In this document: positions 1-64,000 of the stretch, in pieces | Numbering within the stretch: position 1 is the stretch's first letter | Layout of the letters: each line of letters begins with the position of its first letter | DNA from: Balanoglossus misakiensis | Taxonomy: Eukaryota > Animalia > Hemichordata | Assembly: GCA_040954595.2 (NCBI GenBank) | Contig: CM082590.2 | Span: forward strand, 4,712,001 to 4,776,000 | Direction of reading: 5' to 3' | Length of the DNA: 64,000 bases | Notes under the pieces: generated by a model | The model's database searches: none | What the model was told of the DNA's origin: nothing | What the model saw: only the letters and a program-made list of their open reading frames with translations | Translations under genes and position numbers: made by a program

Positions 1-547
1 TGACCAAAGGAAGTCATAAACATATCATTTATTCTATCTCTTACTACAGTGAGTTGTCGACTTTTTACCAAGAATGCAATTATTATAATATGATTTGACC
101 CCCTAGCACAAAGTGAACACCTATTAAAGGCAGCCAGAATTCTGCACCATCTGCCAATTATGCAATATTTAAGCTGTCAAGTAAAACAATAAAGTAAATC
201 ATATAAATGTTTTTACTTCCCTGCTCAAAGATCGGCTGCAATAATGTACATCCATTTCTGTAATCTTCAACTTTTTCCCACAAGTCCTGTCGGCTAGATC
301 ACATGGAAAGTTCCTCCTGCAATTTAAGAAAGTTGAAAACAATTTTGAGCACAAAATCAAAACTTTCAAAAAATATAGACATCATGGGTAAGAGGAACTC
401 ATATGTTTTCATCTTCAAATTTGTATACAGTTGTTTATAAAACTGTTGCCAGTTCTCATCCACATATAAAAATGAGATAACTACAGAGCCTTATATTATA
501 ATCCTAAATTTTAAAATTTAGGAAAACATTTACTATAGTTCTAAGCA

Positions 548-913
548 GGAAAGTTAAAGGACAAAGTCTCTCTTTGCTACCCTTTTCCCATTAATTATGT
601 TTGATACAAGACACCGTTTATGTTAATGTATATGTGGATATATAGTGAATCAACGTTCAACCACACACACCTTCCATCCCGCTTGTAGACATGAGAGTGA
701 AAAACTCGCCAAAATGAATAATCAGTGTCTACCATTTATTCATTTTGGGTGAGCTTTCACTCTCATATCATACAAGTGGTATGGAATTTGTGTGTTGTTG
801 AACGTACATTCACTACATATACAAATGTTCATTAATATAAACAGTGTGTTGTATCAAACCTAATTAATGGGAAAAGGGCAGGGAGAGAGAGACTTTGTCC
901 GTTTAACTTCCTA
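548..913. mobile_element. Degenerate foldback/MITE-like palindrome (also ~18067-18432 and ~41674-42042)
   Basis: GGAAAGTTAAAGGACAAAGTCTCTC...GAGAGACTTTGTCCGTTTAACTTCC arms pair imperfectly inward to ~720-735. Confidence 0.75.
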
Positions 914-3641
914 GGCTGAGAATGCTGAAATACTTGAATAGACGCAGACATGGTCAATTGTCAATAGTCTCCTCAGTAAAAGCCCAGAAAATGTTACCAC
1001 AGGCAGTTCAACATTAAGATGATACAGTTGGTGTTTGAATCAAGGGTGCTATTCTTTTGAACTTTATGCAAATGTGCAACTCAGATCATTGACTTAGAAC
1101 AGCAGCTCACATTGTAAAATATTGGAAAATGCTTCACAAATCATCATTGATAATCATGATCACACCGAAAAAAAGATTAGATAGCACAATTTTATTCCTA
1201 CACTTTACATGGGGTGTAGTTGCAGTGCAGTGTACAGACTAAAACTGCAATGGAATTCTCTGCAATTCTTACTCTCAATCTTGCCTTACTTTATGAATAT
1301 TTTGTATACTAGTATGATTGTCATAATGGCAACAGAAAAAATGTCCCTCTCATTATCAAAAGGCCCTTAAAGTGGAGACCACCGGCAAAAATGACCTCAA
1401 ATCAAACGGTTTCATAGAAAACAATTTTTTGCGCAAAATCCCCCAAAATTGCCCCAAGAACACAAATATGGAAATTTCACCAACAAGGTATGTACGACAG
1501 CTTACTTTGGTTATCCCTAGGAACATGCCTACCAAAATCCTAATAATTCTGGACAAGAGGTTTCAGAGAAATGATTTTTTACCAAAAATCATAAAAATTA
1601 CCCAAAAATTACAAATATGCAAATTATGCAACAAACTGGAAAAAATGACTTAGATTACCTATTTGAAGCTTCATAATAAATTTTAAAGCAATCAACCCAT
1701 GATTGTTTACAGTCTATAATATAAAACAAGACTAAAATCTTCATAAAAATAGAAAATTCATGATATTAACTAAAAACTTTGAGGCCTGTGTGAGGTTCAG
1801 TGGTTGACATAAGGTACATGCATACCAATATTCAAAGCAATTTGCCCAATAGTTGTTGAGTTTCAGAGTTTTGACCAATTTCACATATTCAAGCTTATTT
1901 GCATATTTTTGAGAATGTCAACTTCGTTTATATCAAGGTGATATGCCAAGTGGTTTCCAAGTTTTTTTATTTGGATTGACATACATACCATGGGACCTAA
2001 ACACAACGTTTCAGTCAACTTTATGAGCGTTGCTACTCTAGTGAAATTCAAGTTGTAATTGCTCGGATAGAAATTTGTCTAGTCATGCTTTATATGGATA
2101 GTTTTGGTTTGCTATGGAACTACTGACTATTTGGCTTGTTGTATGAATACGACTATGAGTAAACATTCATACAAACTCGTTATTATGATATAAAAAGCCT
2201 AAAAATGCATCTGAAACCAAATTTTTCGCTTACTGTGAATATGTGTTATAAAATTGAATCCTTCGTCAATGCTGGCCGGGGTCACAAATTATGTCACGGC
2301 ATGTTTTTTCGTAAACACGATATTAAATTTAATTAAATAGGACCTAATGTACTCACTGAAACGTTCAAGTCGACCAACGATATTCCATGCACACTGTGTA
2401 ACATCTTCAGAGGGACTCCAGCATAAAATTTGGATTCAAACGCGCACACAAATCATAATATTCTCGTCAGAGAGATAAAGTCCGCCATGACACCTTGTGA
2501 CGCAATCGTGTAACATTCCATTACGTTGGACAACTTCCAATGCCTGCGCTAGAAATACACAAGAAACTTGAACTGTTCATGATAAAACTTGCACCTGGAC
2601 CTCTGACGAATACTTGGAACCAGTATTTCAGGAATAATATTCCATTTTGAGGGCTTCGCGCTCCATTCAATCCGAGCGATGGAAGTCAGAAGTTCAAATC
2701 GCCCCGCCATGACACCACGACTATACAGCGCCCCCAACGCCACCTTTTGTTTTTGTCTCTTCACAGCTCCGAGTCAGCTGGCTCCAAGTACGAGTGTTCA
2801 TTGCAAGCCGTGTAATATATAAGGCCACATGGCCCAGACTGCTATGAAAGTTTCCCCGGGCAGTGTATCTAATACAGCGGATGTTATATAGCGATTCCCT
2901 TTTGCTACAGTCACGGTGACGAGCAAAGCCATCCTTTCCTTTTAGCGTATAGCGCAGTCAGCGTGGGAATGGGCGGGGGAACAGACCAGTACTGGAAAGT
3001 AAAACTGTAAAAGTAAAATGTCTTTTCATATTTTAATAGACGAACTCTGCAAAAGTTTTATTCCCAAACATGAATTTTGAGATATTTAAAACTTGTATTT
3101 GATAGCAATTTAGGCCTACACTGGCCTACTGAATCAACATTTTTTCACACGGAGTAGGCTCGGATGCGTAACATTATGTACCGATCTTGCCGATTTTGGA
3201 GAGAAAATTGTCCCCAAATGGCAAATATTTCCCTCAGCCCATAATTGGTGGGATAAATTCGTAGAGTCTGGTCGGAATGTCGGTTGATGAAGAGACGGGA
3301 ACACGAGTAGAGTAGATTTAAACGCCAATGATAGGCCTATGACTTTATTTCAAAAAGGATCAACCGTGGATATACTGGACAAGGCCTGTAGTCCAGGCTG
3401 TACCCCACTCTGGAACGAACTCCTTTAGTGTAGAACAGGGTGTAGAATGAACTGAAATGTGTTGGAACCCCTGACTTTAGGAGCTGAAATTCACTCCTTT
3501 GTATATGCTGTAAAAGACAATAAATTTTCGCGAAATACGCGAGAGCCAAAATAGCGTGAAAATAAAAAGTCGCGTAAATTTTTTTGAAGATGACGATGCA
3601 GTGAATAAAATAAGAGAACGCGAATATTAAAACTCGGGAAT

Positions 3642-3790
3642 TAGTGGGGCAGTTAACCAAAAAATCGTGCACTTAGGGTTAAAAGCATGAAACTTGGTAC
3701 ACTTGTGCATTGACCCATGGCGGCCATTTTCTGATATGGATCCAAAATGACATCGCCCTCTACTGGCCAGAAACAGACATTCATACTTTC
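3642..3790 (+). mobile_element. Left terminus of a TAG-starting TIR DNA transposon family (Academ-like, tentative); also ~48162-48310
   Basis: TAGTGGGGCAGTTAACCAAAAAATCGTGCAC...; inverted copies at ~5000-5087 and ~23110-23365. Confidence 0.55.
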
Positions 3791-3932
3791 TCCCCATTAA
3801 TGGCACTGTTTGGTCATTTGTAACACTCAGAAACAGGATGTGGGTTGTAAAACATGCTTGCTACCATACATTCATGTGTATATTATCCTAATCCTGATAT
3901 TATTAAAGTGTAAACATCTTCTGCATCTAAAC

Positions 3933-4392
3933 AAAATACAGCAGCCAGAATCATTACCCGCACGAGGAAATCACCAGTTCTTCATAGTCTCCATTGGTTG
4001 CCAGTTCGACACACACAGACTCGACTACAAAATTCTACTACTAACGTACAAGGCTCTCAACCGTCTTGCCCCAGTCTACATTCAGGATCTGATCAAGCCA
4101 TATAAGCCTAGTCGTGCTCTGCGCTCCAGCTCAAGGAACCAGTTGTGTGTACCAAAGTACAGACTCAAAACATATGGTGGACGTGCCTTTTCCGTTGTCG
4201 CGCCACAACTTTGGAATTCTCTGCCATCTGACATTCAACAGGCTTCTAGTCTCAACATTTTCAAACAAAAACTCAAGACATTTCTATTTGTCAAAGCCTA
4301 CGAACACTGATGTTATACTTTCAGTGCCTTTGGAAATAACATTGTTATTGATTCTGGCGCTTTATAAATGTTTGTTTTGATTGATTGATTGA
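3933..4392 (+). mobile_element. 5'-truncated L2/CR1-group LINE 3' fragment, absent from copy C
   Basis: QNTAARII...LHWLPV/(frameshift)/YKILLLTYKAL..AP.Y...RAFSVVAPQLWNSLP...FKQKLKTFLF; (TTGA)n tail; TSD TAAAC at 3928-3932/4393-4397; empty site at ~49583. Confidence 0.9.
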
Positions 4393-5104
4393 TAAACGAC
4401 CCGTTTTCAGAAATTCGAGTATGATATGATTATAACCAAATTTCTTCCAGGAATTCTGAGTTTAAATTCCAACACACTGTTTAGTAACATCCCTTGGTAA
4501 ATGAATCAGCATTTAGGATAAACTATTTGCAAGCCACTGAAAAGACTGGAAAGACAGATGCGCCCTCATAGTTGTATTGAATGATTGATTTTCCTTTATC
4601 TAGTTTCCTTTTGTGTAAATTTTTTTGAGTGTTCGTAATTTTCTGTTTGATGTTTATTTTTCCCTTTGGTGTTTTGTTTTTAACTGTCACCGATGTTTAC
4701 TTATTGGCCTCGCTTTGAGTTTCTGTGTGAGGGCGCTAGACTTACGAAAAGGGTGTACACCACTTTGCAGGTTCTAAGTTGGACTTGTCTGGTCGCCTGC
4801 CCCATTTCTGTAGCATGGCTTCATTGTGTTACATGAAAAGGGTCAGGTAAGGGAAAAACCATTCGATTTCAGGGGGGTTAAGGATGTGGGTATGTGACCC
4901 AGTTATTTTCACCAACTGTATGTTTACAGCATTTTTTATATTGCCAGACGTACTTTTTTTTCTCAATGCATTGCAGAAAGTATACTCATCCCAGAAATCG
5001 AATGGCCGCCATGGGTCAATGCATATGTCTACCAAGTTTCATGCCTTTAACCCGAAGTGCATGATTTTATGGTTAACTGCCCCACTACTAGCGTAACCGC
5101 TTAA

Positions 5105-5411
5105 AGTCCCTAGAGCTGCCAAATTTCACTGATTTTCTTCCACAGTAAAACACTTCAAATATATTCCCTATCCTCTAAAATCCTCACCATTAAGCCATAT
5201 TTCTTGCATTTGCATCAGTTTGTCATCTTTTGGTGATGCATACCACGATAGCTGCATTCTGTTTGTATGGAGGCTGATTAAACCGTTTTAATACATAGCA
5301 TTTTCAAATCACTACATACAGCCATAATCGGGCATCGGTAAAGTGTTCACATATACCTATCAGTAAAATAAAATTGTGAAAATAATGCAAAAAGTGGCAG
5401 CTATAGAGGCT
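5105..5411. mobile_element. TTAA-flanked MITE (Kolobok-like); also ~23380-23686
   Basis: TTAA|AGTCCCTAGAGCTGCC ... GGCAGCTATAGAGGCT|TTAA imperfect TIRs. Confidence 0.7.
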
Positions 5412-5542
5412 TTAATGTATTTCCCCATGTTTTAGGTCTCCATGTTGATTCACAATTTCATGTCAACAAGTTCACATTCTACCACCACATCACATCTACA
5501 CATCAACTATCACTGTGATAGAAGCTACCATTTTCAAGTTAA

Positions 5543-5727
5543 ATATATACAGTCACCGCCAATTTACATACACCCATATATGGCTGAAATAGAATATTTG
5601 CGGGTTCCAAATAACATATGGCGGCGCTCTTTTTTTCGCATGTGCCACCCACTGAAAATCCGTGATTGGCTAGATCTCAAGTTAACGTGGTAACTGTAGC
5701 TAAATTTCCATAGGTGACCGTATACCT
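5543..5727. mobile_element. 185-bp TTAA MITE, older inverted member of the 50037-50221 family; also 23818-24005
   Basis: TATACAGTCACC...GGTGACCGTATACCT TIRs; reverse-complement similarity to 50037-50221. Confidence 0.8.
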
Positions 5728-6859
5728 TCTCTACACGTACTGTTGACTGACACACACAATCCCCTAACTCTCAACACATACATACAAAGACCCAACCCAC
5801 TCCACGTGTAGTCTCCATGGCCATGCCACCTGGCCTGCAGGCGACCACATCCAAAAGCATACACACACACAATACATGTCAATTTTACATGAGGAGCGGC
5901 TCATGTACTTTATTCTAAACTTGAATGATATATAAACTGAAAATTTACCCCGCACCAAAACCCAGAGATAAAACCCTTTTTTCAGGATAAGGGGAAAAAA
6001 CTCTGGGAAAGCGTAGGTAATTCACCAACTTTACAAAAAATTCTATTTCTAAATTCATGCCTCTTTGAAAACCCTACTTTCAAGTGAAGATGCTAATCTG
6101 TTACACAAAATAGCAGGTTCACAGAAAGAAAATGTTGGAAGTATTACAATACCAAGCAAAATTTGGTATTGTAGCTCTAAACTAAAACTGACAAAAATTA
6201 ATATTTCATATCTGAATGAATAAAGTGTTCTCAATAAATCATAATAGGTTTGGTGTTACACTGTTCTAAATGTAGCATTTACAATTAAAGGGCAACTACC
6301 TGTAATTTTTGGTACAGAATTGTTAATATTGACAAATGCATTCAATTGACTTGAATACAATTGTTAACAATAACAATGCTGATTATGCATACCAGAAATC
6401 GTGGTGCATACATAGACCAAAATTACGTACTGAAAAATTTGTCAAATGTAACACATAGTGGACCTTAATGTCTATAAGAATAAATCTCAAACAATGTCAA
6501 GTGAACGTAAAATCTTAAATTTCATATTAAAATACAAAAAGAATAAAGTTATACTATTGAACACTGCACACAGCAGTTGAGTCTAAAGTGACTAATATAC
6601 TGGGGGCGATCCCAAACAGAAACGGGTCATATAGTCATAAATATCCCCCACCCTTATAAAGACCCCTTTCTCCTTGGGATGGCTCCTGTGATAAAATGAA
6701 ACTGTGCTGGACTTGAAGAGATATACGCAGGAAACCTCATCAGTTACAGCCACTGCGAAGACTTCATTGATGATCCCCCAAAATTGGGGGGAAAATGTAG
6801 ATGAATGTTGAAATCTTCAAAAGCAAATTGAAAGTATTTTACTGTCAAAAAAGTGTAAA

Positions 6860-7960
6860 TAATTTGTTGCCTGTAAGCCATGATGCATGATCTCCATGCC
6901 ATTCAATTTATGAGCGAATTTACTGATTTACTACCCTCCCCCCGAAATACAAACAAAACAATTATGAATATATGGCTTCTGCAAACACATTATTTAGCAA
7001 ATTAAAATCTTATCTGATAAAGTCACTTGAAAATGTGAAAGACCCTCTTAAATTGAGGAAAAAGAGGAATGTTCAAATGTAAAATAACTGAAAACTGAAT
7101 GTGTATAAAACTTCTTAAAAAGAAGTATATCATTGTAAATAATGTGTTGCCTGTAAGCCATGATGCATGATCTCCATGCCATTCAATTTATGAGCAAATT
7201 TACTGATTTACTACCCTCCCCCCGAAATACAAACAAAACAATTATGAATATATGGCTTCTGCAAACACATTATTTAGCAAATTAAAATCTTATCTGATAA
7301 AGTCACTTGAAAATGTGAAAGACCCTCTCAAATTGAGGAAAAAGAAGAATGTTCAAATGTAAAATAACTGAAAACTAAATGTGTATAAAATAGAGAAAAC
7401 TTCTTGAAAAGAAGTATATCATTGTAAATAATGTGTTGCCTGTAAGCCATGATGCATGATCTCCATGCCATTTAATTTTTTAGCGAATTTACTGCCCCCC
7501 CCCCCAAATACAAACAAAACAAAACAATAATGAATACATGGCTTCTGCAAACACATTATTTATGTTCTTATAAAGGAAATTTTCATCAATAAAATCAAAG
7601 GACTGTTAACACTCAGACGATGCATAAATACTTGGCAATGTCAAGCCAAAGCAAATTACCTCGTCTGATACAGCCATTGGAAAAAAGTTCATTAAAGACC
7701 CTCGAACATTGAGGAAAAAGGCTAAACATGTGCGTTTAAATAACTCAAAATTGAAAGTGTATAAAATAAAGAAAACTCCACAATGTGAAGTTTTTTTATT
7801 GTCCACAAAGTTTAAATAATGTGTTGCCTGTAAGCCATGTTGCATAGGCTCAATGCTATTCAATTTAAGAGCAAATTCACCAATATATTCCCCCCCTGCC
7901 CAAAAAAAAACAATTATGCCTATATGGCTACTGCAAACACATTATTTATGTATTTAAAAA
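6860..7960. repeat. ~290-bp tandem repeat (4 motif starts here; 5 at ~25135-26540)
   Basis: GTTGCCTGTAAGCCA at ~6866, 7146, 7435, 7823 and ~25142, 25430, 25726, 26015, 26404. Confidence 0.9.
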
Positions 7961-8717
7961 GAAAAAAAAATCATCAAAAATCAAAGCACTATAAACCTAG
8001 TAATCACACAATGCATATACATGCAACGATGCAAATGCATTAAAAGTGTGATATAAAAATACTTAATTATGTCAAGTAAAGGCAAAATCATTAAGGTAAT
8101 ATTAAAGAACCTACTTGTGCACTGAGTCTGTTGATTGGGGTCGTCGTTGTGTGGGACTCGCTAGCAATGTGGGGAAAATCTATTGATTATCGACAGACTT
8201 AGTGGGCAAGACGTGACCATAAAATAGATATACCAACATATCGAACTGTTGAATACTACGCAAACAAACAAAAAACCCAACTAATGAACTGATCCCAGGA
8301 AACTACACTGGACTTGAAGGATCTATTGCAAGTTTTAGTGGACTTGAAGTATTTATTGAAATATTTTTCTCATCATGAAATTAAGTTAGTCATGCTAAAC
8401 TATGGTATTATAAAAACATATTGCAATTGAAACCTTCTCATCTGTTATAGCCATTGGAAAAATTCATTAAAGACATACCCTAAAAAATAGGAAAAAGAAC
8501 ACAGACAGATAATAAAATCCTAAAAATTTTAAAATGCACACACATACATACCGTATTCTTTATTTATAATATGGGAAAGTACAACGGAGCAAGCGACAGA
8601 CGCGCGCGCGTGCAAAAACATACATTGCTTGAAGACGGACTGCAATCTTGGGATTCTTGGGATCTTGTAGAGAACCAGCTTCATCAGATGACCAAAAACA
8701 TCCTAGGCGCGGAAAGA

Positions 8718-9635
8718 ACACAACCACGGCAAACACAGAGGCCAGAATGTGACGAGAGAGTAGTCACAGACACCCAAAAATGTGGACAATTCGAATAGGA
8801 ATTCGAAAACACAACCACGGCAAACACAGAGGCCACAATGTTACGAGAGAGTAGTCACAGAGACCCAAAAATGTGGACAATTCGAATATGAAATCGAAAA
8901 CACAACCACGGCAAACACATAGGCCAAAATGTGACGAGAGAGTCGTCACAGACACCCAAAAATGTGGACAATTCGAATATGAATTCGAAAACACAACCAC
9001 GGCAAACACAGAGGCCAGAATGTGACGAGAGAGTGGTCACAGACACCCAAAAATGTCGACAATTCGAATATGAATTCGAAAACACAACCACGGCAAACAC
9101 AGAGGCCAGAATGTGACGAGAGAGTAGTCACAGACACCCAAAAATGTCGACAATTCGAATATGAAGTCGAAAACACAACCACGGCAAACACAGAGGCCAA
9201 AATGTGACGAGAGAGTAGTCACAGACACCCAAAAATGTGGACAATTCGAATAGGAATTCGAAAACACAACCACGGCAAACACAGAGGCCAGAATGTGACG
9301 AGAGAGTGGTCACAGACACCCAAAAATGTCGACAATTCGAATATGAATTCGAAAACACAACCACGGCAAACACACAGGCCAGAATGTGACGAGAGAGTAG
9401 TCACAGACACCCAAAAATGTTGACAATTCGAATATGAATTCAAAAACACAACCACGGCAAACACAGAGGCCAGAATGTGACGAGAGAGTAGTCACAGACA
9501 CCCAAAAATGTCGACAATTCGAATATGAAGTCGAAAACACAACCACGGCAAACACAGAGGCCAGAATGTGACGAGAGAGTAGTCACAGACACCCAAAAAT
9601 GTCGACAATTCGAATAGGAATTCGAAAACACAACA
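8718..9635. repeat. 91-bp CpG-rich satellite, ~10 units
   Basis: Unit CCACGGCAAACACAGAGGCCAGAATGTGACGAGAGAGTAGTCACAGACACCCAAAAATGTCGACAATTCGAATATGAATTCGAAAACACAA. Confidence 0.97.
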
Positions 9636-9675
9636 CAGAGAGTACTCCGAGACATCCAAAAATTTTGAAAATATT

Positions 9676-9775
9676 CATACATGCATACATACATACATAC
9701 ATACATACATACAGACAGACAGACAGACAGACAGACATACATATATACATACATACATACAAGACAGACAGACAG

Positions 9776-9806
<31 letters not shown>

Positions 9807-9854
9807 CAATACATACATACATACATACATACATACATACATACATACATACAT

Positions 9855-9888
<34 letters not shown>

Positions 9889-10120
9889 GGGTACATGCAA
9901 ATATACAACGACACAAATAAATATATAAATAAATGAATGAATGAACGAGTGAATGAATGAATGAATAAATGAATGAATGAATGAATGAATGTATGTATGT
10001 ATGTATGTATGTATGTATGTATGTATGTATGTATGTATGTATGTATGTATTTATGTATGTATGTATGTATGTATGTATGTATGTATGAATGAATGAATGA
10101 ATGGATGGATGGATGGATGA
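9676..10120. repeat. Compound microsatellite (TACA/GACA/TA/CA, then TGAA/TGTA/TGGA); paralog ~30168-30470
   Basis: Direct reading. Confidence 0.95.
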
Positions 10121-11489
10121 ATGTACAATACTAGTAAATCATGCCTATATCCAGTACATTCTGGAAAAATGACCGTCCAAGTTTATAGAGAGAGAGAGAG
10201 AGCCAGTCAAACAATTTTCAATGTTGGTCAACTGTTCATTGTCATATTTGCTTTCTGTATCAATACAGGACTAATGCTGTACACCCTTTGTATTCTGTTT
10301 ACCATTCAGCTTTGATATCTTAACTTGACTTTTTCTTTATATGTGGGTGCAATTATGCTACAAAGCTAAACGGTAAACACCTGAAGGCTGCTGTACCCTG
10401 TGCAATGAACGTAAATTTACACTAAGTGCTTGCTACATGCAATGCTTATTGTGCCTATAGGATTCAACAACCTTCAGATTATGCTGAATAAATCATGGTG
10501 ATAATTTAGCAGTGTTGGCAAACTGAAGTGTACAATTTAGTTTTAACCCTCTCTCTCTCTCTGACACAATGACAAAAAATGCTATCAGAATAATACATTT
10601 GTAATACAGATCATATAAATGAGGAAGGGATTGATCAATGTTCAATTTCGTCCCGTGGGAGAAGTTCTATTCTTGGAATGACGATGGAATCAAAGTCAGT
10701 AAAATAAAGTCACTGTCCTTGGAAGGAAACTTCTCTGCATCCGATTCACTGGGGCTTCTGCATTCATACATGTATCCTCTTCTTGCCTATGCACAGAAAG
10801 ACGACATAACACTCACCTTGTATTGATTGATTGATTACAGCAAATAAGAGACATTCAACATTCACACAGAAACGAAAATATGCTCCTGTCAAACACTGAA
10901 CATGGGTAAAAAAGGGGCCCAGGATGTGACAACATCTGATCAGGTCACTTCTTGATCACTATGTAATATGGTGGTAGAACACACTTGGGCCCCACTTTTG
11001 TATTTTTGTCTGGCGTAACACTCCCTTAAAACTCTACCAAATGAAGATAAGCCCGCGTCAAAAGAGTGAATTGAAGTCCGCGAAACTACAAGTTAAAGAA
11101 TCTGCTGTTTTTCATCAGGCAATGAACTGGTTGAATGCATATTGGAAGAGAAAGCACTAGGATGGATTGGGCATCAGTTACAGTATTCCGAGTATGGCGT
11201 TGACTCCTCTCTCTGTACAGCGATTATGAATAAGTGGAAAGACCAGCTCTGGGCATAAATGCTATAAAATCAGACCCAGTTCATCATGCATTTGCTGGAT
11301 GAATATTTATCCCGACTGAAGCACACAGTATATACTGACCATGTGCACTTCCAGTGTTTTTATATAATATGGATGTGTATAGGAGCATTTCAGGGGGTGG
11401 GGTGGGGGGTGGGGGTGGGGGGCTTGCTATCAAGTAAAATGAAGGAATGCATCGACTTTTATTATCAGTGGCCCGTAAGGTTATACTAT

Positions 11490-12515
11490 GTTACCTTTGA
11501 AGTGCTTGGCGACTATACCGGTACAAGCATGCACAGATCTATGTTGATAGACATTACTCATCACAGGGACCAGTGACTGTTATCTGCAAAAATGAAAAAT
11601 ATGCCAATAAGTATTTCTGTGTCCAACAGCACGGCAAAATGTATCTATGGACAGAGATGATCTCCTGTCTTCATGAACAATACAATACGTTGTACAGGGG
11701 CCTCCAAATGAGCAATTAAATTCTATGCTGTCATCCATGGCGTCTAGGAAATCTTTAAGAGAATAAGAATTATCTTATGTTACCCTCAGACACCACTTGG
11801 CTGCAATACAGGCATGTACACACATCCAGTTCGACAGATCAATGTTCATCACCAGAGAGAAACCATCAGCTGCAAAAATGGAAAATATGACAAAGTATTT
11901 TAGTGTCAAAAAACATGACAGTAAAATGTATGGACAGATGATCTCCTGGATGGACAATACAATAAGTCACACACTGCCCTCCAAAATGAGCAATTAAATT
12001 ATATGCATTCATCTATGGGGTCTAGGAAATCTTTAAGAGAATAAGAATTATCTTATATGTTACCCTCAGACACCACTTGGCTGCAATACAGGCATGTACA
12101 CACATCCAGTTCGACAGATCAATGTTGATCATCAGAGAGAAACCATTATCTACAAAAATGGAAAATATGACAGAGTATTTTAGTGTCAAAAAATAAGGCA
12201 ATAAAGTGTAAGGATAATCTCCTGGATGGACAATACAATAAGTCACACACGGCCCTCCAAAATGAGCAATTAAATTCTATGCTGTCATCTATGGGGTCTA
12301 GGAAATCTTAGAAGAACAATAATTATCTTATGTTACCCTTGCAAACTACTGTACTGCTTTAAAGGCTTGAATATACATCTAGTTTGGCAGATTTTGATCA
12401 ACAGCTAGATACCCCTTTCTGCAAAAAAATGGAAAATATGCCAATAAGTATTTCTGTGTCAAACAACATAATGGTAAAATATATCTATGGACAGAGATGA
12501 TCTCCTGTCTTCATG
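11490..12515. repeat. ~277-bp satellite: 2 conserved plus 2 degenerate edge units
   Basis: GTTACCCTCAGACACCACTTGGCTGC at ~11779 and 12060; degenerate units at ~11490 and 12331. Confidence 0.92.
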
Positions 12516-13216
12516 AATGTAATGTACTTCAATGGCTGGTTACTCAAATTTAATTTGCATACTCACACCATAGGAATCATGTTACCCGGTTACCTACTTG
12601 GCATCTGGACAGAAGGATATTGGGGATCATGGAAATCTGAAACTAATGAGAAAAAATTGTGTAAATAGACAATTAAAACTGACTGCTATGAACTCCAACT
12701 TGGCTGCTAACAATCCCAACACCTGCAACAAATAATAAATAGTAAATATTAATTTATTATCATAGACTGGTTGAGTTTAATGTTACCTATGGTACACTTA
12801 CATTGTATTTTCCCTTTTAATTTGGTGGGTAGTTAGCTATCTGATGTACATTAACCATTGTAAAACTCTAGGATCTGATAAACTTATTTTATCCAATAGA
12901 CTTACAAAATGTGAAAATATTTCTATTTCTATGGGAGAAACATGGACCGGTACTCAGTTAACTAATCATTATGGGGGACTAAAATTTCTACAAATTTAAA
13001 ATTATTCCTGTAATTATCACCTGTCTATATATTATGTACATTGTAATTGCTAAACTATACCATTCACTGGGTTTAGCTCCTTACTGGAAAATTGCCATTA
13101 CAATTTATGCCCAGTTGTGGGTTTAAGTAAAATACACAGTGATAAAAACTGCAAAATTATTAATGGAGTTTTCAAAAGTCATTCCCTAAAATCATCAGAC
13201 ATAAGTACTAAATTAT

Positions 13217-15392
13217 CACTTGGTTCACACAGGTTATTTGTTTACGATTGTGAAACACTGTTCACTAAATATGGTGCAGCAATTTAATACTGCAGGTTAG
13301 TTCAAAGTTTTCATATCAAGCTACAGTACCTGAAACAAAAATTTGTAATCACTTACACCCCCAACCCTGACACCCCCCCCCCCATACCCGATCATTATCA
13401 ATTAGAACACTTGGCTTCACACTGGTTGTTTGTTTACGATTGTGAAACACTGTTCACTAAATATGGTGCAGCATGTTAATACTGCAGATTAGTTCAAGGT
13501 TTTCATATCAAGCTACAGTACCTGAAACAAAAAATTGTAATCACTGACACCCCCCTCCCCCCTTTCATTATGAATCACAGACACCCCCAACCCCCATCAT
13601 TATGAACACCTTGGTTTCACACAGGTTGTTTGTTTACGATTGTGAAACACTGTTCACTTAATTAACACAAGCATAGTAAAATTTTTAATGATAAAACACA
13701 TCATAGTGCAGCAATTTAATACTGCAGATTAGTTCAAAGTTTTCATATCAAGCCACAGTACCTGAAACAAAAAATTGTAATCACTTACACTCCCACCCCT
13801 GACAACCCCCACCCCCGATCATTACCAATTCGAACACTTGGCTTCACACTGGTTGTTTATTTACGATTATGAAACACTGTTCACTAAATATGGTGCAGCA
13901 TTTTAATACTGCAGGTTAGTTCAAAGTTTTCATATCAAGCCACAGTACCTGAAACAAAAAATTGTAATCACTTACACTCCCACCCCTGACAACCCCCACC
14001 CCCGATCATTACCAATTCGAACACTTGGCTTCACACTGGTTGTTTATTTACGATTATGAAACACTGTTCACTAAATATGGTGCAGCATTTTAATACTGCA
14101 GGTTAGTTCAAAGTTTTCATATCAAGCTACAGTACCTGAAACAAAAATTTGTAATCACTGACACCCCCACCCCTGACACCCCCACCCCCGATCATTACCA
14201 CACTGGCTGTTTGTTTACGATTGTGAAACACTGTTCACAAGCATAGTCAAATTATTAATGATAAAACACATTATGGTGCAGCATTTTAATACTGAAGGTT
14301 AGTTCAAAGTTTTCATATCAAGCTACAGTACCTGAAACAAAAATGTGTGATCACTGACATCCCCCTCCCCCCATCATTATCAATTAGAACACTTGGTTTC
14401 ACACAGGTTGTTTGTTTACGATTGTGAAACACTGTTCACAAGCATAGTCAAATTATTAATGATAAAACACATTATGGTGCAGCATTTTAATACTGCAGGT
14501 TAGTTCAAAGTTTTCATATCAAGGTACAGTACCTGAAACAAAAATTTGTGATCACTGACATCCCCCTCCCCCCATCATTATCAATTAGAACACTTGGTTT
14601 CACACAGGTTGTTTGTTTACGATTGTGAAACACTGTTCACAAGCATAGTCAAATTATTAATGATAAAACACATTATGGTGCAGCATTTTAATACTGCAGG
14701 TTAGTTCAAAGTTTTCATATCAAGCTACAGTACCTGAAACAAAAATTTGTAATCGCTGACACCCCCCACCCCTGACAAAGCCCCCCCCCCCCCCACCCCG
14801 ATCATGATGAACACCTTGGTTCACACAGGTTGTTTGTTTACGATTGTGAAACACTGTTCACTTAATATGGTGCAGCATTTTAATACTGCAGGTTTGTTCA
14901 AAGTTTTCATGTCAAGCTACAGTACCTGAAACAAAAATTTGTGATAACTGACACCCCCCTCCCCTGACAAAGCCCCCCCCAACCCGATCATGATGAACAC
15001 CTTGGTTCACACAGGTTGTTTGTTTACAATTGTGAAACACTGTTCACTAAATATGGTGCAGCATTTTAATACTGCAGGTTTGTTCAAAGTTTTCATGTCA
15101 AGCTACAGTACCTGACACAAAAATTTGTAATCACTGACAACCCCCTTCCCCCATCATTGTCAATAAGAACACTTGGTTTCACACAGGTTGTTTGTTTACG
15201 ATTGTGAAACACTGTGCACTAAATATGGTGCAGCATTTTAATACTGCAGGTTAGTTTAAAGTTCTCATATCAAGCTACAGTACCTGACACAAAAATGTGT
15301 AATCACTGACAACCCCCTTCCCCCATCATTATCAATAAGAACACCTTGGTTTCACACAGGTTGTTTGTTTACAATTGTGAAACACTGTTCAT
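13217..15392. repeat. ~165-240-bp variable satellite with C-rich spacers, ~11 units
   Basis: Core GGTTGTTTGTTTACGATTGTGAAACACTGTT...GTTTTCATATCAAGCTACAGTACCTGAAACAAAAA. Confidence 0.95.
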
Positions 15393-15669
15393 GTTATAAC
15401 ACCACCAATTCCATAGTGTAATATTATTAACTAGTTTGATAAATCAGAAACTTCTGAATGCGTGGTTACTTATACAATATTTCATGTTTGAGAGTGCAAG
15501 GTTATGACATCCCCAAATATGACTGGCCAGGTCAGAATGGGAACACCCACATGTGTGCAAGTTTTAATAAAATACACCTGAGAGCATGACTGCACCCAGC
15601 AGATCACCCATTTACAAAGCTTTGTGTCATTACATGTGGGTATGATATTTTTATTTTTATTTTTATAAG

Positions 15670-15675
15670 TATCAC

Positions 15676-15707
<32 letters not shown>

Positions 15708-16140
15708 CCACCATCACCACCATCATCATCGTCATCATCATCATCATCATCATCAGTATCACCATCTAAACCATCATTATCACCATCTAAACCATCATTA
15801 TCACCATCTAAACCATCATTATCACCATCTAAACCATTATCACCACCATCACCATCAGTATCACCACCATCACCATCAGTATCACCATCACTACCATTAT
15901 TATCACCATCACCATCATTATTATCACTATCATCACCATTATTATCACCATCACCATCATTATTATCACCATCATCACCATCATCATCACCATCACCACC
16001 ATTATTATCATCATCATCACCATCACCACCACTACTATCACCATCATCATCACCATCACCACCATTATTATCTTAATCAGTATCACCAGTACCACCAGAT
16101 TCACCATCATTGTCATCACTATTATCACCACCAGTATTAT
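15670..16140. repeat. (ATC/ACC/ATT)n trinucleotide low-complexity tract; paralog ~39355-39750, other tracts at ~16927-17060, 35810-35960, 40540-40660
   Basis: Direct reading. Confidence 0.95.
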
Positions 16141-18899
16141 CATATTCAACACCACTATGTTACGGTTAAAACTGCTGTACCAGTTAGTACAGATCTCCAT
16201 TTACCATGGTAACTGTATTTAAATTTGCATGCATGCATTTTGTCTGAAACACAGACGAACCCGTTACATGATATATTTTACATGTCAAGCAAAATGGCTG
16301 CTACATTTGTACATTAAAATGATACGAGGCAACAGGGATTCATATGAAGTGCATTCCTAGAAAAAAAGAAAACTTTATTTAGTTCATTTAATAACAGGCA
16401 TATCAATATTTATCTATACCAGTCATAAATTTTCACCAACAGCTCTATGTACTAGGATCATTTTACCCTGGTTTGTACAAACACATTTGCTTTGCAAAAC
16501 TCTGTACACAGAATCACAAAGTATGTAATGCCAACTATGCATAAACGTTAGGCTACCAATTCTGACGAATATTTAAGATGAATGTGACTGATTGTTTAGA
16601 TGAAAATACATCTCTGTGTAACGTATATTTATAGTTAAATTAAACCTTTACTAACATTATTATTTCTGTTATTTTATACCACTACAACCACAATGCCAAA
16701 GCTAACGCTAGTAACAGATACAACATTACACCCATTATTCTGGAGTAAATTAAGACCATTAAGAAACAAATATTAACCACCTATACCACTCAAGACATAT
16801 TCATTCTCCAACCTATTGCGTCTCAAAGTATCCTGAAGATTCACCAAAACCAAACAATACCACATTGACACATGCTCTGCAGAAACTACTATTATTGGTG
16901 TCTTTCTTACACAGATATAAAGAACTAATCATCATCGTCATTGTTACTGTTTTTGTAACATCTTCATCATCATCATTGTCATCATCATCCTCATTATAAT
17001 CATCATCATCATCATTATCATCATCATCACAATCATCATTATCATCATCATCATTGTAGTCATTATTTTTAGTTATTTTATTATCATCCTCCTATTATTC
17101 ATCCTATTATTCCTAATCATTTTTTTTTCATATTACATTTGTCTTTCAATTGTCATTGATTTTAAGAATATTACTGCTCCAATTTCAACGTGACTGGTGT
17201 GATCATCCTCTTTGCCGTAATTTGCATTTGAACATCATGAAGTTAATCCAAACTGAATAGCAGATGCCTACCATGTCGTTTTTAATCCTCCCTACCTTAA
17301 ATAAGTTTTAAGCTACCTAAGTGAGTGATGAAAATCTCATAATATGGTCGACACAATTTCAAGATGGCCGATTTTTGCCATGTTTAAGAAATGGGAGTTC
17401 ATGAGCTAAAGTGATATTGAGTCTTTCTGAATCTTTGTAACAGAAAAAATAACAAAATGTGAAAAAAGTTTAATGAGTTTGATATGTTAAGTACAAAGAC
17501 AGACATGTTTGACCAAAGGAAGTCATAACATACAGTAAACATATCATTTATTCTATCTCTTACTACAGTGAGTTGTCGACTTTTTACCCAGAAAGCAATT
17601 ATTATAATGTGAATTGACCCCCTAGCACAAAGTGAACACCTATTAAAGGCAGCCAGAATTCTGCACCATCTGCCAATTATGCAATATTTAAGCTGTCAAG
17701 TAAAACAATAAAGTAAATCGTATAAAAAATTTTACTTCCCTGCTCAAAGATCGGCTGCAATAATATACATCCATTTCTGTAATCTTCAACTTTTTCCCAC
17801 AAGTCCTGTCGGCTAGATCACATGGAAAGTTCCTCCTGCAATTTAAGAAAGTTGAAAACAATTTTGAGCACAAAATCAAAACTTTCAAAAAATATAGAAA
17901 TCATGGGTAAGAGGAACTCATATGTTTTCATCTTCAAATTTGTATACAGTTGTTTATAAAACTGTTGCCAGTTCTCATCCACATATAAAAATGAGATAAC
18001 TACAGAGCCTTATATTATAATCCTAAATTTGAAAATTTAGGAGAACATTTACTCTAGTTCTAAGCAGGAAAGTTAAAGGACAAAGTCTCTCTTTGCTACC
18101 CTTTTCCCATTAATTATGTTTGATACAAGACACCGTTTATGTTATTCTACATGGGGATATATAGTGAATCAACGTTCAACCACACACACCTTCCATCCCG
18201 CTTGTAGACATGAGAGTGAAAAACTCGCCAAAATGAATAATCAGTGTCTACCATTTATTCATTTTGGGTGAGCTTTCACTCTCATATCATACAAGTGGTA
18301 TGGAATTTGTGTGTTGTTGAACGTACATTCACTACATATACAAATGTTCATTAACATAAACAGTGTGTTGTATCAAACCTAATTAATGGGAAAAGGGCAG
18401 GGAGAGAGAGACTTTGTCCGTTTAACTTCCTAGGCTGAGAATGCTGAAATACTTGAATAGACGCAGACATGGTCAATTGTCAATAGTCTCCTCAGTAAAA
18501 GCCCAGGAAATGTTACCACAGGCAGTTCAACATTAAGATGATACAGTTGGTGTTTGAATCAAGGGTGCTATTCTTTTGAACTTTATGCAAATGTGCAACT
18601 CAGATCATTGACTCAGAACAGCAGCTCACATTGTAAAATATTGGAAAATGCTTCACAAATCATCATTGATAATCATGATCACACCGAAAAAAGATTAGAT
18701 AGCACAATTTTATTCCTACACTTTACATGGGGTGTAGTAAGTTGCAGTGCAGTGTTCAGACTAAAACTGCAATGGAATTCTCTGCAATTCTTACTCTCAA
18801 TCTTGCCTTACTTTATGAATATTTTGTATACTAGTATGATTGTCATAACGGCAACAGAAAAAATGTCCATCTCATTATCAAAAGGCCCTTAAAGTGGAG

Positions 18900-19990
18900 A
18901 CCACCGGCAAAAATGACCTCAAATCTCTGATCCTAGATTCACCACTGCACAAACACACATTGTGTCCGCTGTGGAAAAATCATATTGACAGGCTAAAAAT
19001 ATTGTGTATGGAGACATTTACATAACCAAAACAAAAAAGTCCCACTATTTATACAAAGTATGTTATCAGTGACCAGATGTGTTTGCCAACCTTTATATGC
19101 CAAGGTTCAGAAGCGCAGCTGCAGCTGTTTCTGAGATCTAGGTGAACAAAAAATTAAAATGACTCAAGAAAAAAGAAGAAAAAAACTCCAGTAATTACAG
19201 TAGGGACCCAAGCGCCCTTAGGCGCTTGGGTCCATAATTAAGACCCAAAACACCAAAAATTGCCCCAAGAACACAAATTTCACCGACACTTTTCATTACC
19301 TACTTGAGTTCCCACATGATAATTCCCACAAAATGTCACAGCAATATTGCTTCAAAAGTGGTAAAAACACAAGAATGCAAATATCACCAGAATTGTACAA
19401 TGTCTTACTTCAATCACCATAAGGAATATGCCTACAAAAATTCAAAGCAATCTGACAAACGGTTTCATAGAAAACAATTTTTTGCGCAAAATCCCCCAAA
19501 ATTGCCCCAAGAACACAAATATGGAAATTTCACCAACAAGGTATGTACGACAGCTTACTTTGGTTATCCCTAGGAACATGCCTACCAAAATCCTAATGAT
19601 TCTGGACAAGAGGTTTCAGAGAAATGTATTTTTACCAAAAATCATAAAAATTACCCAAAAATTACAAATATGCAAATTATGCAACAAACTGGAAAAAATG
19701 ACTTAGATTACCTATTGGAAGCTTCATAATAAATTTTAAAGTCATCAACCCATGATTGTTTACAGTCTATAATATAAAAAAAGACTAAAATCTTCATAAA
19801 AATAGAAAATTCATGATATTAACTAAAAACTTTGAGGACTGTGTGAGGTTCAGTGGTTGACATAAGGTACATGCATACCAATTTTCAAAGCAATTTGCCC
19901 AATAGTTGTTGTGTTTCAGAGTTTTGACCAATTTCACATTTTCAAGCTAATTTGCATATTTTTGGGAATGACAACTTCGTTTATCAAGGT
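18900..19990. mobile_element. Non-autonomous Helentron/HINE-like repeat cluster with GC hairpin; most complete in copy B
   Basis: AAGAAGAA tract, then GGACCCAAGCGCC-CTTA-GGCGCTTGGGTCC hairpin at ~19204-19233; internally deleted in copy A (~1403) and copy C (~42940). Classification is inference. Confidence 0.5.
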
Positions 19991-20108
19991 GATATGCCAA
20001 GTGGTTTCCAAGTTTTTTATTTGGATTGACATACATACCATGGGACCTAAACACAACGTTTCAGTCAACTTTATGAGCGTTGCTACTCTAGTGAAATTCA
20101 AGTTGTAA

Positions 20109-20514
20109 CACAGGGAACTGAGTAATTTTGTTATTGTTATTGTTGTTGTTATTGTTGTTGTTGTTGTTGTTGTTGTTAAGATTGGTAATAAAATTTAAAA
20201 AAAAATCAATGTTCATTTCTTGCTATGTTTGTCGATGTAGTAGATAACTGTAAAAAAAACCAACCATAATCGTGGAAAACACGACCTAGGTCGCCGAATG
20301 TCACTACCGTCTTACATACCTGTATGTAAGACGGTAGTGACATTCGGCGACCTAGGTCGTGTTTTCCACGATTATGGTTGGGTTTTTTTTACAGTTATCT
20401 ACAACATCGATAAACATAGCAAGAAATGAACATTGATTTTTTTAAAATTTTATTACCAATCTTAACAACAACAACAACAACAACAACAATAACAAAATTA
20501 CTCAGTTCCCTATG
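20109..20514. mobile_element. Foldback MITE, 7-bp TSD GTTGTAA, copy B only
   Basis: CACAGGGAACTGAG...CTCAGTTCCCTATG; palindrome centred at ~20320; single GTTGTAA at the empty sites ~2052 and ~43666. Confidence 0.92.
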
Positions 20515-23500
20515 GTTGTAATTGCTAGGATAGAAATTTGTCTAGTCATGCTTTATATGGATAGTTTTGGTTAGCTATGGAACTACTGACTATTTGGCTT
20601 GTTGTATGAATACGACTATGAGTAAACATTCATACAAACTCGTTATTATGATATAAAAAGCCTAAAAATGCATCTGAAACCAAATTTTTCGCTTACTATG
20701 AATATGTGTTATAAAATTGAATCCTTCTTCAATGCTGGCCGGGGTCACAAATTATGTCACGGCATGTTTTTTTCGTAAACACGATATTAAATTTAATTAA
20801 ATAGGACCTAATGTACTCACTGAAACGTTCAAGTCGACCAACGATATTCCATGCACACTGTGTAACATCTTCAGAGGGACTCCAGCATAAAATTTGGATT
20901 CAAACGCGCACACAAATCATAATATTCTCGTCAGAGAGATAAAGTCCGCCATGACACCTTGTGACGCAATCGTGTAAGATTCCATTACGTTGGACAACTT
21001 CCAATGCCTGCGCCAGAAATACACAAGAAACTTGAACTGTTCATGATAAAACTTGCACCTGGACCCCTGGCGAATACTTGGAACCAGTATTTCAGGAATA
21101 ATATTCCATTTTGAGGGCTTCGCGCTCCATTCAATCCGAGCGATGGAAGTCAGAAGTTCAAATCGCCCCGCCATGACACCACGACTATACAGCGCCCCCA
21201 ACGCCACCTTTTGTTTTTGTCTCTTCACAGCTCCGAGTCAGCTGGCTCCAAGTACGAGTGTTCATTGCAAGCCGTGTAATATATAAGGCCAGATGGCCCA
21301 GACTGCTATGAAAGTTTCCCCGGGCAGTGTATCTAATACAGCGGATGTTATATAGCGATTCCCTTTCGCTACAGTCACGGTGACGAGCAAAGCCATCCTT
21401 TCCTTTTAGCGTATAGCGCAGTCAGCGTGGGAATGGGCGGGGAACAGACCAGTACTGGAAAGTAAAACTGTAAAAGTAAAACGTCTTTTCATATTTTAAT
21501 AGACGAACTCTGCAAAAGTTTTATTCCCAAACATGAATTTTGAGATATTTAAAACTTGTATTTGATAGCAATTTAGGCCTACACTGGCCTACAGAATCAA
21601 CATTTTTTCACATCGAGTAGGCTCTGATGCGTAACATTATGTACCGATCATGCCGATTTTGGAGAGAAAATTGTCCCCAAATGGCAAATATTTCCCTCAG
21701 CCCATAATTGGTGGGATAAATTCGTAGAGTCTGGTCGGAATGTCGGTTGATGAAGAGACGGGAACACGAGTAGAGTAGATTTAAACGCCAATGATAGGCC
21801 TATGACTTTATTTCAAAAAGGATCAACCGTGGATATACTGGACAAGGCCTGTAGTCCAGGCTGGACCCCACTCTGGAACGAACTCCTTTAGTGTAGAACA
21901 GGGTGTAGAATGAACTGAAATGTGTTGGAACCCCCTAACTTTAGGAGCTGAAATCCACTCCTTTGTATATGCTGTAAAAGAGGCTAGTTATACTTTGCGA
22001 AACAACGAAACAGCGAAACAGCGAAACGACAAAACCATTATTAAAATAGGGGCCAGTCATCAAGACGGTGGCGTATGATTTTATTAAAAGTTTCCAAATT
22101 AAAACGTAAGCGAGCCAAGAAAACTATAGGTCAGATAAATTGTTTTCTCGGAAATTCAACATTAGAATCAAATTTGGCGTTGGAAACAAACGGCGGGTCT
22201 CCAGTTCCTGGTCTGCGGAGTGGTACTATGTAGTGGTAGAGTCGACGTCGTGTGCGCGCAAACGATTCATGCCAAACTGCTACATATACACAGTGAATAT
22301 ACGCTCGCGCACAACGAAACCACAAAAGATCGAAACCTCAAAATGCGGCAGCAACTGACACACACTCTCAAAGCTGGGTACTTCATTTGCATGCATAATT
22401 AGGGGTTTTATTTCAAATGAAGGACGCCCTCATCTCACTATCGGTGACCGTTAGACGATTTTTCAGCGAAGAAAAAATCATCAAAATACAGTTAGAAAGG
22501 TGAGTGATTCTCATGATTTTGGTATCTTCCAAATGTTTAAGGTCTCCGGTTTCGCCCAAGAAAAAAAAAATCGTGAAACTGACGCGTATTTTTTGAAACA
22601 TGGGTTAAATTGTAGGCCTGTGTACATGGACTGCTAAAACACTGCGTCATTTTTGTTGGCAAGCTATTATCATTATTTTATACCCAGAAATGTTGAGATT
22701 TGATATCAAAACATCGATATAAGAGAGATTTTTTGGTGTTCACGAGCATTTGATGTTCGTAATTAGCCATGGAAAAGTCACGATTTTAACCCTGTGAAAT
22801 CCAGCATGGCGGCTGTGTGATGACATTTACGTAGCCTGTACTATGTAGGCTGCAGCATTGATCGCGTTGATGTTAATGGGGATAGACACATTTCGGACAT
22901 GTTTCAAAATTTCCGTCCATGATTGAAAATTTCTACATGTCAAGCAAATTACTTAGCCAACATTTCTTGTTTTACATTTCAGATTTCTGCCAACTGTGTC
23001 CAACCTGGTGACTGCTCGCACAGTCCGTGTCCTTGTCCACTGCATGCAGAGTGACGACCGATAGGCTACTCCCAGTCAAAGCGTACACTATGTACATGTA
23101 TAATGTAATTCCTAGAGGGCGCTGTCTTTTGGGATCCATATTGGAAAATGTCCGCCATGGGTCAATGAATAATTGTACCAAGTTTCATGCTTTTAACCCG
23201 AAGTGCACGATTAAAAAGTATGAATGTCTGTTTCTGGCCACTAGAGGGCGCTGCCATTTTGACTCCATATCAGAAAATGGCCGCCATGGGTCAATGCATA
23301 CGTCTACCAAGTTTCATGCCTTTAACCCAAAGTGCACGATTTTTTGGTTAACTGCCCCCCTTCTATCGTAACTGCTTAAAGCCCCTAGAGCTGCCAAATT
23401 TCACGGATTTTCTTCCACAGTAAAACACTTCAAATATATTCCCTATCCTCTAAAATCCTCACCATTAAGCCATATTACTTGCACTTGCATCAGTTTGTCA

Positions 23501-26500
23501 TCTCTTGGTGATGCATACCACAATAGCTGCGTTCTGTTTGTATGGAGGCTGATTAAACCGTTTTAATACATAGCATTTTCAAATCGCTACATACAGCCAT
23601 AATCGGGCATCGGTAAAGTGTTCACATATACCTATCAGTAAAATAAAATTGTGAAAATAATGCAAAAAGTGGCAGCTATAGAGGCTTGAATGTATTTCCC
23701 CATGTTTTAGGTCTCCATGTTGATTCACAATTTCATGTCAACAAGTTCACATTCTACCACCACATCACATCTACACATCAACTATCACTGTGATAGAAGC
23801 TACCATTTTCAAGTTAAAGATATACAGTCACCGCCAATTTACATACACCCATATATGGCTGAAATAGAGTATTTGCGGGTTCTAAATAACATATGGCGGC
23901 GCTCTTTTTTTTTCGCATGTGCCACCCACTGAAAATCCGTGATTGGCTAGATCTCAAGTTAACGTGGTAACTGTAGCCTAAATTTCCATAGGTGACCGTA
24001 TACCTTCTCTACACGTACTGTTGACTGACACACACAATCCCCTAACTCTCAACACATACATACAAAGACCCAACCCACTCCACGTGTAGTCTCCATGGCC
24101 ATGCCACCTGGCCTGCAGGCGACCACATCCAAAAGCATACACACACACAATACATGTCAATTTTACATGAGGAGCGGCTCATGTACTTTATTCTAAACTT
24201 GAATGATATATAAACTGAAAATTTACCCCGCACCAAAACCCAGAGATAAAACCCTTTTTCAGGATAAGGGGAAAAAACTCTGGGAAAGCGTAGGTAATTC
24301 ACCAACTTTACAAAAATTTCTATTTCTAAATTCATGCCTCTTTGAAAACCCTACTTTCAAGTGAAGATGCTAATCTGTTACACAAAATAGCAGGTTCACA
24401 GAAAGAAAATGTTGGAAGTTTTACAATACCAAGCAAAATTTGGTATTGTAGGTCTAAACTAAAACTGACAAAAATTAATATTTCATCTCTGAATGAATAA
24501 AGTGTTCTCAATAAATCATAATAGGTTTGGTGTTACACTGTTCTAAATGTAGCATTTACAATTAAAGGGCAACTACCTGTAATTTTTGGTACAGAATTGT
24601 TAATATTGACAAATGCATTCAATTGACTTGAATACAATTGTTAACAATAACAATGCTGATTATGCATACCAGAAATCGTGGTGCATACATAGACCAAAAT
24701 TACGTACTGAAAAAATTGTCAAATGTAACACATAGTGGACCTTAATGTCTATAAGAATAAATCTCAAACAATGTCAAGTTAACGTAAATCTTAAATTTCA
24801 TATTAAAATACAAAAAAGAATAAAGTCATACTATTGAACACTGCACACAGCAGTTGAGTCTAAAGTGACTAATGTACTGGGGGCGATCCCAAACAGAAAC
24901 GGCTCATATAGCCATAAATATCCCCACCCTTATAAAGACCCCTTTCTCCTTGGGATGGCTCCTGTGATAAAATGAAACTGTGCTGGACTTGAAGAGATAT
25001 ACACAGGAAACCACATCAGTTACAGCCACTGCGAAGACTTCATTGATGATCCCCCAAAATTGGGGGGAAAATGTAGATGAATGTTGAAATCTTCAAAAGC
25101 AAATTGAAAGTATTTTACTGTCAAAAAAGTGTAAATAATGTGTTGCCTGTAAGCCATGATGCATGATCTCCATGCCATTCAATTTATTAGCAAATTTACT
25201 GATTTACTACCCTCCCCCCGAAATACAAACATAACAATTATGAATATATGGCTTCTGCAAACACATTATTTAGCAAATTAAAATCTTATCTAATAAAGTC
25301 ACTTGAAAATGTGAAAGACCCTCTTAAATTAAGGAAAAGGAGGAATGTTCAAATGTAAAATAACTGAAAACTAAATGTGTATAAAATAGAGAAAACTTCT
25401 TGAAAAGAAGTATATCATTGTAAATAATGTGTTGCCTGTAAGCCATGATGCATGATCTCCATGCCATTCAATTTTTTAGCAAATTTACTGCCCCCCCCCC
25501 CCCCCCCCAAAAATACAATCAAAACAAAACAATGATGAATATATGGCTTCTGGAAACACATTATTTAGCAAATTAAAATCTTATCTGATAAAGTCACTTG
25601 AAAATGTGAAAGACCCTCTTAAATTAAGGAAAAAGAGGAATGTTCAAATGTAAAATAACTGAAAACTAAATGTGTATAAAATAGAGAAAACTTCTTGAAA
25701 AGAAGTATATCATTGTAAATAATGTGTTGCCTGTAAGCCATGATGCATGATCTCCATGCCATTCAATTTTTTAGCGAATTTACTGCCCCCCCCCCCCAAA
25801 AGTACATTCAAAACAAAACAATGATGAATATATGGCTTCTGCAAACACATTATTTAGCAAATTAAAATCTTATCTGATAAAGTCACTTGAAAATGTGAAA
25901 GACCCTCTTAAATTGAGGAAAAAGAGGAATGTTAAAATGTAAAATAACTGAAAACTAAATGTGTATAAAATAGAGAAAACTTCTTAAAAAGAAGTATATC
26001 ATTGTAAATAATGTGTTGCCTGTAAGCCAGGATGCATGATCTCCATGCCATTCAATTTTTTAGCGAATTTACTGCCCCCGCCCCCCAAATACAAACAAAA
26101 CAAAACAATTATGAATACATGGCTTCTGCAAACACATTATTTATGTTCTTATAAAGGAAATTTTCATCAATAAAATCAAAGGACTGTAAACACTTAGACG
26201 ATGCATAAATACTTGGCAATGTCAAGCCAAAGCAAATTACCTCGTCTGATACAGCCATTGGAAAAAAGTTCATTAAAGACCCTCGAACATTGAGGAAAAA
26301 GGCTAAAGATGTGCGTTTAAATAACTCAAAACTGAAAGTGTATAAAATAAAGAAAACTCCACAATGTGAAGTTTTTTTATTGTCAACAAAGTTTAAATAA
26401 TGTGTTGCCTGTAAGCCATGTTGCATAGGCTCAATGCTATTCAATTTAAGAGCAAATTCACCAATATATTCCCCCCCCCTGCCAAAAAACAAAAACAATT

Positions 26501-27305
26501 ATGCCTATATGGCTACTGCAAACACAATATTTATGTATTTAAAAAGAAAAAAAAAATCATCAAAAATCAAAGCACTATAATTCTAGTAATCACACAATGC
26601 ATATACATGCAACGATGCAAATGCATTAAAAGTGTGATATAAAAATACTTAATTATGTCAAGTAAAGGCAAAATCATTAAGGTAATATTAAAGAACCTAC
26701 TTGTGCACTGAGTCTGTTGATTGGGGTCGTCGTTGTGTGGGACTCGCTAGCAATGTGGGGAAAATCTATTGATTATCGACAGACTCAGTGGGCAAGACGT
26801 GACCATAAAATAGATATACCAACATATCGAACTGTTGAATACTACGCAAACAAAAAAAAAACCAACTAATGAACTGATCCCAGGAAACTACACTGGACTT
26901 GAAGGATCTATTGCAAGTTTTAGTGGACTTGAAGTATTTATTGAAATATTTTTCTCATCATGAAATTAAGTTAGTCATGCTAAACTATGGTATTATAAAA
27001 ACATATTGCAATTGAAACCTTCTCATCTGTTATAGCCATTGGAAAAATTCATTAAAGACATACCCTAAAAAAATAGGAAAAAGAACACACACAGATAATA
27101 AAATCCTAAAAATTTTAAAATGCACACACATACATACCGTATTCTTTATTTATAACATGGGAAAGTACAACGGAGCAAGCGACAGACGCGCGCGCGCGCA
27201 AAAACATAAATTGCTTGAAGACGGACTGCAATCTTGGGATTCTTGGGATCTTGTAGAGAACCAGCTTCATCAGATGACCAAAAACATCCTAGGCGCGGAA
27301 AGATT

Positions 27306-30127
27306 ACAACCACGGCAAACACAGAGGCCAGAATGTGACGAGAGAGTAGTCACAGACACCCAAAAATGTCGACAATTCGAATAAGAATTCGAAAACACAA
27401 CCACGGCAAACACAGAGGCCAGAATGTGACGAGAGAGTAGTCACAGACACCCAAAAATGTCGACAATACGAATATGAATTCGAAAACACAACTACGGCAA
27501 ACACAGAGGCCACAATGTGACGAGAGAGTAGTCACAGACACCCAAAAATGTCGACAATTCGAATAAGAATTCGAAAACACAACCACGGCAAACACAGAGG
27601 CCACAATGTGACGAGAGAGTAGTCACAGACACCCAAAAATGTCGACAATTCGAATATGAATTCGAAAACACAACTACGGCAAACACAGAGGCCAGAATGT
27701 GACGAGAGAGTAGTGACAGACACCCAAAAATGTCGACAATTCGAATATGAATTCGAAAACACAACTACGGCAAACACAGAGGCCACAATGTGATGAGAGA
27801 GTAGTCACAGACACCCAAAAATGTCGACAATTCGAATATGAATTCGAAAACACAACTACGGCAAACACAGAGGCCACAATGTGATGAGAGAGTAGTCACA
27901 GACACCCAAAAATGTCGACAATTCGAATATGAATTCTAAAACACAACTACGGCAAACACAGAGGCCAGAATGTGACGAGAGAGTAGTCACAGACACCCAA
28001 AAATGTCGACAATTCGAATATGAATTCGAAAACACAACCACGGCAAACACAGAGGCCACAATGTGACGAGAGAGTAGTCACAGACACCCAAAAATGTCGA
28101 CAATTCGAATATGAATTCGAAAACACAACCACGGCAAACACAGAGGCCAGAATGTGACGAGAGAGTAGTCACAGACACCCAAAAATGTCGACAATTCGAA
28201 TATGAATTCGAAAACACAACCACGGCAAACACAGAGGCCAGAATGTGACGAGAGAGTAGTCACAGACACCCAAAAATGTCGACAATTCGAATATGAATTC
28301 GAAAACACAACTACGGCAAACACAGAGGCCACAATGTGACGAGAGAGTAGTCACAGACACCCAAAAATGTCGACAATTCAAATATGAATTCGAAAACACA
28401 ACCACGGCAAACACAGAGGCCAGAATGTGACGAGAGAGTAGTCACAGACACCCAAAAATGTCGACAATTCAAATATGAATTCGAAAACACAACCACGGCA
28501 AACACAGAGGCCAGAATGTGACGAGAGAGTAGTCACAGACACCCAAAAATGTCGACAATTCGAATAAGAATTCGAAAACACAACCACGGCAAACACAGAG
28601 GCCAGAATGTGACGAGAGAGTAGTCACAGACACCCAAAAATGTCGAGAATTCGAATAAGAATTCGAAAACACAACCACGGCAAACACAGAGGCCAGAATG
28701 TGACGAGAGAGTAGTCACAGACACCCAAAAATGTCGACAATTCGAATATGAATTCGAAAACACAACCACGGCAAACACAGAGGCCACAATGTGACGAGAG
28801 AGTAGTCACAGACACCCAAAAATGTCGACAATTCGAATATGAATTCGAAAACACAACCACGGCAAACACAGAGGCCACAATGTGACGAGAGAGTAGTCAC
28901 AGACACCCAAAAATGTCGTCAATTCGAATATGAATTCGAAAACACAACTACGGCAAACACAGAGGCCAGAATGTGACGAGAGAGTAGTCACAGACACCCA
29001 AAAATGTGTACAATTCGAATATGAATTCGAAAACACAACCACGGCAAACACAGAGGCCAGAATGTGACGAGAGAGTAGTCACAGACACCCAAAAATGTCG
29101 ACAATTCGAATATGAATTCGAAAACACAACTACGGCAAACACAGAGGCCACAATGTGACGAGAGAGTAGTCACAGACACCCAAAAATGTGGACAATTCGA
29201 ATATGAATTCGAAAACACAACCACGGCAAACACAGAGGCCAGAATGTGACGAGAGAGTAGTCACAGACACCCAAAAATGTCGACAATTCGAATAAGAATT
29301 CGAAAACACAACCACGGCAAACACAGAGGCCACAATGTGACGAGAGAGTAGTCACAGACACCCAAAAATGTCGACAATTCGAATATGAATTCGAAAACAC
29401 AACTACGGCAAACAGAGGCCAAAATGTGACGAGATGTAGTCACAGACACCCAAAAATGTCGACAATTCGAATAAGAATTCGAAAACACAACCACGGCAAA
29501 CACAGAGGCCAAAATGTGACGAGATGTAGTCACAGACACCCGAAAATGTGGACAATTCGAATAAGAATTCGAAAACACAACCACGGCAAACACAGAGGCC
29601 AGAATGTGACGAGAGAGTAGTCACAGACACCCAAAAATGTCGAGAATTCGAATAAGAATTCGAAAACACAACCACGGCAAACACAGAGGCCACAATGTGA
29701 CGAGAGAGTAGTCACAGACACCCAAAAATGTCGAGAATTCGAATAAGAATTCGAAAACACAACCACGGCAAACACAGAGGCCAGAATGTGACGAGAGAGT
29801 AGTCACAGACACCCAAAAATGTCGAGAATTCGAATAAGAATTCGAAAACACAACCACGGCAAACACAGAGGCCACAATGTGACGAGAGAGTAGTCACAGA
29901 CACCCAAAAATGTCGAGAATTCGAATAAGAATTCGAAAACACAACCACGGCAAACACAGAGGCCAGAATGTGACGAGAGAGTAGTCACAGACACCCAAAA
30001 ATGTGTACAATTCGAATAAGAATTCGAAAACACAACCACGGCAATCACAGAGGCCAGAATGTGACGAGAGAGTTGTCACAGACGCCCAAAAATGTCGACA
30101 ATTCGAATAGGAATTCGAAAACACAAC
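27306..30127. repeat. 91-bp satellite, ~31 units
   Basis: Same unit and flanks as 8718-9635. Confidence 0.97.
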
Positions 30128-31786
30128 ACAGAGAGTACTCCGAGACATCCAAAAATTTTGAAAATATTCATACATGCATACATACATACATACATACAGA
30201 CAGACATACATACATACATACAGACAGACATACATACATACATACATACATACATACTTACATACATACAAGACAGACAGACAGACATAAATACATACAT
30301 ACATACATACATACATACATACATACATACATACATACATACATACACAAATAAATATATAAATAAATGAATGAATGAATGAACGAGTGAATGAATGAAT
30401 GAATGAATGAATGAATGTATGTATGTATGTATGTATGAATGTATGAATGAATGGATGGATGGATGAATGAATGTACAATACTAGTAAATCATGCCTATAT
30501 CCAGTACATTCGGGAAAAATGACCATCCAAGTTTATAGAGAGAGAGAGAGAGCCAGTCGAACAATTTTCAATGTTGGTCAACTGTTCATTGTCATATTTG
30601 CTTTCTGTATCAATACAGGACTAATGCTGTAAACCCTTTGTATTCTGTTTACCATTCAGCTTTGATATCTTAACTTGACTTTTTCTTTATATGTGGGTGC
30701 AATTATGCTACAAAGCTAAACAGTAAACACCTGAAGGCTGCTGTACCCTGTGCAATTAACATAAATTTACACTAAGTGCTTGCTACATGCAATGCTTATT
30801 GTGCCTATAGGATTCAACAACCTTCAGGTTATGCTGAATAAATCATGGTGATAATTTAGCAGTGTTGGCAAACTGAAGTGTACAATTTAGTTTTAACCTA
30901 CTTAAACCCTCTCTCTCTCTCTGACACAATGACAAAAAATGATATCAGAATAATACATTTGTAATACAGATCATATAAATGAGGAAAGGGATTGATCAAT
31001 GTTCAATTTCGTCCCGTGGGAGAAGTTCTATTCTTGGAATGACGATGGAATCAAAGTCAGTAAAATAAAGTCATCCTGTCCTTGGAAGGAAACTTCTCTG
31101 AATCCGATTCACTGGGGCTTCAGCATTCATACATGTATCCTCTTCTTGCCTATGCACAGAAAGACGACATAACACTCACCTTGTATTGATTGATTGATTA
31201 CAGCAAATAAGAGAATTCAACATTCACACAGAAACGAAAATATGCTCCTGTCAAACACTAAACATGGGTAAAAAAGGGGCCCAGGATGTGACAACATCAG
31301 ATCAGGTCACTTCTTGATCACTATGTAATATGGTGGTAGAACACACTTGGGCCCCACTTTTGTATTTTTGTCTGGCGTGACACTCCCTTAAAACTCTACC
31401 AAATGAAGATAAGCCCGCGTCAAAAGAGTGAATTGAAGTCCGCGAAACTACAAGTTAAAGAATCTGCTGTTTTTCATCAGGCAATGAACTGGTTGAATGC
31501 ATATTGGAAGAGAAAGCAATAGGATAGATTGGACATCAGTTACAGTATTCCGAGTATGGCGTTGACTCCTCTCTCTGGGCATAAATGCTATAAAATCAGA
31601 CCCAGTTCATCATGCATTGCTGGATGAATATTTATCCCGACTGAAGCACACAGTATATACCGACCATGTGCACTTCCAGTGTTTTTATATAATATGGATG
31701 TGTATAGGAGCTATCAAGTAGGGGGGGCTTGCTATCAAGTAAAATGAAGGAATGCATCGACTTTTATTATCAGTGGTTAATGCTAT

Positions 31787-34700
31787 GTTACCTTTGAAGT
31801 GCTTGGCGGCTATACCGGTACAAGCATGCACAGATCTATCTTGATATATGTTACTCATCACAGGGACCAGTGACTGTTATCTGCAAAAATGAAAAATATG
31901 CCAATAAGTATTTCTGTGTCAAACAGCACGGCAAAGTGTATCTATGGACAGAGATGATCTCCTGTCTTCATGAACAATACAATACGTTGTACAGGGGCCT
32001 CCAAATGAGCAATTAAATTCTATGCTGTCATTTATGGTGTCTAGGAAATCTTTAAGAGAATAAGAATTATCTTATGTTACCCTCAGACACCACTTGGCTG
32101 CAATACAGGCATGTACACACATCCAGTTTGACAGGTCAATGTTGATCACCAGAGAGAAACCATTATCTGCAAAAATGGAAAATATGACAAAGTATTTTAG
32201 TGTCAAAAAATAAGGCAGTAAAGTGTAAGGATAATCTCCTGGATGGACAATACAATAAGTCACACACAGCCCTCCAAAATGAGCAATTAAATTATATGCA
32301 TTCATCTATGGGGTCTAGGAAATCTTTAAGAGAATAAGAATTATCTTATGTTACCCACAGACACCACTTGGCTGCAATACAGGCATGTACACACATCCAG
32401 TTCGACAGATCAATGTTGATCACCAGAGAGAAACCATTATCTGCAAAAATGGAAAATATGACAAAGTATTTCAAAAAACATGACAGTAAAATGTATGGAC
32501 AGATGATCTCCTGGATGGACAATACAATAAGTCACACACGGCCCTCCAAAATGAGCAATTAAATTCTATGCATTCATCTATGGGGTCTAGGAAATCTTTA
32601 AGAGAAAAAGAATTATCTTATATGTTACCCTCAGACACCAATTGGCTGCAATACAGACAAGTACACACATCCAGTTTGACAGATCAATGTTGATCACCAG
32701 AGAGAAACCATTATCTACAAAAATGGAAAATATGACAAAGTATTTTAGTGTCAAAAAACATGACAGTAAAATGTTTGGACAGATGATCTCCTGGATGGAC
32801 AATACAATAAGTCACACACTGCCCTCCAAAATGAGCAATTAAATTCTATGCTGTCATCTATGGGGTCTAGGAAATCTTTAGTAGAAAAAGAATTATCTTA
32901 TATGTTACCCTCAGACACCAATTGGCTGCAATACAGGCATGTACACACATCCAGTTCGACAGATCAATGTTGATCACCAGAGAGAAACCATTATCTGCAA
33001 AAATGGAAAATATGACAAAGTATTTTAGTGTCAAAAAACATGACAGTAAAATGTATGGACAGATGATCTCCTGGATGGACAATACAATAAGTCACACACT
33101 GCCCTCCAAAATGAGCAATTAAATTCTATGCTGTCATCTATGGGGTCTAGGAAATCTTTAGTAGAAAAAGAATTATCTTATATGTTACCCTCAGACACCA
33201 ATTGGCTGCAAAACAGGCATGTACACACATCCAGTTCGACAGATCAATGTTGATCACCAGAGAGAAACCATTATCTGCAAAAATGGAAAATATGACAAAG
33301 TATTTTAGTGTCAAAAAATAAGGCAGTAAAGTGTAAGGATAATCTTCTGGATGGACAATACAATAAGTCACACACGGCCCTCCAAAATGAGCAATTAAAT
33401 TAAATGCATTCATCTATGGGGTCTAGGAAATCTTTAGGTGAAAAAGAATTATCTTATGTTACCCTCAGACACCACTTGGCTGCAATACAGGCATGTACAC
33501 ACATCCAGTTCGACAGATCAATGTTGATCACCAGAGAGAAACCATTATCTACAAAAATGGAAAATATGACGAAGTATTTTAGTGTCAAAAAATAAGGCAG
33601 TAAAGTGTAAGGATAATCTTCTGGATCGACAATACAATAAGTCACACACGGCCCTCCAAAATGAGCAATTAAATTAAATGCATTCATCTATGGGGTCTAG
33701 GAAATCTTTAAGAGAAAAAGAATTATCTTATGTTACCCTCAGACACCACTTGGCTGCAATACAGGCATGTACACACATCCAGTTCGACAGATCAATGTTG
33801 ATCACCAGAGAGAAACCATTATCTGCAAAAATGGAAAACATGACAAAGCATTTTAGTGTCAACAAATAAAGGCAGTAAAGTGTAAGGATAATCTCCTGGA
33901 TGGACAATACAATAAGTCACACACGGCCCTCCAAAATGAGCAATTAAATTCTATGCTGTCATCTATGGGGTAAAGGAAATCTTTAGGTGAAAAAGAATTA
34001 TCTTATGTTACCCTCAGACACCACTTGGCTGCAATACAGGCATGTACACACATCCAGTTCGACAGATCAATGTTGATCACCAGAGAGAAACCATTATCTA
34101 CAAAAATGGAAAATGTGACAAAGTATTTTAGTGTCAAAAAATAAGGCAGTAAAGTGTAAGGATAATCTCCTGGATGCACAATACAATAAGTCACTCACGG
34201 CCCTCCAAAATGAGCAATTAAATTATATGCATTCATCTATGGGGTCTAGGAAATCTTTAGGTGAAAAAGAATTATCTTATGTTACCCTCGGACACCACTT
34301 GGCTGCAATACAGGCATGTACACACATCCAGTTCGACAGATCAATGTTGATCACCAGAGAGAAACCATTATCTGCAAAAATGGAAAATATGACAAAGTAT
34401 TTTAGTGTCAAAAAATAAGGCAGTAAAGTGTAAGGATAATCTTCTGGATCGACAATACAATAAGTCACACACGGCCCTCCAAAATGAGCAATTAAATTAA
34501 ATGCATTCATCTATGGGGTCTAGGAAATCTTTAAGAGAAAAAGAATTATCTTATGTTACCCTCAGACACCACTTGGCTGCAATACAGGCATGTACACACA
34601 TCCAGTTCGACAGATCAATGTTGATCACCAGAGAGAAACCATTATCTGCAAAAATGGAAAACATGACAGAGCATTTTAGTGTCAACAAATAAAGGCAGTA

Positions 34701-35012
34701 AAGTGTAAGGATAATCTCCTTGATGGACAATACAATAAGTCACACACGGCCCTCCAAAATGAGCAATTAAATTCTATGCTGTCATCTATGGGGTAAAGGA
34801 AATCTTAGAAGAACAATAATTATCTTATGTTACCCTTGCAAACTACTGGACTGCTTTACAGACTTGAATATACATCTAGTTTGGCAGATTTTGATCAACA
34901 GCTAGATACCCCTTTCTGCAAAAAAATGGAAAATATGCCAATAAGTATTTCTGTGTCAAACAACATAATGGTAAATTATATCTATGGACAGAGATGATCT
35001 CCTGTCTTCATG
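31787..35012. repeat. ~277-bp satellite: 10 conserved plus 2 degenerate edge units
   Basis: Units at ~32076, 32350, 32625, 32905, 33184, 33458, 33732, 34007, 34281, 34555. Confidence 0.95.
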
Positions 35013-35843
35013 AATGTAATGTACTTCAATGGCTGGTTACTCAAATTTAATTGGCATACTCACACCACAGGAATCATGTTACCTGGTTACCAACTTGGCA
35101 TCTGGACAGGAGGATATTGGGCATCATGGAAATCTGAAACTAATGAGAAAAAATTGTGTAAATAGACAATTATAACTGACTGCTATGAACTTCAACTTGG
35201 CTGCTAACAATCCCCAACACCTGCAACAAATAATAAATAGTAAATATTAATTTATTATCATAGACTGGTTGAGTTTAATGTTACCTATGGTACACTTACA
35301 TTGTATTTTCCCTATTAATCTGGTGGGTAGTTAGCTATCTGATGTTTATTAACCATTGTAAAACTCTAGGATCTGATAAACTTATTTATTTATCCAACAG
35401 ACTTACAAAATGTGAAAATATTTATATTTCTATGGGAGAAACATGGACCGTTACTAAGTTAACTAATCATTATAGGGGACTAAAATTTCTACAAATTTAA
35501 AATTATTCCTGTAATTATCACCTGTCTATATATTATGTACATTGTAATTGCTAAACTATACCATTCACTGGGTTTAGCTCCTTACTGGAAAATTGCCATT
35601 ACAATTTATGCCCAGTTGTGGGTTTAAGAAAAATACACAGTGATAAAAAAAGCAAAATTATTAATGGAGTTTTCAAAAGTTATTTCCTAAAATCATCAGA
35701 CATAAGTACTAAATTATCACTTAAAGCTAAGCCTACTAATCAATACAAATTCAGCAGAATATTTAAGTTGCACAGCTGAGGGTTAATGAGAAAACAACAC
35801 ATTTCTTATTTATCATTATCATCATCATCATCATCATCATCAT

Positions 35844-35881
<38 letters not shown>

Positions 35882-36536
35882 CCATCATTGCCATCATCAT
35901 CATCATCATCACCATCACAACCGTCATCAACATCAGTACAACCATCAATGCCATCACCATAACAACTAGCAATAACAATTAACATCAAAACTGCCAACAC
36001 CATCACCAACATTAACAGGAATAAAATCAAAATGTTGAATGACCCATAAAAAATCAGAAACTGTCAACCAACAGCATTCTACAAAGTCACTAGTTTATTA
36101 ATCTAGCTGAGGTGATTGTATTATATTCTTAAATATTATATGTTTATTATTATCAGTTTGTAAATTTTTAAGTCTAAGAATATTATAATATTAAAATTTC
36201 AAATGGCAATTTTTTATACGCATAGCTGACATTATACACCAGTAATTCTGAATGTTCATTTACTAAATTACTGCAATTTCCAAAACAGCCATGTTATGTA
36301 AATTATTTTCCAATTTTCAAACGAGTGCTAACTTCACTGATGAAAAGGGGGAATTTAGACAATGAGCTGTTGGTGAAACTGACTGGATGGTATTAAAACA
36401 CAATTAAATACAGATCTGGAACATAAATGTTATATAATGCAATGTTAATCATATCATTTAATCTGGAAAGAAATCATGCATTTGAGACACATCAATTGTG
36501 ATCACAATTACCGGTTCAATGCAAATACTGTCTGGA

Positions 36537-39078
36537 AGTTTTCATATCAAGCTACAGTACCTGAAACAAAAATTTGTAATCACTGACACCCCCACCCCAA
36601 TCATTATGAATCGCTGACACCCCCAACCCCATCATTATGAACACCTTGGTTTCACACAGGTTGTTTGTTTACGATTGTGAAATACTGTTTACTTAATAAC
36701 ACAAGCATAGTAAAATTATTAGTGATACAACACAACATGGTGCAGCATTTTAATACTGCAGATTAGTTCAAAGCTTTCATATCAAGCTACAGTACCTGAA
36801 ACAAAAATTTATCATGGCTGACAACCCCCTCCCCCCATCATTATCAATTAGAACACTTGGTTTCACACAGGTTGTTTGTTTACGATTGTGAAACACTGTT
36901 CACTAAATATGGTGCAGCATTTTAATACTGCAGGTTAGTTCAAAGTTTTCATATCAAGCTACAGTACCTGAAACAAAAATTTGTAATCACTGACACCCCC
37001 CTCCCCTGACACCCCCACCCCCGATCATTACCAATTAGAACACATTGGTTTCACACAGATTGTTTGTTAATGATCGTGAAACACTGTTTACTTAATAACA
37101 CAAGCATGGCAAAATTATTAATGATACAACACAACATGGTGCAGCATTTTAATACTGCAGATTAGTTCAAAGTTTTCATATCAAGCTACAGTACCTGAAA
37201 CAAAAATTTATCATGGCTGACAACCCCCTCCCCCCATCATTATCAATTTGAACACTTGGCTTCACACAGGTTGTTTGTTTACGACTGTGGAACACTGTTC
37301 ACTAAATATGGTGCAGCATTTTAATACTGCAGATTAGTTCAAAGTTTTCATATCAAGCTACAGTACCTGAAACAAAAATTTGTAATCACTGACACCCCCC
37401 TCCCCTGACACCCCCCCCCCCAAATCATTATCAATTAGAACACTTGGCTTCACACTGGTTGTTTATTTACGATTGTGAAACACTGTTTACTTAATAACAC
37501 AAGCATGGCAAAATTATTAATGATAAAACACATCATGGTGCAGCAATTTAATACTGCAGATTAGTTCAAAGTTTTCATATCAAGCTACAGTACCTGAAAC
37601 AAAAATTTATTATGGCTGACAACCCCCTCCCCCCATCATTATCAATTAGAACACTCGGTTTCACACAGGTTGTTTGTTTACGACTGTGGAACACTGTTCA
37701 CTAAATATGGTGCAGCATTTTAATACTGCAGGTTAGTTCAAAGTTTTCATATCAAGCTACAGTACCTGAAACAAAAATTTATTATGGCTGACACCCCCCT
37801 CCCCCCATCATTATCAATTTGAACACTTGGTTTCACACAGGTTGTTTGTTTACGACTGTGGAACACTGTTCACTAAATATGGTGCAGCATTTTAATACTG
37901 CAGGTTAGTTCAAAGTTTTCATATCAAGCTACAGTACCTGAAACAAAAATTTATTATGGCTGACACCCCCCTCCCCCCATCATTATCAATTTGAACACTT
38001 GGTTTCACACAGGTTGTTTGTTTACGATTGTGAAACACTGTTCACTTAATTAACACAAGCATAGTAGAATTATTAATGATAAAACACATCATGGTGCAGC
38101 ATTTTAACACTGCAGATTAGTTCAAAGTTTTCATATCAAGCTACAGTACCTGAAACAAAAATTTGTGATCACTGACATCCCCCTCCCCCCATCATAATCA
38201 ATTAGAACACTTGGTTCACACAGGTTATTTGTTTATGATCGTGAAACACTGTTTACTTAATAACACAAGCATAGTAGAATTATCAATGATAAAACACATC
38301 ATGGTGCAGCAATTTAATACTGCAGATTAGTTCAAAGTTTTCATATCAAGCTACAGTACCTGAAACAAAACTTTGTGATCACTGACATCCCCCTCCCCCC
38401 ATCATAATCAATTAGAACACTTGGTTCACACAGGTTATTTGTTTATGATCGTGAAACACTGTTTACTTAATAACACAAGCATATTAGAATTATTAATGAT
38501 AAAACACATCATGGTGCAGCAATTTAATACTGCAGGTTAGTTCAAAGTTTTCATATCAAGCTACAGTACCTGAAACAAAAATTTGTGATCACTGACACCC
38601 CCATCATTATGAATCGCTGACACCCCCACCCCCATCATTATGAACACCTTGGTTCACACAGGTTATTTGTTTATGATCGTGAAACACTGTTTACTTAATA
38701 ACACAAGCATAGTAGAATTATCAATGATAAAACACATCATGGTGCAGCAATTTAATACTGCAGATTAGTTCAAAGTTTTCATATCAAGCTACAGTACCTG
38801 AAACAAAAATTTATTATGGCTGACACCCCCCTCCCCCCATCATTATCAATTTGAACACTTGGTTTCACACAGGTTGTTTGTTTACGATTGTGAAACACTG
38901 TTCACTAAATATGGTGCAGCATTTTAATACTGCAGGTCAGTTCAAAGTTTTCATATCAAGCTACAGTACCTGAAACATAAATTTATTATGGCTGACACCC
39001 CCTTCCCCCCATCATTATCAATAAGAACACCTTGGTTTCACACAGGTTGTTTGTTTACGATTGTGAAACACTGTTCAT
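36537..39078. repeat. Same variable satellite, ~13 units
   Basis: Same core as 13217-15392. Confidence 0.95.
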
Positions 39079-39386
39079 GTTATAACACCACCAATTCCAT
39101 AGTGTAATATTATTAACTAGTTTGATAAATCAGAAACTTCTGAGTGCGTGGTTACTTATACGGTATTTCATGTTTGAGAGTGCAAGGTTATGACATCCCC
39201 AAATCTGACTGGCCAGGTCAGAATGGGAACACCCACATGTGTGCAAGTTTTAATAAAATACACCTGAGAGCATGACTGCACCCAGCAGATCACCCATTTA
39301 CAAAGCTTTGTGTCATTACATGTGAGTATGATATTTTTATTTTTATTTTTATAAGTATCACCATCATCATCATTATCATTATCATT

Positions 39387-39420
<34 letters not shown>

Positions 39421-42193
39421 GTATCACCATCTAAACCATCATTATCACCATCTAAACCATTATCACCACCATCACCATCAGTATCACCATCAGTATCACC
39501 ATCATCACCATCAGTATCACCATCACTACCATTATTATCACCATCATTATCACCATCATTATTATCACTATCATCACCATCATTATCACCATCACCACCA
39601 CTATTATCACCATCAGTATCACCATCACCACCATTATTATCACTATCATCACCATCATCATCACCATCACCACCATTATTATCTTAATCAGTATCACCAG
39701 TACCACCAGATTCACCATCATTGTCATCACTATTATCACCACCAGTATTATCATATTCAACACCGCTATGTTACGGTTAAAACTGCTGTACCAGTTAGTA
39801 CAGATCTCCATTTACCATGGTAACTGTATTTAAATTTGCATGCATGCATTTTGTCTGAAACACAGACGAACCCGTTACATGATATATTTTACATGTCAAG
39901 CAAAATGGCTGCTACATTTGTACATTAAAATGATACGAGGCAACAGGGATTCATATGAAGTGCATTCCTAGAAAAAAAGAAAACTTTATTTAATTCATTT
40001 AATAACAGGCATATCAATGATATTTATCTATACCAGTCATAAATTTTCACCAACAGCTCTATGTACTAGGATCATTTTACCCTGGTTTGTACAAACACAT
40101 TTGCTTTGCAAAACTCTGTACACAGAATCACAAAGTATGTAATGCCAACTATGCATAAACATGAGGCTACCAATTCTGACGAATATTTAAGATGAATGTG
40201 ACTGATTGTCTGGATGAAAATACATCTCTGTGTAACGTATATTTATGGTTAAATTAAACCTTTACTAACATTATTATTTCTGTTATTTTATACCACTACA
40301 ACCACAATGCCAAAGTTAACGCTAGTAACAGATACAACATTACACCCATTATTCTGGAGTAAATTAAGACCACTAAGAAACAAATATTAACCACCTATAC
40401 CACTCAAGACATATTCATTCTCCAACCTATTGCGTCTCAAAGTATCCAGAAGATTCACCAAAACCAGACAATACCACATTGACATATGCTCTGCAGAAAC
40501 TACTATTATTGGTGTCTTTCTTACACAGATATAAAGAACTAATCATCATCATCATTGTTACTGTTTTTGTAACATCTTCATCATTATCATTGTCATCATC
40601 ATCCTCATTATAATCATCATTATCATCATCATCACAATCATCATTATCATCATCATCATTGTAGTCATTATTTTTAGTTATTTTATTATCATCCTCCTGT
40701 TATTCATCCTATAATTCCTAATCATTTTTTCTCTCATATTACATTTGTCTTTCAATTGTCATTGATTTTAAGAATATTACTGCTCCAATTTCAATGTGAC
40801 TGGTGTGATCATCCTATTTGCCGTAATTTGCATTTGAACATCATGAAGTTAATCCAAACTGAATAGCAGATGCCTACCATGTCGTTTTTAATCCTCCCTA
40901 CCTTAAATAGGTTTTAATCTACCTAAGTGAGTGATGAAAATCTCATAATATGGTCGACAAAATTTCAAGATGGCCGATTTTTGCCATGTTTAAGAAATGG
41001 GAGTTCATGAGCTAAAGTGATATTGAGTCTTTCTGAATCTTTGTAACAGAAAAAATAACAAAATGTGAAAAAAGTTTAATGAGTTTGATATGTTAAGTAC
41101 AAAGACAGACATGTTTGACCAAAGGAAGTCATAACATACAGTAAACATATCATTTATTCTATCTCTTACTACAGTGAGTTGTCGACTTTTTACCCAGAAT
41201 GCAATTATTATTATGTGATTTGACCCCCTAGCACAAAGTGAACACCTATTAAAGGCAGCCAGAATTCTGCACCATCTGCCAATTATGCAATATTTAAGCT
41301 GTCAAGTAAAACAATATAAAAGTAAATCGTATAAATTTTTTTACTTCCCTGCTCAAAGATCGGCTGCAATAATGTACATCCATTTCTGTAATCTTCAACT
41401 TTGTCCCACAAGTCCTGTCGGCTAGATCACATGGAAAGTTCCTCCTGCAATTTAAGAAAGTTGAACACAATTTTGAGCACAAAATCAAAACTTTCAAAAA
41501 ATATAGAAATCATGGGTAAGAGGAACTCATATGTTTTCATCTTCAAATTTGTATACAGTTGTTTATAAAACTGTTGCCAGTTCTCATCCACATATAAAAA
41601 TGAGATAACTACAGAGCCTTATATTATAATCCTAAATTTTAAAATTTAGGAGAACATTTACTATAGTTCTAAGCAGGAAAGTTAAAGGACAAAGTCTCTC
41701 TTTGCTACCCTTTTCCCATTAATTATGTTTGATACAAGACACCGTTTATGTTAATGTATATGTGGATATATAGTGAATCAACGTTCAACCACACACACCT
41801 TCCATCCCGCTTGTAGACATGAGAGTGAAAAACTCGCCAAAATGAATAATCAGTTTCTACCATTTATTCATTTTGGGTGAGCTTTCACTCTCATATCATA
41901 CAAGTGGTATGGAATTTGTGTGTTGTTCAACGTACATTCACTACATATACAAATGTTCATTAACATAAACAGTGTGTTGTATCAAACCTAATTAATGGGA
42001 AAAGGGCAGGGAGAGAGAGACTTTGTCCGTTTAACTTCCTAGGCTGAGAATGCTGAAATACTTGAATAGACACAGACATGGTCAATTGTCAATAGTCTCC
42101 TCAGTAAAAGCCCAGAAAATGTTACCACAGGCAGTTCAACATTAAGATGATACAGTTGGTGTTTGAATCAAGGGTGCTATTCTTTGGAACTTT

Positions 42194-42565
42194 CATTCTC
42201 GCCCCACCAGACTACGGATTTCTTTCGTTTCACTATCGAAATCACGTACTCTGGTTAAAATGGAGTACCGCGCTGGTATTTGAACATATGGGTAATGCAT
42301 ATTCATGAGATGACATCATTATAATCTGGCCAATCAAACTGCACGTTCTTCGCTCTCACTCAGAGCACTGCCACTGGAAGCCGCCATGTTGTTTAGAATG
42401 AGATGTAATGAGATGCGTGAATGGGATGTAACAAGCAATCTGATTGGTTGTTGGATGTACTATGAAAGCGCCTAGACCAAATACTGAATACATGGCCGTA
42501 TTATACCACGGCCTTTTTGCGGGGAGCAGAGCGCTGCCGTAAAAGGGCCGTGGTTTGCGACGATG
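42194..42565. mobile_element. 372-bp non-autonomous DNA transposon, ~9-bp TSD, copy C only
   Basis: T(G/T)GAACTTT flanks both sides; imperfect TIR CATTCTCGC/GCGACGATG; empty site at ~1057 and ~18576. Confidence 0.8.
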
Positions 42566-44995
42566 TTGAACTTTATGCAAATGTGCAATTCAGATCATTG
42601 ACTCAGAACAGCAGCTCACATTGTAAAATATTGGAAAATGCTTCACAAATCATCATTGATAATCATGATCACACCGAAAAAAGATTAGATAGCGCAATTT
42701 TATTCCTACACTTTACATGGGGTGTAGTTGCAGTGCAGTGTACAGACTAAAACTGCAATGGAATTCTCTGCAATTCTTACTCTCAATCTTGCCTAACTTT
42801 ATGAATATTTTGTATACTAGCATGATTGTCATAATGGCAACAGAAAAAATGTCCCTCTCATTATCAAAAGGCCCTTATAGTGGAGACCACCGGCAAAAAT
42901 GACCTCAAATCTCTGATCCTAGATTCACCACTGCACAAACAATATCACCAGAATTGTACAATGTCTTACTTCAATCACCATAAGGAATATGCCTAGAAAA
43001 ATTCAAAGCAATCTGACAAACGGTTTCATAGAAAACAATTTTTTGCGCAAAATCCCCCAAAATTGTCCCAAGAACACAAATATGGAAATTTCACCAACAA
43101 GGTATGTACGACAGCTTACTTTGGTTATCCCTAGGAACATGCCTACCAAAATCCTAATGATTCTGGACAAGAGGTTTCAGAGAAATGATTTTTTACCAAA
43201 AATCATAAAAATTACCCAAAAATTACAAATATGCAAATTATGCAACAAACTGGAAAAAATGACTTAGATTACCTATTGGAAGCTTCATAATAAATTTTAA
43301 AGCAATCAACCCATGATTGTTTACAGTCTATAATATAAAAAAAAGACTAAAATCTTCATAAAAATAGAAAATTCATGATATTAACTAAAAACTTTGAGGA
43401 CTGTGTGAGGTTCAGTGGTTGACATAAGATACATGCATACCAATTTTCAAAGCAATTTGCCCAATAGTTGTTGAGTTTCAGAGTTTTGACCAATTTCACA
43501 TTTTCAAGCTAATTTGCATATTTTTGAGAATGACAACTTCGTTTACATCAAGGTGATATGCCAAGTGGTTTCCAAGTTTTTTATTTGGAATGACATACAT
43601 ACCATGGGACCTAAACACAACGTTTCAGTCAACTTTATGAGCGTTGCTACTCTAGTGAAATTCAAGTTGTAATTGCTAGGATAGAAATTTGTCTAGTCAT
43701 GCTTTATATGGATAGTTTTGGTTAGCTATGGAACTACTGACTATTTGGCTTGTTGTATGAATACGACTATGAGTTAACATTCATACAAACTCGTTATTAT
43801 GACATAAAAAGCCTAAAAATGCATCTGAAACCCAATTTTTCGCTTACTATGAATATGTGTTATAAAATTGAATCCTTCGTCAATGCTGGCCGGGGTCACA
43901 AATTATGTCACGGCATGTTTTTTCGTAAGCACGATATTAAATTTAATTAAATAGGACCTAATGTACTCACTGAAACGTTCAAGTCGACCAACGATATTCC
44001 ATGCACACTGTGTAACATCTTCAGAGGGACTCCAGCATAAAATTTGGATTCAAACGCGCACACAAATCATAATATTCTCGTCAGAGAGATAAAGTCCGCC
44101 ATGACACCTTGTGACGCAATCGTGTAAAATTCCATTACGTTGGACAACTTCCACTGCATGCGCTAGAAATACACAAGAAACTTGAACTGTTCATGATAAA
44201 ACTTGCACCTGGACCCCTGGCGAATACTTGGAACCAGTATTTCAGGAATAATATTCCATTTTGAGGGCTTCGCGCTCCATTCAATCCGAGCGATGGAAGT
44301 CAGAAATTCAAATCGCCCCGCCATGACACCACGACTATACAGCGCCACCAACGCCACCTTTTGTTTTTGTCTCTTCACAGCTCCGAGTCAGCTGGCTCCA
44401 AGTACGAGTGTTCATTGCAAGCCGTGTAATATATAAGGCCAGATGGCCCAGACTGCTATGAAAGTTTCCCCGGGCAGTGTATCTAATACAGCGGATGTTA
44501 TATAGCGATTCCCTTTCGCTACAGTCACGGTGACGAGCAAAGCCATCCTTTCCTTTTAGCGTATAGCGCAGTCAGCGTGGGAATGGGCGGGGGAACAGAC
44601 CAGTACTGGAAAGTGAAACTGTAAAAGTAAAACGTCTTTTCATATTTTAATAGACGAACTCTGCAAAAGTTTTATTCCCAAACATGAATTTTGAGATATT
44701 TAAAACTTGTATTTGATAGCAATTTAGGCCTACACTGGCCTACAGAATCAACATTTTTTCACATCGAGTAGGCTCTGCAGTATCTGATGCGTAACATTAT
44801 GTACCGATCTTGCCGATTTTGGAGAGAAAATTGTCCCCAAATGGCAAATATTTCCCTCAGCCCATAATTGGTGGGATAAATTCGTAGAGTCTGGTCGGAA
44901 TGTCGGTTGATGAAGAGACGGGAACACGAGTAGAGTAGATTTAAACGCCAATGATAGGCCTATGACTTTATTTCAAAAAGGATCAACCGTGGATA

Positions 44996-45318
44996 CACAG
45001 GGGATCCTCCCTCTGCGATTTTGTTTGTTTGTTTGTTGTTGTTGATTTTTGGCATAATAAACAAATACATATTTCTTTGTTAATAAATATGGTTTGTTGA
45101 CATGTAAAGGTTAGGGTATATTCGACAGGTTAGGGTTAGTGTTTCGATTCACGGCCCCGGCCAACACTGACCCTAACCGTTGATAATACCCTAACACTTA
45201 CATGTCAACAAACCATATTTATTAATAAAGAAATATGTATTTGTTTATTATGCCAAAAATCATCATCAACAACAACAACAAACAAACAAACAAAATCGCG
45301 GAGGGAGAGTCCCCTGTG
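44996..45318. mobile_element. Foldback MITE, 7-bp TSD GTGGATA, copy C only
   Basis: CACAGGGG...CCCCTGTG with long inverted arms; single GTGGATA at ~3366 and ~21829. Confidence 0.92.
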
Positions 45319-45416
45319 GTGGATATACTGGACAAGGCCTGTAGTCCAGGCTGGACCCCACTCTGGAACGAACTCCTTTAGTGTAGAACAGGGTGTAGAA
45401 TGAACTGAAATGTGTT

Positions 45417-47969
45417 TTTTTTTTTTTTTTTTTATTATAATAATAATTTATTCAGTACCAATGGCCACCGGCCAAACTGTACAAAAATTCCAAGTATTAC
45501 AGGTTTTCGACGCTAGTACGGTATAAAAAATAGATGCACTGTCACAATTCTGGAAATGGAAATACAGAGCCATAATAAACTATACATGTATATTGTTCAA
45601 ATTATCATGTCTACGTTTTGTTGCATAGAATATGTATCTGCTGAGATTACGAACAGTTTCTACTTTCTCTGAAGAAAGAAGTAGTGTGAATTTATACATA
45701 ACAGGGGGGTTGTGAAAATAGTCTGGAATATATTTGACTCTCAAATCAGAGTACTTTGGACAAACTAACAAAAAATGGAATTCGTCTTCGACATATTTCA
45801 AAGAACACAAATCACACAGTCTGTCACGGCGTGGAATATTATTCCAACGTCCGGTCTCTACCTTTAAACAGTGAGCAGAAACTCTAAATTTGCATAGGGC
45901 TAGTCTGAATACAGGTTTCTCAATCTGTAACAAATATGGTTCTACACGGAGTTCTTTTTTAAAAGTTGAATAGGTTTCCAACCTTCTAGAGTGACTCAAA
46001 TTTTCAGTCCATGGCTGAACATCAATATCAACGCATCTTTGTTTGAAAGTCTTTAAAAACATAGCTTCATTTCCAACACCTTGGTTTTCCCATACTTCAC
46101 CAAAACCATAACTCTGTAGCAAAAAGCGTACATTTTTTGCCCAAAACTTATAACGTGTAACATCAATATTACAAAGCTGAAATTCATAGCATTTATATAC
46201 AATTCTATTTTTATCCATTTTCAAAATACGGAGCCAATATTTGATAATTTTACAATAAATATGCACCCTTAAGGTAACTCTACCTAATTCGCCTCTCATG
46301 GCTGCTACTGAAGTATTTTTATACAGTTTTAAAGCATAACGCATCATTTTGTTGTGAAGCTTCTCAATGTCATGAGCTGGGTGGAAGCCCCAGATTTCTG
46401 AACCATACAGTAAAATTGGAATAATTTTAGCATCAAACAATTTCCACACAATGTCCACTGGCAAAGTGCCAAATTTGTGTAAACAATTTGTGAGAGTATA
46501 AAGAGCTCTATTAGCTTGCTCACTGAGTGCTTTTTGAGCTTGGAACCATTGACCGGTCCAGGAAAAAACTACACCAAGATACCCATGAAATGAGGTTACT
46601 GATACCTGCTGACCATTATAAAACCATTTTTCATACTTTCTTAGTCCCCCACTCCTCCTGAAAACAATAACTTTAGTTTTATCCATATTTACTGTGAGTT
46701 TCCATTTACAACAATATTCATACATTTGGTTAAATAAACGTTGTAAACCTATCCTAGAATAACTCACAAGAGCTAGGTCATCAGCAAATAAAAGGTAGAT
46801 AATTTTTAAAATGCCAATTTGACAGCCAGAAAATTGGTAAGTACTACTCAATGTTTCACCAAGGTCATTTACAAACATATTGAATAAAAGAGGTGACAAA
46901 ACAGAGCCTTATTGTACACCACAACTACATTTGAAAAAGTTAGTTATACCTTTCTGAGTTCGCACACAGGCTTTAACATTTTGGTACATTGAAAAGATGA
47001 CATTGTATACTTTACTTCTAATTCCACATTTGAGTAACTTGTAAAAAAGACAGTAGTGGTCAATACGGTCAAATGCCTTCTCAAAATCAATAAAGGCAAT
47101 GTACACTCTCCCCTTTTGGTGTGCTAAATAGTTAGAAATAATTGTATAAAGTATAAATACATTGTCAGAAGTACAATAAAATTTGCGGAAGCCTGCCTGT
47201 TCATCAACAATTGGATGGTTTTCTTCAAGCCATCTGTGGAGTCTAAAATCAAGTATGCTGCAAAATATTTTACCCATTACCGGGACAGTGTGATACCTCT
47301 AAAATTTCCCGCACAATCATTAGCACCTTTCTTATGAATTGGAGCAATGACACCTGTTGCCCAAGCAGCAGGAAAGTTACCAGAATCCAATACAGCATTA
47401 AAAAGTTTACATAGCAATTCTATAACAATAGGTGGACACGCTTTGAATATGTCAGGTGTTACACCGTCAATCCAAGGTGCTTTGCCACATTTGAGTTTGT
47501 CAATACACACAACAATTTCATCAATAACAATAGGTGCATTTAAACTGTCCAAAGTGTACAGAATGTCATCACTGTTTTCTACATTATCAACAAAATTGGA
47601 AATACTCTCATAAAAAGTTTTAAATTCTTCACTTTCCAGACCTGGAGTATTAAGAAGTACACTGAAATAGTTGAACCAGTCATCACTTTGAATGTCTCCA
47701 GACGGGAGAGTTGATTTTTTTAAACTAATGGCCAAAATTTCTTAGAATTTGTCTGTTTCGATGAGTTCACCAAGTTTTCAAGGTTCTGGTGACGGAAACA
47801 CTTCTTTTTGTGATCAATGAACTCTCTATAATCTTTTTTACACTGTTTTAAGGTATTTAAATTACATACAGATCTATTGTTTCTGAAAGTATTAAGCCTG
47901 GAATGTACAGTACGCTTAAATCGCTTACAATCGCTATCATACCATGACTTTTCAATGGGTACAACAGTA
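45417..47969 (-). mobile_element. 5'-truncated, disrupted non-LTR retrotransposon (RTEX-like, tentative), copy C only
   Basis: RT motifs NFRGIT, EQAGFR, FIDFEKAFD, SPLLFN, LLFADD; C-terminal VETGR..RLC..C..EDEFHFLLVC; AATAAA-(TTA)n-polyA tail; 14-bp TSD AACTGAAATGTGTT (45403-45416/47970-47983); stop at 46909, frameshifts at ~47277 and ~47725. Confidence 0.92.
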
Positions 47970-48323
47970 AACTGAAATGTGTTGGAACCCCCTGACTTTA
48001 GGAGCTGAGATCCACTCCTTTGTATATGCTGTAAAAGACAATAAATTTTCGCGAAATACGCGAGAGCCAAAATAGCGTGAAAATAAAAAGTCGCGTAAAT
48101 TTTTTTGAAGATGACGATGCAGTGAATGAAATAAGAGAACGCGAATATTAAAACTCGGGAATTTGTGGGGCAGTTAACCAAAAAATTGTGCACTTTGGGT
48201 TAAAAGCATGAAACTTGGTACACTTATGCATTGACCCATGGCGGCCATTTTATGATATGGATCCAAAATGACAGCGCCCTCTTGTGGCCAGAAACTGACA
48301 TTGACACTTTCCCCCCCCATTAA

Positions 48324-48942
48324 AGGGGAAATCCGCTGTAGCTGATTTCTACATAATTTGGTAGCTTTGATGTCTCTCTTTCAGAATAAAACATATTCGC
48401 CATGTATAGGTCGCGCGATTTTTTACAAAATCTAGGGAAAGTTGGCAGAATTTCCAATATGGCGTTTACTGTAATTTGAATCATGGGAAAAAAAGCGCCA
48501 GGAGCAACTTCCGCCCACCATGGTGTGGGTGATACCATTCTCCGATTGGTGTCACTGGGCGACAGACTAGGCGTATTTTCATAGCTCTTGTTTGTTCTTT
48601 GCATCAGTTGATAAACAATCATCAGCAAAGTCGAAAATTTGTCATCTATTGACAGTTTTCATGAGCTATAACCCATGAAAAATATGCAAATACGCTTAGC
48701 TTGTGACACAGTGACACCAATCGGAAAATGGTATCACCCACACCAAGGTGGGTGGAAGTTGGTCCTGGCGCTTTTTTTCCCATGATTCAAATTACAGTAA
48801 ACGCCATATTGGACATTCTGCCAACTTTCCCTAGATTTTGTAAAAAATCGCGCGACCTATACATGGCGAATATGTTTTTTTCTGAAAGAGAGACATCAAA
48901 GCTACCAAATTATGTAGAAATCAGCTACAGCGGATTTCCCCT
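48324..48942. mobile_element. TTAA MITE with ~235-bp TIRs (Kolobok-like), absent from copy A
   Basis: TTAA|AGGGGAAATCCGCTGTAGC...GCTACAGCGGATTTCCCCT|TTAA. Confidence 0.9.
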
Positions 48943-48946
48943 TTAA

Positions 48947-49450
48947 AGGCACGTAAGCTGCAACTGGATAAAAAATAAATGTTTTAAATAATCTCATATA
49001 TGCTTTTAATTATATCTATTAAATGCTATTTCATGATAATATATCAAGCTCAACACTTATTTATGACAAAATGGCCAAAAATTAAAGAAAAACGAAAATT
49101 CCTGAAATTTTTAAAAAAGTGCAATATTGCAATGGAAAATGGAAATCTGATGTCTCAGTGGTGTACATTTACTTCCATGAGCTCAAGTGGATGAGATCAT
49201 GTTTTGTTTATGAAGTTTCACAACCGGAAATGCGACATTTTCATTGTTTCTTTCATTTTCCCACGGTGGCAGCCATAATCGCTTGCGGCAAAGCTTTATT
49301 ATTTATCTGCTTAAAACTTGCATATGCACTCATATTTAGGGTTTCTAATGCATGTGTATAGTTCACTGCCTTCATCTGCATGGACTAATGGTAGTGCAGT
49401 GTGAAACAAAAATTATGAAAATTATCCCAAAAGTTACAGCTTACGTGCCT
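48947..49450. mobile_element. Second TTAA MITE (Kolobok-like) abutting the first
   Basis: TTAA|AGGCACGTAAGCTG...CAGCTTACGTGCCT|TTAA; copy A has a single TTAA at ~3797. Confidence 0.88.
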
Positions 49451-49821
49451 TTAATGGCACTTTTTGGTCATTTGTAACACTCAGAAACAGGAATGTGGGT
49501 TGTAAAACATGCTTGCTACCATACATTCATGTGTATATTATCCTAATCCTGATATTATTAAAGTGTAAACATCTTCTGCATCTAAACGACCCGTTTTCAG
49601 AAATTCGAGTATGATACGATTATAACCAAATTTCTTCCAGGAATTCTGAGTTTAAATTTCAACACACTGTTTAGTAACATCCCATGGGAAATGAATCAGC
49701 ATTTAGGATAAACTATTTGCAAGCCACTGAAAAGACTGGAAAGACAGATGCGCCCTCATAGTTGTATTGAATGATTGATTTTCCTTTATCTAGTTTCCTT
49801 TTGTGTAAATTTTTTTGAGTG

Positions 49822-49979
49822 TGTAGTGTATCGACCTGAGGTCACATCAGGTCACCTCATTATATATGCAGAACACAATAAAGTTCTTGGGCCATGATGG
49901 CGGCCGTGTATAGATGTTAAATCATGTGTCTGTGTTTAATCCGATTCATCTAGACTAAATATCTAGTTGGAACAGTTCA
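49822..49979 (+). mobile_element. 158-bp putative solo LTR, absent from copy A
   Basis: TGT...TCA termini, TATA-like TTATATAT and AATAAA inside, 5-bp TSD GAGTG; single GAGTG at ~4627. Confidence 0.75.
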
Positions 49980-50036
49980 GAGTGTTCGTAATTTTCTGTT
50001 TGATGTTTATTTTTCCCTTTGGTGTTTTGCTTTTAA

Positions 50037-50221
50037 AGGTATACGGTCACCTATGGAAAATTAGCCATAGTTACCATGGCAAATAGAGATTCAGCCAATC
50101 ACTGATTTTCAGTGGGTGGCACAAGCGAAAAAAAAAGCGCCAACAAATGTTCTTTAGAACCCTCAAATACGCCATTTCAGCCATATATGGGCGTATGTAA
50201 ATTGGAGGTGACTGTATACCT
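50037..50221. mobile_element. 185-bp TTAA MITE, absent from copy A
   Basis: TTAA|AGGTATACGGTCACCT...AGGTGACTGTATACCT|TTAA; empty TTAA at ~4680. Confidence 0.9.
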
Positions 50222-50904
50222 TTAACTGTCACAGAGGTTATTAATAAAACATCACAGATGTTTCCTTATTTGCCTCGCTTTGAGTTCAAAATCATAATGG
50301 CTGTGCGAGGGCGCTAGACTTACGAAAAAGGGTGTACATTGTGCACCACTTTGCAGGTCCTAAGTTGGACTTGTCTGGTCGCCTGCCCCATTTCTGTAGC
50401 ATGGCTGCATTGTGTTACATGAAACGGGTCAGGTAAGGGAAAAACCATTCGATTTCAGGGGGGTTAAGGATTTGGGTATGTGATCCAGTTATTTTCACCC
50501 ACTGTATGTTTACATAATTTTTTTTATATTGCCAGACATACTATTTTTCTCAATGCATTGCAGAAGGTATACTCAGAAATCATTAAAAATTCAATTCAAT
50601 ATTTTTTTTCATTTGCCCCTCTGGGCAGTCTGCCGTGAAATACAAAATCTCAAATATGAGTTATGATTTTTTGATGCCAAAAATGTATTTTGAAATTTTC
50701 CATGAATCTATCCAATGAACTACTAGGCGTAGGAATGTTTACAACGGATATAAAATGAATATTTCAGCATTAAAGTTTTAATAATATCTTCATCAATCAT
50801 ACCTTTTATTTGATAAAAGTAAAAAAAATACAAGATATTGGTATGACTTGTTTAATTAGCACCTTTTATGTTGTATATGTGTATGTACTGGTATGTGTAT
50901 TTTA

Positions 50905-51008
50905 TGTATGTATGTATGTATGTATGTATGTATGTATGTATGTATGTATGTATATATGCATGCACGTATGTACGTATGTATGTATGTATGTATGTATGTA
51001 TGTATGTA
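50905..51008. repeat. (TGTA)n microsatellite
   Basis: Direct reading. Confidence 0.95.
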
Positions 51009-51858
51009 CCAATCTATGTATAGAATAAAAACATTACACCTTCATGCTACAATTACTCAATAATCTTAACCCTTCGCATGGCTAAGATACGAAAATGGCG
51101 TCTATGCTCTACTTTGCACACATAACACTTTAATAAACAGCCAAAGACATTAAGTGCTGAGTGAAGAAGCAAAATTCTTCTGACTGTTGTTTCTTCATGT
51201 TGGAAAGAAGTTTCTCTATTTGAAATCCCTTATTTTCCGATCAAATTTTTCAAGATCATTTTTAGTTTGTTTAAATTGTGACAATTATACTTAAATATAA
51301 ATATTCTCAGAGTTTTGGTTAGAGTGATATTGTGAACATTTGGTGGACTTCCCATCACCTGTTATGAAGTGAAAGTAGAAAACATTAAAGTAGAATACTT
51401 TCCCTGTTAAAAAGTCTTTAATCATTTTCCCCATTGTTGATGAGTTGCCATCATGTGAACAGAACAGATTTTATGAAGAGAAGATTGAATAATGTACTTG
51501 TGCAAACATATTGTATGCGTATTGGACGACAAAATGCCTTGGAAAGCAATACCATTCTACGGACATTATTCTACACTCATTTCAGTATTTTCTTTAGAAA
51601 ACTGTCTTCCACTAGCAATTTTTCTGGTTAACATAAAAAAGTAATTAATTCCAAGAAATCTTTCATCTCTGATGAAAATCTGCCAAAATTAATGACCTAA
51701 CCAATCAACGCTAAAATAACTAAATATAGAATGTTAGCTATTGTGTTTATGAAATTTCTGAGTAGATATTTTGCAATAAAGGAAGCTTCCTTATGGACTT
51801 GCTAAGAATATTTTTTTGGTTCATTTGACAAGATATTGTCTTTACGAATGAGCTGTGA

Positions 51859-52185
51859 CCATTCTTGCATTCATGTCCATGTACGTCATGTGTCTGTAGA
51901 CATATTGTGATCAGACAAATTATTACAACTCTGGTATTCTGTTTACAATGTACTGACTTCAAGTAAAGTTGTTCACATTGACTTCATAAATGATCTGTGT
52001 CCATTCTTGCATTCATGTCCATGTACGTGATGTGTCTATAGACATATTGTGATCAGACAAATTATTACAACTCTGGTATTCTGTTTACAATGTACTTCAA
52101 GTAAAGTTGTTCACATTGACTTCATAAATGATCTGTGTCCATTCTTGCATTCATGTCCATGTGATGTGTCCATAGGCATATCGAG
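51859..52185. repeat. ~140-bp tandem repeat, ~2.3 units, just downstream of the ROCO stop codon
   Basis: CCATTCTTGCATTCATGTCCATGT at ~51859, 52001, 52139. Confidence 0.9.
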
Positions 52186-52278
52186 ACGAGGACAAATTAA
52201 ACTCCATTGTTTGCCCCAGAAATTATAATGGAGGCAAATTTGCATAGAAATAATTGTTATGCCCATGATGTTATCTGT

Positions 52279-53655
52279 TCATTTCGTTTGTGTTTTCGCA
52301 ATTTCTTCGAACATCTCTTCAATCAACGCTACCATGTCGTCTCTTCCCATGGTCTTGAAAATTGCCAACAGATTCTCAAAGTTGCTTTCATAGAGGGGTT
52401 CCTCTACACGTGGATACTTCTGTCTTGCTGTTTTCTGAGCCTTTGCTTCTTCACTTGAATCTTGCGGGGGTGACGATGTTGATGACAGTGACATTTTTGC
52501 CATACGACCTTTGCTGGCATCGATGTCATGTGACATGGCTTTGGCACCTGCAGCTGTAGTTGTGTCTTTTCCACTTTGATGTTGTTTCCTCTCAGCACAT
52601 ATACGACACCACTCTTTGAAGAGGTACTCTGTAACTGGTCTGCCTGCCCGACCTGCAATCTCTTCAAATCCCATGGTATCCTGGCACTTAATGCCCATCA
52701 AATCTGCCATGCGGCCATAGCTCGGAGAAGGATAACGTTGAATGTCCATTCTCCTTGTCAGTTTTCTTCTGGTTTCTTCAAGCATCCATTTGATATCACA
52801 GCGTTTCCACTTCCTTTGTAAGATCGTTGTGTCATGACCTTGACAAAGCAGGTCACAAACATCTTCTGCTTTACCAACTTTTTGGTTGTACACTTTCTTT
52901 CCCATGTCTTCTGCACGTAGCACGTCATCGAGAGTGTAAAACTCTACTTTTTCCATGTTGCTGTGGTTTGCAAGAGAATCTGCACTCAGGATAAGCTGAT
53001 TCATCCTGTTGCCTGGACATGCGATCGAGAAGACATCCTGTATGTCTTTGGAAACCATCTCAAGAAGCTTGTAGCCCTCACCAATCAACTTCTTGTCTTC
53101 AACTCGTACACAGACATTGACTGCCCTTCTGCCATTGGTCATAAAGACAAGACCTTCAACATCATGGCACACTTTGATACCATTTCTCCATAAGCCACTG
53201 GGCGGCTGGCCAAGCTCTGTGAAATGCTTATATAGACGGGTCTGTAATCTTGGGAAAAAGCCTGCCGTAAAGGAATCTGTTTCATCGTGGCATTCAAAAC
53301 GTCTTCCAAGGTAGATGGTCTTCATTCGGCTCACCTCCCATTGACCTTCAGGCATATCGTCGTCTTGAAGCCCTGGTATGACGAATAGTTTCTCTCCAGT
53401 CTCTGTGATATCATGTGCTTGACAGAGAAGCTCAAAATCCTCTAGAAGGTCGACGATCAGTTGGCTGTTAACACCTTCACCAAGTACATCTTCTATCTTG
53501 TCCATTGACTGAAAACAATCTCTCTTGAACCTGGAACTGAATTGTGCAAATAAAGGGGTAGCCAACATTGGTCCAAACATCCTGTAACACAACCAGTTTG
53601 GATCCAATACCACGACATCTTTTCTTTCTAGAGATGACTTCTTCACAAACAAAAG
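52279..53655 (-). CDS. Terminal exon: COR domain plus death-like domain, TGA stop
   Basis: cag|LLFVKK...VVLDPNWLC...FTAGFFPRLQTRL...LWRNGI...RRKLTRRMD...YGRMADLMGI...LLAIFKTMGRDDMVALIEE*; 459 uninterrupted codons. Confidence 0.93.
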   Translation of the reverse strand, partial: LLFVKKSSLERKDVVVLDPNWLCYRMFGPMLATPLFAQFSSRFKRDCFQSMDKIEDVLGEGVNSQLIVDLLEDFELLCQAHDITETGEKLFVIPGLQDDDMPEGQWEVSRMKTIYLGRRFECHDETDSFTAGFFPRLQTRLYKHFTELGQPPSGLWRNGIKVCHDVEGLVFMTNGRRAVNVCVRVEDKKLIGEGYKLLEMVSKDIQDVFSIACPGNRMNQLILSADSLANHSNMEKVEFYTLDDVLRAEDMGKKVYNQKVGKAEDVCDLLCQGHDTTILQRKWKRCDIKWMLEETRRKLTRRMDIQRYPSPSYGRMADLMGIKCQDTMGFEEIAGRAGRPVTEYLFKEWCRICAERKQHQSGKDTTTAAGAKAMSHDIDASKGRMAKMSLSSTSSPPQDSSEEAKAQKTARQKYPRVEEPLYESNFENLLAIFKTMGRDDMVALIEEMFEEIAKTQTK

Positions 53656-55108
53656 CTGTAAACAAGAAAAATAATGTGAAAAATTGTTATGGAAGGAACA
53701 ATCTGTAACTCTTTTACACATCAACTGCATTAAACGCTGATAAATTCATTTTGTCAAATTTGATGTATCGCATACACTCATCCCAGAATTTGTACAAACA
53801 GAGAATGGATGAGCAACATGATGTTTCTTGTTACTGACCTCTCCTATGTCATGCAGATAGTTGGTGGCTTTTCGTAAGAAACTTTCGTCAATCGTGGGGT
53901 AAATTTCTTTGATTTTCGCCACATATTTTGTCCAATAAAGAGCTGGGAAGTCATCATATAATTCCCTCTTCTTTTCCATTATCTTGGCACACACGCTTGG
54001 AAGCATTTTCACTTTCTAAGAATAAAAATAAATTGATAACATGAAATAATTGGAAGTACCCAAACATTATATTCAGTCAATTTAGGGACTGTGTCACTAA
54101 AAAGAAATATTAAATAAAACCATGAATGACCATGCAAGTCTAATAAGTGACACATAAAACAAAGCATAGAATTTTATTTATCCAATGAAAATTTATGTTG
54201 AAAATATCTGTAGTATACATGGGGGCAGGGGATCAAAAAAGTATCTTTGTAAATCAAGTATCATTTTGACAAGATTTTCATTTGCTTTAAATTCAAATTC
54301 TGATTTTCAGTGGAACTGACCTATCTTGTTTCAACATTTTCATCATTGGTAATTTGGTAAAAAGCATCTCACAACAATGCATTCCAGCTAACATTTTTTT
54401 TGTTTGTAATTACTGAAAATGTTACTTTTGCCAGAAATTCTAATATCAACTAATACTTGTACAACATGATGAGGATGTAATGTTTTACACTTTCAGATAT
54501 ATATTCTTCATGAATCTTGTAGTTGTACACCAATACTGCAGTGCTCTAGTGTATCTGTGCTGATAAAACTTAACAATTCAAAGGCAAATGACTACAGCGA
54601 AATATTGTTACCTTTTTCTGATTTAAACAATCACGGAGTTTCTTCATTTCACTGTCTGTAGAATTACGGCAATTCAACGGAAATATGTCGCTCACTATGT
54701 CTAAATAATCTTGAAACATAGTCTGGGCTTTTGTCAGAACTTCCTTCAGCAAATGACGAGCTGTAAATTATAAAGAGATGACAATATTAATAGCCAGATA
54801 ACTCCATATGAAGAAACTATGGCAAAAAAAGTTCTGCTGTAAACCTCTCTCTCTATTGGGCATAAAATAGTCAGGCCCCAGTTCCCTGTTTATACGTCCA
54901 ACCTTACCATAGAAAACAATTGGTTTGGACTGAATCATGGTGGTGAAATGGTGAAATGTTTTTTATGATTATTTCCAAACTGTGATTTGTGAATCAACTA
55001 ACTATGTTCCACTCAAGTAAATATATTGAAATGCTAAGTATTCAGTTGCTGACTGCGTGGTGAGATGAAACAAACAAACAAACAAACAAACAAACAAACA
55101 AACAAACA

Positions 55109-55140
<32 letters not shown>

Positions 55141-58100
55141 CGAAGTATCCGGTTCGACTGGTCCGATCCAAAGTGCTCAATACAAGAGTAGAGCGGAGTA
55201 TAAAGGAGGGTAGTAGGAGAAACGGAAGGCGGTTAAATCTCTACAACGCTGTTTCGTGAGTCACTAGACTCACTCATCAGGAGATCAAACTGGCGAAAAT
55301 GCAAGGGGGAAGGCATGTTTTTATGCAGGTACACAGGTGGACAGAAATACCTCCTTCTCATAGACAAATGCTTCCCGCAAGACAACAAACTCAGGAAAAT
55401 ATTCAACAGGAACACGATGAAAATTAGCTACAGCTGTATGAACAACAAGAAGCAGATCATCGACAACCACAACAAACGCATCTTGAAATCACACGACAAC
55501 AACACAGACGAGACCGACAACACCAAGACTTGCAACTGCCGACAAAAGGACAAATGCCCGCTCGACGGCAACTGCCACCAAAGCTCCGTCATCTACCAGG
55601 CCACAGTTACGCGCACAGACAACAACACCTCGGATACATACGTCGGACTAACCGAAAACGACTTCAAAACAAGATACAGAAACCACACTTCATCTTTCCG
55701 ACTCGCACGCTCCAGGAACTCCACTGAACTCAGCAAACATATTTGGACTCTGAAGGACAACGACATCGCCCACACTATTTCATGGAAAATTTTAGCCAAA
55801 GCCAAACCATACAACAGCGCAACCAAACGGTGCAACCTCTGCTTAACAGAGAAATTTATTATCATTCGCAACCCAGAAATTTCAACACTCAATAAAAGAA
55901 ACGAACTTGTGTCCTCTTGTCGACACAGACACAAAGCATTGTTACGCAACAATTAAATCTAAAAACTCCCCACACACCAGCTATACACATTGTTATGCAA
56001 AACGGCCCACCCCAACTTACATTCCACCACCTGTGTACCTGCATATAACCACGTCTTCCCCCTTGCATTTTCGCCAGTTTGATCTCCTGATGAGTGAGTC
56101 TAGTGACTCACGAAACAGCGTTGTAGAGATTTAACCGCCTTCCGTTTCTCCTACTACCCTCCTTTATACATACATACATACATACATTCATACATACATA
56201 CATACATACATACATACACATATATACATACACATACTGTACATACACACACTTGAACAAATGACAGATATTATTTGATATATGGAAAAGCTGACAACAC
56301 TAACCTAGAGCCATATCAATTCTCTTCAACTTATCAGCTCGACTTGCAACCAATATCACCACTGGTTTCTCGTATCCTTCTCCTGACTTATCAAATGAAT
56401 ACCTGTCCATGTGGGTTGTTCCTTTCAGAAACCGCAACCAAAACAAAATCTACAAATGAGAATATTTGTGAAAAGTATTATTTTTGAGTCAAAGGAATCA
56501 TGAATTGAATCCAACATGAGATTTCTCATGATTCAGGTAATATCTGGAGCTATGCGATAAACAATGTGAAATAATAATTGAACAACAATGGCATGTTGGT
56601 TCTGCAGGAGACTAATTATAGAAATATCTGCAACTCTATCAAAAAGCCATGAATGGTGACCGAGATAGTGTTGCACATGGAATAAAGTTTCTCAAACAGC
56701 AATATTTTCCATTCCTACAGATAAAACTTGGAAAGTGATAAACAATACAGTCAAACTTTCCTGTGAAGATTCTTACCCGTGGGAACACACGTTCAAAGGT
56801 GTTGAGTTTACCATTCTCGTCTGTAGCTTTGAACACCAATATGGAGACAGCATTGGGTGCTCCCAGAAACATGTTATGAGTGACGTAATACTCAGCCTGG
56901 CCGGCAAAATCCCAAACACTGACATTTCCGACGTCAGGAATATGAACACTTTGGACATCAATACCAGGTGTGGGAATGTGTTCACTTTCTTCAGAAGTTG
57001 TACGTCTCCGTGAAAACCACGAGTATACAATGAAGTTAAACAAAGAAAACTATCATTGGGATTATATATTTATCACATGACAGGCATCTCTTGCTTCACA
57101 AATCACAGAAAATGACATTTTGAGGACAGAGTGAGTAAGGGTTTATTAAGAATTCATTCTGGCCCATCATTTCATCCAGTTTGCAAACTTTCACACAAGC
57201 AACCCTTAATTTATTGCAATATGGCCTACTAGAACTTTAATGCAAATGAAACAAAAATATCAACATACCCTCTGAAGTGACTTCAATAATGTAGTCTTAC
57301 CAACTCCACCATCTCCAGCGAAGAACAACTTAAAAATGTCACATTTCACACCTGGTTCCATCATCAGGATCTTGAACTCATTTCGTCTCTGGTTAAATAA
57401 AGAAATCATAAAAATACAATTTTATTTGTGGGTTTGGAGAGTACAGTTAAGAGTGACACCACATTAAGTAATTTATATCACACTGAAATCAATGGACACT
57501 TTTAATTCAAGATGAATAAGAATGAGCACATTTCAGGTTGTATATTATTAAAATTTGTGATAATATAAAAAATACACTCACCTTAATGTAATCCAACAGC
57601 AACTTCTTAACAGACACTTTTTTAGCGACATCAAGTGGGGTCTTTCCAGTCTAATTATTTAAGATAAAAAGAATTGAAACAATATGATGTTAATATTTAT
57701 AAAAGTAGTAATAATGTAAGAGATAACCATAATTCAAAATTCATTAAATTCTATTGTAATTTTAAAGTTAATTTTGTTTTAAATTTTTCATGAAAAAAAT
57801 AACCACATCAAGTGACATGTTTAATAGTGAATAAAACCTGAATTTCACAAAATTAACAATCATTTAAAGAAAATAAACCCTGATTCCTCTTTTCCATCAC
57901 ACTGTATCAAAAAGTCTTACAAAAAGGACAAAATTATTTAAAACACAAATAAGAAAAATCTCCTTATTAGGAATTGTCAGATTATTAGAAAAAATGTGCA
58001 TAAACATTAATCATTTAATTCAAATTCAAAGATTATGAAGATTAACTACTTGAGAAAAGGGGAGTTGATCTGAACACATGGTGTAGGTCTAGAGTGTCAT

Positions 58101-61100
58101 GGAATAAAATATAAAAGTGGAAGATTGTACCTTATTTTTGCAGTCAATATCAGCTCCATATTGCAACAATAGTTTCACAACTTTTCCATAATCCCCCTGA
58201 AACTCTCCGCCCATTGCTGCCATGTGGAGTGCTGTGTTGCCATCCTATCCAAGAAACAAAAACAGACAACATTATGTAAGAGGTACAACAAGAAAAGTCA
58301 TAAAATTAAATTCGAAATGTACTGTGAGATTTCAACAAACAAACAAACAAACAAACAAACAAATGTTTCTAAACTGATAGAATTAACCTGCAGAAGCCAG
58401 GTAGGTATTTACCTTGTTTTGTATGGTCACATCAGCTTTGTGTTCCAATAACAATCTGACACGGCCTTCATCACCATACCTTGCTGCTACAAGGTGCAAA
58501 GGGGTGTCTCCATCCTGTAAGTAATGAAGGAGGAGCATGATGAGGATGTCAGAAAACTGAAATGTCACATGAGTTAATTTCTTAAAATGAATAAATGAAT
58601 AAAAAAACAAACAACAAATACTCATCATAAACTCAAACAATGAAAAAATCTCCTTATAATGAATTGTCAGATTATTAGGTGACAGACAGGAGTTGGCAGA
58701 TGCTGGAGGCCGACAGACAATCGCCCTATCTGATACTCTCCACATCACAGAAAGTGGAGATAGATAGTCTCAAAGATAGGATTGGCATCGACCGTCATGA
58801 GTCAACACTTGCCTGTACAACACCTGACCCGATAGAGGGAGTAGTTTTGATTCAATTAAAGGACAATGACAAATTATATGGCACCTCCTTATGATCAATT
58901 GTATTAGGTGACAGACAGGTGTTGGCAGATGCTGGAGGCCGACAGACAATCGCCCTATCTGATACTCTCCACATCACTGAAAGTGGAGATAGAAAGTCTC
59001 AAAGATAGGATTGGCATCGACCGTCATGAGTCAACACCTGCCTGTACAACACCTGACCCGATAGAGGGAGTAGTTTTGATTCAAAGGACAATGACAAATT
59101 ATATGGCACCTCCTTATGATCAATTGTATTAAGTGACAGACAGGAGTTGGCAGATGCTGGAGGCCGACAGACAATCGCCCTATCTGATACGCTCCACATC
59201 ACTGAAAGTGGAGATAGAAAGTCTCAAAGATAGGATTGGCATCGACCGTCATGAGTCAACACCTGCCTGTACAACACCTGACCTGATAGAGGGAGTACTT
59301 TTGATTCAATGGACAATGACAAATTATATGGCACCTCCTTATGATCAATTGTATAAGGTGACAGACAGGAGTTGGCAGATGCTGGAGGCCGACAGACAAT
59401 CACCCTATCTGATACTCTCCACATCACTGAAAGTGGAGATAGAAAGTCTCAAAGATAGGATTGGCATCGACCGTCATGAGTCAACACCTGCCTGTACAAC
59501 ACCTGACCTGATAGAGGGAGTAGTTTTGATTCAATGGACAATGACAAATTATATGGCACCTCCTTATGATCAATTGTATTAGGTGACAGACAGGTGTTGG
59601 CAGATGCTGGAGGCCGACAGACAATCGCCCTATCTGATACGCTCCACATCACTGAAAGCGGAGATAGAAGTCTCAAAGATAGGATTGGCATCGACCGTCA
59701 TCAGTCAACACCTGCCTGTACAACACCTGACCTGATAGAGGGAGTAGTTTTGATTCAAAGGACAATGACAAATAGATACATTGTATCCTCAACACAATTT
59801 ACCACAAAAACTACAATGGAAAGAACACCATTGTGCAAACTCATACTGTTTTAGGAGTGCTTGGTTAAAATAGTGTTCAGGCATTTTCAGACTTTTACAA
59901 AATTGTACATTTCAAATTCAAAGATTATGAAGATTAACTACTTGAGAAAATGGGAGTTGATCAGAACACATGGTGTAGGTCTAGAGTGTCATGGAATAAA
60001 ATATAAAAGTGGAAGATTGTACCTTATTTTTGCAGTCAATATCAGCTCTATATTGCAACAATAGTTTCACAACTTTTTTATAATCACCATACCACTCATT
60101 GCCCATTGCTGCCAGGTGAAGTGCTGTGTTGCCATCCTATCCAAGAAACAAAAACAGACAACATCATGTAAGAGGTACAACAAGAAAAGTTCTGCATAAA
60201 CAGCTCAACCAAACATACTGAATTGATAATTAACCTCTAGTTTTTCAATAGTATTTAGGATGCTTATATCATTTTTGAGTTGGATGTCTCCACGTCAATG
60301 TAGCTTCAAGTGATAGAGTTGAATTAAATGAATGAATTGTGTGTATTTCGTCCACCATGTGAGAATGTTACATATGAACATAAATTTCCTCATAATGATA
60401 AACTATTTAAAGAAAATATGGGTAGTAGATTGTGCCTTTATTCATCTTGACAGTTTTGAGGGAAAAACTGATTTGGATCAATTTGTAAAGATCTGCATAA
60501 GACCAGAAAATTTACATGGATGGGAAATCTTTATTTAGACAAAAGACTAGAGATGACATTGATGACCATTAATGTTCAGAAAGTGTTTGTTTGAGTGAAA
60601 TACTGTGTTTTGATTCGCATAGAGCACCTAAGTTACTGGTATCATTATCAGAGGTACAGAACTTGTCTGTGGTCATCCATTATTATGAAGCAGTTTCCTT
60701 GTGAGTAATTTCTTTTCAACACCGTTCTGGTGAGTATTTCTGTATGTGATAGAGGAGGAGCATGAGAACAATGTCATAAAATGTGAAATGTTAAGTGAGG
60801 TTTCCTAAACAAATAAATAAAGAAATAAAGAAACAAACAAACAAACAAACAAACCAATCTTTCTAAATTAATAGAATTAACCTGTAGAAGTCAGGTTGGT
60901 ATTAACCTTGTTTTGCATGGTCACATCAGCTTTGTGTTCCAATAACAATCTGAGACCGCCTTCATTGGGAGACCCTGCTGCAAGGTGCAAAGGGGTGTTT
61001 CCATTCTGTAAGTTGAAGGAGGAGCATGATGAGGAAGTCAGAAAACTGTCACATGAGTTAATTTCTTAAAATGAACAAATGAATAAAAAACAACAACAAA

Positions 61101-64000
61101 TAGTCATCATAAACTCAAACATCTCAAACAATGAAAAAATCTCCTAATAATGAATTGTCAGATTATTAGAGGGAGTAGTTTTGATTCAAAGGACAATGAC
61201 AAATTATATGGCACCTCCTTATGATCAATTGTATTAGGTGACAGACAGGAGTTGGCAGATGCTGGAGGCCGACAGACAATCGCCCTATCTGATATACTCC
61301 ACATCACTGAAAGTGGAGATAGAAAGTCTCAAAGATAGGATTGGCATCGACCGTCATGAGTCAACACCTGCCTGTACAACACCTGACCCGATAGAGGGAG
61401 TAGTTTTGATTCAAAGGACAATGACAAATTATATGGCACCTCCTTATGATCAATTGTATTAGGTGACAGACAGGAGTTGGCAGATGCTGGAGGCCGACAG
61501 ACAATCGCCCTATCTGATATACTCCACATCACTGGAAGTGGAGATAGAAAGTCTCAAAGATAGGATTGGCATCGACCGTCATGAGTCAACACCTGCCTGT
61601 ACAACACCTGACCCGATAGAAGGAGTAGTTTTGATTCAAAGGACAATGACAAATTATATGGCACCTCCTTATGATCAATTGTATTAGGTGACAGACAGGA
61701 GTTGGCAGATGCTGGAGGCCGACAGACAATCGCCCTATCTGATACTCTCCACATCACTGAAAGTGGAGATAGAAAGTCTCAAAGATAGGATTGGCATCGA
61801 CCGTCATGAGTCAACACCTGCCTGTACAACACCTGACCCGATAGAGGGAGTAGTTTTGATTCAAAGGACAATGACAAATTATATGGCACCTCCTTATGAT
61901 CAATTGTATTAGGTGACAGACAGGAGTTGGCAGATGCTGGAGGCCGACAGACAATCGCCCTATCTGATACTCTCCACATCACTGAAAGTGGAGATAGAAA
62001 GTCTCAAAGATAGGATTGGCATCGACCGTCATGAGTCAACACCTGCCTGTACAACACCTGACCCGATAGAAGGAGTAGTTTTGATTCAAAGGACAATGAC
62101 AAATTATATGGCACCTCCTTATGATCAATTGTATTAGGTGACAGACAGGAGTTGGCAGATGCTGGAGGCCGACAGACAATCGCCCTATCTGATATACTCC
62201 ACATCACTAAAAGTGGAGATAGAAAGTCTCAAAGATAGGATTGGCATCGACCGTTATGAGTCAACACCTGCCTGTACAACACCTGACCCGATAGAGGGAG
62301 TAGTTTTGATTCAAAGGACAATGACAAATTATATGGCACCTCCTTATGATCAATTGTATTAGGTGACAGACAGGAGTTGGCAGATGCTGGAGGCCGACAG
62401 ACAATCGCCCTATCTGATATACTCCACATCACTGAAAGTGGAGATAGAAAGTCTCAAAGATAGGATTGGCATCGACCGTCATGAGTCAACACCTGCCTGT
62501 ACAACACCTGACCAAATAGAGGGAGTAGTTTTGATTCAAAGGACAATGACAAATTATATGGCACCTCCTTATGATCAATTGTATTAGGTGACAGACAGGA
62601 GTTGGCAGATGCTGGAGGCCGACAGACAATCGCCCTATCTGATACTCTCCACATCACTGAAAGTGGAGATAGAAAGTCTCAAAGATAGGATTGGCATCGA
62701 CCGTCATGAGTCAACACCTGCCTGTACAACACCTGACCCTATAGAGGGAGTACTTTTGATTCAAAGGGCAATGACAAATTATATGGCACCTCCTTATGAT
62801 CAATTGTATTAGGTGACAGACAGGTGTTGGCAGATGCTGGAGGCCGACAGACAATCGCCCTATCTGATACTCTCCACATCACTGAAAGTGGAGATAGAAA
62901 GTCTCAAAGATAGGATTGGCATCGACCGTCATGAGTCAACACCTGCCTGTACAACATCTGACCCGATAGAGGGAGTAGTTTTCATTCAAAGGACAATGAC
63001 AAATTATATGGCACCTCCTTATGATCAATTGTATTAGGTGACAGACAGGTGTTGGCAGATGCTGGAGGCCGACAGACAATCGCCCTATCTGATACTCTCC
63101 ACATCACTGAAAGTGGAGATAGAAAGTCTCAAAGATAGGATTGGCATCGACCGTCATGAGTCAACACCTGTCTGTACAACACCTGACCCGATAGAGGGAG
63201 TAGTTTTGATTCAATGGACAATGACAAATTATATGGCACCTCCTTATGATCAATTGTATTAGGTGACAGACAGGTGTTGGCAGATGCTGGAGGCCGACAG
63301 ACAATCGCCCTATCTGATACTCTCCACATCACTGAAAGTGGAGATAGAAAGTCTCAAAGATAGGATTGGCATCGACCGTCATGAGTCAACACCTGCCTGT
63401 ACAACACCTGACCTGATAGAGGGAGTACTTTTGATTCAATGGACAATGACAAATTATATGGCACCTCCTTATGATCAATTGTATTAGGTGACAGACAGGT
63501 GTTGGCAGATGCTGGAGGCCGACAGACAATCGCCCTATCTGATACTCTCCACATCACTGAAAGTGGAGATAGAAAGTCTCAAAGATAGGATTGGCATCGA
63601 CCGTCATCAGTCAACACCTGCCTGTACAACACCTGACCAAATAGAGGGAATAGTTTTGATTCAAAGGACAATGGCAAATAGATACATTGTATCCTCAACA
63701 CAATTTACGACAAAAACTACAATGGAAAGAAGACCATTGTGCAAACTCATACTGTTTTAGGAGTGCTTGGTTAAAATAGTGTTCAGGCATTTTCAAGACT
63801 TTTTATAAAATTGTGCATTTCAAATTCAAAGATTATGAAGATTAACTACTTGAGAAAATGGGAGTTGATCAGAACACATGGTGTAGGTCTAGAGTGTCAT
63901 GGAATAAAATATAAAAGTGGAAGATTGTACCTTATTTTTGCAGTCAATATCAGCTCCATATTGCAACAATAGTTTCACAACTTTTCCATAATCCTTCCGA
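52279..64000 (-). CDS. Ankyrin-Roc-COR-death domain ROCO protein gene (DAPK1-like architecture, no kinase seen in window), 5'-incomplete, >=12 exons
   Basis: Exons read manually and joined in frame: 63931->64000, 60907-61005, 60023-60136, 58413-58514, 58131-58244, 57582-57650, 57269-57388, 56777-57022/57049, 56305-56449, 54612-54760, 53839-54015, 52279-53655. Junctions are GT-AG except one doubtful acceptor near 57023. Motifs: ankyrin G.T[PA]LH, P-loop GDGGVGKT, TPGID, WDFAGQ, VILVASRAD, COR LHDIGE/VVLDPNWL/FFPRLQ, C-terminal death-fold. Confidence 0.9.
53839..54015 (-). CDS. COR N-terminal exon
   Basis: tag|KVKMLPSVCAKI...FLRKATNYLHDIGE|gtcagt. Confidence 0.9.
54612..54760 (-). CDS. Roc C-terminal exon
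   Basis: cag|(A)RHLLKEVLTKAQTMFQDYLDIVSDIFPLNCRNSTDSEMKKLRDCLNQKK|gtaac; donor chosen because it is phase 0 with the next exon. Confidence 0.82.
55237..55285 (-). ncRNA. Type I hammerhead ribozyme, inverted copy (sense to the ROCO pre-mRNA)
   Basis: Exact reverse complement of 56082-56130. Confidence 0.88.
56082..56130 (+). ncRNA. Type I hammerhead ribozyme in Penelope pLTR
   Basis: ATCTC-CTGATGA-GTGAGTC(TAGT)GACTCAC-GAAAC-AGCGTT-GTA-GAGAT: complete catalytic core, stems I and II, short stem III. Confidence 0.88.
56305..56449 (-). CDS. Roc exon with G4 region (missed by ORF track)
   Basis: tag|ILFWLRFLKGTTHMDRYSFDKSGEGYEKPVVILVASRADKLKRIDMAL+G|gttagt; ends in phase 1, matching the next exon. 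Confidence 0.88.
56777..57022 (-). CDS. Roc exon with switch I/II (acceptor uncertain: 57022 after a non-canonical AC, or 57049 after an in-frame AG)
   Basis: SWFSRRRTTSEESEHIPTPGIDVQSVHIPDVGNVSVWDFAGQAEYYVTHNMFLG...VFPR|gtaag. Confidence 0.85.
57269..57388 (-). CDS. Roc GTPase exon with P-loop
   Basis: cag|RRNEFKILMMEPGVKCDIFKLFFAGDGGVGKTTLLKSLQR|gtatg. Confidence 0.92.
57582..57650 (-). CDS. C-terminal capping ankyrin exon
   Basis: tag|TGKTPLDVAKKVSVKKLLLDYIK|gtgagt. Confidence 0.88.
58131..58244 (-). CDS. Ankyrin exon type A (114 nt, phase 0-0)
   Basis: tag|DGNTALHMAAMGGEFQGDYGKVVKLLLQYGADIDCKNK|gt. Confidence 0.92.
58413..58514 (-). CDS. Ankyrin exon type B (102 nt, phase 0-0)
   Basis: cag|DGDTPLHLVAARYGDEGRVRLLLEHKADVTIQNK|gt. 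Confidence 0.92.
58679..59772. repeat. 225-bp intronic satellite, ~4.8 units
   Basis: GTGACAGACAGG unit starts at 58679, 58908, 59133, 59358, 59583. Confidence 0.97.
60023..60136 (-). CDS. Ankyrin exon type A (114 nt, phase 0-0)
   Basis: tag|DGNTALHLAAMGNEWYGDYKKVVKLLLQYRADIDCKNK|gt. Confidence 0.9.
60907..61005 (-). CDS. Ankyrin exon type B (99 nt, phase 0-0)
   Basis: cag|NGNTPLHLAAGSPNEGGLRLLLEHKADVTMQNK|gt. Confidence 0.9.
61168..63680. repeat. 225-bp intronic satellite, ~11 units
   Basis: Unit starts every 225 nt from 61238 to 63488, preceded by a partial unit. Confidence 0.97.
63931..64000 (-). CDS. Ankyrin exon type A (cut by window end)
   Basis: Translates RKDYGKVVKLLLQYGADIDCKNK, then GT donor; paralogous to 58131-58244 and 60023-60136. 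Confidence 0.9.

What the first reader, a model, noticed from the sequence alone, without database searches (positions are those of the whole stretch)
57582..64000. ROCO gene with duplicating one-exon-per-ankyrin cassettes: candidate diversifying immune receptor
Seen: every complete ankyrin repeat is one phase-0/phase-0 exon. Types A (114 nt) and B (99-102 nt) alternate in tandem cassettes whose A exons end at 58131, 60023 and 63931. The cassettes share intron sequence and feed into Roc-COR-death domain. Established: symmetric exons can be gained, lost or skipped without frameshift. A repeat-sensor/NTPase/death-fold layout parallels NLR-type receptors, and exon-shuffled LRR-ROCO genes were proposed as pathogen receptors in the brown alga Ectocarpus. 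Inference: this is an animal ankyrin-based analogue whose sensor is rebuilt by cassette duplication and/or alternative splicing.
Basis: partly seen in the sequence, partly recalled or inferred. Interest (0 to 1): 0.85.

Follow-up and report, generated by a model that had tools for sequence, protein, structure and literature searches.

The report
Acorn-worm ankyrin-cassette ROCO sensor gene
An animal gene, likely from an acorn worm, builds its binding end from recently copied two-exon ankyrin cassettes that differ mostly in one short loop, and joins them to a GTPase switch and a predicted death domain, so it likely works as a fast-diversifying intracellular immune sensor of a design that the papers I found describe only in brown algae and fungi.

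Summary
On the minus strand, four whole ankyrin exons (B2 99, A2 114, B1 102, A1 114 nt) and part of a fifth are phase 0/0. They splice with GT-AG ends into a 912-residue open frame ending in Roc, COR and a death domain predicted by fold (Z 11).

New here: cassette copies differ at 19 of 75 nt in codons 8-20, against 16 of 394 in flanking introns (p 5e-8). Public DNA contigs show ten or more further loop variants. The gene lies in a kinase-less acorn-worm clade, not among the DAPK1 kinases tested (AU p 1e-5). Its relatives end in death, CARD, caspase or GT4 domains.

Not shown: immune function, expression, exon skipping in this gene, the 5' end (outside the window). One Roc acceptor is doubtful, so a decaying copy is possible. 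No paper on this animal family turned up in ten searches. This scan noted the same design before: two other loci of this genome, a feather star and a mussel.

The parts
63931..64000 (-). Ankyrin exon A3, 3' 70 nt (cut by window end), phase-0 donor
   Evidence: 3 of 70 nt differ from A1, 10 of 70 from A2
61167..63679 (.). 225-bp satellite, 11.2 copies, in the A3-B2 intron
60907..61005 (-). Ankyrin exon B2, 99 nt, phase 0/0
60740..60830 (-). Orphan copy of the B-type splice-acceptor region with no recognisable exon behind it (likely a lost B-type exon)
   Evidence: local score 79 vs shuffle max 45; exon scores at chance
60023..60136 (-). Ankyrin exon A2, 114 nt, phase 0/0
58673..59773 (.). 225-bp satellite, 4.9 copies, same insertion point in the A2-B1 intron
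58413..58514 (-). Ankyrin exon B1, 102 nt, phase 0/0
58131..58244 (-). Ankyrin exon A1, 114 nt, phase 0/0; variable loop about 58185-58208
57582..57650 (-). C-cap exon, 69 nt, phase 0/0
   Evidence: aligns to P0013
57269..57388 (-). Roc exon 1 with the P-loop
56777..57049 (-). Roc exon 2; its 5' acceptor is uncertain
   Evidence: Pfam Roc E 7e-7; repeat-like depth and other letters at 57034 and 57050
56305..56449 (-). Roc exon 3, phase 0/1
55198..56169 (+). Intronic mobile-element remnant: 239-aa GIY-YIG-like frame between 143-bp inverted flanks
54612..54760 (-). Roc exon 4, phase 1/0
53839..54015 (-). COR-A exon, phase 0/0
52279..53655 (-). Last exon: COR, then a predicted death domain (within 52282-52815) split by a low-confidence insert of about 55-60 residues, then the stop

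Best explanation
This gene, likely an acorn worm's, encodes an ankyrin-Roc-COR protein with a predicted death domain, whose ankyrin end grew by tandem copying of a two-exon cassette and whose copies differ mainly in one loop, and it likely acts as an intracellular non-self sensor. Shown: exon layout, open frame, shared cassette introns, loop-clustered changes, place in a clade whose members show no kinase. Inferred mechanism of change: unequal crossing-over or gene conversion between near-identical cassette introns adds, drops and mixes B+A units in the germ line without frameshift, and selection favours new loop residues. Inferred mechanism of action: ligand binding on the ankyrin stack shifts the Roc-COR nucleotide and dimer state, which clusters the death domains and recruits a death-domain adaptor for cell death or NF-kB-type signalling. 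Exon skipping is possible but untested.
For: Open 912-aa frame, canonical ends on all 11 whole exons, 48% identity over 868 columns to Ptychodera P0013, which has the same B-A-cap order. Codons 8-20: 19 of 75 nt differ, vs 16 of 394 in introns (p 5e-8) and 5 of 138 in the rest of the exons. Window-free permutation p 5e-5 (A) and 0.006 (B). In the P0013 model the A-type stretch is a 9-residue loop between the two helices. In one outside sample, 17 of 19 listed A-side and 17 of 21 listed B-side variant rows fall at A codons 13-17 and B codons 7-15; single variant letters stand in 10-16 contigs (40 of 69 rows shown). Repeat pairs at least 70% identical occur in 7 of 16 kinase-less relatives and 0 of 31 kinase-bearing DAPK1s. 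Relatives end in death, CARD, caspase or GT4-conflict domains. Death fold Z 11.1 Pelle, 11.0 IRAK2 complex, 10.3 MyD88. Parallels: PMC3341825, PMC11378527, PMC4986451, PMC8195603.
Against: No ligand or immune data. pN 0.29 vs pS 0.135 in the loop rests on about 17 and 2 changes, so dN/dS alone proves nothing. Outside the loop the exons change as fast as introns, and 4 of those 5 changes are non-synonymous, so there is no purifying signal among recent changes. Short conversion tracts from diverged paralogues could cluster changes without selection. The A loop lies at the helix-helix turn, beside rather than on the classic ankyrin groove (recalled). The first 55-60 nt of Roc exon 2 look like a high-copy repeat, and the acceptor G at 57050 is another letter in all contigs listed there. 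The 5' end is outside the window.
Confidence: 0.6

Rival explanations
1. Neutral turnover: satellite-laden introns promote unequal crossing-over, and short conversion tracts from paralogues scramble a dispensable loop; the protein is an ordinary DAPK-like scaffold.
For: Satellite arrays in both A-to-B introns. The surrounding 45 kb is also tandemly duplicated. The columns that vary in relatives are those least constrained in any ankyrin repeat (recalled). dN/dS is not significant.
Against: Loop divergence is about six times intron divergence, in A and B types separately. The same short stretches vary across many contigs. No DAPK1 kinase tested has near-identical repeats (0 of 31).
Confidence: 0.15
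2. This copy is a young pseudogene or decaying member of a real receptor family.
For: Doubtful Roc exon 2 acceptor overlapping repeat-like sequence; orphan acceptor at 60740; several insertions; no purifying signal outside the loop; many family gene models are fragments.
Against: 912 codons open with one terminal stop and GT-AG ends throughout. The P-loop and later G-box-like motifs align with relatives. The doubtful stretch is in frame and of about the expected length.
Confidence: 0.12
3. The diversification is real but serves non-pathogen recognition, such as symbiont, self/non-self or selfish-element sensing.
For: Fast-evolving repeat NLRs in fungi include allorecognition genes (PMC13449251, start of abstract in search listing); nothing here names a ligand.
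Against: CARD, caspase and GT4 effector swaps in relatives match counter-invader systems (PMC8195603).
Confidence: 0.09
4. It is DAPK1, or a kinase-bearing DAPK1 duplicate, with the kinase beyond the window.
For: Same ankyrin-Roc-COR-death order as DAPK1; databases name the relatives 'DAPK1-like'; the 5' end is not seen; no named deuterostome DAPK1 kinase was in my tree.
Against: 0 of the 48 best-scoring Roc-COR relatives carry a kinase (some are fragments or isoforms). AU test rejects grouping with 5 kinase-bearing DAPK1s and one unnamed sister row, p 1e-5.
Confidence: 0.04

Closest known systems
Brown-algal LRR-ROCO candidate receptors (PMC3341825: abstract and section 15; PMC11378527: abstract, section 11, part 1 of the Discussion)
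   Same: One repeat per symmetric exon in front of Roc-COR; recent rearrangement of repeat exons; change concentrated at few repeat positions; proposed immune role.
   Different: Ankyrin rather than LRR; phase 0 rather than phase 2; a two-exon A+B unit; a C-terminal death domain; no inverted repeat exons found in this window; splice variants reported in algae, untested here.
Fungal NLRs with internally conserved ANK repeats (PMC4986451, passages)
   Same: Near-identical ankyrin repeats, repeat-number change, hypervariable sites; swappable effectors.
   Different: NACHT/NB-ARC ATPase rather than Roc-COR; sensor C-terminal and effector N-terminal, the reverse of this gene.
DAPK1 (kinase-ankyrin-Roc-COR-death)
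   Same: Ankyrin, Roc, COR, death order; a neighbouring ROCO clade in my tree.
   Different: No kinase in close relatives, multi-copy, recently copied repeats, separate clade.
Prokaryotic LRR-AP-GTPase-COR-effector counter-invader proteins (PMC8195603, section 15) and Trichoplax ROCOs with CARD/death domains (PMC4104024, passages)
   Same: Repeat sensor, Roc-COR switch, variable C-terminal effector, including GT4 and caspase types seen in this family.
   Different: LRR or TPR sensors; no exon cassettes described in what I read.

Membership tests
ROCO proteins | Roc GTPase domain followed by COR | tested here: met
   Pfam Roc E 7e-7, COR-B E 1.5e-8; model of closest relative P0013 matches LRRK2, LRRK1 and C. 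tepidum Roco at E 1e-17 to 1e-21
ROCO proteins | GTP binding, hydrolysis and dimer cycle | not testable with these tools
   motifs align with relatives; no assay
DAPK1 orthologues | N-terminal kinase domain | tested here: inconclusive
   5' end outside the window; 0 of 48 closest relatives have one
DAPK1 orthologues | Roc-COR groups with kinase-bearing DAPK1 | tested here: not met
   separate clades (quick tree); AU p 1e-5 (LG+G4); only protostome DAPK1s were named in the set
DAPK1 orthologues | C-terminal death domain | tested here: met
   Z 11.1, rmsd 3.2, 98 aligned to Pelle DD; 14 chains at Z>=8, death-fold entries fill the top rows; Foldseek only E 3.3
NLR receptors | NACHT or NB-ARC ATPase core | tested here: not met
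   core is Roc-COR; NB-ARC and NACHT hits are below cut-off and cover only the P-loop
Exon-shuffling ROCO receptors (brown-algal type) | One repeat per symmetric exon | tested here: met
   4 of 4 whole exons phase 0/0
Exon-shuffling ROCO receptors (brown-algal type) | LRR repeats | tested here: not met
   repeats are ankyrin
Exon-shuffling ROCO receptors (brown-algal type) | Diversifying selection at ligand-facing sites | tested here: inconclusive
   strong clustering above intron rate but too few codons for dN/dS; conversion not excluded
Exon-shuffling ROCO receptors (brown-algal type) | Inverted or inactive repeat exons in introns | tested here: inconclusive
   no extra ankyrin exon in six frames; one orphan acceptor; most of the array may lie outside the window
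Exon-shuffling ROCO receptors (brown-algal type) | Alternative splicing of repeat exons | not testable with these tools
   no RNA run was available to lay; a database isoform of an amphioxus relative lacks three whole repeats

The most novel reading that the evidence does not exclude
Acorn worms keep a large genomic reservoir of ankyrin cassette exons, far more numerous than the Roc-COR cores, and exchange the short binding loop between copies through their near-identical flanks, possibly also in somatic cells or by combinatorial splicing. That would be an intracellular, ankyrin-based receptor repertoire in an invertebrate deuterostome. Hints: summed contig depth over the B exon is 30-100 times that over Roc-COR in one sample (not a copy number), loops vary while flanks stay about 96% identical, and A3 resembles A1 in its exon but A2 in its intron.
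Probability: 0.12. Interest if true: 0.92.

Novelty: new variant of a known kind. Interest (0 to 1): 0.7.

Why it matters
If right, animals have a family of intracellular recognition proteins, separate from NLRs and hidden under the label 'DAPK1-like', that diversify by exon-cassette copying with a hypervariable loop. It would extend the brown-algal ROCO receptor idea to deuterostomes close to the chordate root, give a candidate immune role for kinase-less ROCOs, and offer a natural ankyrin binder library. It is directly testable by long-read haplotypes, Iso-Seq and loop swaps.

Tried and rejected
No whole genome is held, so the 5' end and paralogues could not be read. No RNA holder listed; this says nothing on expression. 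Contig depth as copy number: not relied on; what look like the same contigs differ several-fold in depth ratio between X1 and X2, and X3/X4 show no excess at the B exon but none at an evident repeat either. Foldseek alone missed the death domain. Weak ankyrin-profile hits at 16677 and 40291 were read and rejected as noise. The hit on Roc exon 2 arose because one non-ankyrin stretch of that exon entered my profile. That profile also under-scores the window's own pairs (0.67, while A1/A2 are 32 of 38 and B1/B2 24 of 33 identical), so counts are rough. Database isoform pairs: 1 of 8 pairs compared differed by whole ankyrin repeats (nine comparisons, one of them between two species). The careful tree did not finish; the quick tree is used. 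The satellite's open frame has no credible relative. 105 frames picked by length and composition from 1400-24000 and 48200-52200 gave no Pfam hit (15 of 120 candidates, mostly in simple or 91-bp repeats, were not sent). Papers PMC1266365, PMC9334734, PMC11463336 and PMC3710099 (passages) did not describe this family. No supplements were read.

Full report
Observation. The gene is on the minus strand. In transcript order the window holds part of exon A3 (63931-64000), then B2 (99 nt), A2 (114), B1 (102), A1 (114) and a 69-nt cap exon, all phase 0/0 with AG and GT ends. Each of the four whole exons hits Pfam Ank above cut-off. Six more exons follow, and B2 to the stop gives 912 codons with no internal stop. 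The best relative is Ptychodera flava P0013, 48% over 868 columns, with the same short-B, long-A, cap order. All nine hits of two searches with the last exon were acorn-worm proteins, so the source is likely an acorn worm.

Cassettes. The repeated unit is B+A with its introns. Copies are 87-99% identical in the shared parts. Both A-to-B introns hold the same 225-bp satellite at the same point, 4.9 and 11.2 copies, so the satellite likely came before the duplication and then changed length. One outside contig joins the two sides without the satellite (X1, 58639 to 57971). Cassette 2 keeps an orphan B-type acceptor with no exon behind it; by eye, loose contig ends beside intact B exons resemble it. 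A3 is nearer A1 in its exon (3 vs 10 differences of 70) but nearer A2 in its intron (0 vs 2 of 112, plus the satellite). That means either mixing between cassettes or fast change of A2. The copies differ too much to be an assembly echo.

Where the changes fall. In codons 8-20, 19 of 75 nt differ between copies, against 5 of 138 in the rest of the exons and 16 of 394 in flanking introns (p 4e-6 and 5e-8). I chose that range after seeing the data, so I also ran a sliding-window permutation: p 5e-5 for A1/A2 and 0.006 for B1/B2. In a model of P0013 the A-type stretch is a 9-residue loop between helix 1 and helix 2. From recall, the ankyrin binding groove is the hairpin and helix 1, so this loop borders it; B changes at codons 1, 3 and 12 fall on recalled binder positions. 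Loop pN is 0.29 and pS 0.135, on too few sites to test. Outside the loop there is no purifying signal. Conversion tracts remain a rival cause.

Outside DNA. Five runs were listed, none RNA. X1 and X2 are one sample that differs from the window at many places. Of 40 rows shown (69 in all), 17 of 19 A-side rows lie at 58196-58208 and 17 of 21 B-side rows at 58471-58496; single variant letters stand in 10-16 contigs. The choice of rows may favour long loop-spanning contigs, and a 3-nt gap inflates the B rows. Summed depth over the B exon is far above that over Roc-COR (63,000 vs 900-1,800 in X1); the tool warns that this is no copy number, and I treat it as a hint only.

Core and effector. Roc and COR-B are found by Pfam, and the P0013 model matches LRRK and bacterial Roco structures. 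The last 178 residues fold as a helical bundle with a low-confidence insert that matches death domains: Pelle Z 11.1 (rmsd 3.2, 98 aligned), IRAK2 complex 11.0, MyD88 10.3. Z 11 is under the tool's caution level for helical bundles, but death-fold entries fill the top rows. One weak point: the first 55-60 nt of Roc exon 2 overlap a stretch of repeat-like depth, and listed contigs lack the acceptor G at 57050. The frame is open through it, but use of that site is unproven.

Family. A profile search and look-ups found ankyrin-Roc-COR proteins without a kinase in acorn worms, starfish, a brittle star and amphioxus, with 0 to 19 repeats and death, CARD, caspase or GT4-conflict ends. None of the 48 best-scoring relatives has a kinase, though some models are fragments. 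In a quick tree of 50 Roc-COR rows, chosen by me from 170 with enough cover, the window is sister to P0013 (99), inside an acorn-worm clade (99) and a wider clade with echinoderm and amphioxus rows (95), apart from DAPK1. An AU test on 19 rows rejects joining it to DAPK1 (p 1e-5); no named deuterostome DAPK1 was in the set. Near-identical repeat pairs occur in 7 of 16 kinase-less and 0 of 31 kinase-bearing proteins, with different repeat types in Glandiceps, Ptychodera and amphioxus, so copying likely recurred separately. One amphioxus isoform model lacks exactly 99 residues, three whole repeats.

Mechanism. Shown: symmetric exons, tandem copying, loop-focused change, Roc-COR with a predicted death fold. 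Inferred: germ-line unequal exchange rebuilds the sensor; ligand binding changes the Roc-COR nucleotide and dimer state (ROCO dimer models, PMC4104024 passages); clustered death domains recruit an adaptor. I put this at 0.6, neutral turnover at 0.15, decaying copy at 0.12, non-pathogen recognition at 0.09 and kinase-bearing DAPK1 at 0.04.

Comparison and novelty. It works like the brown-algal LRR-ROCO genes and fungal ANK-NLRs but belongs to neither; it is a ROCO and, on the tree, not DAPK1. Bacterial repeat-Roc-COR-effector proteins are proposed counter-invader systems. Ten searches returned no paper on ankyrin-cassette ROCOs in animals; the library lacks most subscription journals, and I read no supplements. 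Earlier notes of this scan report the same design at two other loci of this genome, in a feather star and in a mussel; they are unchecked and are not counted as support. Verdict: real, a new variant of a known kind, interest 0.7.

Noticed in passing
window 1-45001: Large tandem duplication, units of roughly 18-24 kb in about three partial copies at 88-98% identity, each holding 91-bp, about 280-bp and about 200-bp arrays that differ in copy number (91-bp array: 10 vs 31 copies). No Pfam gene in the frames scanned.
   Followed up: partly
window 45580-48199, minus strand: Frameshifted LINE-type reverse transcriptase remnant (Pfam RVT_1).
   Followed up: partly
window 55198-56169: Intronic element with a 239-aa frame resembling GIY-YIG clusters (family on 23% of members) between 143-bp inverted flanks, set in a CATA microsatellite; Penelope-like by recall.
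   Followed up: partly
window 56993-57056: Short stretch with repeat-like depth in outside contigs that overlaps the start of Roc exon 2; possible exonised repeat or damage.
   Followed up: partly
window 52384-52560: Low-confidence insert of about 55-60 residues inside the death domain; longest here and in P0005/P0013, shorter in other acorn-worm relatives.
   Followed up: partly
P0016, P0028, P0029 (unnamed ENA proteins): Very long ankyrin-rich proteins of 3,100-6,600 aa; P0028 and P0029 carry Roc-COR (20 and 48 repeats counted) and fall in a distant clade.
   Followed up: no
P0163, P0131, P0039: Family members with a caspase-like end (starfish, amphioxus) or a GT4-conflict end (amphioxus) in place of, or after, the death fold.
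   Followed up: partly

Follow-up and report, generated by a model that had tools for sequence, protein, structure and literature searches.

A hypervariable patch in the one-repeat ankyrin exons of a DAPK1-like ROCO gene of Balanoglossus misakiensis

The ankyrin exons of a ROCO gene in the window (the whole 64,000-nucleotide stretch of Balanoglossus misakiensis DNA analyzed here) show excess divergence that is confined to a single 8-codon patch, located at the same structural place in both of the exon types, A and B. On balance, we favor as the likeliest explanation that modular ankyrin exons evolve in concert while selection diversifies the binding rim of a protein with sensor, switch and effector parts. 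The product is likely an intracellular, fast-evolving sensor of foreign molecules. It is the membership of the ankyrin exons in a Roc-COR-death gene that gives the patch pattern its meaning.

The gene lies on the minus strand and has the order ankyrin–Roc–COR–death domain (a ROCO protein, 'DAPK1-like'), the hypervariable exons forming its ankyrin part. The gene model holds 935 open codons, without a stop or frameshift inside, and 11 introns, all GT-AG, before the stop codon at 52279. A single repeat is encoded per phase-0 exon in the order A-B-A-B-A-cap, all ankyrin exons (five plus cap) are of phase 0-0, i.e., frame-preserving one-repeat exons, and all 4 of the whole A and B exons have a Pfam Ank match above the cut-off. 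Because every repeat is one phase-0 exon, repeat units can be gained, lost or skipped without a frameshift. From the 5' side, the features are:
63931..64000, minus strand: ankyrin exon A3, of which the window end leaves only the 3' part, with the 5' end of the gene beyond the window; codons 18-38 identical to A1.
60907..61005 (99 nt), minus strand: ankyrin exon B2, 33 codons, phase 0-0; Pfam Ank E=2e-8, AG/GT sites.
60023..60136 (114 nt), minus strand: ankyrin exon A2, 38 codons, phase 0-0, with a 5-residue insertion in the helix1-helix2 turn; Pfam Ank E=2e-10.
58413..58514 (102 nt), minus strand: ankyrin exon B1, 34 codons, phase 0-0, with the variable patch at about 58461-58496; Pfam Ank, pairwise comparison and contigs.
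58131..58244 (114 nt), minus strand: ankyrin exon A1, 38 codons, phase 0-0, with the variable patch in codons 13-20 (58185-58208); Pfam Ank and pairwise comparison.
57582..57650, minus strand: short ankyrin exon C that caps the array, phase 0-0; in Ptychodera P0156, B-like and A-like repeats are followed by a cap that matches it.
57269..57388, minus strand: Roc exon 1 with the P-loop (G1, GDGGVGKT); weak Pfam Roc match (E=0.016) and alignment to relatives.
56777..57049, minus strand: Roc exon 2 (G2 Thr, G3 DFAG); Pfam Roc E=7e-7.
56305..56449, minus strand: Roc exon 3; collinear with relatives in blastp.
54612..54760, minus strand: Roc exon 4 and linker; gene model.
53839..54015, minus strand: COR exon 1; gene model.
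52279..53655, minus strand: last exon with COR, then a predicted death-domain fold and the stop codon; Pfam COR-B E=1e-8, Foldseek RocCOR 3dpu E=3e-9, VIA-align 3mop_K Z 11.6 (a range shared with generic helical bundles).

The initial annotation had compared the exon copies by hand, and its counts are exact. A1 and A2 differ at 13 of 114 nt, with 6 replaced and 2 silent codons and 10 of the 13 differences in codons 13-20. B1 and B2 differ at 11 nt, which replace 9 codons, and by a 3-nt indel, with no purely silent codon (pathway counting gives one silent step). The third A copy, cut by the window end, differs as reported and bears a third version of codons 16-17. The introns beside the A exons are near-identical, as had also been described, with 3 of 166 nt differing (1/54 upstream, 2/112 downstream). 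The further claim that exons are more divergent than introns stands for A1 and A2 (Fisher p=0.001), and A2 and A3 likewise differ at 9/69 exon against 4/249 intron positions plus 2 indels (p=0.0002); it does not stand for B as a whole (p=0.11), whose flanks are not near-identical (12/204 substitutions and 4 indels). The patch accounts for 10 of 24 nt in A, against 3/90 in the rest of the exon, and for 8/24 in B, against 3/75, and outside it both exons are at the level of their flanks (p=0.43 for A, p=0.77 for B). On this flank comparison, the claim of a higher exon than intron divergence was rejected for the whole of B and for the non-patch parts of A and B.

The 8-codon patch windows were picked after inspection of the data, and clustering corrected for scanning gives p=0.00015 for A by nucleotide, where nucleotides within a codon are not independent, 0.077 for A by codon and 0.026 for B by codon. 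In four of the A codons, 2-3 changes coincide (p=0.011). The statement that the differences are almost only non-synonymous lacks significance: pooled pN/pS is 1.78 (p=0.30), and when random changes are simulated, A and B together have no more than two silent codons with p=0.06-0.17, according to the transition bias used. Within A taken by itself, silent sites (0.094) and replacement sites (0.120) have diverged to nearly the same degree. When silent and intron sites are pooled, they differ at 4.4%, compared with 12.5% of non-synonymous sites (p=0.0007). The signal is real and localized, and the earlier dN/dS wording overstated it.

Alignment to DARPins agrees with the location first proposed for the changes, placing them where helix 1 ends and in the turn and, for B, also at positions 3 and 5 of the hairpin. 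In an ungapped alignment of B2 with DARPins, the B changes occupy consensus positions 3, 5, 13-16, 19, 20 and 32, and the A patch covers the 5-residue insertion in the helix1-helix2 turn. Position 14 is among those randomized in DARPin design. Designed libraries randomize positions 2, 3, 5, 10, 13 and 33, a continuous binding surface on hairpin and helix 1, as described in the available part of PMC4308713, and DARPins bind via the randomized concave face according to that of PMC8229355. Patch positions 15, 16, 19 and 20, together with the A insertion, fall outside the classical randomized set. Thus, the patch is predicted to overlap the rim of the binding groove and to extend past it, burial of the patch residues being judged by alignment to solved repeats. 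A constant framework with variable hairpin and helix 1 positions is common to this gene and to the DARPin and ANK-N5C libraries (PMC4308713, in the part available), whereas here the gene is natural and variation reaches into the helix1-helix2 turn with length variants.

The closest relatives are hemichordate, namely 'DAPK1-like' models of Ptychodera, Glandiceps and Saccoglossus. Identity is 34-39% between the whole model and P0001, P0003 and P0004 and 50-52% between the last exon and Ptychodera P0006 and P0156, the latter of which has the same order of a B-like repeat, an A-like repeat with turn insertion and a cap. A protein search with the last exon returned 210 cluster representatives (the best 150 of 210 being listed), and 41 of 153 relative records have ankyrin matches. 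Homogenized arrays occur in 9 of the 28 proteins with at least four repeats, five isoform duplicates having been left out; the sources of these arrays are three hemichordates, amphioxus, a brittle star and one further record. For the test of these arrays, nearest-neighbor repeats were paired on framework positions only, end repeats were removed in arrays of more than five repeats, and 18 other proteins served as background (one near-duplicate was dropped). For 8 of the 9 arrays, the differences between sister repeats are greater at positions 2, 3, 5, 10, 13, 14 and 33, on the binding face, than at equally free outer-surface positions (Wilcoxon p=0.012), in proteins that are related to each other and in protein data, which give no dS. 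Variability in the relatives peaks at positions 2, 3, 5, 13 and 14, and the window patch continues to 15-20. In P0010, a long array whose repeats are the most B-like, the binding face (0.49) and the outer positions (0.47) are nearly equal because its turn varies as it does in the window gene; there, positions 15-20 are as variable as the binding face.

A possible, if doubtful, alternative to diversifying selection is relaxed constraint with patchy gene conversion: old variants of a tolerant turn would be copied in short tracts and the framework and introns homogenized in long ones, with no selection for specificity. This account agrees with a pN/pS that is not above 1 and with silent steps inside the patch (A codon 17, B codon 13); codons changed at several bases and turns of differing length are in line with block transfer, and positions 13-18 are variable in unrelated ankyrin repeats as well. 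However, a neutral patch would be expected to be homogenized along with its flanks, which differ by about 2% in A, and something must exempt it; moreover, equally tolerant outer positions are uniform in the relatives, whereas binding-face positions are not (8 of 9 arrays). Of the two causes first proposed, diversifying selection or targeted conversion, selection is the likeliest although window dN/dS does not differ from 1, and nothing points to targeted or somatic conversion. Against selection on the binding rim stand the window pN/pS, not significantly above 1, the near-equal silent and replacement divergence in A, the nonsignificant difference between B exon and flank, the continuation of the window patch to positions 15-20 beyond the peaks of the relatives, and the doubtful Roc exon 2 acceptor described below.

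Further copies of the exons were found in sequencing contigs. A 201-nt stretch around B1 is present in 234 and 205 contigs from runs X1 and X2 (one sample), and the B exon is multi-copy in the genome, contig depth giving no copy number. In many of these other copies it is again the patch that varies. Around B1 there are 25 variant rows at 4% or more, of which 24 are exonic (21 in codons 7-18, 1 in codons 19-34 and 2 in codons 1-6), and the deeply covered acceptor intron 58515-58543 has 0 at that threshold; contig shares are not allele counts, and short overlapping contigs inflate the depth of conserved sites, hide minor variants and exaggerate the contrast of the patch. Contig depth falls more than 10-fold across the B patch, and loose ends provide more turn sequences, in one of which five residues, rather than the four of B1 and B2, separate the Ala-Ala and Glu-Gly anchors. 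Register shifts around the extra codon of B1 make the variant rows unusable for dN/dS, and an amino-acid reading of single rows for that purpose was rejected on this ground. A variants at codons 13 and 17 and one head-to-tail B joint were seen among the 40 of 232 rows listed. Contigs of B type outnumber those of Roc by far and are also much deeper; summed depth (about 1e5 for B against about 1e3 for Roc) was rejected as a copy number because overlapping contigs inflate it. Runs X3 and X4, with the stretch at a depth of 2-3 only, were left out for habitat. Metagenome contigs yielded 0 loci in a pattern scan, and the open frame surrounding B2, used as a protein query, had none of its 1 candidate scored.

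The introns between the ankyrin exons contain three further features:
61167..63679: 225-bp satellite, 11.2 copies, in the A3-B2 intron (tandem-repeat detection).
58673..59773: 225-bp satellite, 4.9 copies, in the A2-B1 intron (tandem-repeat detection).
60740..60845, minus strand: acceptor-side intron of B in a second, diverged copy that is not followed by a B exon; 76% identity to 58515-58618.

Among the 14 whole satellite units of the two arrays, the mean difference is 2.2%, and we reject the satellite as coding because a tandem dimer of it has stops in each of the six frames. Since the A-to-B introns have their flanks and the 225-bp satellite in common, whole A-intron-B units have been recently duplicated or converted. 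The diverged acceptor copy is likely what is left of a B unit that was lost. In the part of the gene inside the window, blastn detected no ankyrin exon that is spare or inverted, and this acceptor copy is the one orphan there. A 35-nt piece of the A1-cap intron (57954-57989) recurs at 58644-58678 and 61135-61170, beside each satellite array, and the A1-cap intron is likely a satellite-free form of the A-to-B intron.

Programmed diversification within the animal, in which alternative splicing of phase-0 exon cassettes or targeted somatic conversion would give each cell its own binding surface, is in our judgment very unlikely. The uniform 0-0 phase of the ankyrin exons, the excess of B-type over Roc contigs in number and depth and the head-to-tail B joint would all suit it, as would one of seven isoform pairs of relatives, an amphioxus gene model, that differs by exactly three repeats. 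On the other hand, A and B alternate in protein order as in one continuous array, the window has no spare or inverted ankyrin exon, the other six of the seven isoform pairs have their differences beyond the repeats or confined to the N-terminus, and no recombination signal or editing signature was seen.

The switch part of the protein is a Roc G-domain with G1-G3, as indicated by the Pfam Roc matches and by the alignment of G1, the G2 Thr and G3 with relatives. COR follows directly, by its Pfam COR-B match and by the match of the predicted last-exon structure (pLDDT 83) to RocCOR 3dpu. A NACHT or NB-ARC STAND NTPase was also considered, and the P-loop alone gives weak matches below the cut-off; the domain is Roc-COR by Pfam and Foldseek. 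A C-terminal death domain of the DAPK1 type is predicted from the structure model, in which the last 172 residues align best with 3mop_K among death domains in VIA-align (rmsd 1.8, 92 of 93 residues), at a Z score below about 13, a value under which a match may reflect helical bundles in general. Entries of death-fold proteins make up all of the top 45 VIA-align rows for the C-terminal region of the model; VIA-align alone detected the domain, Pfam and Foldseek being without a match to it. A Ser/Ala/Lys-rich insert of about 55 residues, of low confidence or unstructured, splits the predicted domain (52360-52540, minus strand).

The acceptor of Roc exon 2 is doubtful. Its sole in-frame AG (57051-57050) is located inside a stretch resembling a dispersed repeat (about 56993-57080), where contigs show a depth peak and loose ends and where position 57050 reads another letter in all aligned contigs. 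The linker before G2 is similar in length to that of relatives (32 vs 31 residues) and unlike it in sequence. The window copy may use an acquired acceptor or may be disabled. The stretch at 56993-57089, likely a dispersed-repeat fragment, forms the 5' part of Roc exon 2, possibly as a recent exonization or a disabling insertion. A U12-type intron before this exon was considered by eye and dropped, its donor being off the consensus. In the intron between Roc exons 3 and 4, an element at 55198-56169 has 143-nt inverted arms (97%), (CATA)n flanks and a 239-codon plus-strand frame, which we take to resemble the GIY-YIG endonuclease end of a Penelope-type element and which has no Pfam match.

That the gene is a decaying pseudogene copy, or that the differences are assembly noise, is very unlikely: although the region is rich in satellites and segmental duplications, the linker before G2 is unlike relatives and overlaps a likely repeat whose aligned contigs lack the acceptor AG, and an orphan B acceptor is present, the 935 codons are free of stops and frameshifts with 11 of 11 introns GT-AG, decay or errors would not cluster in one structural patch of both repeat types, and several of the alternative letters recur in independent contigs. 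Because of this recurrence, assembly error is an unlikely cause of the differences.

Domains of the CARD, Death, caspase, TIR or GT4-conflict families were found in at least 8 of the 32 relatives scanned and in two more in a second profile search, which suggests a sensor-switch-effector layout. The relatives P0027, P0029, P0060 and P0037 have a COR-type core with a GT4-conflict glycosyltransferase, with caspase and several CARDs, with CARD and TIR, or with CARD and Death. No kinase family is given for close relatives in their domain annotation; a kinase-motif regular expression, negative in 11 of 11 proteins, was set aside for want of a verified positive control.

Under concerted evolution with diversifying selection, tandem duplication or gene conversion would keep the repeats alike, and selection would diversify one patch at the predicted groove rim, such that each repeat may add a different contact surface. 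Ligand binding might then shift the nucleotide or dimer state of Roc-COR, as can be proposed from the Roco biology covered in the available part of PMC6337361. Such a shift could expose or cluster the death domain and recruit a death-fold adaptor, leading to cell-death or NF-kB-type signaling. Turnover of parasites or pathogens would favor new patch sequences.

Several known systems resemble this design in part. In the brown-algal LRR-ROCO family of Ectocarpus and Saccharina, a Roc-COR core likewise stands behind an array with one repeat per exon, and ligand-facing residues are variable in a multigene family of proposed immune receptors, according to the available parts of PMC3341825 and PMC11378527. 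These also report positive selection and splicing; for the window gene, pairwise counts give the nonsignificant pN/pS noted above. The present gene differs in being animal and in having ankyrin (Pfam Ank) rather than LRR repeats, two alternating exon types and a predicted C-terminal death domain. Inverted or spare intronic repeat exons were not detected in its part inside the window. Fungal NLRs of Podospora with conserved ANK, TPR or WD repeats share ankyrin repeats in apparent concerted evolution, hypervariable sites on inner helices and the hairpin, and the coupling of an NTPase switch to an effector, as described in the part of PMC4986451 available. Here, in contrast, the switch is a Roc-COR GTPase rather than NACHT or NB-ARC, the repeats are N-terminal and exon-split, the patch extends into the turn, and repeat identity by residue (73-84%) is below the 85% cut-off given in that part of PMC4986451.

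The ankyrin–Roc–COR–death order is that of the DAPK1 group of Roco proteins, as set out in the available part of PMC6337361. Database models labeled 'DAPK1-like' have it in Ptychodera, Saccoglossus, Glandiceps, Branchiostoma, Asterias and Amphiura. DAPK1 itself is single-copy, whereas here we find a multi-copy family with homogenized arrays and a hypervariable patch, whose close relatives are given no kinase. The gene is thus a Roco of DAPK1-type domain order, neither a brown-algal LRR-ROCO nor a fungal NLR, though it works likewise.

Expanded death-fold and ROCO-TIR proteins have been described in marine invertebrates (PMC8195603, PMC9334734), and the available parts of these sources do not describe this exon pattern. 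No animal description of it was found in the main texts of open-licence PMC and bioRxiv papers, while subscription papers or supplements may hold one; an animal gene family with this pattern is apparently undescribed. We regard it as a tentative and rather unlikely extension that acorn worms, echinoderms and amphioxus have an undescribed class of intracellular immune receptors, NLR-like and built on Roc-COR, whose ankyrin exons would be a natural DARPin library recombined or spliced within the animal. If this were so, a variable recognition repertoire would exist next to the origin of vertebrates. Should the favored explanation hold, the repeat-shuffling design proposed for brown algae and fungi, which diversifies a binding face, would have an animal counterpart that combines ankyrin exons with a death domain and occurs in those invertebrates that are closest to chordates. 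ROCO proteins would then also gain a concrete, testable role as non-self sensors and would offer a natural source of diversified ankyrin binders. The database label 'DAPK1-like' gives no hint of such a sensor design.

The remainder of the window is repetitive. Positions 1-45400, where no convincing long reading frame was found, hold a block of about 18-23 kb that looks non-coding and is present two to three times, its copies being 95-98% identical. Satellites of 91 bp, 274-290 bp and 170-230 bp and (CAT)n tracts occur within the blocks, in copy numbers that vary from block to block. Between these blocks and the gene, at 45583-48199 on the minus strand, is the remnant of a non-LTR retrotransposon, with a reverse transcriptase frame (Pfam RVT_1, E=1e-12) that contains stops and a frame change.
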